Assembly (NCBI RefSeq): GCF_006345805.1
Contig: NC_043008.1
Location: 6,882,001-6,946,000 of the forward strand
Length of the DNA stretch: 64,000 bases
From: Octopus sinensis
Lineage: Eukaryota
Direction of reading: 5' to 3'
In this document: piece after piece, positions 1 to 64,000 of the stretch
Numbering within the stretch: the stretch's first letter is position 1
How the letters are laid out: the number at the start of each line of letters is the position of its first letter
Made by a program: the position numbers and the translations under genes
Notes under the pieces: generated by a model
Databases searched by the model: none
The model's input: the letters and a program-made list of their open reading frames with translations, nothing else
What the model was told of the DNA's origin: nothing

Positions 1-475
1 TAGAAAAGAAATGGCCTTTAAGAAAACAGAGAAGAAATATCAGTGTCTTTCTTTTGTGAATGAAACTGAACAGACAACTAAGAGAAGTGGGAAGTGGGGT
101 TAGCAGCAATGGAATGTGCTCGAAAGGGAGAAGGTTTGTAGTGGGTGTGATGTCAGGCAACAACTGTTAGTAACATCACCTCCTACAGTTTGAGAGAAAT
201 AAATATAAGATGAGCGCATAAATGAAATGTTTCGTGAGGCTGTTGGTACGAGTGGAGGGGTGGGGTGGGGGAAGATGTTGTCGTTGGTGATGGTTATGTA
301 AACCGGTGCTGGTAGTTGAGTTGTTATGTAAGTAGAAAGATGAGGATTGCGGTCGGGCTGCTGATGGGGTGAGCGGAAGTGTAAAGGATGAATCATTACT
401 CGCTGCTCTACTTCTCTGAGTGAATGTTGCAGAAAAAAAAAGAAACAAAAATTGCGGGTTACATTGTTGGGTGTG

Positions 476-667
476 TCGTCATCATCATTATCATCATAAT
501 CATCGTCGTCGTCGTCATTGCAGTCAGCGACTTTGAATTCGTACTCTCCGTCGTTACCATAGTCATTATCATCATCATCATCATCATCATCGTCGTCGTC
601 GTCGTCGTCATCATCGCCGTCATCGTCATCATCATTATCATCAACATTGTTGTCGTCGTCGTCGTCT
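476..667. repeat. (ATC)n/(GTC)n microsatellite
   Basis: Direct reading. Source of the poly-I/V and poly-M/T ORFs. Confidence 0.9.
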
Positions 668-780
668 TCAACAGCAAACGGCCTCTTCGTGGCTGCTCGA
701 CCTGCTAGAAGTAGTAACTAATTCTGTCTCAAATCGTGCTAGCGATTTTGGCACCTGGCTGCCTCAACCACAACGACAAC

Positions 781-1326
781 GACCTGATGCAGTACCAGGC
801 AATGGCTCTCATGGCTTCTCATTTTTACTGATTTACATTGTTTTGTCTTGGTACAAAAGATGGGCTACAGCAAATATTCTGCTCAATACCACAGATTTGC
901 TGGTCAGTTGTTTGACCATAACCAGTTGAGCATGTCCCTTAGTAGCTGATGATATGTGCATCTCTGATCACGAGCAGAAGTAGTGGGGGAGCATCGTAGC
1001 CATGTGCTGAGAGGAATTCTTTGGGTTTGGATAATTCACCTCTGGAAACATAGGTGTTTCGTTCAACATCCTTAAACAACCCTTATTCAGGGACCTTTCG
1101 AGCAGGATGGGTTACTCGACCAGAAGAAAATTCTAACGGGGCCCCACCTGCAAGGTCATGTGCTGTTTATCTTGATATGAATCACCATGTCGCGCACATA
1201 TGGTTGAGATGCACGTGCTTAGTGTAGCCTTATTAGACGGGTAGTCGTGATGGGTATACTGGGTTTCGTATATTTTACCCCAGTGATACTTTGATGACTT
1301 GCACTGCTCTCTCACTCAATAATAAT
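781..1326 (+). repeat. Interspersed repeat ending in (AAT)n, probably a retroelement 3' UTR; diverged inverted copy at ~19366-19685
   Basis: 1030-1326 matches the reverse complement of 19366-19685 (GAAGAAAATTCTAAC.GGGCCCC, TTTATCTTGATAT, ..ACTCAATAATAAT). Confidence 0.65.
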
Positions 1327-1327
1327 A

Positions 1328-1430
1328 GTTTCAAATTTGGGCAGAAGTTGGGAAGACGATTACGTTCACCGCAGAACTCAACTGGTTCTTGTTTTATCGA
1401 GCCCAAAAGGATGAACGGCAAAGTCAACCT
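1328..1430 (-). mobile_element. SINE family A fragment
   Basis: TTTTATCGAGCCCAAAAGGATGAACGGCAAAGTCAACCT, the antisense central domain. Confidence 0.55.
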
Positions 1431-1435
1431 AGAAG

Positions 1436-1436
<1 letters not shown>

Positions 1437-1468
<32 letters not shown>

Positions 1469-1550
1469 AATCATAATAATAACAACAACAACAACAATAA
1501 TAATAATAATAATAATATTAATAATAATAATAATAATAATGATAATAATG

Positions 1551-1600
<50 letters not shown>
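1437..1600. repeat. (TTA)n/(ATA)n microsatellite
   Basis: Direct reading. Confidence 0.9.
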
Positions 1601-1601
<1 letters not shown>

Positions 1602-2169
1602 GGTATACTATCTCATATGGATGATATATTTCGGGTATTATATAAAGAGATACGTGATATCAGTAGTGAAAATAACCCGACTACTTTTAACAGAGGAAAT
1701 CATGTCTAGCAAGAAAAAAGACGTGCATTTCTTTCTATACGCTAGCGTATGTATGTTTGGGTGTGGTTGAAGATACGATAAAAACCTTGTTTGTTATTAT
1801 TTCTATCAGACGTTGGTCACTGTTATATAATAAAGATACATTTCGGGAGTGAAATTTGCATCTATAATAACTCCGGAAAAATGTTTTTGAGTTTCTCAAC
1901 TTCACATTTATTTTTTTCCACTCGAATTCTCAAATATCTTGTCTCTATCAAAAAAAAAAAAAAAAAAAGACAGCAAGGGAGAAAGAAAAAGAAAAGAAAA
2001 AAATGTGAAGGAGAATCTAATCTCCCCAAAAGAAGTCTAGGATGTGGATGTCACCTTTTTTTCTTTCTATTGGTAATGTTTTGGTGTTTATTATTTGACG
2101 ACTCTGAAATGCATTAACAGAAGAAAATTCGAAGTCTGGCAACCAGTCAAGAAACAAAGAAGAAATAAT

Positions 2170-3120
<951 letters not shown>

Positions 3121-3330
3121 GCAGTTAGGCAGATAAGAGTATAGGCAGACAGATAAAAAGATAGAAGGTGAATAGTTGGAGCATAAAACAAAAGAAAAGG
3201 GAAGTACAGGAGAAAAAGATGACATTTTGGAAAAAGTCCGATATTGTTTTGTAGATAGCACAGTTGAGTAAACTTAGAAAATGACAAGGGAAACCGACAG
3301 CTGTTTCTTATTTTGTCATTTTGATATTTA

Positions 3331-3810
3331 TTATCAATGCACACACATACAGTAAATGAACCTTCGTCGGTTTCGACGATGAGTTGTTATATCTATTGAA
3401 TTAACGCCTGAGTTAATTATATTATAATATCAATTTCAATTAGTATTTAATTAACATGTACACATGCACCCTTAATGCAAACCTGAGGCAAACGCAAAGG
3501 CCGTGTGACCAGGCTGGATATTTCATTTACAAGTTCAATCGAACGGATAGGATTATGTCCACCAAATGTCCACTGGCAAGGTTCTAATTGATTAGTGTTC
3601 ATAATAAAATAGCCAAAGGTACCATGCAGTGAAAGCGAACTTGGCGCCAAATGACTGATATTTCTTATCAATGCACACACATACGTGATACTAATAGTAA
3701 ATGGATCTTCGTCGGTTTCGACAATGAGTATTCAGTTGTTATATCTACTGAATTAATACCTGAGTTAATTAGTGTGTGATATCAATTTTAATTAGTTTGT
3801 ACACATGTAT
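3331..3810. repeat. Direct duplication of ~130 bp (~3331-3465 and ~3665-3810)
   Basis: TTATCAATGCACACACATAC..CTTCGTCGGTTTCGAC.ATGAG..GTTGTTATATCTA.TGAATTAA..CCTGAGTTAATTA appears twice. Confidence 0.7.
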
Positions 3811-5516
3811 TTAAACTTTCGACCATGCGATGCACATGTCGTGCGCACGCAGAAACAAACAAACAAACGCTCACATGCACACACGTGCACAGGTACACAC
3901 ACACAAACACATTTTTACACACGTATACGAACACTCTTTCTGGTAGCACTTTGATATAAGAAAAAAAGAACCTCTCGATATATTACCGATAATCGGTAGT
4001 AACTTGAGGAAGAATTGATGAGAAACAGAGTCACTGGTATGACACGAACTCGATATTCTTGGTTCAACAATTGATTAGATGAGCAATTAGACGACATAGT
4101 GCTGGTCGTTCCGTCTCACACAAAATATTAGCATATCAATTGTATGGAACAATAAATACTTTGAATAGTCGCAGTGGATCTGTTTTAATTTTCTGACTCA
4201 AATTGACGCTTCTTATGCGTAATATCATTTACATTAGGTTGATGGCTGTTAATTCAGAGTAAAAGCTGTTTGGTCCGTCATTTATGGAAGATGAACAGCG
4301 TTACTCTAAACCTGAGATATTTCTTCTCGCGACAACTAACAAGATAAATTTCATGTTTGTTTTACCGTGATAAATTATGATGAGGAGGCGAAGGTTAAAA
4401 TATAATGCTTTTTAAGTGATCATGCTATCAGACACAGCATATTTTTCAAATAGAATTAATGTAAGTTTTGAATAGTATTTGAATGTTGCACAAATAACAT
4501 ATACAAACGTCATTAGTATACAAACCAGGCAAAAAAATTATATTCTACTTAACCGAATTCAGGAGACTGATTTATGGAAGTCGGGGACTTACCTGAAAAG
4601 ATAAAGAATACAAATAGAATTTATTATCATTGTTATTGTCATTTTTGTATGATTTAAACGATATATCAATGTTTTCGATAGTACTACAAACAATAATGGC
4701 AGGCATATAATAGAAAATTATAGACATTATTGAATTCTGTGATCAAAATAAAATATGATTTACTGTTTCTGATATTGCCAGGATTTGGAAGTGGCCTATA
4801 TCTATGAGATATCGTTAGTTAACCTTGTCATATGATTTATTGGAAGGAGGAATTGTTCATAGGGACATTAACAACATAAACGAAATGAAATAGCGGCAAA
4901 GGAAGAATGAAATTAGAGTAATAGAGTTATTTTCTACGTCAACTTGGCTCTTTAATCTAAGGCGCCTGCCTCATCTTCATTAATACGTCATTAGATGACA
5001 AGAACACATAAACACTGGAGCTCTGGCATAAATACGCAACTGGATTTCACTTTCCACGCGTTTTATGCTTCGTTCAAGTTCACTTTAATGCACGAGTTAG
5101 ATAAGAATCCTGTTGAAGGGCTTTTGTTTATTACCAACTGTTGTTGTCAACAGATTAAATTTATTTGCCTTTTAGTTTAAGAAAATATTGCCTTGAGAAC
5201 AGAACTAACTCCCTAATCCTAATACTCTACTTCTGGAATTGCAATTTCACACACACACACGCACGTATATATATATATATATTATATCTCTCCCAATTAT
5301 ATTTTTATAGCACGAGCTTTCTCAACCCAGAATGTAATACTAGAAACCCCACATAGAGATGTAATATATATCTCCTGCCCGTTTCAGTGATAAGTTGATG
5401 TCTATCGTTTAATGACTGCCTAGAATTTCCAGGGCCTGAAGCATCTTGAAAATACAATGTAGTTTCATAAACGGACTATATCATATTATATATACATACG
5501 TACACATGCTTACATA

Positions 5517-5741
5517 CCGTAATCCCTTGCCATATCGCGGTACACCTATCGCGGTTTATTATTTAAGCTTATGTCATTTCCTCCGTGGTGTGGTTTTCAA
5601 TTTATAATAAAATAAATATATACAAATTATAAAAACAAAACTAAAAATATACAGTACAATACTGCTTCTACTTCGCGGATTTTCACCTATCGCGGGGAGA
5701 GGTTTGAGAACGTAACACCCGCGATAATCGGGAGATTACGG
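5517..5741. mobile_element. pogo/Tigger-type MITE
   Basis: TA|CCGTAATCCCTTGCCATATCGCGG ... CCGCGATAATCGGGAGATTACGG|TA terminal inverted repeats, with internal CACCTATCGCGG repeats. Confidence 0.75.
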
Positions 5742-6080
5742 TATACCACATCAAGGTAAATTTTAGTTTGTTACCGTTTACTAGGTTCCACAACGAATCC
5801 AGTAAATTCATTTTGTGCGTACAAATGTTTCTGTATCTGTTTTCTTCTCAAATATATCTATGTAAATGTATAGTCGCGGTTATAATATAGTTCTGTGTGT
5901 ATATATACATGTGTATATATTTGTTGATGAGAGTATTTATGTGTTCGGGTGCGGGCGGATGAGTGAGCCGATATATCTCTATAATCACGTCCGTGTAACC
6001 TTTTCTGTTATTAATCTCATGTATGTTTGCATGTATATATGCTATATATGCTCTTATTCAGTTCATTTCAAGATTTCTGG

Positions 6081-6603
6081 CCAATAGAGAAAGAACCGGT
6101 TTCTAACCTAGATCAAAGGCTTCTTCACTGAAATTTCAACATCAACAACAGGGTATTTTTGCATGTATGTATGTACAGATATGTATGTATGTATGTATGA
6201 TTGTGCAGATTTGTATGTTTTATGTATGTATTCTCATGCATAGAGTTACATATCTAGACATGCTCATTTATATTCAAATGATAAATTTCTGGAAAGTTTT
6301 ACAGATTTTTACAGTTCCAGTGATGGATTAGATCTGTAGTCTTCAAATTAGCTTCCTCCTTTCTGGTTTTGAGAAGCCTTATTTCTCAAGACTGGTATTA
6401 GGCAGTGTTTTATATATCCCAGGGCCCCAATAATTACAGGTATAAACCTGAACTTGTAATCTGGATAGAGTAGGTGCAAATTTCTCAATAGTTCAGCATA
6501 GGTGTTCTCTTTTTCACTGATCTTCAGCTTTATGCTAACATCCGCTGGGCGGCTAATTTCCACGACTGTGCGCAGTTTCTCTTCTTTATCCCAAATCCTG
6601 TAT
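6081..6603 (-). mobile_element. 3' end of an R4/Dong-like (restriction-like endonuclease) non-LTR retrotransposon
   Basis: IWDKEEKLRTVVEISRPADVSIKLKISEKENTYAELLRNLHLLYPDYKFRFIPVIIGALG matches the RLE C-terminus (E..K..Y..L..P.IIGALG). After a frameshift it ends GTVKICKTF. 5'-truncated at a (GTAT)n tract. Confidence 0.8.
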
Positions 6604-6986
6604 TGTGTGTGTGTATGTATGTATGTATGTATGTATGTATGTATGTATGTATGTATGTATGTATGTGTGTGTGTGTGTGTGTGTGTGCATACGCACGTCC
6701 GTGTGTGTTCTCGTTGTTTTGAGTTTTTAAGAAAGATTTCCCCGTGAAAAAGCACGTCTGTGTTGCAGCAATATGCTTGCATGTCTGCTTGTGTGTAACC
6801 GCAGACTTTTTATTCATATTCATTGCATATATATTTGTGTGTATGAGTGCGATTGGTGCTTTAATTCTATGTTTATGGGTGTGTTACCCTGCGTGCTTTC
6901 GCATGCATTTCCATAAGCATCAGATACACAAAAATATATGCATATGTTTGCATATATATATACATATACATATATGAACACACAGA

Positions 6987-7038
<52 letters not shown>

Positions 7039-7059
7039 ATACTTATATAAACGTCCATA

Positions 7060-7096
<37 letters not shown>

Positions 7097-7137
7097 GCAT
7101 AAGTACATATATATGTACTTAAGCATGTATATATATG

Positions 7138-7168
<31 letters not shown>

Positions 7169-7247
7169 ATCACCGTATATACATATATATGTATATACGG
7201 ATACATACATATATAAATACATATATATATATATACATATATATATA

Positions 7248-7352
<105 letters not shown>

Positions 7353-7798
7353 TTATATAAACACACATATATATACATCTATATATTGTGTGGCTGCATG
7401 TATGTGTACACGCACTCATTCATGCAGCCACACAATTTTTGCGTATAGATGCACACACGAACTCCCCACACTCACAAACCTATCAAGCTAGATACATTGC
7501 AATATTGGTGGAGCCTGCGTGTGTTGGCGTGCATGTTTCGAAAGAGAAGGGATGAAGCGGTTTGGTAAAGAAATCTTACGTAATTTGACAATTGTAGGAG
7601 ATCTGAGTAATCAGAATGAAAACCTCACGATACGAACAAATAAAACAGTATCAACAACAACAACAACAACAACAGCAACAAAAACAACAACAACAACGAC
7701 GACAACATGAACAGCAAGAACAAGAACGCTGTTAAAATCATGATCACCACCCATCCTTCATCACAACAGGAGGTGAAAATACAAAGGCTATGCTATAT

Positions 7799-7835
<37 letters not shown>

Positions 7836-10610
7836 CGTATATATACACACATATATATATATATACAAATATATACATATATATATATATACATATATGT
7901 GTAGGTGTGTGTGTTTGTGTGTTGTGTGTATGCTTGTGCGTGTGAATTCCAAAGAAATAAAATTCACTGAAGCATTTTAACAATTCTTGTGTATTCATTG
8001 GAGAGGTTTTACAGTGAATTGATGCTAGGAATTAATTCTATGGGTAAAAAAAAAATATATATATAATCATCATCGTCATCATCTTCATTATCAACATCAT
8101 CATCATCGATATCATCAACATTATCATCATCACCATCGTCATCATCATCATCATCATCATCACCTTCATCTTCTGTACTGAAAGCGAGCAGTTAGGATCT
8201 AATTTACTACTTCTGTGCAGAAAATCATCATCATTAACATGATAATGATACTGATCATCCGCTCCGTACTTTCCCACTCGGCACCACCGCCACCACATGC
8301 ACCACCTCCACAATAATAACAACAACAATAATAATAATCTTTGCCGTCGTCGTCGTCGTCGTCGTCATTACTATTGAAGCCAACAGATCGAATCCATTTG
8401 AAAAGAAATAATAAAAACCGATGCAAATCTCTGTAAATTCTCGTTTTTATTCAATGGGCGGTAAAGTTAGATTAATTCCAGTTGTAATATTTCCTCATAA
8501 CAAACATTTCCAATACAAACAGATCAATAACTGGTATAATAAATAAACACAAACAAACAAACACAGAAAAAGCACGAAATAAAATATTAAAACTAAAAGA
8601 AGATAAAAAGATAGAAACGTCAGTAATGGCAGAAAACAAGGCAACACATGAAATAAAAGACACCACCCAAATAAACAAGCAAAAAATATTTACACACACA
8701 CAAACACATATATACACATATTTACACATGTAAACACATTTATATGCATGCACACGCACTCACACGTTCATCCTTTTCACATACACACAAACACTAATGT
8801 AAATTGCTCAAAATCCTTTAATTGTCGAAGAGAAATGAACGAACTCCAATGGTATAAACGTTTGCAGATAAATATCACGTTAATGGAAGCGTGGAATTGA
8901 CGTTAATACTCATCACACACGCATTAATAGGAGAATCGAGAAGAAAAGAAACTGAAATTATAATTATGAGAATTTTTATTTAAGAATTTATATAACTTTT
9001 ATTATTTTTTTAAAATAAGTTAAAGCTGGTTAAATGGAATTATGCTTAACTGGCTTTATTGTTTTAATTCAAACATCAATTATTAGTCTTCGCTCGGATA
9101 TATTCGGCAATAAATTTAGTTTGAAATTCTGTGCTTTACAGACATTGATGTAGATCGTAAAATTGTGTTTGCTACACATTAAAGACACACCGAGACAATT
9201 TTCGAAAGTGTTTGACCGTTAAATGCCCTTGATTGCTATGGAATGAATAAAAGGATGCATAGCAAGAAGGCGACTGGTTGGCAAACAGAAGACAGGACTC
9301 CACCAAAAATGCAACAACAGCAATTTCCAGTTGTCGGGAATTATATTTCAGCAGCAGATTAGTTGCTTTGGTTACTAGAATCCAAGGATTTATCTTAATA
9401 TTGATGGTGCCACACTACAGTGCGTCTGAAAATCACAAATCTAACATTTAAATTATTTACGATTTTTTTCTGCTTATTATGCGAAATTGCTTGAATTACG
9501 AGGATCGTTGCAGAAAAAAAAATACCACCAAGAAAAATACAAAATCATTTAAATTCTTTTTATTTTATATCCATTTTTAAATATTATTTTAAAATAATAA
9601 AGTAAAGGCCTTTATTTTCAGTGAGACTGAGGGTTGATTTCGTGCTTCACTGTGCTCGATCTAAATATTACTTTAATCAATTATTATAAACGCTATTTTT
9701 CCTCTAATATTTTAATACTTTATTTCCAATAATTCCAAATCATATTTTACTGGAACAACTCAGTTATACTTCTCACAACTCCGAACAAATATTACAGAAT
9801 TAAACATTTCAAAACTGGGAGTCAAAATGTAATGGTACACTGAACAGTAAGCTTCGTGTCGTCTACCGGCAATTACGAACAATCGGTATTTCTTTCCAAT
9901 AAAAGTTTGACACTTCGGATGAAAATTTAGATGCTTTACACAACAGACCGTTCAATTGGTATCTCGAGGAATGTGATAGAAATAATGATTTCAGTTATCA
10001 ACGACCATGTAGCTGTTATAATTACTTTGAATTATTAAATTCTGTTCCTTGTGGGTTTGGGCCACATTAACAACGTCGCCCTAATTTCACGTCTATTTTC
10101 ACTAAATACATAATGAATTGCTTTCTAAATTATTAAAAACTATTCACAGAGACTTGACAAAAGAAACGTTCCAATAGACCAAGCTATGGAAGTTCACCAC
10201 CATCAATAATCTCTTTGTATCTGAACTAGTTTAATCTCTATTGAAAACTTATTTACATATTTAAAGTAATAAGGAATGTGACTACGAAACATTTATTCTT
10301 TCTAAATGACATTAGCAGTAAAGTTAGATTGAATTTCTTTCAGCACAAAATTAAAATGAGTTCCACAAATTCTGTTTATAACAAACTTATATATTGAAGT
10401 CAGTGAATTATGTTATAACTTCACCCTAGCAACATACACTAAATTACAAACTCTTAATTTTTCTTAACTATTATACCTTACCAAAATACTATTATAACAA
10501 TTGTCGCCAAATTATGATGTAAAATGTCTGAAGAGTTAATATTAGCTTCGTAATTTGAACAGCGGTAGGAAAAATATAAATAACGTGAGTAATAAAAATA
10601 AAATTCATAA

Positions 10611-10682
10611 TACATACATACATACATACATACATACATACATACATACATACATACATACATACATACATACATACATACA

Positions 10683-10715
<33 letters not shown>

Positions 10716-11240
10716 GATGGCCGTCCACTCGTGACCGAGGAAAACGATTGCTGACCTTCAGGAACATTGTGCGCTCTACGACTAACTTATATTTTGCATT
10801 TGTGGTTCCGTTGGTGGCTAATGAACCTTGCTCTTGACAAGCATAAACGACTGCAAACATTGCAGACGATGTTTTCACCATTCACTACACCAGCAGTGCG
10901 ATTTCGAGCAGCACACTTAAGTTCTTCATACAGAATACGTGATCTTTCAAAAGTGTCGATCCCCTCCTTAACCTGCTTCCTCCATCTGTGGCGATGACAG
11001 GCATTGCTCTTCCAGTCAGTCTCCTGCATATCGTAGGCCTTTAATGAGAACTTGACACAGTCCTTAAATCGCAGCCTTGGTTTCTGCCAGGGCCTCTTTC
11101 CTTTCACAAGTTCCCCATATAGCATCTGCTTAGGGATCTTGCTATCGTTCATTCTAATAAGGTGTCCAGTTCAACATAACCGGCGCTTGTGCACCATCGC
11201 TTCAATACTCAAGATATCAGCTGTCCTTAGGACATACATT
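10611..11240 (-). mobile_element. 3' end of an RTE-clade LINE with a (TATG)n tail
   Basis: ORF 10787-11152 has IPKQMLYGELVKGKRPWQKPRLRFKDCVK..RWRKQVKEG..CNVCSRLCLSRARFISHQRNH, an RTE C-terminus with a C2H2 finger. A short 3' UTR runs straight into a pure (CATA)n tract at 10611-10710. Confidence 0.85.
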
Positions 11241-11247
11241 CACACAG

Positions 11248-11471
11248 TGGAGGCGCAATGGCCCAGCGGTTTCGGCAGCAGACTCGCGGTCTTAGGATCG
11301 CGGTTTCGATCCTCAGACCGGGAATTGTGAGTGTTTATTGAGTGAAAATACCTAAAGATCCACGAGGCTCCAGCATCCAGGGGATGGTGGCGAACCCTGC
11401 TGTACTCTTTCACCACAACTTTCTCTCACTCTTTCTTCCTGTTTCTCTTGTACCTGTACTTCAAAGGGCCG
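11248..11471 (+). mobile_element. tRNA-derived SINE related to family C, 3'-truncated
   Basis: GGCGCAATGGCCCAGCGGT (box A-like), GGTTTCGATCC (box B-like), ending GTACCTGTACTTCAAAGGGCCG as in family C. Confidence 0.7.
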
Positions 11472-11504
11472 TCTTCCTTTTCTCTTGGACTTTCCTCCGT
11501 CTCC

Positions 11505-11541
11505 GATTTCTGAAGAAGAGCTTTGCTCGAAACGTAAAACC
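11505..11541 (+). ncRNA. Solitary minimal hammerhead motif with canonical core, of the type associated with Penelope-like elements
   Basis: ttt-CTGAAGA-a-GAGC ttt GCTC-GAAA-CG-TA-aaa. Canonical CUGANGA and GAAA boxes, 4-bp helix II, palindromic ACGT helix III, GUA site at 11534-11536. Helix I is only ~3 bp. Confidence 0.6.
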
Positions 11542-11765
11542 ACCTTTCTTTCCTTCCCTGAGCGTCTGCTAATACTTTACATGTACCACATCCTCGCTTG
11601 CTTGTTCTTCGTTTTTGTTAGGATTTACTATACATTATTTACATTTGACGGATATTTGTCCTCAACCTTTTTTTGTTAACATAATGTTTCGGCTGATATA
11701 CCCCCCGGCGTCCAACAAGTCAAATGTAAATAATGTGCATAATTCCGCATCTCTTAAATATAGAA

Positions 11766-11804
<39 letters not shown>

Positions 11805-13517
11805 TATCCCTGAAGAAAGTCTTTGGTAGCAGGTTAAGCCAGAGACAAACATTTTCAGAAGCAAACACTAATCTCTCGATATCTTCTGCTTGTAGAGGAA
11901 CAGTAAAAAAAAATTCCCACGCACTTTTTGCCTCTCTACAAGAAAACATCAGATTCATACCGTAGTCAAAGTTGAATCAATAACCTTACTTGATGTATTT
12001 GGCACCAGATATATTCAGTGTAAACTCATTAAATTACTAATTGGATTATATCTTAGACAATTTTGACACATAATATCAACAGTGATCACAAACTCCAACT
12101 TACTGTTACTCTAAATATAATCATAACTAGTTGCACCTTTGCGCATGGCTTTCCAAAAATACAAGAACCAGCTAACATTTTTTTTAATGAGATCTGAGCC
12201 AGTTCCGTCTGCACAATCGACAGAAATAACTTCAAACGGAACTCACTGTTTTCTTTTACTTCCGATTCAACAAACATCGAAAGCAGATTCATAATTCCAA
12301 GCATTCGTTCGTAGACGAGTCTAAATAATGAAACCCTATCCACTATTTTTAAATGTAATATATCTTCAATCCCGCTCAGTATCTCTCTTCTCTCTCTCTT
12401 TCTCTTTCGCTCTCTTTCGCTCTCTTTCTCTCTCATCATCTCATTTACTCGCTCGTTCGTTTGCTAATTCATTCACTCAATTAGTCATTCCTTCACTCCC
12501 TCGCTGATACCTCCTTCCTCTACATTCTTTAATTTCTCACAAATTTTCTCTTAAATATTCTAACATTCTCTCAAGGTTTTTCACATACATTCACGTTCTC
12601 ATATACAGTGACCCCCATTTTTTTAACACTTTCTGTCTGCTGGTTTCTCTCTCTTCCACCCCCCTCTCTCTCTTTCTCGCGCATGCCCTCTCCCCTTCTC
12701 ATGTATTCAACAAACTCCTTTATGTTTCAACTCCTTATGAAATAGTTGTTTAGAATTTTTACTTTCCTCTCGAATAATAAAAACAAAATAAAAAATGAAA
12801 ATTAAAAAAAATATAGAAACTCAATCTCCGATATTTTGTTTCCATTATGAAACAAAACAGGGGGCTAGACAACAACAACATCAACAACAACAGTAGCAGG
12901 AATACTAGCGAGTTGTCAATAATGGTATTTAGCCCCGAATCTTAACGTAGTCCCGATCCTCTATCACAGATTAAAAATTCCGCCTAAGTTCATTCTAAAA
13001 CAAAGAATCTTTATTACAAGGACGCCGTTCCCTTATCTATAGTTTCAGATATCTACCAAACAAATATTTACTTACCCTCTTAGGTTAAACCTAAACGGTC
13101 CTTCTATACACTGTAGATGCCAACTCAATGAAAACACTCCTCTTACACGACTAAAATATTATACAGAATCGTCTTAATTGCGCGCAATAACAATTTCATA
13201 TTTCCTAAAAGGTTACATTTGGTTTTCTCTGATAATTTTATATAATTAACGTATATTATAACAGGAGGAATATTTCCAATTGGATCAACCTTTATAAATC
13301 GAAAATACTTTAGGTGTGGGTGGGTGAGGATAGTCTCAACCTTAATGATCTGACTGCTACAATTTAGCCAAATGTCCTTCAAATTCTCTTGGAAAATGAA
13401 GGGCGTAAGTAGATGTTTACTTGCTCTTTCTCTCTCTCACACACTGTATATTTATATACTTGTGTGTGCTTGAGTGCGTATGTATGAAAGAGTAAGCGAG
13501 AAAGAGAGAGAAGAGTT

Positions 13518-13552
<35 letters not shown>

Positions 13553-15119
13553 GGAGAGAGAGAGAGAGCGAGAGAAGAGTTAGAGAAAGCGTCTTTTAAT
13601 TTAGTTTCACCCACCACAGTTTGTTTAAGGTCGGTATTGTTTGTCCTTCATTTTTCGCAGAAGTTAAAATAAATATTAATATTAATTAAACGTTGAAATA
13701 TTAAACGCTAATCGATATTGCGATTATCTTTTAAGAAAATCTTTGCTCAGTTCCTCAGATGCATTCCTTTTCAATAAACAGAGTTAGCCGCACATCACAT
13801 GATAACGCTTCCACCAATCAGAATGAAGAGTGATATTTACGCTAGATCTGTTCTGCTTCGTTGTTTCGCCATATTATTTAAACGACTAACAATTGACGGC
13901 GAAGACAAATTTAACAAAATCATGTCAGAATTGATAGCAAAATGAGTTAGCAATCTTTAATATTTCAATCTCGGTCTTTCTTCTACAACATGAAAATCTG
14001 TAAATAGCTAAACAGCATTTTAATAAAACTATTCAATCACGAAAGCAAAGCTCCGCGCCTCAACGTAGATTTGTCTGCGAAAATTCCTATAAATATTCAT
14101 GACTCCTATGACTGATTGATTCACGAATTCAGTGACAGCAGATCGAAGCAATGATCTCGACATGCTTTCGGCATTAATAATACTACACATATATAATACT
14201 AGGTGCATGATACTAGATGTACAATAATAATATTACAATATCCTGTGCCAGGGTGATAAATTAGGAAGTTGTCTATAACACACCAGCAGACATTTTAATG
14301 GTTAACTATTGCTATCACATTCAAATCTATCTATGCGTATGTCTGTCCATCAAACTACCTGTCTGTCTATCTGTCCACCAACCTACCTGTCTATCTGTCT
14401 GTCCATCAACCTACCTGTCTGTCCGTCTGTCCGTCCACCTAACTACCTGTCTGTCTATCTACAAATCTGTCTACCTACCTATCTGTCAATCTACCTATCT
14501 GTCTACCTAAATATCTGTCTATCTATCTGCCTATCTATCCATTAGTTATATCTTTTATTCGTCCAGGGTCGGTAAAATAAAATCACAGCCGAGTAATAAA
14601 GTCCCTTCCGACGACTACCCTCTCCTCTCTCTAACGTTCTGGCCCGTGCCGCTGTGAGATGTTATTTCAATCAAGGTCCAGAGTAAAATACCCTCCATTC
14701 TTCCTTCAACACTTTGGTACCTATTCCTATAGAAATGTACTTTCACTTTCCTCTATGGAAACGGTGAAATGCTTACTAAATGCAAATAGTTGTTGGTCGA
14801 TCCAGTCAACGAATTCTTAGGTATTTAGCAATATGAATTTTAATTCTTTCATTGTTTTGTTTATGTTTCTGACCCCATGCAATTGCGATCTACAACATAA
14901 TTCATACTGGACGGAGGCTAAGAAACAGACTTGTAAAGCAATATCTACACACACTCTGTCGCATTCGCTGTCTCTCCCTCTCTCACACACAGTCACAGCC
15001 ACACACACACACACACATTGTGTGTATATATGTACATACACACACATACATATACACATACATTTCGGCCCCCCCATGCTTGCCAAACACTCGATCCGAG
15101 GTCATGCGTATGACTAAAG

Positions 15120-15830
15120 CATTCTAATACGTCGCAAGCACGCTCAGCCGTTCTTGCTGCTCCTTGGATGAAGAAATATCTTTAAATCCACAGACGGCGT
15201 AGGCTCCTCACACCTTCAGGGCTCTTAAGTCTCATGTACGGTTCCGACATGGCATCACAAGGCGAACGATAATTTTTGTGTATCGTGCGAGTGTATTGAC
15301 GCCGCTCCGTTGTTCATGTGTGACATAGACCCTTTACAGGCAGAACGTAAGGTACCTAGAACTCTTCTATCTGAAATTCTGAGACAGATTCTGATGTTGG
15401 CTAGTCCTTGCGGATTTCAGACACAAAGTTTTGAGGAGAGCCGACAGCCCCAGCATTGAGGCGATGGAACACAAACACCGTTTACATTGATCTGGACACT
15501 TCCTTCGCATTAATAATCGAAGGATCCTTAAGCAGATGCTATGGCTCTAATCTGTTTGTGGAAAGCGCCTCCCCCCCCCCAAAAAAAAGAAACGAAACCC
15601 AAACAAATCAAGATTACGATTTAAGAATTGTGTGAAGTTCTTCTTGAAAGAATGTGAAATATGAGAGGCCAATTGGGAAATCAGTGCTTGTCATCGCCAA
15701 AGATGGAGGAAACGAATAGAAAAAAAGTGATTTCTTAGCGTGCTGCTGGAGAATGCAGGACCAGTGAAGTAAATGCGGGAAACTTGGCCTGCAATATCTG
15801 TGGACGCTTAAGTTTATTAGGGGCTGTGTG
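15120..15830 (+). mobile_element. Decayed RTE-clade LINE 3' fragment, same family as 10611-11240
   Basis: Broken frames give SLDEEI..IFVYRASVLT..VLRRADSPSIEAM..KQML..RLRFKNCVKF..ACHRQRWRK..CNICGR, collinear with the 10787-11152 peptide. Confidence 0.8.
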
Positions 15831-16320
15831 TGTGTTTTGTGTATGTACAGAAAACTTGTATATCTAGATAGTACAGTTTTAGTTCATGCAAAAAGTGTAT
15901 ATTAAATTACGGAAAGTTGACAAAGATTCAACAAGGATTTGACCCAATGTATTTATGTCTGTCAGTTAAACAAACGCGAAGAAAGAAACCGTTATTCTAC
16001 GTAAAGAAAATACAGGAAATTATTCTCTAATGTCCTTGCAGAACAGCTCGTCTTTTCGGTATCTATTCACTTCAACCTGTTGAAATACATACGTACATAC
16101 ACAAATATATACATACATGCATTGCATACATATATACGCGCACATCTGGAACATATATACATGTGTGAATGTTATGTATAAAGGACGCAAACTGTGAACA
16201 CCAGGCTGGAAAATGTTTATTCAAAATGGCTGTCAGTTGTTCGTGCAACTGTTGAAAGAATAACGTTACTGTGGCATAATATCGTGAAAGTTTACACATA
16301 CATATGCGTGTGTATATATG

Positions 16321-16390
<70 letters not shown>

Positions 16391-17342
16391 TGTATGGATA
16401 TATGTGTTTGCCTTTGTGCGTCTACACGCCAGTGTTCTTTCCGTGTATGCGTGCTCTGCTTTAGAAAATACTATTCTATCTTCAGATGCTATTTTTCTAT
16501 CTTGATCAACGCCAATATATCTTCTCATGATCAGACTTCAACTTTAGCCGCCGCCATGCAAGTTCAGATCTTATCAATGAAAAGAAATAGAATAAGAAAA
16601 AAGTTTCCTTCTGCTGGAACCATCCCTAACCAATTTCCTTCTTTTGTTAGGGGTCATCTAATTTTTCTTTATTCTTTCTTTTTTACTCCCTTTTTCTTAT
16701 TTTCATTTAATGCATTCCACAGATATCAACCTGTCAAACAGTGATATACTACTTATCAATATATCACGATCGTTTACATCGTCTACATGCAATCAATGTA
16801 ACTTCAAGTCGCTTCCATGTCTACTGCTTTCCAACATCAAACTTTCATCCGCTCTCCACCGACCTTCCTTTCCATTTTACCTTAGATATATTTCTCAGTT
16901 GTGAGATTACTAACAATACTAAAATATATTCAGAACGTTGCTGAATACTTTCTCTTCATCTTATCTTACAATATTAGGGCTGGCTCCTTTTCTCTGGATT
17001 CTGCAACTGATGTTTATCAATGGACAGTAATTCGATGGTTTCCGTCAAAACGAATTGCTTGTGTCATGGACGAGTACGATATACACACATACATACAAAT
17101 GAGCGATATATATATAAATATACATATAAGTGCACCAAACATCGTCTCAGAAGACACATTGATCCATTCGAAGTCCTCATTCTTAACCATTTTTTTTTCT
17201 TCTGTATATATTATAGGCAATATTTTTTCCTTTTCTACATCAATTCTGTTTACACTTTAATGATGATTCGGAATTATTTCAAAGACGTTTGCTGCTGTGG
17301 GATACGTGAATATGTGTGTGCATGTGCGTGTTGTATGTATGA

Positions 17343-17387
<45 letters not shown>

Positions 17388-17531
17388 GAGAAAGATATGT
17401 ACATATACGGGGATATACGTGTATATATGTGTGTCTACGAATATATGTATACATATATATATATATATATATACATACATAGAAATATGCATGTAGAGTA
17501 TAAACATTTGTATTCCTATACACACACACAT

Positions 17532-17593
<62 letters not shown>

Positions 17594-18833
17594 CATATCT
17601 ATCTATATACCTATCTGTCTATCTCTCCATAACATTACATTATATACAAGAGATAGATTATACGTATACATATACATACATATATATACATACGTACATC
17701 TGTGTGAGCTTCTTATATGGGTATGTTAACGGATTATCTACGTATTTCGATTAGTATATATAACTAAATGTGTGTACATACATACATACATATATTGTAT
17801 GCGTGCGAAACGGAGAATGGATAAAACTCACACAGAATAACACACAAAGAAACGACTATATTCAGACACATGGCAGAATCTTCGGTATTCAGCTGAAATG
17901 GCATCTTTCCTTATTTTTCCCTATTTTACACTTTCCTACACTTTTATGCATTATGTGCTTTATGTGTGTGTGTGTCTCTCTCTCACTCTCTTATATTTCT
18001 TCTGGCCAAAAACAAAATTGCAGAAAAGCGCAATTCTTCCTCTCTGTTGATTGCTGACATTCACTGGTGCAAAAATAAAAAATACTGCTCTATAAAAAAA
18101 AAAGAAAAAGAAAAGAGAAAAAAAGGAAATAAAAAACCCCAGAAAGAGCATCAAAAATGATTGCTCTATCTTATTGCTGCTACTTTCAACCGCTTGGTGT
18201 CGTGATCAATATCAAATTATCTCGTTCTAATCTTACATACTTTGCTCACTTCGACCAATCACTTCTACCTTGTCTTTTTCAGTTCAGTTCCCATTCTTCG
18301 TACCTTCGCTTTCACACCCATCTTTCTCCTCCTTCATCCTTCTTTCTTTCCAATCTTTCCCACTCGTGTTTGTTTGCGTCTATTTCCTTTCCATCGATAT
18401 TTCATTCTATAATTCCCGTTCGTTCGTTCGTTCTTCTTCTTCTTGTCTTATTATTTTCACTGTTCGATTCCAGGCAATACATTCCTACTTGTTCCATGTC
18501 AAGTTCATATGTCCCACATCAAAAAAACATTGGTGCAACAGGTCACTCAACCAAACCTCACTTCACATACACATGTCAACAGCAGCCACTATTTTCTCTC
18601 TTATTGATTTCATCACGTCCGCCTTCCATATGCTAATACATCATATTTTCGAGGCAGCCGCTACTTGCATACGGTCGACTTGACAGAAATAGTAGCTATG
18701 TCTCCCTCATACAACAGATATCAAAAACAATGGACAGAATGATCTTCAAAACACTACTTGAATAATAATATAGAAGGGTCAAAGCTTCAACTGTGAGAGC
18801 GGACAGCATTTTGTTGTAAAAGGCATCACAGAG

Positions 18834-18870
18834 TTATTATTATTATTACTATTACTATCATTACTATTAC

Positions 18871-18901
<31 letters not shown>

Positions 18902-18997
18902 ATTATTATTATTAATATTACTATTATTATTATTATTATTATCATTATTATTATTATTATGATTATTATTATTATTATGATTATTATTTTTATTATG

Positions 18998-19040
<43 letters not shown>
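18834..19040. repeat. (ATT)n microsatellite
   Basis: Direct reading. Confidence 0.9.
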
Positions 19041-19042
<2 letters not shown>

Positions 19043-19214
19043 CCCCACTCCATCCGTAACGTCTTCCGCTCTGTCCTACCATTCGATTTTATTATATTTT
19101 CTTATTTTTGTAAAATTTTAATGTCATTTTTTTGTGTAATCATTTGTTCATCTGACCCCAAAATCAGATTGTATTGTCCCCGCTTCGTTGGCCTCTTGTG
19201 GGTAATAAAAAATC

Positions 19215-19245
<31 letters not shown>

Positions 19246-19282
19246 GTTATTATTATTATTATTGTTGTTGTTGTTATTATTA

Positions 19283-19352
19283 AGGCGGTGAGCTGGCAGA
19301 ATCGTTAGCACTCTGGACGAATTTCAGGCCTTGTGCCTATAGTAGAAAAATC
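19283..19352 (+). mobile_element. Internally deleted SINE family A (head joined directly to tail)
   Basis: AAGGCGGTGAGCTGGCAGAATCGTTAGCAC..GGACGAA fused to ATTTCAGGCCTTGTGCCTATAGTAGAAA. Confidence 0.55.
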
Positions 19353-19365
19353 ATTATTATTTTAA

Positions 19366-19685
19366 TTATTATTATTGAGTAAAAGAGAAGCGTATGCTAT
19401 CAAAATGATGCTAGGTACACATATATGAAACCCAGTATATCCATGTTTGATAAGGGTACATCAGGCTCATGCATCATGATCATTTGTGAGGGATATGGTT
19501 ATCTTATATCAAGATAAATAGAACATGATCTTGCGGATGGGGGCCCAGTTAGAATTTTCTTCAGGTCGAGTAGACTACCGTGATCAAAACATCTCTGAAT
19601 GGGGGTTGTTTCAGGTTGATGAACGAAACAGCCATGTTTCCAAACATGAATTATTCAAACCTCAAAGAATTCCTTTCAACACATG
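19366..19685 (-). repeat. Second copy of the 781-1326 repeat (3' part)
   Basis: ATTATTGAGT..GGGGGCCCAGTTAGAATTTTCTTCAGGTCGAGTA..GTTTCCA..GAATTATTCAAACC. Confidence 0.65.
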
Positions 19686-20120
19686 GCTCGTTAGCACGGC
19701 GAGTAAAATGCTTTGTAGAATTTTGTCAGTCTTTACACTGTGAGTTCAAATCCTACCGAATTTATGTGTGTGTGGGGGTGTTAGAAAATATAAGGCCAAC
19801 TGACTTTATATTTATATTAATTCTACATAAGAATGTACATGAGTTTTCAAATAGCAAATACAAAGTGTTTAGAATGCCTGTAAAAGAACTGAGTTACTTA
19901 GAGGATGAAAATCATTGCCCCACGCCATGACAAAGCCGTCCAGACTGTTGAGAGTGATGCAGCCTAAACTCAAGTAAGTAAATGACTGAGGTGAACCTGT
20001 AAATGGAGAGAAAATCAGAAGTCTGGTGCTAAAGATTACAACAAGGTATGCGCATTAGCGACAGGGGTAGTATTATCGAGAGATAATATTTATCTCCACT
20101 TCAACGTTGATGTTCTGTGA

Positions 20121-20306
20121 GAACAAACTATACTGTGGCAGATATCACGAGAGAAAGTCTCATATTCGCTTTTGGTGCCAAATGCACTCTTGTGTTTATA
20201 TCGAAAAGCGGAGAAGGTGGCAGGGCGACATAAATAAGAGTGCATTTTGCACCAAAAGCAAATAAGAGGGTTTCTCTCGTGGCATCTACCACAGTATAGT
20301 TTGTTC
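20121..20306. mobile_element. Hairpin MITE-like inverted repeat (~80-bp arms, ~25-nt spacer)
   Basis: GAACAAACTATACTGTGG..GCTTTTGGTGCCAAATGCACTCTTG pairs with AAGAGTGCATTTTGCACCAAAAGC..CCACAGTATAGTTTGTTC. Confidence 0.7.
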
Positions 20307-20705
20307 CTATAGCAACGTAATCTTTGTTATAATCAGCAAAGGACAAAATTGTGGTATTTAAAGTTAGTAGCGTGTAGGTTATACTTGCAGAATTAGACTT
20401 ATCGGTTGGGACTTTATCGTACAAAACTGATTTAGGAATGGAGAAGGACTAAACCTTATAACATAATACCATACTTCAATGGTAAGCTGAAACTATGGGA
20501 ACCTGCATGGAGTCTTAACATATTAACACTGGATTACTTCTGCATGTATACAAACAACGTGGTAAGTATGCAAACATTATACACACCGCACATCCTCATG
20601 TCTGACGATATATTAAACACATGCATCCTCGAAATAGTCGGGTATATACACCTACCTACATACATACAGATATATGACATATTTGCATGGTATGTTTGCA
20701 TGTAA

Positions 20706-20755
<50 letters not shown>

Positions 20756-20814
20756 CTGTATGTATATTCAGATATACTTTCATACATATACCTGAATCTA
20801 TGTATGAGTGCTTG

Positions 20815-20882
<68 letters not shown>

Positions 20883-21361
20883 TTTTATATATATACAAGC
20901 ACACACACACACATATATATATATATGTATGTATGTATGTATGTATAAGTGCGCATGCGTATGGGTGTGAACGTGTAAGTTTGTTTATTGTGAAGCACAA
21001 TCTTTTGTTCGGTAGATGCGTTACACCTGAAACTGTGCAGAACATTGAGTTGGCTCCAACAGCGGATGGCGACGACATTGCTTTCTGCTTTGTGATTCAG
21101 AGGAAATGGTATTAAGTGATTATATACAGAGCAAACTGGTGTTGACTGCATGCCACAGTGTCTGCTAGAGGCTGCCAGTGGCCGACTGCCAAAACTCTAC
21201 ACATGTCTATAGATGGACGAACAGTTAGACACATACACACTCTCGCAGTGTGTTGTAACACGCAGGTATGTATATGTATATATATATGTATGTGTACATA
21301 TATGTAAAAATATATGTATATATATATATATATATATATGCTTAGATTTTTGCATCTGTGC

Positions 21362-21399
<38 letters not shown>

Positions 21400-22069
21400 A
21401 TATGTATATGTATATATATATCCACATGTACATATATCTACATGTGTATGTATACACACGCACGCATATATATACATATTCATGTGTATGTTTGTGTTTG
21501 AGTGCGTGTATATGCCTTATCTATGTTTGTGTATGTATGTATGTACACAGTACACAGATAGACACACACACACACACGCAAACATACACACGTCTGTATA
21601 TGTGTAGACATGCTCATATACACACACATAGGAAGTTGATAAAAATATTTGTGTACAAATCCATCCACGCGCATACATGCGCGAAAGCGGCCCACACACT
21701 TACAAAAACAAACATACACGTATACACACACACGTGTGTGTGTGTGTATTTGTGTGTGTAACTGCACATGTGTGTGCAACAATGAATCTCCGTCGTTAGA
21801 CGAAGAGGATTAAGTTGTTTATTCAACTAAACTATCTTGTCTGGATTTAAAGCTTATATGGCTGAACACACCACGAACACGTGTACCTGTAATACAAACT
21901 TTAGGTAGCAGAACATACGCAACATTTAAATTCTATGTACACTCCACCCGACCAACTTCTATCCGATTTCACTCAGTGCATAGGACGAGCTGAAAGTACA
22001 GATAGGTCTCCGTGGGATTGAACTTGGAATATCGTGGCTGCGAAGTAAACCTCTCATTAACCCGACCAA

Positions 22070-22232
22070 CATATGGATAGGGCTTGGTGGAACTAGAAGT
22101 TAGTTTCGAAACGACGTGATTCTAGGCTCAGTCCCACTGCGTAACACCTTGCAAGTGTCTTCTACTATCGCCTCGGGCCGACCAAAGCCTTGTGAGTGGA
22201 TTTGGTAGACGGAAACTGAAAGAAGCCCTTTG

Positions 22233-22271
<39 letters not shown>

Positions 22272-22495
22272 GTGTGTGCGTGTCTTCGTGTCTGTTTGTA
22301 GCCACTCCGCTACTTGACAGCCGGTTTTGCTGTGTTTGCGTCCATGTGACTTAGCGGTTCGCCATAAGTGTTCAATAGGATAAGTATCAAGCTTAAAAAA
22401 AAGGGAGTGGGTTGGATTCATTCAACTGAATATTCAAGACGGTGCTCTAGTATGGTCGAAGTCTAATGACTGAAGCAAGGAAAACATAAAAGATA
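22070..22495 (+). mobile_element. SINE family B
   Basis: Collinear with 39187-39635, including GCCGACCAAAGCCTTGTGAGTGGATTTGGTAGACGGAAAC and an internal microsatellite at the same position. Confidence 0.75.
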
Positions 22496-22694
22496 TACAG
22501 ATAAATATAGACATATTTTGTGTGTGGCGTATGTGTAGATGCTTTTGTGCTTTTCCAACTCAACTTTTTGCGAGTGTTTTAAAGAATAAGGGCCATACGT
22601 TTTTTAAAAGTACAGGTGTGCGATTAGATCGACTAAATCCTTTAAGACGGCACCTCGCCATTGCTACAGCCATTGCTACAGTCAAATAACAGAA

Positions 22695-22988
22695 ACTGGT
22701 ACTCCATCGGTTGCGACGACGAGGGTTCCATTTGATCCAATCAACGGAACAGCCTGCTCGAGAAATTAACGTGCAAGTGGCTGAGCACTCCACAGACACG
22801 TGTACTACCTTAACGTAACAAGGCCGGCCCTTTGTAATGCAGGTACAACTCATTTTTACAAGCTGAATGGACTGGAGCAACGTGATATAAAATGCCTTTC
22901 TCCAGGACACAATACGCAGCCGAGAATCGAACTCACGACCTTGCGATCGTGAACCGAATGCCCTAACCACTAAACCACGCACCTTCAC
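22695..22988 (-). mobile_element. tRNA-derived SINE family C
   Basis: Minus strand has a tRNA-like head GTGGTTTAGTGGTTAGGGCATTCGG..GTCGTGAGTTCGATTCTCGG, then GTACCTGCATTACAAAGGGCCG..GTCTGTGGAGTGCTCAGCCACTTGCACGTTAATTT. Confidence 0.75.
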
Positions 22989-23006
22989 AACTGAAACTAA
23001 CAAAAG

Positions 23007-23051
<45 letters not shown>

Positions 23052-23576
23052 GCGTGCACACATATATGCATACACAATCACAGACACGCTTACGAGAAGC
23101 TTCATATGGTTCTGGTCTGGAAATAAGTTCAGACCATAGCACTGTGAGATCCTGCGGTTTTAGAATATCCGATTTTCAATCTTGTGGCACCTCATCAGCT
23201 TCAGTGACTTTAGAACTATGCAGATTCTTTCTCAGACAGGCTGCCAAGATTGTTCAGGGGAAGGATAGCATTTCTCTTCATATGCAAATGATATAAGCTG
23301 TACGCAGTTTTACACACACACACACACACATATACACACAGCACATGGATGCGTGTGTATACATATATCCATAAATGTAAATGCATAGATATACAAATAT
23401 ATATATATATAATATATATATATAGATAGATAGATATATATGTATGTATATGTACACACACATATATATACATACAGGCATATATATATAATATATGTGT
23501 GTGTGTGTATATATATATGTATGTATGTATGTATCTGTATACACAATCTAGTCATTTATATATATATATTATATAT

Positions 23577-23609
<33 letters not shown>

Positions 23610-24999
23610 TTATTTATTTATATATATATATAGATATATATATATATATGTATGTATATGTACACCACACATATATATACATACAGACATATATATATGT
23701 GTGTATATATATGTATGTATGTATCTGTATACACAAATCTAGTCATTTATATATATATATATATGTATACACATATATACAGTCATATATATGTATGTAT
23801 GTATATGTACACACACATATATATACACACAGACATATATATATACACATAGACAAATGTGTGTGCGCGTGTGTGTGTGGCGGGGTATAAATTTCAGAAA
23901 ACCATATAGCCAGAGGGGTATTATGTAATGTGTGCATTCACATTCGGATACATATATATTTACACACATACGTGTAGATTTACAAACAGACCGATAGCGG
24001 GGTGGAAAATCTATAAAAAAATATAAATTAATTAAATATTTTAAAATAAAAATTATTTCTACATTCTCCGCTCATACAACAGGCTTTTACTCTGAGAGAA
24101 GTGAAAGGTATCAAACAAATATTTTGTTGCAAATTTGATGGAAAAAAAGAAAAAGAAATTTGCCTTTGCGGAAGATGCAAGGAATGAGAAAAGAACAAGT
24201 AGTTGCAGATAATAATAGGGAGAGAACGGATGAGAAGAGAAATGAGATAAAGGAAGACAAAGGAAGAGAGAGAAAGAGAGAGTGAGAGAAGGAGAGAATG
24301 GTGTATAGACTGAGGAACTCAGATAAAGACAAAGAGAGGCAGGAAAAATGTGTGAGATAGTTTACAAACGTATTGGTGTTTATAGCTTTGTATACGCATA
24401 TGTATATACGCTGACACACATATACACACAGAGTCACACACACATATATAGAGACACACACGCACACACATATGCGGGAGTGTATTAAAAAACATATTGT
24501 AGATTGGCTCCTACATACGTGTTGAGTTATACAGCCATAAATGTTACATACGCCCAACTAGTTATGTAAACATGTCAATCAATGCAGTTAGAGGTTTATC
24601 CAAGATACTTTTATCACGTTCACACACACACAGACACGCACACACACGATACAAATTGACATATATGTTCTTATCGTTGTTGTTGTTGTTGTTGCTGTTG
24701 TTGGCACTAATGATGGAGCGGGATGAAGGTGTTAGGTAATGTTTGTATGATGCTAAGTACGATGGTTATAGGATGCTTCTTGTTTTTACTGTGCTTAACC
24801 GAAAGTTAACCCTGGCAAAACAATCCCTTCATAAAAGCGATCCCAGTGGTGATTAAGTCACCCATATTTAGGGCACCGCATGCATGATACTTGCATACTA
24901 TCTAATGTAGTGGTTCCCAAATTTTTTCAGGCTGCTGCCCCTTTGGTTCTAAGGCTACATTTCTAGTCCCCCTCATATATTTATAAACAGATAGATAGG

Positions 25000-25178
25000 T
25001 GTATGTCTGTGTGATGGTTTGTTTACGTCCCCGTAACTACCGTTTCAGCAAAAAAAACAAAAAAACTAATAGACTAAATACAAAACTTTAAAAACTTAAT
25101 CACTAGAGTCTATTTGTTCGACTATACTCCTTCAAGGCGATGATCCAGCATGGCCGTAGATGAAACAAGTAAAATAAA
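25000..25178 (+). mobile_element. SINE family B 3' half
   Basis: GTTTACGTCCCCGTAACT..AAGGCGATGATCCAGCATGGCCG..GAAACAAGTAAAA. Confidence 0.6.
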
Positions 25179-26743
25179 AACTTGATAAAAGATTTGGCGG
25201 CGATGCGAGAAGAGAGTGGTAGGAGGTAGGGTGGAGGTTGAAGAGTGTTATCCGTCGGTATATAAGGGTACGACGGTGGTGTTCTTGCGGGGTGGGGAAC
25301 ACTCATGATGGCGGTGTGTAGAAGGGTGGCGCCACTGAAGCAGAAACGGGGTGAGGATAGAATAGAACTTTGGTGGAGATGTGCAAAAAATGAAAGAAGT
25401 GGAGAAATAGATTGACGGCAATGGGGTGGCACCAGCTGCATCAGGTGAGTCATCAGGGTGGATTAAAAAGTCTGTAGTTGTAGGGATAGATTTTTTTAGA
25501 TAGAGCGGGGTGGTATTCAATGTTTTGATTGGAAAACAAAACATAGAATATCCGTGCGAATTTGGTGGGCGATAGGAAATCTGAGACAGATATTCCTCCT
25601 TTATTTCTCTATTTCTTTCTGTGTGTATATGTGTACCCGTGTCATCGTGTGTATGTGTGTGTATGTATATACATATAAATATATAGGGATGTGTATGGCA
25701 GTATAGACTATAGATAAAATTACGATATCCGACTATTTCTGCTTCTTTACTGACACTTCTGGATATATAATACCTAAAGCATACATGCATATGTGTGTGT
25801 GTGTGAGTGTGTATCTATGTGTGTGTGAATGCATATATATATATATGTGTGTGTGTGTGTGTATATGCATATATATATACATACATATGTGTGTATATAT
25901 ATATGTATGTGGCCCCACATTATTTCATGCATATATATATGTATATATGTGTATATATGTTTATACATATACACATACTTACATATAAATACACATAGAC
26001 ACACCCTCACCTACACACACACACACACATATAATAAAGTGGTGAGATCTAAAATTGCCGTGGTTCAGACAATTGGTTAGCTTCAAGCATAGACAAAATT
26101 TGTATAGATAACACAAAGTAGATGATGATCAATCAATGAAGTTTATTAATCAATGTATCCGCTACACTGCATCCCATATCGAATTAGAAATTCCGATAAG
26201 ATGACCACCACTATATAACTCCAGCATATAGCAACAAAAGTTGCTAAATTTGCGATAATAAGTCAATGGTTGAAGGGGATGGAATTATCAGTTATGTATT
26301 ACGCATATTACGTAACTTGAAAGTGCTGCAGAGATGTTCAGAGTTCCTCGTCTCTGGGTACCTTTCTACTTATCGCTTACAAGTACATTGTCGTAACAAA
26401 TTTGCCAAGACAAACCCCAAAGATTAGTACATTTCAACTTCCGAAAGGGGAGTGAAAGTAGGAAATGGTTGAGCAACCAATCACTTGCCTGATGTATAAA
26501 CTCTGGTGAGTTAGAAGTGTGTATGGTTTTGATGTATAAATATAGTATATGGGGTAGTTATAGGTGGTACATATTATCGCTATATGGTAATATGAAGAAA
26601 TAACGCTTAAGAGATATAAATATATAAAAAAAATAAACATACCAGATATACTACCGTCTGTAATATATTTGTATTTACGTAATCCCTCATGCAGACGTCA
26701 ATATCGAGAATAAAGTTAGACAAGCACACAAATGCACAATGTA

Positions 26744-27638
26744 TTGGGCTGAGGAATAATTCATGAGCTTTTTTTTTTTCAAATTTAAAAATGCACCCAG
26801 AAACAAAACGCTTTGGAAAAATGTTTTACGTTAATTGAAAGAGAAGTTTTTGCTCTCCAAAGATAGTGTGTTTTGATTTTTGAATTTTCTTGATTTTTGT
26901 GTATTTTCAGATCATTAAAATAGAATGTCAAGTGGGCAAAACTGAGGATTTTTGACACCATTTGCTTTTTGTATTTAATCAAGGTATTTAGCCAACCGAA
27001 GCTGCTTGTGAGATTTGTGCTGTATTTGGAAAAGGAGCAATGCCTCAAGGTACCGCTCGCTGTTGGTTTTCGCGCTTCAAAAGTGGGAATTTTGACCTTA
27101 AGAACGGATCACACACCGGTCGACCAACTGAGTTCAATGAACCTTGCCTATTGAGTGAATGTGGTTCACCATAGTCTTTTACTCGCGATCCATCTACTCC
27201 ACCAATTCTCTGGTCGTTTGACTTGCATTTTAGTGGATTCAATCATTCTTCAGCAAACTCAGTTGGTCGACCGTTGTATGATCCATCTTTGAGGTCAAAA
27301 TCTCATTTTTCAAGCACGAAAACCAACGGTAAGCAGTACTTTGAGGCATGGCACATTCCCTATAAAAAGTACAAATTTCACGAGCAGCTTTGGCGGGCTT
27401 AACACCTCGATTAAATGCAAAAAAGCAAATAGAGTAGAAAATGTTCAGTTTTGTCCACTTGATTCCATTTCAATGATGTGAAAATATACAAAATTCAATA
27501 AAAATTCAAAAAAATCAAAACATTTCCTTGCAGAGCGCAAAATTCTCTTTCAAATAACTTAAAACATTTTGCCAAAACGTTTCATTTCTGCGTGCATTTT
27601 CAAATTTGGAAAAACGCTCATGAATTGTCTCAACCCAA
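26744..27638. mobile_element. Mariner-derived fold-back element with ~400-bp inverted arms and TA target duplication
   Basis: Ends are TA|TTGGGCTGAG ... CTCAACCCAA|TA. 26744-27140 is an imperfect inverted copy of ~27250-27638. Both arms encode a decayed mariner N-terminal HTH (EAACEICAVFGKGAMPQGTARCWFSRFKSGNFDLKNGSHTGRPTEF). Confidence 0.85.
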
Positions 27639-27666
27639 TATTTATACAGATATGAACAGAAACTTA

Positions 27667-27764
<98 letters not shown>

Positions 27765-28009
27765 GAAACACTCCAGTCACAACCTGGGACCTTGAAGACT
27801 GCTATAATTCAAGAAAGTATACTATTGTATATTCAATATTTCATCTATTCAATAAGACAATCAATACTTCATTTCATTTTACTACATATATTATTTATAC
27901 TATATATTCTATATTCTACATTAATATTAGAAAGAATAAAACATAAAAAGCAAACAGAGTTGGAATTCCTTTGAATAATATGTATCCCTCTATACACAAT
28001 CATACAAAC

Positions 28010-28060
<51 letters not shown>

Positions 28061-28769
28061 CATATATATGAGTGTGTGTGTGTACGTATGTATGCTGTTG
28101 AAACGGGATGGCGCCACATATGTTTCAAATGTGTACGATTATTCAGATGGCCTCATCGCAGAGTATTCTGACCTGTTCGTTTCTCCCCGATGACGTCAGC
28201 ACCTCACTATTTCATTGGTTAATTAAGCTCACCAACGGCACAACAACAAATATCAGGACAAGCAAAACCATGTCGACGTGTCAATTCTTATTACCAATTC
28301 AATTGAAATTACCCCCATCTCCTGCTCAGAGACCACATATTGTTACAGGCCCCCACGAGAACGAAGTGATGTCTAAAAACCTTAAACGCCATGTTTATCA
28401 CCAAGTCAAGCAAAAAGTACTTTTGTACATTAATTCTCACCAACTGTTCTTTTATTAATTGTCTGTTATTTTTGCTAATTACGTTAATTTTCGTTGAATT
28501 GCAGCTCATCTCTCTCGACAGCAAGTAAAAGAAAGTTAAATAAAAGATGTTGTCTTTCAGTTGGAAGTTATCACGGTTTACAAGTCACCGACGAGGTTTG
28601 TATTAAGTAATTAGTGACGCCCTGACATCAACTACGATAAACAAATATTGTTGGAGTGTACCCCACGCTACTGTTGATTTATGCTTTAAATGTAAGAATT
28701 AATGAAAGGCAGACTACATCAACCGAATGAAAATAATTATTCGCTTTATCATATATTATATTGATTTCA

Positions 28770-28968
28770 TATTTTGGCACAAAGCCGGCGATTTCGGCAG
28801 TAAGTCGATTACATCAAGCCTAGTGTTCAACTTGTACTTATTTCATCGACCCCGAAAGGATGAAAGGCAAATCGGCCCTGGCGGAATTCGAGCTCAAAAC
28901 GTAATGACGGACGAAATGTTGCGAGGCATTTTTCTCGGGGTGCAAACGATTCTGCTAACTCGCCGCCT
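28770..28968 (-). mobile_element. SINE family A
   Basis: Reverse complement of the 56379 element (TCGACCCCGAAAGGATGAAAGGCAAA..GGCGGAATT..ATTCTGCTAACTCGCCGCC). Confidence 0.8.
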
Positions 28969-29569
28969 CAATAGATTTATCTACTTGGGGTGAGAACAAT
29001 GTATGAAGTTAGCTCGCCCATATCAACCGATATCTTCTCGAAACGGCCGTAGGATTTTGTACATATTTGGGATTCCTCATGAATAATCTTATACTAACTT
29101 TCTTATCTACCCTCCTCATTGATTCTAATACAGACATTCGGACTTCGCAAGTATATCTATGTATTTATACTTACGTGTTTATATATTTATGAATTTTTAT
29201 TTAGTAAGATGAATATAATCAAAATAAATAACAGAAAGTCAAGTAGTGATGCAGTACGACCGTTTCAAGCGCCTCCATTTAATTAAACAATGTAACCGTT
29301 GCATCAGTTTAAATACAGTGCTATCTTCAGTTACAATAAACATGGAATTTCAGCGGGCAAGATATATTAATATAATTTTTCTGAAACATTTTGTCAGAGC
29401 TAAAGGATGAAACAACTTCATGCTGTTACTGTTGCAGTAAGAATAATCTAAGGAAAGAACTACAAGTTTGGAGCGCCATAGAACACAATAAAGGTCACAG
29501 GATTATAATTCATTTCTAATTTTTTTATCTACCTTCTTATCATCAACAAAAGATCTATGTTTATCCATT

Positions 29570-29743
29570 GGGGGAAGGGATTAAATCGATTACATCGACC
29601 TCAGTACGTAACTGGTAGTAACTTTTTTGACTCCGAAAAGATGAAAGGCAAAGAAGACCTCGGCGGAATTCGAACTCAATATCTAACGACAGATGAACTA
29701 CCGCTAAGCATTGCGCCCGGCGTGCTAACGATTCTGCCGCCTT
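29570..29743 (-). mobile_element. SINE family A
   Basis: GATGAAAGGCAAAGAAGACCTCGGCGGAATTCGAACTCA..GCCCGGCGTGCTAACGATTCTGCC. Confidence 0.8.
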
Positions 29744-29834
29744 AATATAATATAATAAAATGTGAATGTCAGTATGTCATTGTGTCACACTTTTCCAACT
29801 TTCTTCCAAAATATCATACCATTTTGGGATCAAG

Positions 29835-30130
29835 CTCACTCCGTGAGTAAATTAAAAGCATTTCGGGCCGAATCCGGACCCACTATCCTGAAATTTTGGA
29901 TTCCCAAATTTTCATTACGGTGATTGCTTTCGAAGAATTTTTTTTTATACGTGACTTTTTTGCGACAAATTTTTTTGTATGATAAACAATTTTCATAAAC
30001 TAAAGGCTAACTCCGTGAGTAAATTAAAAACATTCCGGGCCAAATCCGAACCCGCAATACCGAAATCTTCGACTCCTATGTTTTCATTACTGCGATTATT
30101 TTCACCGACTTTTTTTTTTACAAGATTTTT
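29835..30130. repeat. Diverged tandem duplication, ~171-bp period
   Basis: GCT.ACTCCGTGAGTAAATTAAAA.CATT.CGGGCC.AATCCG.ACCC occurs at 29835 and 30006. Confidence 0.7.
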
Positions 30131-30262
30131 TTTGCGATGAATATGATCATCATTGGAATTACGACTCTGCAGGAAACAATTGCAACAAATTCTCCAAAAC
30201 AAGTCTGAGATCAGTTTGCAGATCTTGCTATTCAGGGTCGGCTGCTTAAAAGCTATATACTA

Positions 30263-30489
30263 GTGTGTGTGTATATGTGTATATATAAACATACATACAT
30301 ATATATATACATATATACACACACATATACATACACATACACACACACACATATATATATATACACACACACACACACATATATATACACATATATACAC
30401 ACACACTCATATATATATAAACATATATACACACACACATATATATATACATATATACACACACACAACATATATATATATACATATAT

Positions 30490-30528
<39 letters not shown>

Positions 30529-30771
30529 TATATATATATATATATACACACACCACACATATATATATATATATACACCACATATATATATATACATACA
30601 TACACATATATATATACATATATACATATACATACATACAGATATATATATATACATATATACATATATATATATATACATATATACATACATAAATACA
30701 TACATATATGCACACATACATGCATATATACATACATACATATATACATACATATATATATATAATATATA

Positions 30772-30830
<59 letters not shown>

Positions 30831-30836
30831 ATATAT
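30263..30836. repeat. Long compound (AT)n/(AC)n tract
   Basis: Direct reading. Similar tracts lie at ~6950-7385, 20705-20945, 23395-23850, 34118-34275, 40548-40865, 55390-55655 and 57010-57545. Confidence 0.9.
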
Positions 30837-32504
30837 CCATGAATATACATGTCTGTATGTATGCATATGTGAGGAGGTATAAAACTTAATGCCATTTAAT
30901 GAAGTATTTCCGCAGGATTTAAGTTCTTCGCACTGGGAAAACAATCAAACTCTCCACACAACAATTCTATTACACTTTGGTTAGCATTCATTTCAATTAT
31001 CCCCCCCCCCGCCTGATTCTTCAACACTTTCTCTCAAATTTTCTCACACGTTCATTTCATGCCTCCTCTCTCTCTTCCCCATCTTTCTTACCCCTCTCTC
31101 TCCGCCTCCTCATTCTGTCTGTCTCACATATATATATATATATATATATATACTCATACACATATACATACGTTTATGTATCCGTTTGTATATGCATGTG
31201 TCTATGTTTGCACACGCACGCACACACGTCCATACACACGCACGCACACACGTCCATACACACGCGAGCATACACAAATACAAACAAGCACACACATACG
31301 CACAGCAAATTTGAAAATCCGGTCTAATTAGAGATTACTTTACAATATCTTTTAAGCTTTTTTGAATCAATGTCTGTTCGTGTGGATTATTTATATCTCT
31401 AACAAGTCTCACATATGCGCTTGTTTGAATGAATGAACACACACACACACACCACACACACACACTAACAGATCCGCACCGAACCGACCCAGCCTCCACA
31501 TACAGAAATACACCTGCTACATATACAAGCACAATTAACAGAACCTCAATTAATTGTTGTAAATATGTTATATTTGTGTCATTCTCTTACATAATCACGT
31601 GTGCTCACGCACACACACATACACACATTTTACACACACATTCATGCACACACACACAACCACTCACACATTCACACTTAAATATTCTCTATTGACAAAT
31701 CCATACGCATACATTATACATATATACACATGCACTTTGGAACACAGACAGCTGCTAACAAACGTTCTTATTCATTCACTGATGCGTATACAGACTCTTA
31801 CACACGTACATAGAATGCTCATATATTTATGAACCAAAATATAGACCAATGACATACACTATTTCACACGTGTATAACTGAGCTTTGTAAACAGGGACAC
31901 ATTTTGGATATTTTCATACAACTTTCACATGTCTTATAAATATTCCGCTAGAAATTGCTTTATTACACATGCATGCACGCGTACATACGTACAGACATGT
32001 ACGCATAGATACATATATATAAATTCATACACAGACATATATACACACATATATACATATAAATATAAGTATAATACTATATACGTATATGCATATAAAT
32101 ATATGAATATGTAAATACGTAGACACTTAGATAAGTTTCAGCTAGAATTGGCCCAGTCCAAGACTATAATAGCAATGAATATACATCATTGGAAACATAA
32201 GGAGTAGCAGAAAACGTGAGATGCATTATGTGGAACAATATGAAATGTTGGAGAACTGAACCGACAGCAGGGAATCAGATATTGGGAGAAATGAAAATTA
32301 GGAGAGGAATCTTCCAGTGGGGCAGTGTATCCCTACTAATATTTGTACTGGAAATGATTGTCTTGAGTGAAATACTACTGGAGACACAGTCGGAGTATAA
32401 TCAGGGAAGAGTCTACGAAATCTGCCTCTCAAAATAGTCGATCTCTTGCCAAAATTTGAAACCCCTAACAATGCATGGAACCCATGAGTTAAAAAGAATA
32501 ATAA

Positions 32505-32660
32505 TGGTTACAAATTTTGGAGCGGGGTCTAAATCGATTAAATCAACCCTAGTGTTCTACTGGGGGGGGGGATTTAGTAGACACCTTTGACCTAGTACTT
32601 GTCCGGTATTTATTTTACCGACCCCGGACAGATGAAAGGTAAATTTGACCTCACCAGCAT
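32505..32660 (-). mobile_element. SINE family A fragment
   Basis: TATTTTACCGACCCCGGACAGATGAAAGGTAAATTTGACCTC, the antisense central domain. Confidence 0.55.
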
Positions 32661-32873
32661 TTCAGCTTTGATTTTCATCTGGGGTTGACAAACTATAACC
32701 TAAGTACTGAAGTTAATGACATCAACTGTTCCCCTGCCTATAAACGACTGAGTACCCAGCTTATCTTCTGGTTGTCTTCTTCTGTTAGCTGCTAAGATTG
32801 TTTATCAGCGTTTTATATTTGCTGTTTGAATTTATCATCGTTTACCTCATGATTGCATTGGTTTATTCCAATA

Positions 32874-33263
32874 CTAGCAGTATCGCCCGGCGTTGCTCGG
32901 ATTTGTTTCGCCCCCTTAGAATTGGAATTTTTAAAAAGTAAAACTTTTGCATTATGTAGCTTGTTTTTCTCTTTAAGTGAACATTTTTCTGGTTGAAATA
33001 CACCGCAAAATGGCGACACAACAGTAAAAAATCGTAAAAAATAGGGATTTTCTTAGAAAAAAAGCACATTTTTGATGTAAATAATTTTTGGTGTTAACAT
33101 GGTCCGATTTGAATTTTCTCTTCTACGGAAGGAAGAGCAAGCCTTCTTCTATTATACTCTCAATTTTGGTCAACTTGCACTCAGGGTTTCTGAGGAGATA
33201 GTGTTAGTTGAATGCTACCAAACCTGCCATACACAGACACCTTCAGCTTTATATATATGGAGA
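32874..33263 (-). mobile_element. Non-autonomous Helitron
   Basis: Minus strand reads A|TCTCCATATATATAAAGCTGAAGG ... CCGAGCAACGCCGGG (subterminal hairpin) CGATACTG CTAG|T. This gives 5'-TC, 3'-CTAG and an A|T insertion site. Confidence 0.8.
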
Positions 33264-34179
33264 TGTAACAATTTCCTTCTTGTCCAATTTACTGCTGTTA
33301 TAATTAGTGTCCATTATTTCTTTTTCCTAATTTGTTACAATATCCCTCTCTCCCTTTCTTTTGTCTATTATCGCGTTACTCATTGAATAAGTTCTCATTG
33401 GCGCAAATCTGATATCGGATGCATATCAAAACTAGGGTCTTACTTTTGGTAATTGTTTACCACATATCTATGTCCGATCTTACTAAATCTGGAATACTTT
33501 TCAACATGCTAAGTATTTGCTTTTTTTAAAAATACGTTTGGGATCTCAGATTTTTATATTTCTTTGTTTTAACTATTTTTATTAATATTTAAATCATTTT
33601 TGTGTACTTTTTTAATAAATCAAATTTTGTATTTAAATATTTTATGCTGTATTTTCCGTATTTTATTTTATTTTATTCTTCTCGGATGTTTGCATGTTTG
33701 TGTTACACGTGATTTCAATTTCGTTACTCGTTCCTCCACCGCCCTAAAAACATATCTCATTTCTCTATATTTACAAACAAACAATTACAATAAGCTATTT
33801 TTGAACGTGACTCACTAGAAAAGCAAACGCGGAAAGAAATAAAAGCAAAAACTAATTAAGTCATAAAGTGCGGCTGAAGAGCTTAACGGATGTCAAAACG
33901 TAACCAACAAAAACGAATTGATATCCCAGGATATTAATATAGTGACTAAGATGAATTTTGTAAACAATAGAAAATATAATTATATGAACATAATCTAAAT
34001 AGTTTCTCTATATTAAAAACGAACCATTGTCATTCTGTTCCCCAGAGTTGACGAAAACAATTTGTTACAAAAAATTGCAAGTGCAGAAAAAACAAGATTT
34101 ACTTTCTGTAGCTGTCGATATATATATATATATACATATATATATAAGTACATATATATATGTACATATATATATGTAC

Positions 34180-34220
<41 letters not shown>

Positions 34221-34221
34221 G

Positions 34222-34275
<54 letters not shown>

Positions 34276-35188
34276 TTCTCCAACTAACAACCAATCAATC
34301 TTTGTTATCCCTATGTATATCAATACAAACACACACGCTAAGTCACTAGGATCTGACTGGGGCCTACAGATATCCTAAGCACAGATTAACCAAGTCGTTC
34401 TCTCGTTCCTTCCACAGTGTAACTGACGAGACGTTAATTGGACAGTAAATACTGATTATAAAATTCTGTTCAGGAAATAATGAATTTATAATTTAGTTTC
34501 CTTCAAACCTTTTGCAAACCGAACCACGAAAATATCTGGAACCCAAGCAAAATAGTATCGAACTGCGTTAGCCAAAATTAATCGAAAATATTCGTGGCGA
34601 AATAAAATAACTGTGCGTTGGTTTGCTGCGTTTTGTGAAGAATTACAGCGTTTTAGACGCTTGTTTATTTTTGAGAGAAAGAAAATATTATACCGAAGAG
34701 AGTATGATGCGGTTGGTATATACAAGAAGAGAGTATGATTAGAGTGGGCGATGGTGTAAGTAGAGCGAGGGAGAAGAGTGTAAGGAGAGGCGGAGGAAGT
34801 GAGTAAATAATTGTAGAGAGAGACAATTCCGTTGAAGTAGGAAGATCAGGGGGAGTGAACCGAGTAAATTGAGGAGTGACCCACTCCTCATTTAATTCGC
34901 AGTAATTTTTCACTGCGTTATATTTTAAATAAATCTGTTTTTCAATTTTGTTTATTTAACGCTTAATAGCAAAAAAGCAACATAAGCAAAATTATAGACT
35001 TAGTCATCGAAGGCAACAAGCAAAATTGCATATTTTCAGTATTTTCATTCATTCATTCAGAAAAAAAAAGAAACAAGCAACGCAAAACGAATTTTATACA
35101 GATACACATTAGTAAATCAGGCCCAACTGTAAACAAGAACACACACACACATATGCACATGCATCGTATATATATATATGTGTGTGTA

Positions 35189-35245
<57 letters not shown>

Positions 35246-36072
35246 ATAACGATAGAATTAAAGAGATATAAATAATGTAACTTTGCTGCCATAATTCTTT
35301 ATGTATGTTAATTCACTTACACACGCACATATATATACACACTGGTTCGCGATCACTCAAATACACACGCATGCGCGCACACATACACCATCCCATTATC
35401 TCTGATAATTTAATTGGCGAAAATCTCAAGTCTTATATTTTGTATTCTTTGCAAGCATTTTGTTAAAAAACAGTATAACGTAATTGACAAACAGTAGTCA
35501 CACAATCTCTCCTCCCCTTCCTCCTCCTCTTCCTCCTCCTCCTTTCGCTCACTCTTACACATACACACACACACACACCCACACACATACACTTAAGATA
35601 CAAACGTTGAATTAAAATCTCCAAATAACTATTCTTATAATAGATTTCTATTTTCGACAACTGAACACTTCTATTATTATAAAGAAACAATTACATTGAA
35701 ATTTCAAAAATAGCAACAGAAATATTGTTCTGAGAGGAATCCATGTTTCTTGTTTACTGTTTTCACTTTGACTTCGTATTAGTATCAATTTTACTTTTTT
35801 TGAATTTTGTTCAGATATTTACTGAGAGACAAAACAAATCGTTCGTTAGTTGTTTGGTGTTTAGCACCAAGACTGTACAGCTGGAACGGAGGGAAAGGTG
35901 AGAAACATTACTGCCATGGTTATCAGTGGTTAGCCCTTGGTCAGTAAACCTCGAGCAAACGTGGACTAGAAAGAAATCCAGTCGTGACCAGTCCGTGTTA
36001 TTTCTTCAACTAAAAATATTTCAAATTTTTCAGACGGAAAGATTTAATTTCAAGATATAACTAGTGTATATA

Positions 36073-36132
36073 TAGCAGGGTGGCTGACAACCTAGCAGGG
36101 TGGCTGACAACCTAGCAGAGTGGTTGTCAACC
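36073..36132. repeat. 20-bp tandem repeat, 3 copies
   Basis: TAGCAGGGTGGCTGACAACC twice exactly, then TAGCAGAGTGGTTGTCAACC, which overlaps the hAT MITE end. Confidence 0.8.
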
Positions 36133-36371
36133 GGGGTCTGCATGACATTTGGGGTCCATATAAAGCTTTGCTGTTAAAGTCTATGTGCAATAAAGGAGTC
36201 ATGCTTCTACAGTAAACAAAATAATTTAAGGATTTTTTATTCAGTCCCTAATAATATTTAACTGTAAAAATATATTAGGATATTTTTAAAGAATCAAGTG
36301 GCTACGAGGGTTCACCCGAGTAAAATACAAATCAAAGGGGTCCATATGCAAAAAATAGTTGAGAATCACTG
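36118..36371. mobile_element. hAT (Charlie/MER5-like) MITE
   Basis: Termini AGTGGTTGTCAACC ... GTTGAGAATCACTG, with internal GGGGTCCATA repeats. Further 5'-end-like fragments lie at ~36540 and ~24908. Confidence 0.6.
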
Positions 36372-36386
36372 GCCTACAATATCTCT

Positions 36387-36519
36387 CGCTGGTTCGTAAG
36401 ACGGTCCCTGGTTTGTGCGACTGCTCCTTTTCCGTGCGACGGCCGCTGGTTCGGGTAACTGCCGCCGGTTTGTGCGACTGACACTGATTCGTGCGACGGC
36501 CTCTGTTCTGTGCAACTGC
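36387..36519. repeat. GC-rich 19-bp minisatellite, 7 units
   Basis: cgctggttcgtaagacggt|ccctggtttgtgcgactgc|tccttttccgtgcgacggc|cgctggttcgggtaactgc|cgccggtttgtgcgactga|cactgattcgtgcgacggc|ctctgttctgtgcaactgc. Confidence 0.8.
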
Positions 36520-36719
36520 CACAGGGTAGTCAATAGTATAGTGGCTATCAGCCGGGGTCTATATAAGATTTGGGGTTAGTCTACGTAGCAAAATAGAAAA
36601 TTGGAGATGTACAAGAGTATTTTAAAGGCTCCTGAAAAAAACTTTGCTGTAGATGTATGTATTGCAAGAAATGGCCAGGTTTCTTTCTCTATTTCTAAGT
36701 TATTGTGAAAATTTGAGGA

Positions 36720-37210
36720 TATGTATGTATGATGTTTGTATGATGTATGTATGTATGTGTATGTATGTATGTATATATCTATGTGTATGTGTTTACGTAT
36801 GTTTGTATATATGTATGCATGTATGTATGTCTTCTATTTTTTTGATTATTATAAATCTTCCACTGAAGAGGGAACCGGTTTCCAACAAAGATACAAGGTT
36901 CCATCTTTGGGATATAGTTAACACAGTCAAATTTACGTTGGGAACTTGAGAAAAGTCTTGCATGTTTTTACTGTTCCACTCACAAATTGGACTTGTACGA
37001 ATCAGCGGTTAATTTCTCCTTCTGAAAATCCCAGTTTATCCAGATTCTCTTTTAAGCATTTACCAAGAAAACCTAGTGCTCCAATTATTATTGGTATGAA
37101 TATGAATTCATAGTCTGGATATAGAAGCTGGAGGTTTCGAAGCAGTTGTCCATAGATATCCTTTTTCTTTAATTTTCAGAGATATTTATATCTGCAGGGC
37201 AGCCAACCTC
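36720..37210 (-). mobile_element. Second R4/Dong-like RLE retrotransposon 3' end, running into a (CATA)n-like tract
   Basis: Minus strand encodes DIYGQLLRNLQLLYPDYEFIFIPIIIGALG..GTVK. Shares the terminal GAACCGGTTTC motif with the copy at 6081-6603. Confidence 0.75.
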
Positions 37211-38236
37211 TATGATGGTACACACTTTAGCCCGTCTGTCCGAAGCAACGATATGTATGTATATTTGTATGCATGCATGCATGCACGTATGTGTGCATAT
37301 GCATGTATATATGCATGACACGTGATAGAAACATCCAAATTCGACCTGTCACGGCAATATGCAATCCGTGCGATATTGCCAAGACCAAATGTTAAAACGG
37401 CTCCAACGACAATAAGCTGACTTGCATTCACCTCATTAACTGGGACACTCAGAATACGGAGAATTCTCTGAAATTCTGCAAATATAAATTTGCCAGTCTC
37501 TCGCTTTGCCTACTTTTCTAATTTACCTTAGCAATATCAATGGAAGATGAAGATAAAGATTAGCCGTTTTCTTTGTGAGAGAAAATTTAAATTTTAACGA
37601 TTTCGCACATCTAATGACAGCTGCAGTTTATTGTGAATAGAAGACATTTAATTATGTAGCTTTGAAATGAATTTATTCTAATTTAATTTTCATTCTTTTG
37701 TTAATGCCGAAGAGAGAAAGAGCGAGAGAGACAGACAAACAGAGAGAGAGATAGAGAGAGACAGGGACAGAGATGGAGAGAGAGCGTTAGCAACAGGCCG
37801 CGGTTGTGTCAAAGATCAGTGTGACACGAGCTGGTTGGTGTGAAAGAGAAATGCGATGAAAGAAACTCTTGTCTTGCTTTCTACATAATACAGACTTCAA
37901 AGTTTGAATAGATGACGACAGGTCGAGGAAGCTAACTGAAATCACCAACTGCCATACTTTCCTGCATCATTGACTGCTTTCACTGACTCATTCAATGAAA
38001 CTCATACAACCACAGCCATTTATTTATTTATTTATTTGTTTATTTATTTATCTTGCATTTTGTGAACAATAGCGCCGTTGGATGTCGGTTTTCAACGGGC
38101 CAATCACATTTCCGATGGTGAAAGTGATAAGAGAATGTCTGTGCGTCTGTGCAACCCGGGTGGATTATATACCAAAACGTATTTTTATTCTAACGTACTG
38201 TTCATCGTTTCTTTATATAAATAAACATATTTTCCT

Positions 38237-38298
<62 letters not shown>

Positions 38299-38338
38299 CA
38301 CACATACACACACACATACATATATATATTTATACACC

Positions 38339-38369
<31 letters not shown>

Positions 38370-39186
38370 CGCCTGTATATGTGTTTGTGTGCGCGCGCGC
38401 AAGTGTATGACAGAGAGAGAAAGAAAGAAAATGAGTGTGAGAGAAAGGGAGAGAGAGGGGAAAGGTTAGAATAAACTCGTGCTCATTCATTCATAAATCT
38501 AACACAATTCAAAGAAATGCCGATCACACACAAACGAAAACAGAATTTTGGGGTTGGATGGAGACGAGTGGAAGACAGAACCTAAGGAAGGTAAGCCGCG
38601 TTTTAAGGCTGTCTGAACCCCATGTCCAAGGAGAGGTGTAGGTCCTTGTTTTTACGGGTCTCTTTGAAAAAAAAACGTTGAAGAAAAACGGAAACAGACT
38701 TATTTGGAGGAATGCTTGCGTAGGTTACAGGATCGAAATCTAGGTTCAATACCTCCTCGGGGGTGTTATGAACATTCAGCCAGTTTTGCTAAAGTATGAT
38801 GCCCCGTAGAGCTTGTGAGTGAAAGGGGTCTATTCCCGTTGATATTAGAGCTGGTTTTTAGCCGAGTGAGCGTGAGATGAAGGGTTGAGTAAGAAGGCAT
38901 CTTTGTTTTGGTTTGTGTCTGGAGCGAAGGGATGAATGATTTGAAGGATCGGCTAGATTGCTTTATCGCTTTGAAAGGAGAGACTGGATGTTGCAGGATC
39001 GCAGAGCAGAAAACGAAAGATGTAAAGGAAAATGTACTGAAGCAGTCGTGCTAGTGGAGGAGGAGTCAGGTGAGTGGGGGTCGTAAAGATGATTCAGAAT
39101 TCAGGAGAGCGGTTTGTGGCACGGTTTGCAGTGCTTCGGCTGATGAGTTAGACTTGATGGGTGGCGGAGTGAACATACCAAGATAT

Positions 39187-39355
39187 AGGCGCAGGTGTGG
39201 CTGTGAGGTGAGAAGCTTGCTTCTCAACCACATGGTGCCGGGTTCAATCCCACTGCATGGCACCTTGGAAAAGTGTCTTCTTCTATAGCCTCGAGCCGAC
39301 CAAAGCCTTGTGAGTGGATCTGGTAGACCGAAACCGGAAGACGCATGTCGCACAC

Positions 39356-39394
<39 letters not shown>

Positions 39395-39635
39395 AGTGTG
39401 TGTGTGAGTGTGTGTGTGAGTGTGTGCGTGTGTGTGTGTGTATTTGTGAGTGCCTCTCCTCCATCTCTTGGCAATCGATGTTGGTGTGTTTACGTCACTG
39501 CAACCTAGCAGTTAGGCAGAAGTGCCTGACAGAATAAGTACTAGGCTTACAAAGAATAAGTCCTCGGATCGATTTATTAGAATGAAGGCGGTACTCCAGC
39601 ATGGCCGCAGTCAAATAACTGAAACAAGTAAATGA
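39187..39635 (+). mobile_element. tRNA-derived SINE family B with an internal (TA)/(TG) microsatellite
   Basis: GTGGCTGTGAGGTGAGAAGCTTGC..GGGTTCAATCCC head, then GCCGACCAAAGCCTTGTGAGTGGAT, a microsatellite at 39355-39450, and tail AAGGCGGTACTCCAGCATGGCCGCAGTC..GAAACAAGTAAA. Confidence 0.8.
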
Positions 39636-40570
39636 ACAACAGAACATCAGCGATGACGAAATGTTTTTTTTTTCAATGCAGAATTGCTATTTTTGAGGAA
39701 AACTGGGGAAAATGAAGGTAGATTCCGTGCCGAGTGGATGTCAGCAATAAATTTAGGAATCGAGTGGGATGCGGTGATGGAAGAAGACTCTGAGAACTGG
39801 AAGTCCATCGTCTTTGAGGAGTACAAGGAATTTATGTCAAGGTAAAGAGGAGTGAGTGTATAGTGTCAGCTTAAGTTATCCAACCGACTATTGTTGAGGT
39901 GCTATATTATCTTCGCATTTGCGCACTTGTGTGTGTGTGTGTGTGAGTAGATGAGTGAGTGGGTGAGTGGGTGAGTGAGTGGATGAGTGAGTGGGTGAGT
40001 GAGTTTTTACTCAGTTTCTGTCAAAGTCTACTCTCAACATATTGATCACTCCGACGCTATGTGTATGTATGTGTGTGTGTGTCTGTCTGCGTGTGTGTGT
40101 GTGTGTGTGCGTGTGTTTGAGTGAGAGTTCTTTCTCAGTTTCTGTCAAAGTCTACTTTCAAAATTGTTCCCCCCGACGCTATGCGTATTCATGTGTGTAT
40201 CTGTGTGTGGGTGCGGTATTCATAGACCTTGGAATAAGTCAAACTATTTTACAATTGTTTGGTGAAAGCACCGCTCTCTCTCCCTCCCTCTCTCGGGAAA
40301 TACACTCGGGAAAAACATGGAGACAAAGAGAGAGGGGGAGAGGGCGGGAGAGAGAGAGAGATAAAGAGAAGTGTTGGAGAGAGGGTGGGAGCAACGTATA
40401 CTATCGTTGATAAATTTGGAAGAGTTGAAGGAAAAAGAGGAGAGACGAGAATGGGAAAGAGAGAGAGAGAGAGGGGGAGAGAGAAAGAGAGACAGAGAAA
40501 AGAAAAGAAAGAGTGAAACAGAGAGAGGTTGTAGTGAGTGGTGAAACATATGTATATATATATATATATA

Positions 40571-40602
<32 letters not shown>

Positions 40603-40672
40603 AATATATATATGTGTACATATATATATGATATATATATATATGTGTAATATATATATATATATGTGTATA

Positions 40673-40721
<49 letters not shown>

Positions 40722-40726
40722 ATATA

Positions 40727-40869
<143 letters not shown>

Positions 40870-41375
40870 AGAGAGAGAGAAGGAGAACGATGTAAGAAGA
40901 TATACGTGAGACTATTAAAGTCAGAGATCAAAGAGAAAAAAAGTGACGACCAAGTTGACTGAATATTGTGAATGATAGGGAGGAGAGATAGAGTTAAGAG
41001 GGAAAGAGAGACAAAGAGCGGAGAGGAAAATTAGAGAAAAATATAAAGAGAGAGACGGTGTAAGTGAGTGGGAAGGGTGGAAGAGAGAGAAAGACAGAGG
41101 AACAGGTATAGAGGAGAAGAAAAAAAGGAGAAAATGGGTTATAGTATCGGATAAAGTGGCAGGAAGTTGAAGAAGAGAGAAAGAGAGAGATGTGTTAAAG
41201 AGAGAGAGTGAGAATGAAAGTGAGAGATAGAGATGTGTTTAGGAAAGTGAGAGAATGTTAGAGCGAGTGAGAGAGAGAGAGAGGAGAAAGAAAGAGAAAA
41301 TAGAAAATATATGAAAATGTCAAGGCAAAGAGACATGTTATATAAATTACGTTTTATTTTTGCGCTACTATTGCC

Positions 41376-41389
41376 GTAACCATAGTAAC
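41376..41389. promoter_or_regulatory. Candidate RFX X-box motif
   Basis: GTAACCATAGTAAC fits the 14-bp consensus GTHNYYATRRNAAC. No associated gene is visible. Confidence 0.25.
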
Positions 41390-41584
41390 AAACACAATAG
41401 ATGGAAAGTGTGAAGAGAAACGTGTATTTGCATCTGAATGTGTTTGCATGCGTTTGTGTAGGGTTGTGTGTGTGTGTGTGTGTGTGCGAGTACTTATATA
41501 GGTAAATTGAAAATCCGATACAGATACCTCTGTACGCTTTATACAAATGTATAACTGTCTATCAATCAATCAATCAGTCTATAG

Positions 41585-41679
41585 CTATCTATCGATATCT
41601 ATCTATCTATCGATATCTATCTATCTATCGATATCTATCTATCTATCTATCGATATCTATCTATATATCTTTCAATCTA

Positions 41680-41726
<47 letters not shown>

Positions 41727-41741
41727 ATATCTTTCAATCTA

Positions 41742-41827
<86 letters not shown>
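41585..41827. repeat. (ATCT)n microsatellite
   Basis: Direct reading. Confidence 0.9.
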
Positions 41828-43020
41828 CCCACGCACAAAGAACACACAGTTACATATATAAATACACTTACAAACGTATACGTAAATGCACGCACACTCA
41901 CACACACACACACGCAAAAACAAACGTAATATACGTATACATATGCATATAAACATACACATATATATATATACCTATATAAACATATGGATACACAAAG
42001 AAACACACATATATAAGCATACATATATATATATATAAAACAAGCCCGTGCTTGTAAGTGCTAATAAGGACAGTAAATACATCAATTTTGTAATGTAGCT
42101 TTATAAAAGTGTGTATATAGTTATAAAGACAGCATAAGGTGAGTAGGGGTGCTTAGGGTGGGGTGGCGGTGGTAGAGTGATGATGGAAAATACTAGAAGT
42201 TTTGAAACGAAGAAGAATAAAATGAGGAATAAATCTAGATTAAAAAATCCGTGGCGGAAGGAATGGAGTCGAACGATGTCAGGTGACCTTTGAAGATTAA
42301 AAAAAAAAGCGGCGGAAATTGTTGGAAAGTTACAGAATTATGGGTGAAGTTCTTTGAGAGAAATTTGCTGAGGTGTGTAGAATTTCATTACAAGAAAAAT
42401 AAAACAAAAACACGGCGATAGAATTGAAAAAGGAGAATTAAAGCAACAGTGGAAAGAGAATGGTTTGAAAGTAGGTTAAATTTGTAGGGTAATCAATAAT
42501 TAAATGTTTTTGGGTTATTAATATAGAACAAGAAGAATATTATGGGAGGGAACAGGTGAAATATTAAGTCACCAACACCAAATTAAGGGTGCATAAGGCT
42601 GGATGGATGTACTTGTAAGGTGTAGTGACTATATTACCTTGATAGCTATTAAATAGAGCGAATTATTGAATAATTGTAGTTTGGGGTCAAAGTCGATACA
42701 AAATGAGTAAATAAAAAATAAAAATTAAAAGAAAAATAGTTTCCAACACTGAAGACTGATGTGGGTTAAACAAATTTCAGAACGAACGTGAAAAATGAAG
42801 AATAAAGACAAAGCGAAAAAGGAAATGGTTTGAAAAAAAAAAAAAATAAGAAAGTAAAAAAAAAAGAATGCGTCAATTATTTCTGAAATTCGTGACGTTT
42901 AGAAAAATGGCGTTTAAAATTGAATTTGTTTCATGCGTGTTTCTGATATCTGAGATCATTGTATTGTGTATCGTATTCTGTGTCACAGGTGGTCATAGGC
43001 GATGTCATACATACATGAAT

Positions 43021-43213
43021 ACCTACCTACCTACCTACCTACTACCTACCTACCTACCTACCTATCTACCCGCCAACCTACCTACCTACCCACCCATCCA
43101 CCTACCTTCCTACCTACCCACCTACCTACCTACCTACCTGCCTACCCACCTACCTACCTACCTACTTACCTACCTACCTACCTACCTACCTACCTACCTA
43201 CCTACCTACCTAC
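43021..43213. repeat. (CCTA)n microsatellite
   Basis: Direct reading. Source of the LPTY repeats in ORF 42868-43473. Confidence 0.9.
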
Positions 43214-43654
43214 CGAGAATTTGCGTCGGTCCCGTCTGTCTCTCCGGTCTCCATCTTTCAAGACATTTTCTATGCGTTAACCCCTATGCTCGTCTCCTTG
43301 GCCCCCAAGGCCGTATTTTGTTCCACTGTTCGTCTTTGTCCACCGCCCTAAATCACACTCTTTGTCGTTTTGCTTATTTTGTTTCGCATCGCTTCCTCTC
43401 GCCCTTAATTTTCCGCAAGAAAACATTTTTTTGCGGGCTCCGCCAATTGGGAAGCGATCAGTCTTATCGCTAAAGGTGCGAAACTGAATATTATAAAATG
43501 GTCGATAACTGATGAAGAATTACGGACGTTCTGTTCGTATCCTGTTCGTTTTTACATGAAGTATACGTTATGTCATTTGCTTATATAGCATGCATTCATG
43601 AAGTAAAGGAACGCAACACACTGTATATATATATATATCCATGAGAACTACATT

Positions 43655-43770
43655 AAGGGTATGCACGTCTGTGGAGTGCTCAGTCACTTGCACGTTAATT
43701 TAATGAGCAAGCTGTTCCGTTGATCGGATCAGATAGGACCCTCGTGTTCGTAACCGACAGAGTGTTACTC
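43655..43770 (+). mobile_element. SINE family C 3' fragment
   Basis: GTCTGTGGAGTGCTCAGTCACTTGCACGTTAATTT..GCTGTTCCGTTGATCGGATCA, matching the reverse complement of 22700-22800. Confidence 0.7.
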
Positions 43771-44429
43771 TTTTTAAGTGATGTATGTTGAATCAATTAC
43801 AAGAACATCTTATTTGCAGGAAATGATTTTTGAAAATCCTTTCCTTCTTGGAGACCAAAATTACAGAAATCTGTGAGATCATCATTTAGAAATTTAGAGA
43901 ATCTCTAAAGTTTCATAGAATGAAAAACAAATCCAATTTGCAGCTCACTTCAGCTCAAAATATCGGCGAATGAATCAACGACGACAGACGAACAGGATTA
44001 AGAAGATAAATGAAATCACTCTACAAAAGGAAGACAAGTCTTTAAGAATTGGCAAGATATATAATTGTATTTGAAAAAGAAATCCAAGAAATAATTTTTA
44101 CTCAAAAAATATTTCTATTCATTCTCTACATCCAGTCGCAGTTGTGTAAAAACAATGACGTCAGACAGCATCTAATTTTTTGAATCCATTGTCTAATTCT
44201 TTCACTCTGTCTATCTGTTTCTCTCTCTCTCATTATTTGCATTAAACTTCATCATTTAGTCATCTGAACTGTGTTGGTTAGCATTTGGGAAGAAGAACCA
44301 ACTGGGAGAAAACACAATTGTTGACTTCTGAAAGACATCTTTTCAGGTCCGGGTTATACCAACGTTCTCTCAATGATTAGCCGGAGATGATCTTTTAAAA
44401 TGAGTATATCTGAAATAAATTCGACTGCT

Positions 44430-44692
44430 CTTACAAACAAGAATATTAAAAAAGGAACCCGACAGCTCTCAAAAATTAACAAAAAAAAAACAAAAAAAAC
44501 AGGAAAACATAATCCCAAAATCCTCGTCCGGTACCAGATCGTTCTCAAAATCTAATCCATTCGTGCCAGTCACGAGGTCAAATATTCTTGATAGTTTCAT
44601 CCGAATGCATTCAGCAGTTCTCGAGATATCTTGTCCACGGACAACCAAAGACACTCGACTGAAAACGATACCTCCGCCTTCGCAAAAACGGA
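44430..44692 (+). mobile_element. Helentron-associated (HINE/DINE-1-like) element remnant
   Basis: AAACAAGA start, ..AGTTTCATCCGAAT..TTCTCGAGATATC.. core and terminal AAAACGATACCTCCGCCTTCGC partial hairpin, which is the usual layout of these elements. Followed by (CA)n. Confidence 0.45.
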
Positions 44693-44711
44693 TCACACAC
44701 ACACACACACA

Positions 44712-44772
<61 letters not shown>

Positions 44773-45410
44773 TCACACACACACATACACATATATATAT
44801 TCCGTGTGCAATTAAACACATAAGAGGTAGCCATCATAGGACTACCTACATGCTAGAGAAGACAGTTAAATTCCGAACCACTATTAGAGATAAAAATCGA
44901 AGGGAATGAAAAATAAAAACATTTACTATCTAACTATAATCTATTGAGCAAATTTTTGCACGCTAAGCCACTGGTAATGGAAAGTTCTAATATTTCCGAC
45001 TACCCTTTGGTATATATATATATATAATTCCCACACATATGTAAAGCCTTGACGGTAATAATGTACTTTTAACATTATAAACTTCCGTATGCTTATGAAA
45101 AGTATCTTCACATATGGACAAGCACACACAGAGATACACACGGACACGTATAGATATATGTATGCCTGTGCACATGTGCGCCCAAGGAAATTTGAATAGA
45201 CGGAGAAAAGGAAGTTAAGAAATACCAGAAACGCTTACATACTGTGGAGATATGTCTGTGACAGTTTGGCACTTGTGTTCCTTTCAAGAGGTCAGCACCA
45301 GCTGCGTTCTTGCACAACCGAAATTTCTTAGAAACTCTCATTCTCTCTTTCTTTCTTTCACACAAGCAGATAAACAGATATAAATATATTATTTATAAAC
45401 GTATATGTGC

Positions 45411-45445
<35 letters not shown>

Positions 45446-45465
45446 ATATATATATAATATATATA

Positions 45466-45500
<35 letters not shown>

Positions 45501-48500
45501 GTAGCTATATATGCTTCTGTGTTATAACTACTCGTTCTTGTATTCATATAACCAATTTATAAGAAAACTGGGGAGACCTCCTGTTATACAAGTTACAAGT
45601 ACCTGAGACATCCTATTAAAAGTGTATTCAGAAAGTTTTTATATAAAGGAAAACAACCGCAGTTAAAGCGAAACCTCTGTATGTGTTTGTGAGTAACACA
45701 TCTAAATAGTTATTGCTGAATTTGTATGGGTACTTGCACTTCTCTGCAAACAAGTACACTTCCATCAGAAGATTTCATTCTGGTTTGTCTTTTGTCAACG
45801 GGAGAGTCTAAATGACGACTAATGCTTCTTCTCCGACTTTACCATTTGATTTTTCAGTACATTTTATACCGTTTCTATGAGAATCTTTGGTAATATTGTG
45901 CTGTATGGGGGAACGAAGTACGTTACCGTTAATGATGTCTAATAATTCTAGAATATTTCTAGTTTATTCTATTAAATCGGTCCTTAGTAAAGGATCTTGA
46001 TTTAGCCATACCGATTCTTCAAAATACGCAAAAAACGACGAAGTCGATTTCTAGCAAGATTTGAACTTAAAACTTAACGCAACAAAATATAAAGAAGTGC
46101 TTGAAAGTAAGCATTCTACCATATGCCACTCTCTGTTACGGAGGAACCAAGCACAGAAGTAGTATTATTGCAGACCATGTAAAGTTGCCTTTATTTGCTC
46201 CGTTCTGGCAATAGGTTCCTCCTTAACCATCCGAGATATCTTAAGTTTCCAAACCTTTTATTTTGTAACCAAATTAGTTTGAGTTCTTCAAAAATACACT
46301 TTGTAGTATTTTTTTATTGTTGCTTAAAATATATACTTATTGAAATGTTTCCAGAAAAGAATATTCCGATTTTAAAACTCCCGCTCCAAGACAGGTCATA
46401 TTTGGCCAGTATTGATAAGAAAACCGTCTAAACTAATGTTGGTGGTGATTAATGACACAAACAGGGAATATTTTCAACAGAATAATATTCTTTTGCGTCC
46501 AAATAAACGTTTGAATGCGCTTTCCATCACTGTTAAACAATACCTTGGAAAAACGAAAGAAATAAAGTCAAACAAAAATCATAAAATGCTGGCATAGAAC
46601 TGAAAAATAAAGAAAAAAATGTCGAAAAGACTAAGTTATATAGTGATACTTATCACATGCAAACAAACCTAACCGCATTTCCCGGCAGTAAATATTGTAA
46701 AACAAAATAGAAATAATGTTTGGAGATAAAACAAAAAATAGAGACGACTACACATTGATCAATGTGAACAAGAGTTAAAAGCTATCAGTGAAAATGTCCG
46801 ACATCAAAAGAGAATTGCTTGAAGAAAAATAATTAGAAACAAATCTGTGAAAAATCAATCAGGAATTAAGGAGGAGACATAAGGGAGACAATCAATGACA
46901 GTCAGACAGGTTCCTTCCCAGGAGAGAACAGATTCGTTCTGGAGAAAATTCAGGAGAAAAATAGTTTAATGTGGATGCAATACGGTTACTAGAAATCCGA
47001 AAAATGTTTTGTCTCTGCTTTTGACCAATAGAATTTTCTTTTTTTAGGTAATATTTATGAGATTGTGAAAAGATAAGTTGAGAATAGGAAGATACCAAGA
47101 AAAGAGTTGGTTGTCTACTGTAGGTGAGTGATAAAGACAAAAGCATCTACGAGGATTATCGTATTGAACTTTAGCAGCAAGCTAAATAAAGATATAAATG
47201 CACTCTGCTGGCGAGCGTGGTTGCAAAAAAAAAAAGAAAATTAAGGAAATGAAACCACTTACATAATAAAAATAAAGAAAAAAAAATCTATTGACTGTTT
47301 GCAGAATTGCATGTCAGAATTGAATGTCTACTGTGTAAGCAGTCTGCCTGAATTCATTCCTCCTGGAATCACTGTGTCAGTAACTATATTAACAAAGCCA
47401 AACATGCAACCGGAAATAAAAGATTTTCTCGATGTTCTAGACAACTTTTAATCCACAAAACTATGATGGAAAAGGCGAGACTGTATCAGAGGAATTTGTT
47501 TGCCGTCTGGTTAGCAGCGAATTCTGCTCTTCTCTTGTGGACACTAGAGTTTCTTTAATTTACTAAAGTTTTAATTACCAAATCAGCATTATAGGCACAT
47601 TAGCTAGAGCCTGAACCAGCATCTTACAGATTAAACACTGGAAACGATTGGATAGTCACTGGCAGGGTAAAGTATAGAAAACATATCCTTCAAAGAGGCA
47701 GTCTCTTCCGTCTCCCCTCTCTCTCTCTCGTTTTGACGGATTTTCTACGCTCAGTGAGCCACGTATACTTTTTGTTGAAACATTCTGAACAGAACATAAT
47801 TAAATTACAAGGATACAAAAATACGAAACTGGTAAACATTTTAAATTGGGAAAGAGGCCGAAAATATATGGTATAAAGTGCATTGAACAAGTAGGTATCA
47901 GGCTGGAGTTTGATCTACCTGATCACAAGATGAGGGAGAAACTGAAAGACAGAAGCGCAATCTTTATCGATCACCTGACTCTTTATTTGATGTCTGACGA
48001 GGAATGCTATAGGAGCAAAGAATGGATGAAAATATATCGACTATCGTATTTATAACAGATAACCAATTCATATAACATGACGGTTCTTTAGAGCAGAGCA
48101 GTGTGCATGCAATAAATCTGTGGCCCCCTATCTGTTTGTTGCAACAGTATACATTTATCAGTACTTGGGACATTAGAGGGTACACTATAAGAGATCCTGT
48201 CCACCTGTGATAAAACCTCAAAATCATCAACCACCGACGGCTTCCAATTAAAACGTAATGAAGAAATCAAAATATTTAGCATTACTTTAAAGAACCACTC
48301 TATGTTGCATCAGATACCGCCAACAGCAACAGCAATTAAACACCGATTATTAGAGTACAAGCAAGGAACAATAATGCATACACGAGGGAAATACTATCAT
48401 ATGAGTTGGTAAGTAGCGTTTAGAAAAGAATCCTTAGACACGTGACTAAGAATAGTTCCACAGAACAACAGATGAAAAAAACTTATCAGCGGAAGGCCAT

Positions 48501-49485
48501 AAATACTTCAGAATGTTAGTAACATAAATAACGAAAGTAGTCTGTCTTCGCTCCTCTCACTTGGTTAGTTATGCTTTTGTAATCCAGTAACAGGAAATGA
48601 GTAGAATTGCTTGGACCAACCATTCTTGCAACACAGCTGGACGCTAGAGAAGATGGCGATTGATGTTAAAACCTTTCAGGATTTTAATTATTAACCAACA
48701 ACAAAAACTAATGCACCAAAGTGACATAAATCTTGTATATCTAAAACCAAAACAACGAGGCAACGGCTTAGCAACGATTCTTAAAACTTTCTAAACGTCG
48801 TTGGATATTCATTTCTCTGTATCCTACTCCACTCAGCGTCAAAGTGCATTCGAGGCACAATGATGTATTCATTAGACAAATAAACCGATGAGATTTGGGG
48901 GAAATGGTTTTCGGAAAATAATCGCTGACTATACACGTCCATTGAAGTAATTGCACGGCTCTTCCGCAAGAGGCCCTCATTATTTAATAGGTACCATGTG
49001 TGGTTATGTTGTCTAAAACCTTCAAAGTTACAAAGTAATACAGATTATCTACGTAGTTTAGAGCTGATCAGCCAGCAATAAATGTATTATCTCTCACTTC
49101 AAAATGTACTACTTTGAAACCCAGAAACAGCAAAAATACCAAATGCACAAAAAGTAATGATTTTCGAAGAAAAGAAACACCGAGAAAAGAATAAGTTCCT
49201 TTGCCCCAAGAAGTGAAAAAAACCTCCCATTCACCCGATGGTGCCTCTTCACTCGTCATTTAATATCGGATGCTAAGATAGCATATTCTTTGTGCAGTTC
49301 TTATTCCTTAAAGAGCAACATGGCAAAGCTTTAGGCGTTCCTCTTCTCACCACAATTGAACGCTCCACAAATCCTTCTTTTTGATGTATCACTAGCGACG
49401 TAGACCCTTGCTACTTTCCTATGAATTCGAACTTCATTTTAACGTCGAGAAAGACAATAAAACTATTGAAATATCATAAGAATGG

Positions 49486-49518
<33 letters not shown>

Positions 49519-49834
49519 CGAGAGCGAGAGAAGAGCAAGAGAGATGAAGATGGAGTTTGAAAACGAGCATTAGAGAGAGAGAGAGAATCTGAGAGAATAT
49601 ATTGTAGCATAAATTAAGGCTATAACGACAAAAGTGTTATTAAAATAATAGGTAGAGAGATTTTAAGAGGCAAATATTGCAGAAAAATGAAATATGATAA
49701 TGAGAAACTAAAATAAATAAATAATATAAGAAGAGTTAGGAACGATGAACACAATGGAGGCCAAACAATAAAACATGATGACATAGAGAAGCAGTGCTTT
49801 CTTTTTCTTTTTTGTCCAGTGAAATTGCTATCCG

Positions 49835-49847
49835 GTTGCTAAGCAAC
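49835..49847. promoter_or_regulatory. Candidate RFX X-box motif
   Basis: Palindromic GTTGCT-A-AGCAAC in non-repetitive sequence. Confidence 0.3.
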
Positions 49848-50817
49848 GGGAAAAATGCAGATGTTCACGACATGCAGTCACTTTAATCAAAAAGAAATTC
49901 AAACACTCATCTAAGGAATGAAGTTAAAGCGACACTTCACGAAGAAAAGATGTGTTGTCTAAAACAGAACATACTTGAGAAAGTGTGTTGTGTGTACATA
50001 ACGCTGTTTATGTGTACACGTGTGTGTGTGTGTGTGTGTGTATGTGTGTGTATGTTTGTGTGTTTGTCCATTATTCTGTTATTGTGTGGAAGTGCACATT
50101 TGAATATTCTTGTAGATAAGAAAATGTGATCATAATGTGTATGAAAGCGTCAATCATTAAAGTATGTGTGTGTGTGTGCGTGTGTTTGTTTACGTGTGTA
50201 TGTGTGTATGTGTGTGCATGTATATGCGTGAATGTGTATGTGTGTGTGTCTGTGTATATCTGTTTGTAGGATATGGTTTACATTACTTCAAACATATTGT
50301 TAGTGCGTATATCTTTGCACGCATATGTGATATGTGTATGTGTGTATGCGTACGTGTATGTGAATCTGTGTGTGCGCGAGTGTAAGTTTGGATACGTTTC
50401 TGTATTGCTCAATGGCAATAGAACGGCAGAATGTAGGCTAAACAATAATCTTTAACGATTATTATATGTAGAGGAATATCGTAAGACGCTTGGTGGTTGG
50501 AACCCCAAGGAAGACATTCACAGATTCTCGCGTGTCTTCTCTAAATCACGTTCACCCAACTACCTTCAAGAAACCATAATATAGATAACATATGCATACG
50601 TACAATCTCACATACACACACACGCACACACACGCATGCACGCACAATACAATACGACACAATGGATTTTTCTTACGGCTCATTCGAGTATTTCCATCAT
50701 GGAATTTCCTCTCCTGGAATGAATATTATGCGACCTTTTTCTTTCATGGAAGACCTACTGTTGCTTACGCATGCGAGCCTCCCACTCTCCATGCCATGAA
50801 TATTGTTCAAGGGATAT

Positions 50818-50967
50818 GGCGGCGAGCTGGCAGAATAGTTAACACGCCGAGCAAAATACTTAACCGCATTTCGTCCGTCTTTACGTTCTGCGTTCAAATT
50901 CAACCCAGGTCGACCTTGCCGTTCATCTATTCGGATCGATAAAATAAGTACCAGTTTAACACTGGAC
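50818..50967 (+). mobile_element. SINE family A, 3'-truncated
   Basis: GGCGGCGAGCTGGCAGAATAGTTAACACGCCG..GTTCAAATTC..GATAAAATAAGTACCAG, collinear with 56379-56530. Confidence 0.8.
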
Positions 50968-51176
50968 TCCAAGATATACACCATAGAATAGTTTTTGTAT
51001 ACTCCAACCAATATTTCTGTTCTATAACGTGAAGTATATACCATGATATGTATATGGCACATACATACATACGTACATAGATACGTACGTACACATAAAT
51101 ACATACATACATACATATATACAGACTGACAGTCAGACATATTCTCACATTATATATATATACACACACACATATA

Positions 51177-51208
<32 letters not shown>

Positions 51209-51209
51209 T

Positions 51210-51260
<51 letters not shown>

Positions 51261-51737
51261 TATGTATCTATGTTTATTGTTGCACAGTAGCTCCTCTTTA
51301 GTTGATAGTATAAATTTAATAAGATCACTGACGAGAATTATGCCACTACCACGTGACTATCAGCAGACACAGCGTTATATAACTTGTTGTCTATTGGTAG
51401 ATGTATGCACACTTATGCATGTGCACACACCATACATACGCACGCACACACACAAACACAACCACACACACACAGGCACAAGAGAACGATAACAATTGCA
51501 TCACACACAACGATAACAATTGCGTCGAACGATCTCACCACGAAATACCACCATCACTTCTGTTTCAATTTTAACATTTAAACACTGCAAGGCAGAAATT
51601 AACATTTAACCTCTGAACCGCCAGAAATGGAGGCCCGCTCATTGCCTTCTTTAAACAATTGACTTATACCATTTTACATTCTGCATTCAAATTGGCAAAC
51701 AATTGTGAAACGATGGTTTTTTTTTTTGTTTTCTGAC

Positions 51738-51925
51738 ATGGCGGATGCAGAGAATCGTCAATCCGTCGGATAAGATGCTTACAATTACGTTTCTTTAGGA
51801 TCGTAGATCGAATCCTGACATCTTCAACTTCGCCTTTCATTCTACTGGGAAACTTGTCGAGAACTTGGTCGAATTAATCAATCAATTTGTCCCTTCCTGA
51901 AAATTTCAGACCTTGTGCTTAAAAA
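51738..51925 (+). mobile_element. Diverged SINE family A
   Basis: TGGCGGATGCAGAGAATCG..ACTTCGCCTTTCATTCT..AAATTTCAGACCTTGTGC. Confidence 0.55.
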
Positions 51926-53119
51926 CAATATTTTTTAAAATCTATTCTCTTGTGTCAGTATAATAAGTAACAGTTGCGAACCATGATGGATCCTATCAAC
52001 TTTAGGTCTCTCTCCTCCGCTCTCTCTTTCTCTCTCTTGCAAATGTATGGCTTTACTTTTCCATATGGTGTAGTTAAGTAACAATGAGATTTCCATGATT
52101 TTTCGCACGATCCCTGACACTAGATGGGGTAGAAACAGGAAGACATATTGAATTATTCTTAGACCGGCATCTTGTTTGGTATGATAAAGAAGGCCAATGG
52201 ACAGTGGACAGTGTTAGATCTACTGCTACAAACACACAACCCAACTGGCGACCTTCTACCGTGCTTTCATTTGTACCATTATTTCCATTTTCAATCATCG
52301 AATCAACTCGTGTTTATTATGACAAAAATCTTACCCAAAGTAGAATTGAACTCACACCAACAGAATAACGGAGCAATCTTTTATAACCTCAATCAAGTCT
52401 GCTCCAATATCATAAAATAAATATTTACATCCAATAAATGGAAAAGCAAGGAACTATGAATGGTTAAACCAATGCGATATCGGATCACAAGACGAAAGTT
52501 TGTTTCCCTCCACCGACTCAGCAATGTATTATGGGATAGCAAAGCAATAGGATTAAACAAGAAATCATACGTTAATGGATTTGGAGAAAATCACAAGATT
52601 CTACATTAATATGTTCCTCCAAAGTTACCAGAAAGCGTATTCTCCTGTTGTGCTGCTTAAATCACAGACTTCCATTATGTCTCGAATAAAAGAACATCAA
52701 ATTTGCATCATAGAATTTTATTATTCATCATTCTAATTATATATAATTATATGTATGCGTATTCCATGGTTTCTGTATTATTCTATCCTATATATTGTCT
52801 GTTGTCGTTTACATACATACTGAACCACTCAAATTCGTGTATCTATGTATGTATACACGAATATATAAATATGTTAGGAATGTTTTAAGTGTCTGCGCGC
52901 GTGTATGTGTCTGTATGTATTTGTACACATTGAATATTCCATAGAGAAAGATATTATCAGTGATTGAGCGAATTTAAAATGATGGAAAGAGAGTTAGAGA
53001 GCGAGAGAGGAAAGTAAGAAGGCGAGAGTGAAAGAGTTAGGGAGAGAAAGACGGAGCTGTTAAAGTAGAGAGAACATCTAATGTTGATGAATAGACATAA
53101 ATACAACTGGAACTTGTTT

Positions 53120-53570
53120 CTTCATATAATATGCTTATTCCCAACATGTCGTCGACGCTACCTGCTCTTTCGCCATTGCAGTTGAGCAGCAGTCTGTATT
53201 TGTTTCATGGTTTCGTTTAACTACCGACCACTTTACCTTCATCTCTGCCTTTATTTAATCACTTTAGTTCTCTAGTACCCGATCCTACAGAACCTTCCGT
53301 TCCTCCAACCTGACTTCGCTGCTTTTTATATAATCCCTCAGCTTTCTCTTCTTTCCTCTATGCGCATGCTCAACCAGCGTAACGTTCTGCTGCGTAGGTT
53401 TTTCTTGCTTCGCCATATACACACTGGAGCCTTTTCCTGTTCATTTTCCTGCAGCAACGCATGTATCAATATTTCTAACAGGACGACTGAAGCAAGAAAA
53501 AAATAAAATCGACCAAAAAAATACTACGCCATACTGAATTGTAGCTTATGGCTTCAGTTTTCACTATCTG
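53120..53570 (-). mobile_element. Old LINE 3' remnant (RTE-like)
   Basis: Minus strand gives a LRSRTLRW-like peptide resembling the RLRW.GH region of RTE C-termini. Heavily decayed. Confidence 0.35.
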
Positions 53571-54289
53571 AATTTCTCCCTCTGCAGTATTAGGGATCTC
53601 CTCTTTCACGTTTGCCTCCACGAGGAACAATTAATTTCCCTCCAATTAGGGTTAATAATTGCTTTAGGCACAATACACTCACCCTTTCATGGACATCACT
53701 CGCATACGACCATTCACTCACACATGCACACATACACGACATTATACCTTCTTTATCCACTTCTACAGCAACACTCTACATCCTCTCTACTGACCACAAA
53801 ACCATCCATATACACGCAGACTCACACAATATACTAACGCATACGATTACTCACATTGACACACACACTCCCTTACATATATTCACAATGCCCTCACATT
53901 ACTTTAAACCTATTTTGAAAAGTATCCATACTCTTACTCTTTCTCATTTATCTCCCTTAGTTGTAAACCGTCAGTCTACATTCTTCACTTTACTCTGTCG
54001 CCTTAGCCATAAATACTATGGATTTTTATGAAGAATATCCATTTTCCATTTTTTGTTTTTCACCAAGGAGCACAACCCCTCAGAGCAGATATACACGGCC
54101 TTGTAGATTTGATCTCTGTTTTGTTGTCATTTGAATTTCTGGAGACAGTTGGGATAGACAAAATGGACGAAATATGGACGGGAAGAATGAGATGAATGGA
54201 TTCTACCATGATAGGACGACATGTTGGGTGAAAAGACAGCATAGTCAAAATGAGCAGCGATGGATAAATAGATATATTTGTGTGTGTGT

Positions 54290-54326
<37 letters not shown>

Positions 54327-55394
54327 ATATATAGTTAATACCCCACAAAAAAAACAAGGAAAAAATAAGAAGAAAGTAAAATATGTGTATATATGTATAT
54401 ATAGAGATATAGATACATACATACATGAATAGATAGATCAATAGATAAATAGTGGGGCAGACATATATATATACTTATATGTGTGTAATTTTGTGCATAT
54501 GCCTATATGCATGAATGAATATAATCATATACATACATACGTATATATACATACGTATATATACATACGTATAAACATATATTCATACGTATATATATAT
54601 ATACATATAAATCTATATACACACATATAAATCTATATACACACACATGTATATATGTGCATGCATACGTTAACATAGATATATGTGTGTATTTACTTAC
54701 ATATGTATGCATGTGTGTGGGCATATACACTGAAAGAGAGAGGGAGAAAGAGAAGGGGTGAGCATGAATGGATAATTGAATGAATGGAAGCTAGAGAGGA
54801 AGATACGCGTAACACTAGAGAGGAGAGCCAATTAGAGAGAGGAGGAAGGCGCAGGATGAGAGAGAGAGATAGGGACAGAAATAGAGAGAAAGACAGAGTG
54901 AGAGAGTGTGTGACAAAGAGTGTGTGAAAGAAAGAGAGATAGATGAACAGAGGCGCAGAGAAAAATAAGGGCAGCTATTCAGAATTAAATTATGGAATAA
55001 AAGCAAAACTAAAAAAATAAAGTAGGTTTCATTAGCCAATCACCAATACCATAAAATAACAACAACAACAACAATAAGAAGAACAACAGCTAAACGAAGA
55101 ACAGTTGTGTCTGCAGCTAGATAATTTATCCAAGAATATAAATGATGATATTATGCAAAGCTTGGTCATTAGTGTGCAGTCAAAGGTAGAAAAGCCTTTA
55201 ACCTCCAGTCTGCAGTGTTTTCAGAGATTGCTGAAAATTAAATTAAATGTCACTTATTGAATTGTAAACAATGTGCAGCTCGCAAAGAAACAGATCTCTG
55301 GTGCCACAGATCTTACAGACAGACACATTTACACACGCTCAAACACACTAACGGCTTTGAATACATAGATGCAATCATTTATATTGATTTATAT

Positions 55395-55427
<33 letters not shown>

Positions 55428-55520
55428 TATTATATATATATATATATTATATATATATATACATATGTATATATATATATGTATATATATATATCTATAT
55501 ATCTAATATATTTATATATC

Positions 55521-55558
<38 letters not shown>

Positions 55559-55565
55559 ATATATA

Positions 55566-55602
<37 letters not shown>

Positions 55603-55609
55603 TAGATAT

Positions 55610-55642
<33 letters not shown>

Positions 55643-56378
55643 GTATGTATATATATTTATAGCGTTATGCACGATTATAATGGCACGCATAATTATGTAT
55701 AGATATAGATTATATAACACATATTTACATATGTAAAACTACGCACTCACGTATTTATATATGTTTTGTGCAGATTTCCGTCTATGTGTTTGTGTATGTT
55801 AGTCATACATGAAATTTATTATTTGTGTGTATGTGTATGTGTTGTTTTTTTTATTACCATTATTTATTGTATATATATGTCATGTATTTGTCGACAACAA
55901 AATTTCAGTCCTACCAAATCCTATTATCATTGTACATAAAAACCTACGTACATCCCAAAACACACACGCAAGCACATATGCATGTAGCACCAAGGTACAC
56001 ATACATGCCCAAACCCATATGTGTATGTATACATATATACGTATATATTCATATAAATACATACATATACATATATTATATATATATATGTTCCTAAATA
56101 CTTGAGTGGAGACGCGTCTCTAATCTACGAGAATGGTTAAAGTACAGAAAGAACAAATACTTATGAATCCTGTGTGGCATCAGGAAGTACCAGGTTCGGT
56201 CGTACTGCACCGCAGCTAAAGCGAATATTTACTATAGCCTCGGTTAAACAATGATGAGCTAGCGAAATTGGCTAGAGAGAAACTGTGTAGAATCCCATAA
56301 TATATTTTTTGTTTTCTTCCATTCTCTCTCTCCCCACCCCAAGACGTTTTTTCATAACTTGTCTGGGGGGCGTATTTG

Positions 56379-56607
56379 GGCGACCTGGCAGAATTGTTAA
56401 GACGCCGGGCGAAATGCTTAGCGGTATTTCGTCTGTCGTTACGTTCTGAGTTCAAATTCCGCCGAGGTCGACTTTGCCTTTCATCCTTTCGGGGTCGATA
56501 AATTAAGTACCATTCGCGCACTGGGGTCGATGTAATCGACTTAATACCTATGTCTGTCCTTGTTTGTCCCCTCTATGTTTAGCCCCTTGTGGGTAATAAA
56601 AGAAATA
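56379..56607 (+). mobile_element. Full-length tRNA-derived SINE (family A, Nin/Deu-like central domain) with 8-bp TSD
   Basis: Box A-like TGGCAGAATTG, box B GAGTTCAAATTCC, central GCCTTTCATCCTTTCGGGGTCGATAAATTAAGTACC. Flanked by CGTATTTG at 56371-56378 and 56608-56615. Confidence 0.85.
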
Positions 56608-57331
56608 CGTATTTGATTTGTCAAGATCAACACTGGACTTCTACCGCGTCACCATCAGCTCTGACTTATCTTTGCCATTGCGTGTGCTGTTACCCACGCA
56701 CCCCTACGTAACACAATTTGTCAAACTGTTTCATTGAATGCGAATTGAATTTGTGATCTTTATATGTCTTGCAGGCCATGATCATAGAATAACATAGAAA
56801 CGGCACATCTTTTCTCTCTTGCATGACTTCTTTTGAGACCTCAGCTCGTATTAATATATAATATATATTGAGTGTTGCGATGCTAGTCATTCGGTTGCTT
56901 ATTTCCCAAATCCTCCGACTGAACGACGGATAAGAAATCAAATTTTCATTTATATTAACTCAATTTATATCGATTTCTATCTATCTACATACGTTGCACA
57001 TATCACACATGCATGTATGTATGTATGTATGTATGTATGTATGTATATATGTCTGCATATGTTTGTATATGCGTGTGTGTATATGTATAGAAATGCGTAT
57101 ATATATATATACGTATATATACATATATATATATATATACGTATGTATATAAATATATATATATATATACGTATGTATATATATATATATATATACGTAT
57201 ATATATAAATATATATATATATATATACGTATGTATATATATATATACGTATATATACATATATCTACGTATGTATATATATATATACGTATGTATATAT
57301 ATATACGTATATATACATATATATACGTAGG

Positions 57332-57372
<41 letters not shown>

Positions 57373-57388
57373 CGTATATATATATACG

Positions 57389-57431
<43 letters not shown>

Positions 57432-57460
57432 ATATATATATATACGTATATATATATACG

Positions 57461-57499
<39 letters not shown>

Positions 57500-57984
57500 T
57501 CACACACATCTATATCTATATATATATAAGTATATATATATATGTGTGTATCTCCTCCTCTCTCTCTCTACACCCACACACATATATATTATGTATGTAT
57601 TATATGCATATAACCATCACGTAGACAGATACGTGCACACAAATGCATACACGCAACTATATTACATTGGGTGAGACAAGCGTGTAGATGTTGACAGGTG
57701 GGAGGTAGAATGGTAAGCAGGCTAAACTGCTAAGAGGTAAGCAAAGTGCAGACCTATATTCGGTGCCAACCCTCATTAAACATCTTAAGAAGATAGATTG
57801 ACGTCGGAAACAGCGGCGAAGTGAACAACTTCCGCGTCAGCTTTTGGTGACATGCTATAAATGCTAGAAATTGATCTTCATGTCAAGAACTCTCGAGCGA
57901 TTCCGATCAGTCTTATCTTCAGATTGTCGTCAAAAGCAAGAACAAGAACGTCAACAGCTGTTGCCATTCTTAAGGGACAAAGTC

Positions 57985-58174
57985 ACAAGTTCAGGGGAGA
58001 GATACAGTCGTTTATATCGGTCCCAGAGCTAGAGTGGTGCCTTATTTTATAGATCCACGTTGGAGGGGTGAGCGGTAAGGTTAAATTTGACCCGATTTGA
58101 GCTCAGAATGTCAAATGCCGAAAAATATATTACGCGTTATTCTATCTATGCACAAAAAATTCTGCTACTCTGTT

Positions 58175-58212
<38 letters not shown>

Positions 58213-58348
58213 TACGACTTATTCTATCGACCCTGAAAGGATGACGGGCAAAGTCAATCTCGACGGCATTTGAACTCAGAACGTAAAAACGGACGAAATG
58301 CCGCTAAGCATTTCACCCGGCGTGCTAACGAGTCTGCCAGTTCGCGGC
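57985..58348 (-). mobile_element. Two adjacent SINE family A copies (an older one at ~57985-58150 and a younger one at 58215-58348) separated by (AAT)n
   Basis: TCGACCCTGAAAGGATGACGGGCAAAGTCAATCTCGACGGCATTTGAACTCAGAACGT..GCTAACGAGTCTGCCAG, plus a more diverged upstream copy. Confidence 0.7.
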
Positions 58349-58573
58349 TTTATAACTTGTATATATTCATTTGGGTGTGTATGTATGTGTGTGTGTGTGT
58401 GTGTGTGTATGCATAGAGTGCTTGCTACCTTGGAGCTTGGACTACGGGCAGGAAAATGAAAGGGACAAGCCCTGAATGACAGCAGGTCGCTGGTGTATTG
58501 TGGAACAATCTTTTCTATACTTTCGGCAAATTTACAGGGCATCTCAGTTGTTATTATATGAATAATAATAATA

Positions 58574-58628
<55 letters not shown>

Positions 58629-59206
58629 GAGAAGAAGAAAACGAAAACTATAGAATTTATGAATCCTTTGAATGCTAAAGGGTTCTTCTGAATCATCCTT
58701 TGTATCTGTCTAGAAACTGTTAAGTCGTGACCGAAAAGAATTTATTGGACATTACAGCACGTTTGAACCAATTGCAGATGGTTGGTTTCGTCTCCGAACA
58801 TAAAACCACAAATGATACACGATTAAGATCAAACCTCAAGCATTAACAGGAAGTCGATCTTTATAAGAGAATAAATATATTAGGATAAATTAAGATATTT
58901 TAAAAGCTGACACCGTAGCCAATTAAGTGTGTGTCGAATGTAACACACGCAATAGATGAGGATATTGTGTGTGTCTCTAAACCTGTGGAAATATATTGAT
59001 GACACATGGTGATGTATATATATATATATATATATATATTTAAAAAATAGGATAAAATCTTAATAAGAAATTATCAAGTAGTTAGCGTGAAAAACCTCAT
59101 AAGAGAAAAAACTGTTAATTTTTTTCACTTGAAAATATTTATTTATATATATTATTTATATTATTTATATTATATATTATTTATATATATATTATAATAA
59201 TGCCCC

Positions 59207-59238
<32 letters not shown>

Positions 59239-59445
59239 GCGTGTAATTGTCTGTTTATGTGTGTGTGCGTGCGGATGCGTGGATGGATGTGTATGTGTCT
59301 ATGTATGTATGGGCACTAATATTTATACGTATAATGCAATATATAGCAAAGCATCTATATCTACAATTGACTGCACTCATTCTTTTGGATCGTAGACTAT
59401 TCTCTCTATTTCCATCATCTCTCATTCCGTACACAGAAACGCGCT

Positions 59446-59485
<40 letters not shown>

Positions 59486-59789
59486 TTTCACGCCCACGCA
59501 ATCACTTATACTCAAAGGACACACGTACACATACATAAACATTGCTGGATACATAGATACACAAATACATAATTTTCCAAGTAAATTTTTTTTACTTATT
59601 GTCGTATCTCCTTGTTTAATTCTGTTCTATAAGAACCAAAGAGGTTATTTGGAGTAGCTCTGGATTTCTAACATTAAATACGATATCATCGCGCACTTGA
59701 GATATTTTATACCACAAAATAGTCGTAGATTCATGCTGTATTTAGTATACATAGATACATGCATACATAATGATTGCTTCATCTTGACA

Positions 59790-61465
59790 GATGATAGCTG
59801 CCCCATCAACACACCCACCACACCCCATCACACGGTTCAATCACTCCGTTGATGAGAACCTTAGAAGACTTCTAAGACCAGCTGCTGACTGACAGGGTTT
59901 AAAACACAACTGACATATATTATTCACGTTTCTTCTATATATTTTCCCTTTGGAATTTGATTCTCAAGGAGTTTTTTTGTGAAGTATCATATGTCTTTCA
60001 AGTCCAGATATTGTCATACAAGTTTTTTGACATTTGACACAAGTCGTAAGAGGTGGTTGGTGTCATATCTGAGCATTTTGATTTTCATGTGACTTCATTT
60101 GCTTCGCGTATCCTGCTTTTGACAACAGAACACGGTCACATATAATACATATCCAATGTTCACCGTTGGTTTCAGTTCCAGTTGTTCCTTTGAGACAGGC
60201 CCTTTTAAGCTCAGAGTGCAGAAGCATCTTTTCCTCAAAGGCATTGCAACCAGTTCTTACAGCACCCCTCCACTTGTTCTGATCTAGAACCTCATTTTCC
60301 CAATCACTTTTTTCATATCTAGTTCCTTCAGGTTTTCCTTTACATAGTCTTTATACTTTTCCTCGGTATATGTTAAGGTCGCTTACCAGAATTGAGATCA
60401 CCATCAAAAAGACGCTTTGGCAATCGTTCGTCTTTCATTCTAATGACATGTCCAGTCCATCTCATTTGAGCCAAGATGACATGTTCAATTGAGCTGCAAC
60501 GTGCCATGCACAAAACCTCTGTAACTGGTATAAAACATTCCCACTTGACTACTAAGATACGTCTGAGGCACTTTTGATGAAATCTCTTGCATTTTTATAT
60601 GACGCTTGTAAGTGGTCTATGCCTCACCTGAATAAGTGCAGTCAATACACATGTTTTATATACATTTTTGTCCACCCATACTCCCCTCCCAAACATTCCA
60701 AATGCAACAATTCCCTATTCGATAGTATATCTCTGCATTAAGACCACCAGCTTTTCACAGTTTGCTTCCAAAGTAAACAAAGATATCAACGACTTCTAAT
60801 CTTGTTTCATTCACAAAATTTTGGTTCAGAATATGTTTGTCCTGGCGCGGGAGTAAACATTACTTTGGTTTTCCCCAGACTAATTGTGAATCCGAACTGT
60901 ACACATGCAGGAGAAAATCTGTCCATTATATATTGCATATCCCCCTATGAGTATGCCAACAAATCATCATCATCAGCGTAAAGTATTTCTCTAACAAGTA
61001 ATTTAAATGTTTGCAGTTAAACCGAACCAAATTTAAAATACGACCAGATGTCCCAAATCTGAGTCCTATTCCCCTGTTGCAATCCTTGAAAGCACACCAA
61101 AGCAATGCAGTAAAATAAATAGAGAAAAGTGTAGGGGCAGGAACATCTCCCTGTTTGACACCGTTGTCCACCGAAAATTCATGAGATCGCTCACCATTAA
61201 AGACTACCTGAAATTTTATGTTTCTCTGTAGTTCCTTAAAGATGATCACGCAACCAAGTTTACACAAAACAATCCACAGTGCCTCCCTGTTTACCGTGTT
61301 AAATGCCTTAGTTAAATCTATGAAGACCTGGTGTAGTGGCATTTGTTCCTCTAAGCATTTCTCTTGAACCTGCCGCACAGAGAATATCATGTCCATTGTT
61401 TCTCGCTCAGGCCTGAAACCACACACTTCTTTAGGAATCACATGTGGACACACATTCTCATCAAG
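59790..61465 (-). pseudogene. 5'-truncated, frameshifted RTE-clade (BovB-like) LINE: reverse transcriptase plus C-terminal region with two C2H2-like fingers
   Basis: ORF 60926-61516 contains CGFRPERETMDMIFSVRQVQEKCLE..FIDLTKAFNTVNREALW..GVKQGDVPAPTLFSIY. YADD is encoded at 60969-60980 in another frame. Downstream come RWTGHVIRMKDERLPKRLFDGDL and CVKCQKTC..ERHMILH / CQLCFKPC motifs. Confidence 0.9.
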
Positions 61466-61815
61466 ACGATATTTCTTTCTTACATACACACAAACACATA
61501 CATACGTTCCCATCATAATCTTGTGATAACCTACTTAAATAAACGAGTGGGTTGTTCATTTTGAAAATTGTTGTATTTATAAAAGAGTGAGAAGGAAGAA
61601 CATAAGATTTTAGTTCGGAAATCTCAATTTCTGCACTCGTGTTGAGTCGTTTATTACGGTAAATAGAGGCCATGTGTGTATATATACGCATACCTTCCAT
61701 ATGTTTATAAGTAGAATAGAATATATATTTATATATCTATTGCCAAACATATATATATACATGTATGTCCATAAATATACATATATATGTGTATACGTGG
61801 GTATATATGTGTATG

Positions 61816-61872
<57 letters not shown>

Positions 61873-62034
61873 GTTATCGCCATACTAATATGGTATTCTT
61901 ATAAAAATAAGAAAAAAGCTGTCCGCTTATTAGCTCCATGAGGCCATCGCCTTAAGTTAGCTATTTGATACACAAACTGTATCCATATAACCTTCGAACA
62001 GGGAGGTCAGTCGCTCCACACTACTTGACCGGCA

Positions 62035-62076
62035 GCTACAGACGCGTTTCGGGGTATTGCCCCTTTTCAATGCAGC
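62035..62076 (-). ncRNA. Minimal type-I hammerhead ribozyme, U3-A8 variant (inverted copy, intact core)
   Basis: Plus strand reads gctacagacgcgtttcggggtattgccccttttcaatgcagc, the exact reverse complement of 62420-62461. Confidence 0.8.
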
Positions 62077-62419
62077 GTAGCCAGCCAGTAGTGTCGCTTC
62101 CGACAATCTCTGTTCGATGGTTTTATTTACCTAGTTTCGGTGGAATACATCCACTTGTTTTCAATAATAGAAATATTAAAATAACTAAGTCCTCTCATGG
62201 AGCTAATAAGCGGACAGCTTTTTTCTTATTTTTATAAGAATACCATATTAGTATGGCGATACTATATTATTTTCCGGGAACGCTGCCGCTGTTCTCTTAG
62301 AGAGACTTAGTTATTTTAATATTTCTATTATTGAAAACAAGTGGATGTATTCCACCGAAACTAGGTAAATAAAACCATCGAACAGAGATTGTCGGAAGCG
62401 ACACCTACTGGCTGGCTAC

Positions 62420-62461
62420 GCTGCATTGAAAAGGGGCAATACCCCGAAACGCGTCTGTAGC
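62420..62461 (+). ncRNA. Minimal type-I hammerhead ribozyme, U3-A8 core variant (forward copy 1, best preserved)
   Basis: GCTGCA (helix I) - TTGAAAA (core 3-9) - GGGG CAATA CCCC (helix II) - GAAA - CGCG - TC (palindromic ACGCGT helix III; GUC site, predicted cut after 62455) - TGTAGC (pairs with GCTGCA, one G-U). Confidence 0.8.
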
Positions 62462-62782
62462 TGCCGGTCAAGTAGTGTGGAGCGACTGACCTCCCTTGTT
62501 CGAAGGTTATATGGATACAGTTTGTGTATCAAATAGCTAACTTAAGGCGATGGCCTCATGGAGCTAATAAGCGGACAGCTTTTTTCTTATTTTTATAAGA
62601 ATACCATATTAGTATGGCGATAACTATTATTTTCCGGGAACGCTGCCGCTGTTCTCTTTTAGAGAGACTAGTTTATTATTTAATATTTCTATTATTGAAA
62701 ACAAGTGGATGTATTCCACCGAAACTAGGTAATAAAACCATCGAACAGAGATTGTCGGAAGCGACACCTACTGGCTGGCTAC

Positions 62783-62822
62783 GCTGCATTGAAAGGGGCA
62801 ATACCCGAAACGCGTCTGTAGC
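62783..62822 (+). ncRNA. Hammerhead motif, forward copy 2
   Basis: gctgcattgaaaggggcaatacccgaaacgcgtctgtagc. One A and one C shorter in homopolymers than copy 1 (possible read error). GTC ends at 62816. Confidence 0.65.
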
Positions 62823-63138
62823 TGCCGGTCAAGTAGTGTGGAGCGACTGACCTCCCTTGTTCGAAGGTTATATGGATACAGTTTGTGTATCAAATAGCTA
62901 ACTTAAGGCGATGGCCTCATGGAGCTAATAAGCGGACAGCTTTTTTCTTATTTTTATAAGAATACCATATTAGTATGGCGATAACTATTATTTTCCGGGA
63001 CGCGCTGCCGCTGTTCTCTTTTAGAGACTTAGTTATTTTAATATTTCTATTTTGAAAACAAGTGGATGTATTCCACCGAAAAGGTAAATAAAACCATCGA
63101 ACAGAGATTGTCGGAAGCGACACCTACTGGCTGGCTAC

Positions 63139-63179
63139 GCTGCATTGAAAGGGGCAATACCCCGAAACGCGTCTGTAGC
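63139..63179 (+). ncRNA. Hammerhead motif, forward copy 3
   Basis: gctgcattgaaaggggcaataccccgaaacgcgtctgtagc. One A short in the core. GTC ends at 63173. Confidence 0.65.
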
Positions 63180-63501
63180 TGCCGGTCAAGTAGTGTGGAG
63201 CGACTGACCTCCCTTGTTCGAAGGTTATATGGATACCAGTTTGTGTATCAAATAGCTAACTTAAGGCGATGGCCTCATGGAGCTAATAAGCGGACAGCTT
63301 TTTTCTTATTTTTATAAGAATACCATATTAGTATGGCGATAAACTATTATTTTCCCGGAACGCTGGCCGCTTTTCTCTTTAGAGAGACTTAGTTATTTTA
63401 ATATTTCTATTATTGAAAACAAGTGGATGTATTCCACCGAAACTAGGTAAATAAAACCATCGAACAGAGATTGTCGGAAGCGACACCTACTGGCTGGCTA
63501 C

Positions 63502-63542
63502 GCTCATTGAAAAGGGGCAATACCCCGAAACGCGTCTGTAGC
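63502..63542 (+). ncRNA. Hammerhead motif, forward copy 4
   Basis: gctcattgaaaaggggcaataccccgaaacgcgtctgtagc. Core intact, one G missing in helix I. GTC ends at 63536. Confidence 0.7.
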
Positions 63543-63861
63543 TGCCGTTCAAGTAGTGTGGAGCGACTGACCTCCCTTTGTCGAAGGTTATATGGATACA
63601 GTTTGTGTATCAAATAGCTAACTACTTAGGCGATGGCCTCATGGAGCTAAATAGCGGACAGCTTTTTTCTTATTTTTATAGAATACCATATTAGTATGGC
63701 GATAATATTATTTTCCGGGAACGCTGCCGCTGTTCTCTTTTAGAGAGACTTAGTTATTTTAATATTTCTATTATTGAAAACAATGGATGTATTCCACCGA
63801 AACTAGGTAAATAAAACCATCGAACAGAGATTGTCGGAAGCGACACCTACTGGCTGGCTAC

Positions 63862-63902
63862 GCTGCATTGAAAAGGGGCAATACCCCGAACGCGTCTGTA
63901 GC
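63862..63902 (+). ncRNA. Hammerhead motif, forward copy 5
   Basis: gctgcattgaaaaggggcaataccccgaacgcgtctgtagc. GAAA reads GAA. GTC ends at 63896. Confidence 0.65.
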
Positions 63903-64000
63903 TGCCGGTCATAGTGTGGAGCGACTGACCTCCCTTGTTCGAAGGTTATATGGATACGTTGTGTATCAAATAGCTAACTTAAGGCGATGGCCTCATGGAG

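What the first reader, a model, noticed from the sequence alone, without database searches (positions are those of the whole stretch)
62426..62432. Rare compensatory U3-A8 catalytic core (UUGAAAA) in place of CUGANGA
Seen: the core reads TTGAAAA in the inverted copy and forward copies 1, 4 and 5; copies 2 and 3 have one A fewer. Established: hammerhead positions 3 and 8 form a Watson-Crick pair (C3-G8) needed for catalysis, and U3-A8 is a known but uncommon natural covariant. Inference: a double change that preserves this pair points to selection for activity. It also means plain CUGANGA motif searches would miss this family.
Basis: partly seen in the sequence, partly recalled or inferred. Interest (0 to 1): 0.8.

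Follow-up and report, generated by a model that had tools for sequence, protein, structure and literature searches.

The report
Retrozyme hammerhead with swapped core pair
A 361-base mobile repeat with about 1,600 copies carries a hammerhead-ribozyme fold whose key core pair is U-A instead of the textbook C-G (a swap already known from flukes), and this genome also holds families with A-U, G-C and unpaired versions, a likely natural series for testing how much that pair matters for self-cleavage.

Summary
Observation confirmed. TTGAAAA at 62426-62432 is positions 3-9 of a type I hammerhead in a ~361-nt tandem unit. It is the family norm: 1,613 genome hits, 0 with CTGANGA on the same stem II, 12 with one A fewer. 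Stems I-III covary across 26 subfamily representatives. The element is a non-LTR retrozyme with Penelope-type anatomy: tandem plus inverted arm, one tailed end, (TA)n target.

U3-A8 is not new: about 1,300 copies in Schistosoma mansoni Penelope-like elements (PMC4209133), and PMC3088659. It is not rare here: U3-A8 outnumbers C3-G8 4,846 to 463 under one descriptor.

What I could not find in print: sister subfamilies spread with C3-G8, U3·G8 or C3·A8, and a Neptune-like Penelope family switches between A3-U8 and G3-C8 (82 and 14 of 100 listed). All four Watson-Crick pairs therefore occur naturally in one genome. This supports selection on the pair, but mismatched cores also spread, so the constraint is soft. 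Cleavage is untested.

The parts
62426..62432 (+). Hammerhead core positions 3-9, U3 U4 G5 A6 A7 A8 A9 (copy 1)
   Evidence: family norm
62420..62461 (+). Type I hammerhead of copy 1: stem I 62420-62425/62456-62461, stem II 62433-62436/62442-62445 with 5-nt loop, GAAA 62446-62449, palindromic stem III 62449-62454, predicted cut after C17 at 62455
62417..62419 (+). Bulge 5' of stem I (T-purine-C in all three clades); likely partner of the loop II end in the tertiary contact (inferred; role recalled from canonical type I hammerheads)
   Evidence: alignment A1: T4 invariant, C6 nearly invariant, loop II penultimate-side A invariant
62041..62070 (-). Hammerhead core to C17 of the inverted copy, intact TTGAAAA
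62789..62816 (+). Copy 2 core: one A and one C short; likely assembly error or decay
63145..63173 (+). Copy 3 core: one A short
63507..63536 (+). Copy 4 core: TTGAAAA intact, stem I 5' strand one G short
63868..63896 (+). Copy 5 core: TTGAAAA intact, GAAA one A short
62194..64000 (+). Tandem array of ~361-nt units (5 copies in the window); continues 129 nt past the window to the tailed end at unit position 138, then (TA)n
61870..62196 (-). Inverted, truncated arm whose outer end lacks the ~61-nt tail (ends near unit position 77)
61749..61869 (.). (TA)n microsatellite target flank

Best explanation
The heptamer is the U3-A8 core of a type I hammerhead fold carried by every unit of a ~361-nt, ~1,600-copy tandem mobile repeat, a non-LTR retrozyme that likely self-cleaves as a dimer and is likely moved by a Penelope-like element's enzymes. 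Shown: the core, the stems and their covariation, the copy number, and the tandem-plus-inverted insertions with one tailed end in (TA)n. Inferred: multimeric transcripts pair two palindromic stems III into a double hammerhead, cut after C17 into ~360-nt monomers (possibly circularised), and are reverse-transcribed at (TA)n by a Neptune-type RT/GIY-YIG enzyme. The 3-8 pair is likely under real but soft selection: lineages drift between U-A and C-G through wobble or mismatch states that are still copied.
For: Covariation over 26 distinct representatives: 97.8% of cells paired, 8 of 14 pairs with two-sided changes, covariation score 0.545 vs 0.241 shuffled (0/500) and <=0.14 when slid. The 3-8 pair is UA 15, CG 5, UG 5, other 1 (related rows, so not independent). 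Core T4 G5 A6, A9, G10.1-C11.1, GAAA and U16.1 are invariant while N7 takes A, C or T, and the units are only 48-61% identical between clades. Stem III changes from one palindrome to another (CGCG, CCGG, CTAG, CTATAG, CTCGAG). The two-copy transcript folds into the double-hammerhead form as MFE (z -6.9). 21 of 30 insertions have one long and one short end on opposite strands, the pseudo-LTR/tail anatomy described for PLEs (PMC8557442). The largest U3-A8 family is the terminal repeat of an RT + CxxxxCxxC-linker PLE. A second Neptune-like family shows A3-U8/G3-C8 covariation and ends in the same 13 nt as this retrozyme's long end. Four RNA-guessed runs cover the unit at depth ~12-480 while the 1.9 kb flank is near 0.
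Against: No cleavage assay. Subfamilies with U3·G8 (360 descriptor hits) and C3·A8 (153) exist and spread, including tandem arrays. A family that makes up most of 855 hits has U3·U8 and no clear stem II yet is homogeneous and abundant, so amplification may not need a good ribozyme. In PMC9901934 only the G3-C8 swap rescued activity in their construct. No PLE homologous to this unit was found (best blastn E 0.014, AT-rich), so the mobilising partner is unidentified. The RNA status of the runs is a guess, and contigs cannot show cut ends or circles.
Confidence: 0.75

Rival explanations
1. The hammerhead is a passenger. The repeat spreads by PLE retrotransposition without needing cleavage, U3-A8 was fixed by drift and AT/CpG mutation bias, and the apparent pairing is inherited from a few founder copies.
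For: Mismatched cores spread. A degenerate U3·U8 family is abundant. Naiad PLEs lacking canonical hammerheads are very successful, and the authors suggest hammerheads may parasitise PLEs (PMC8557442). C7-G8 is a CpG in many subfamilies, an easy route to A8.
Against: Bias does not explain G3-C8 and A3-U8 within one family with few singles (82 A-U, 14 G-C, 2 G·U, 1 A·G, 1 U·C of 100 listed), nor two-sided changes in stems I-III while the catalytic positions stay invariant across units 48-61% identical.
Confidence: 0.17
2. It is a satellite or assembly artefact, and the heptamer is a chance look-alike or a homopolymer error.
For: Window copies carry 5-8 indels each against a copy from another contig. 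No Rfam hammerhead hit.
Against: 1,613 exact copies genome-wide with 0 controls; independent short-read contigs match across the core; dispersed insertions with fixed ends; covariation.
Confidence: 0.02
3. The unit is mobilised by a LINE (SINE-like) rather than a PLE.
For: An RT fragment lies 0.4-1.9 kb upstream in the window. A Tx1/L1-like element sits inside clade C units.
Against: No poly(A) or LINE-type tail. Paired long/short ends in opposite orientation within (TA)n match the PLE families in the same genome. The upstream fragment is not shared by other loci (flanks).
Confidence: 0.06

Closest known systems
Metazoan non-LTR retrozymes (Cervera & de la Peña 2020, PMC7229834, passages read; Li et al. 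2026 bioRxiv 10.64898/2026.07.22.740005, part 1 and passages read)
   Same: Non-coding ~170-400-nt tandem units, one type I hammerhead per unit with a weak palindromic stem III, proposed PLE dependence; ours is ~360 nt, GC 0.42-0.51.
   Different: Core is U3-A8 (no covariation term in the 2020 text). The fixed tailed/untailed inverted ends in (TA)n are not described in the passages read. circRNA not shown here.
PLE-associated hammerheads, S. mansoni Cercyon family Sm3 with U3-A8 (PMC4209133, main-text parts 1-2 of 4 and supplement parts 1-2 of 3 read)
   Same: Same covariant; the supplement alignment even lists the same UUGAAAA heptamer for S. mansoni (4) and a U3·G8 core for S. kowalevskii (1); dimer logic.
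   Different: Those are minimal hammerheads (extra nucleotide after A9, no real stem III) in PLE terminal repeats. Ours has a 6-bp stem I, 4-bp stem II and conserved bulge/loop nucleotides in a non-coding tandem unit. None of their 56 representatives starts AUGA or GUGA.
Natural U3-A8 hammerheads of Perreault et al. 2011 (PMC3088659, section 8 read)
   Same: First report of natural C3-G8 to U3-A8 covariation; cites earlier in vitro activity of swapped pairs.
   Different: 'Several examples'; no A3-U8 or G3-C8 named in that section, and no within-family series of intermediates.
Neptune/Nematis-type Penelope-like elements (PMC8557442, passages read)
   Same: Tandem plus inverted 5'-truncated arms, a tail at one end, (TA)n preference, hammerhead near the 3' end.
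   Different: The unit has no ORF, and its tail is ~61 nt (clades B and C ~45-55) vs 30-40 nt described and ~36 nt in the local autonomous family.

Membership tests
Type I hammerhead ribozyme | Three stems around a core U4 G5 A6 N7 x A9 / G12 A13 A14 A15.1 / U16.1 H17, open at stem I | tested here: met
Type I hammerhead ribozyme | Watson-Crick pair between positions 3 and 8 | tested here: met
   U-A in this family (98 of first 100 of 1,525); C-G, U·G and C·A in sister subfamilies
Type I hammerhead ribozyme | Match to an Rfam hammerhead model | tested here: not met
   no hit at gathering or E<=10; not a defining biochemical feature
Type I hammerhead ribozyme | Site-specific self-cleavage after H17 | not testable with these tools
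   no assay; contigs cannot show ends
Non-LTR retrozyme | Short non-coding tandem unit with one type I hammerhead per unit, many dispersed loci | tested here: met
Non-LTR retrozyme | Palindromic weak stem III allowing a double-hammerhead fold | tested here: met
   (prediction)
Non-LTR retrozyme | Transcribed and accumulates as unit-length circular RNA | tested here: inconclusive
   RNA-guessed contigs cover the unit, not the flank; no confirmed RNA run; circles cannot be told from tandem copies
Non-autonomous Penelope-like element | Tandem/inverted arms, tail at one end, microsatellite target | tested here: met
   21 of 30 insertions with one long and one short end; (TA)n flanks
Non-autonomous Penelope-like element | Sequence homology to the terminal repeat of an autonomous PLE | tested here: inconclusive
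   only 24 PLE-type loci compared; no real homology, 13 terminal nt shared with one Neptune-like family
Autonomous Penelope-like element | RT plus GIY-YIG ORF | tested here: not met
   the insertion is ~2.26 kb made only of the 361-nt unit between (TA)n flanks

The most novel reading that the evidence does not exclude
This genome preserves a complete natural walk across the hammerhead 3-8 pair: amplified mobile families with C-G, U-A, A-U and G-C, plus transposing U·G, C·A and G·U intermediates. U-A has displaced the canonical pair about tenfold, and at least one lineage appears to have returned from U-A to C-G through a C·A state. Natural A3-U8 and G3-C8 cores would be unreported, active hammerheads, and CUGANGA-based censuses would have missed most hammerheads of such genomes.
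Probability: 0.45. Interest if true: 0.68.

Novelty: new variant of a known kind. Interest (0 to 1): 0.47.

Why it matters
The flagged U3-A8 swap is itself published and would score low alone. The surrounding families make an open question testable with natural sequences: how strictly a catalytic RNA's core pair is selected in vivo, and whether compensatory change passes through wobble or mismatch states that still replicate. Near-identical subfamilies (89-96% alike) differ at 3/8, so kinetics can be set against copy success. It also bears on whether PLE hammerheads are needed for transposition. Practically, a CUGANGA descriptor sees 463 of about 6,100 3-8 variants counted here (sum; raw hits, two slightly different descriptors), so hammerhead censuses of animal genomes may be large undercounts.

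Tried and rejected
Rfam: nothing at gathering over the window; only spurious miRNA hairpin hits from the inverted repeat.

Second hammerhead-like motif inside the unit (62331-62369): rejected. Older clade A relatives lack its GAAA and clades B/C lack the motif; only the hairpin is kept.

'Consensus lacks A9': rejected.

Autonomous partner: blastn of two units against 24 PLE-type loci found no real homology. A protein search gave 150 scored of 18,101 candidates; of the 30 loci fetched, 10 had an exact descriptor match (7 A-U, 2 G-C, 1 A·C) and 20 were decayed or variant.

Trees: the tree of 16 A-U/G-C loci was unresolved, and the label was no more clustered than shuffles (67 of 200), so the number of A-U/G-C switches is unknown. 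A first clade B tree lost most U·G rows to a narrow pattern and was redone (6 of 66 loci dropped by filters, one long-branch row kept). The indel tally over 29 other copies was out of register and is not used.

Expression: no RNA holder listed as certain.

Papers not held: PMC1986816, PMC4447102, PMC5785218, PMC2151028. Published kinetics of 3-8 swaps and the ~150,000-variant PLE hammerhead survey (size recalled) were therefore not read; either could already contain A3-U8/G3-C8. Supplements of the bioRxiv preprint were not seen.

Earlier-finding look-ups returned nothing.

Full report
OBSERVATION. The window ends in a tandem array of a ~361-nt unit (62194-64000, 5 copies, 95% matches), preceded by an inverted arm (61870-62196) and a (TA)n tract. 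The array ends 129 nt past the window, again in (TA)n. TTGAAAA stands at 62426, 63507, 63868 and, on the minus strand, 62070; copies 2 and 3 have one A fewer. The heptamer is in hammerhead register: 6-bp stem I, 4-bp stem II with a 5-nt loop, GAAA, palindromic ACGCGT, C17 at 62455. Rfam finds no hammerhead.

IS THE CORE REAL? Yes. 68 of 70 cores from 30 best-hit loci have the full heptamer, and the two short ones are this window's. Genome-wide, TTGANAA on this stem II occurs 1,613 times and CTGANGA 0 times. With positions 3, 7 and 8 left free there are 1,525 hits, 98 of the first 100 being U3-A8. The short A-run occurs 12 times. Window copies carry 5-8 indels each against a copy on another contig, so copies 2 and 3 are likely assembly errors or decay. 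Contigs of eight public runs list no deletion in the run, and several span the core with 0 differences.

WHAT THE ELEMENT IS. It is dispersed over many chromosomes at 96-98% identity (40 of 942 candidates scored). 21 of 30 insertions have two oppositely oriented arms, one ending at unit position ~138 and the other at ~77, almost always in (TA)n; 5 had one typed arm and 4 could not be classed. This is the pseudo-LTR/inverted-copy/tail anatomy described for Penelope-like elements, with (TA)n bias linked to the CX2-5CxxC linker (PMC8557442, passages). With one type I hammerhead per non-coding tandem unit it fits non-LTR retrozymes (PMC7229834, passages; bioRxiv 10.64898/2026.07.22.740005, part 1 and passages). 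A two-copy transcript folds as MFE into the double hammerhead with a 6-bp stem III from the two palindromes (z -6.9; this includes the defective copy 2). Four RNA-guessed runs from four studies cover the unit (depth ~12-480 in most bins) while the flank is near zero. That is suggestive only, because the RNA status is a guess and the unit is high-copy.

U3-A8 IS KNOWN AND IS NOT RARE HERE. Perreault 2011 reported natural C3-G8 to U3-A8 covariation (PMC3088659, section 8). Cervera and de la Peña 2014 found ~1,300 U3-A8 motifs in S. mansoni PLEs; their 56-sequence supplement alignment has three UUGA starts (two U-A, one U·G) and none with A3 or G3 (PMC4209133). One descriptor, run with each pair, gave in this genome (backwards control in brackets): U-A 4,846 (37), C-G 463 (23), U·G 360 (27), C·A 153 (20). 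A slightly shorter version gave A-U 250 (43) and G-C 68 (14). The commonest U-A motif belongs to an autonomous PLE with RT fragments, DKG and YLDD motifs and a cysteine linker (motif names recalled).

SISTER SUBFAMILIES. The unit has ~360-nt relatives in three clades, 48-61% identical between clades. Over 26 distinct representatives, 97.8% of cells pair and 8 of 14 pairs show two-sided changes; the covariation score is 0.545 against 0.241 shuffled and at most 0.14 slid. Two measures did not beat the shuffles: pairs with two-sided change (60/500) and number of pair types (498/500). The 3-8 pair is UA 15, CG 5, UG 5, other 1. Rows are related and hand-picked, so this is not a probability. The older clade A layer is 53 U-A, 2 C·A, 2 U·G, 1 U·U of 58. 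Clade B has 371 hits; my hand tally of the first 100 is U-A 54, C-G 27, U·G 12, C·A 6, A·A 1, with the states largely tied to their own loop II sequences and each of the four main states seen in tandem arrays. Clade C is U·G with U17. A tree of 60 loci with positions 3, 7, 8 masked needs at least 10 state changes. U·G occurs in at least three separate amplified groups, and the C-G subfamily is sister to an amplified C·A subfamily (100/98) among U-A rows. That suggests U-A to C·A to C-G, but the root is a midpoint or a distant outgroup, and the ladder shape may reflect recombination, so the direction is inferred only.

ALL FOUR WATSON-CRICK PAIRS. A search for purines at position 3 exposed a Neptune-like PLE family (cysteine linker, GIY-YIG E 6.5e-4, below Pfam's cutoff) whose terminal motif has stem I, a 2-3-bp stem II, GAAA and ACCGGT. 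Its core is A3-U8 in 82, G3-C8 in 14, G·U in 2, A·G in 1 and U·C in 1 of the first 100 of 105 hits (hand tally); further G-C and A-U subfamilies with changed stem II appear. Searches for 'G3-C8/A3-U8/G3C8/A3U8' and '3-8 pair' wordings found only an engineered G3-C8 mention, and 'hammerhead ribozyme' plus 'octopus' found nothing relevant. Four key papers were not held, so novelty here is provisional. This family's 3' end shares its last 13 nt with the retrozyme's long end, a weak, AT-rich hint at the kind of partner.

AGAINST A STRICT READING. Mismatched cores spread (above). A homogeneous PLE-like family, the bulk of 855 hits, has U3·U8 and no clear stem II. In a pairwise mutational scan only the G3-C8 swap rescued the core (PMC9901934, passages). 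PLE hammerheads cleave slowly in vitro (PMC4209133).

VERDICT. A real, family-wide, previously described core variant in a new retrozyme family (confidence 0.75 for the mechanism; cleavage untested). The flagged fact alone is ordinary. The natural series of 3-8 states around it is the part worth following. Interest 0.47.

Noticed in passing
L126-L141, L146-L175 (e.g. L129:1033-1081 minus, L135:1016-1064 plus): Neptune-like PLE family whose hammerhead core covaries A3-U8/G3-C8, with very short stem II; 250 and 68 descriptor hits. Not found in the papers read.
   Followed up: partly
L063:1870-6720 and L064:1760-5880 (approximate): A Tx1/L1-like LINE (EEP endonuclease, RT, zf-RVT) starts at the same point of the clade C retrozyme unit, just 5' of stem I, in two loci; L063 shows an ~18-nt duplication around it. 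Possibly a LINE that targets the retrozyme, or one composite that was copied.
   Followed up: partly
L142-L145: Abundant, homogeneous PLE-like family with a degenerate hammerhead-like motif (U3·U8, no clear stem II), inverted arms 0.2-2.8 kb apart and ORFs of 500-570 aa with no Pfam hit.
   Followed up: partly
L052-L055: Autonomous Neptune-like PLE whose terminal repeat carries the commonest U3-A8 hammerhead in the genome (A17, tail ~36 nt); frames broken in all four loci.
   Followed up: partly
window 62331-62369 and each unit: A second hammerhead-like string starting exactly at the element's long end; its GAAA is absent in older relatives, so likely chance, but the hairpin is conserved in clade A.
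   Followed up: yes
window 59900-61500, minus strand: Broken LINE-like reverse-transcriptase fragment (190-aa stretch with RT-like motifs, recalled); Pfam scan not completed.
   Followed up: no
L095:922-976: Deep-branching member of the ~360-nt superfamily with canonical C3-G8 and a 6-nt palindrome in stem III; useful for rooting.
   Followed up: no
L076-L080, L085: Subfamilies whose stem III is no longer a perfect palindrome (CCTGGG, CCTGG) yet form tandem arrays.
   Followed up: no
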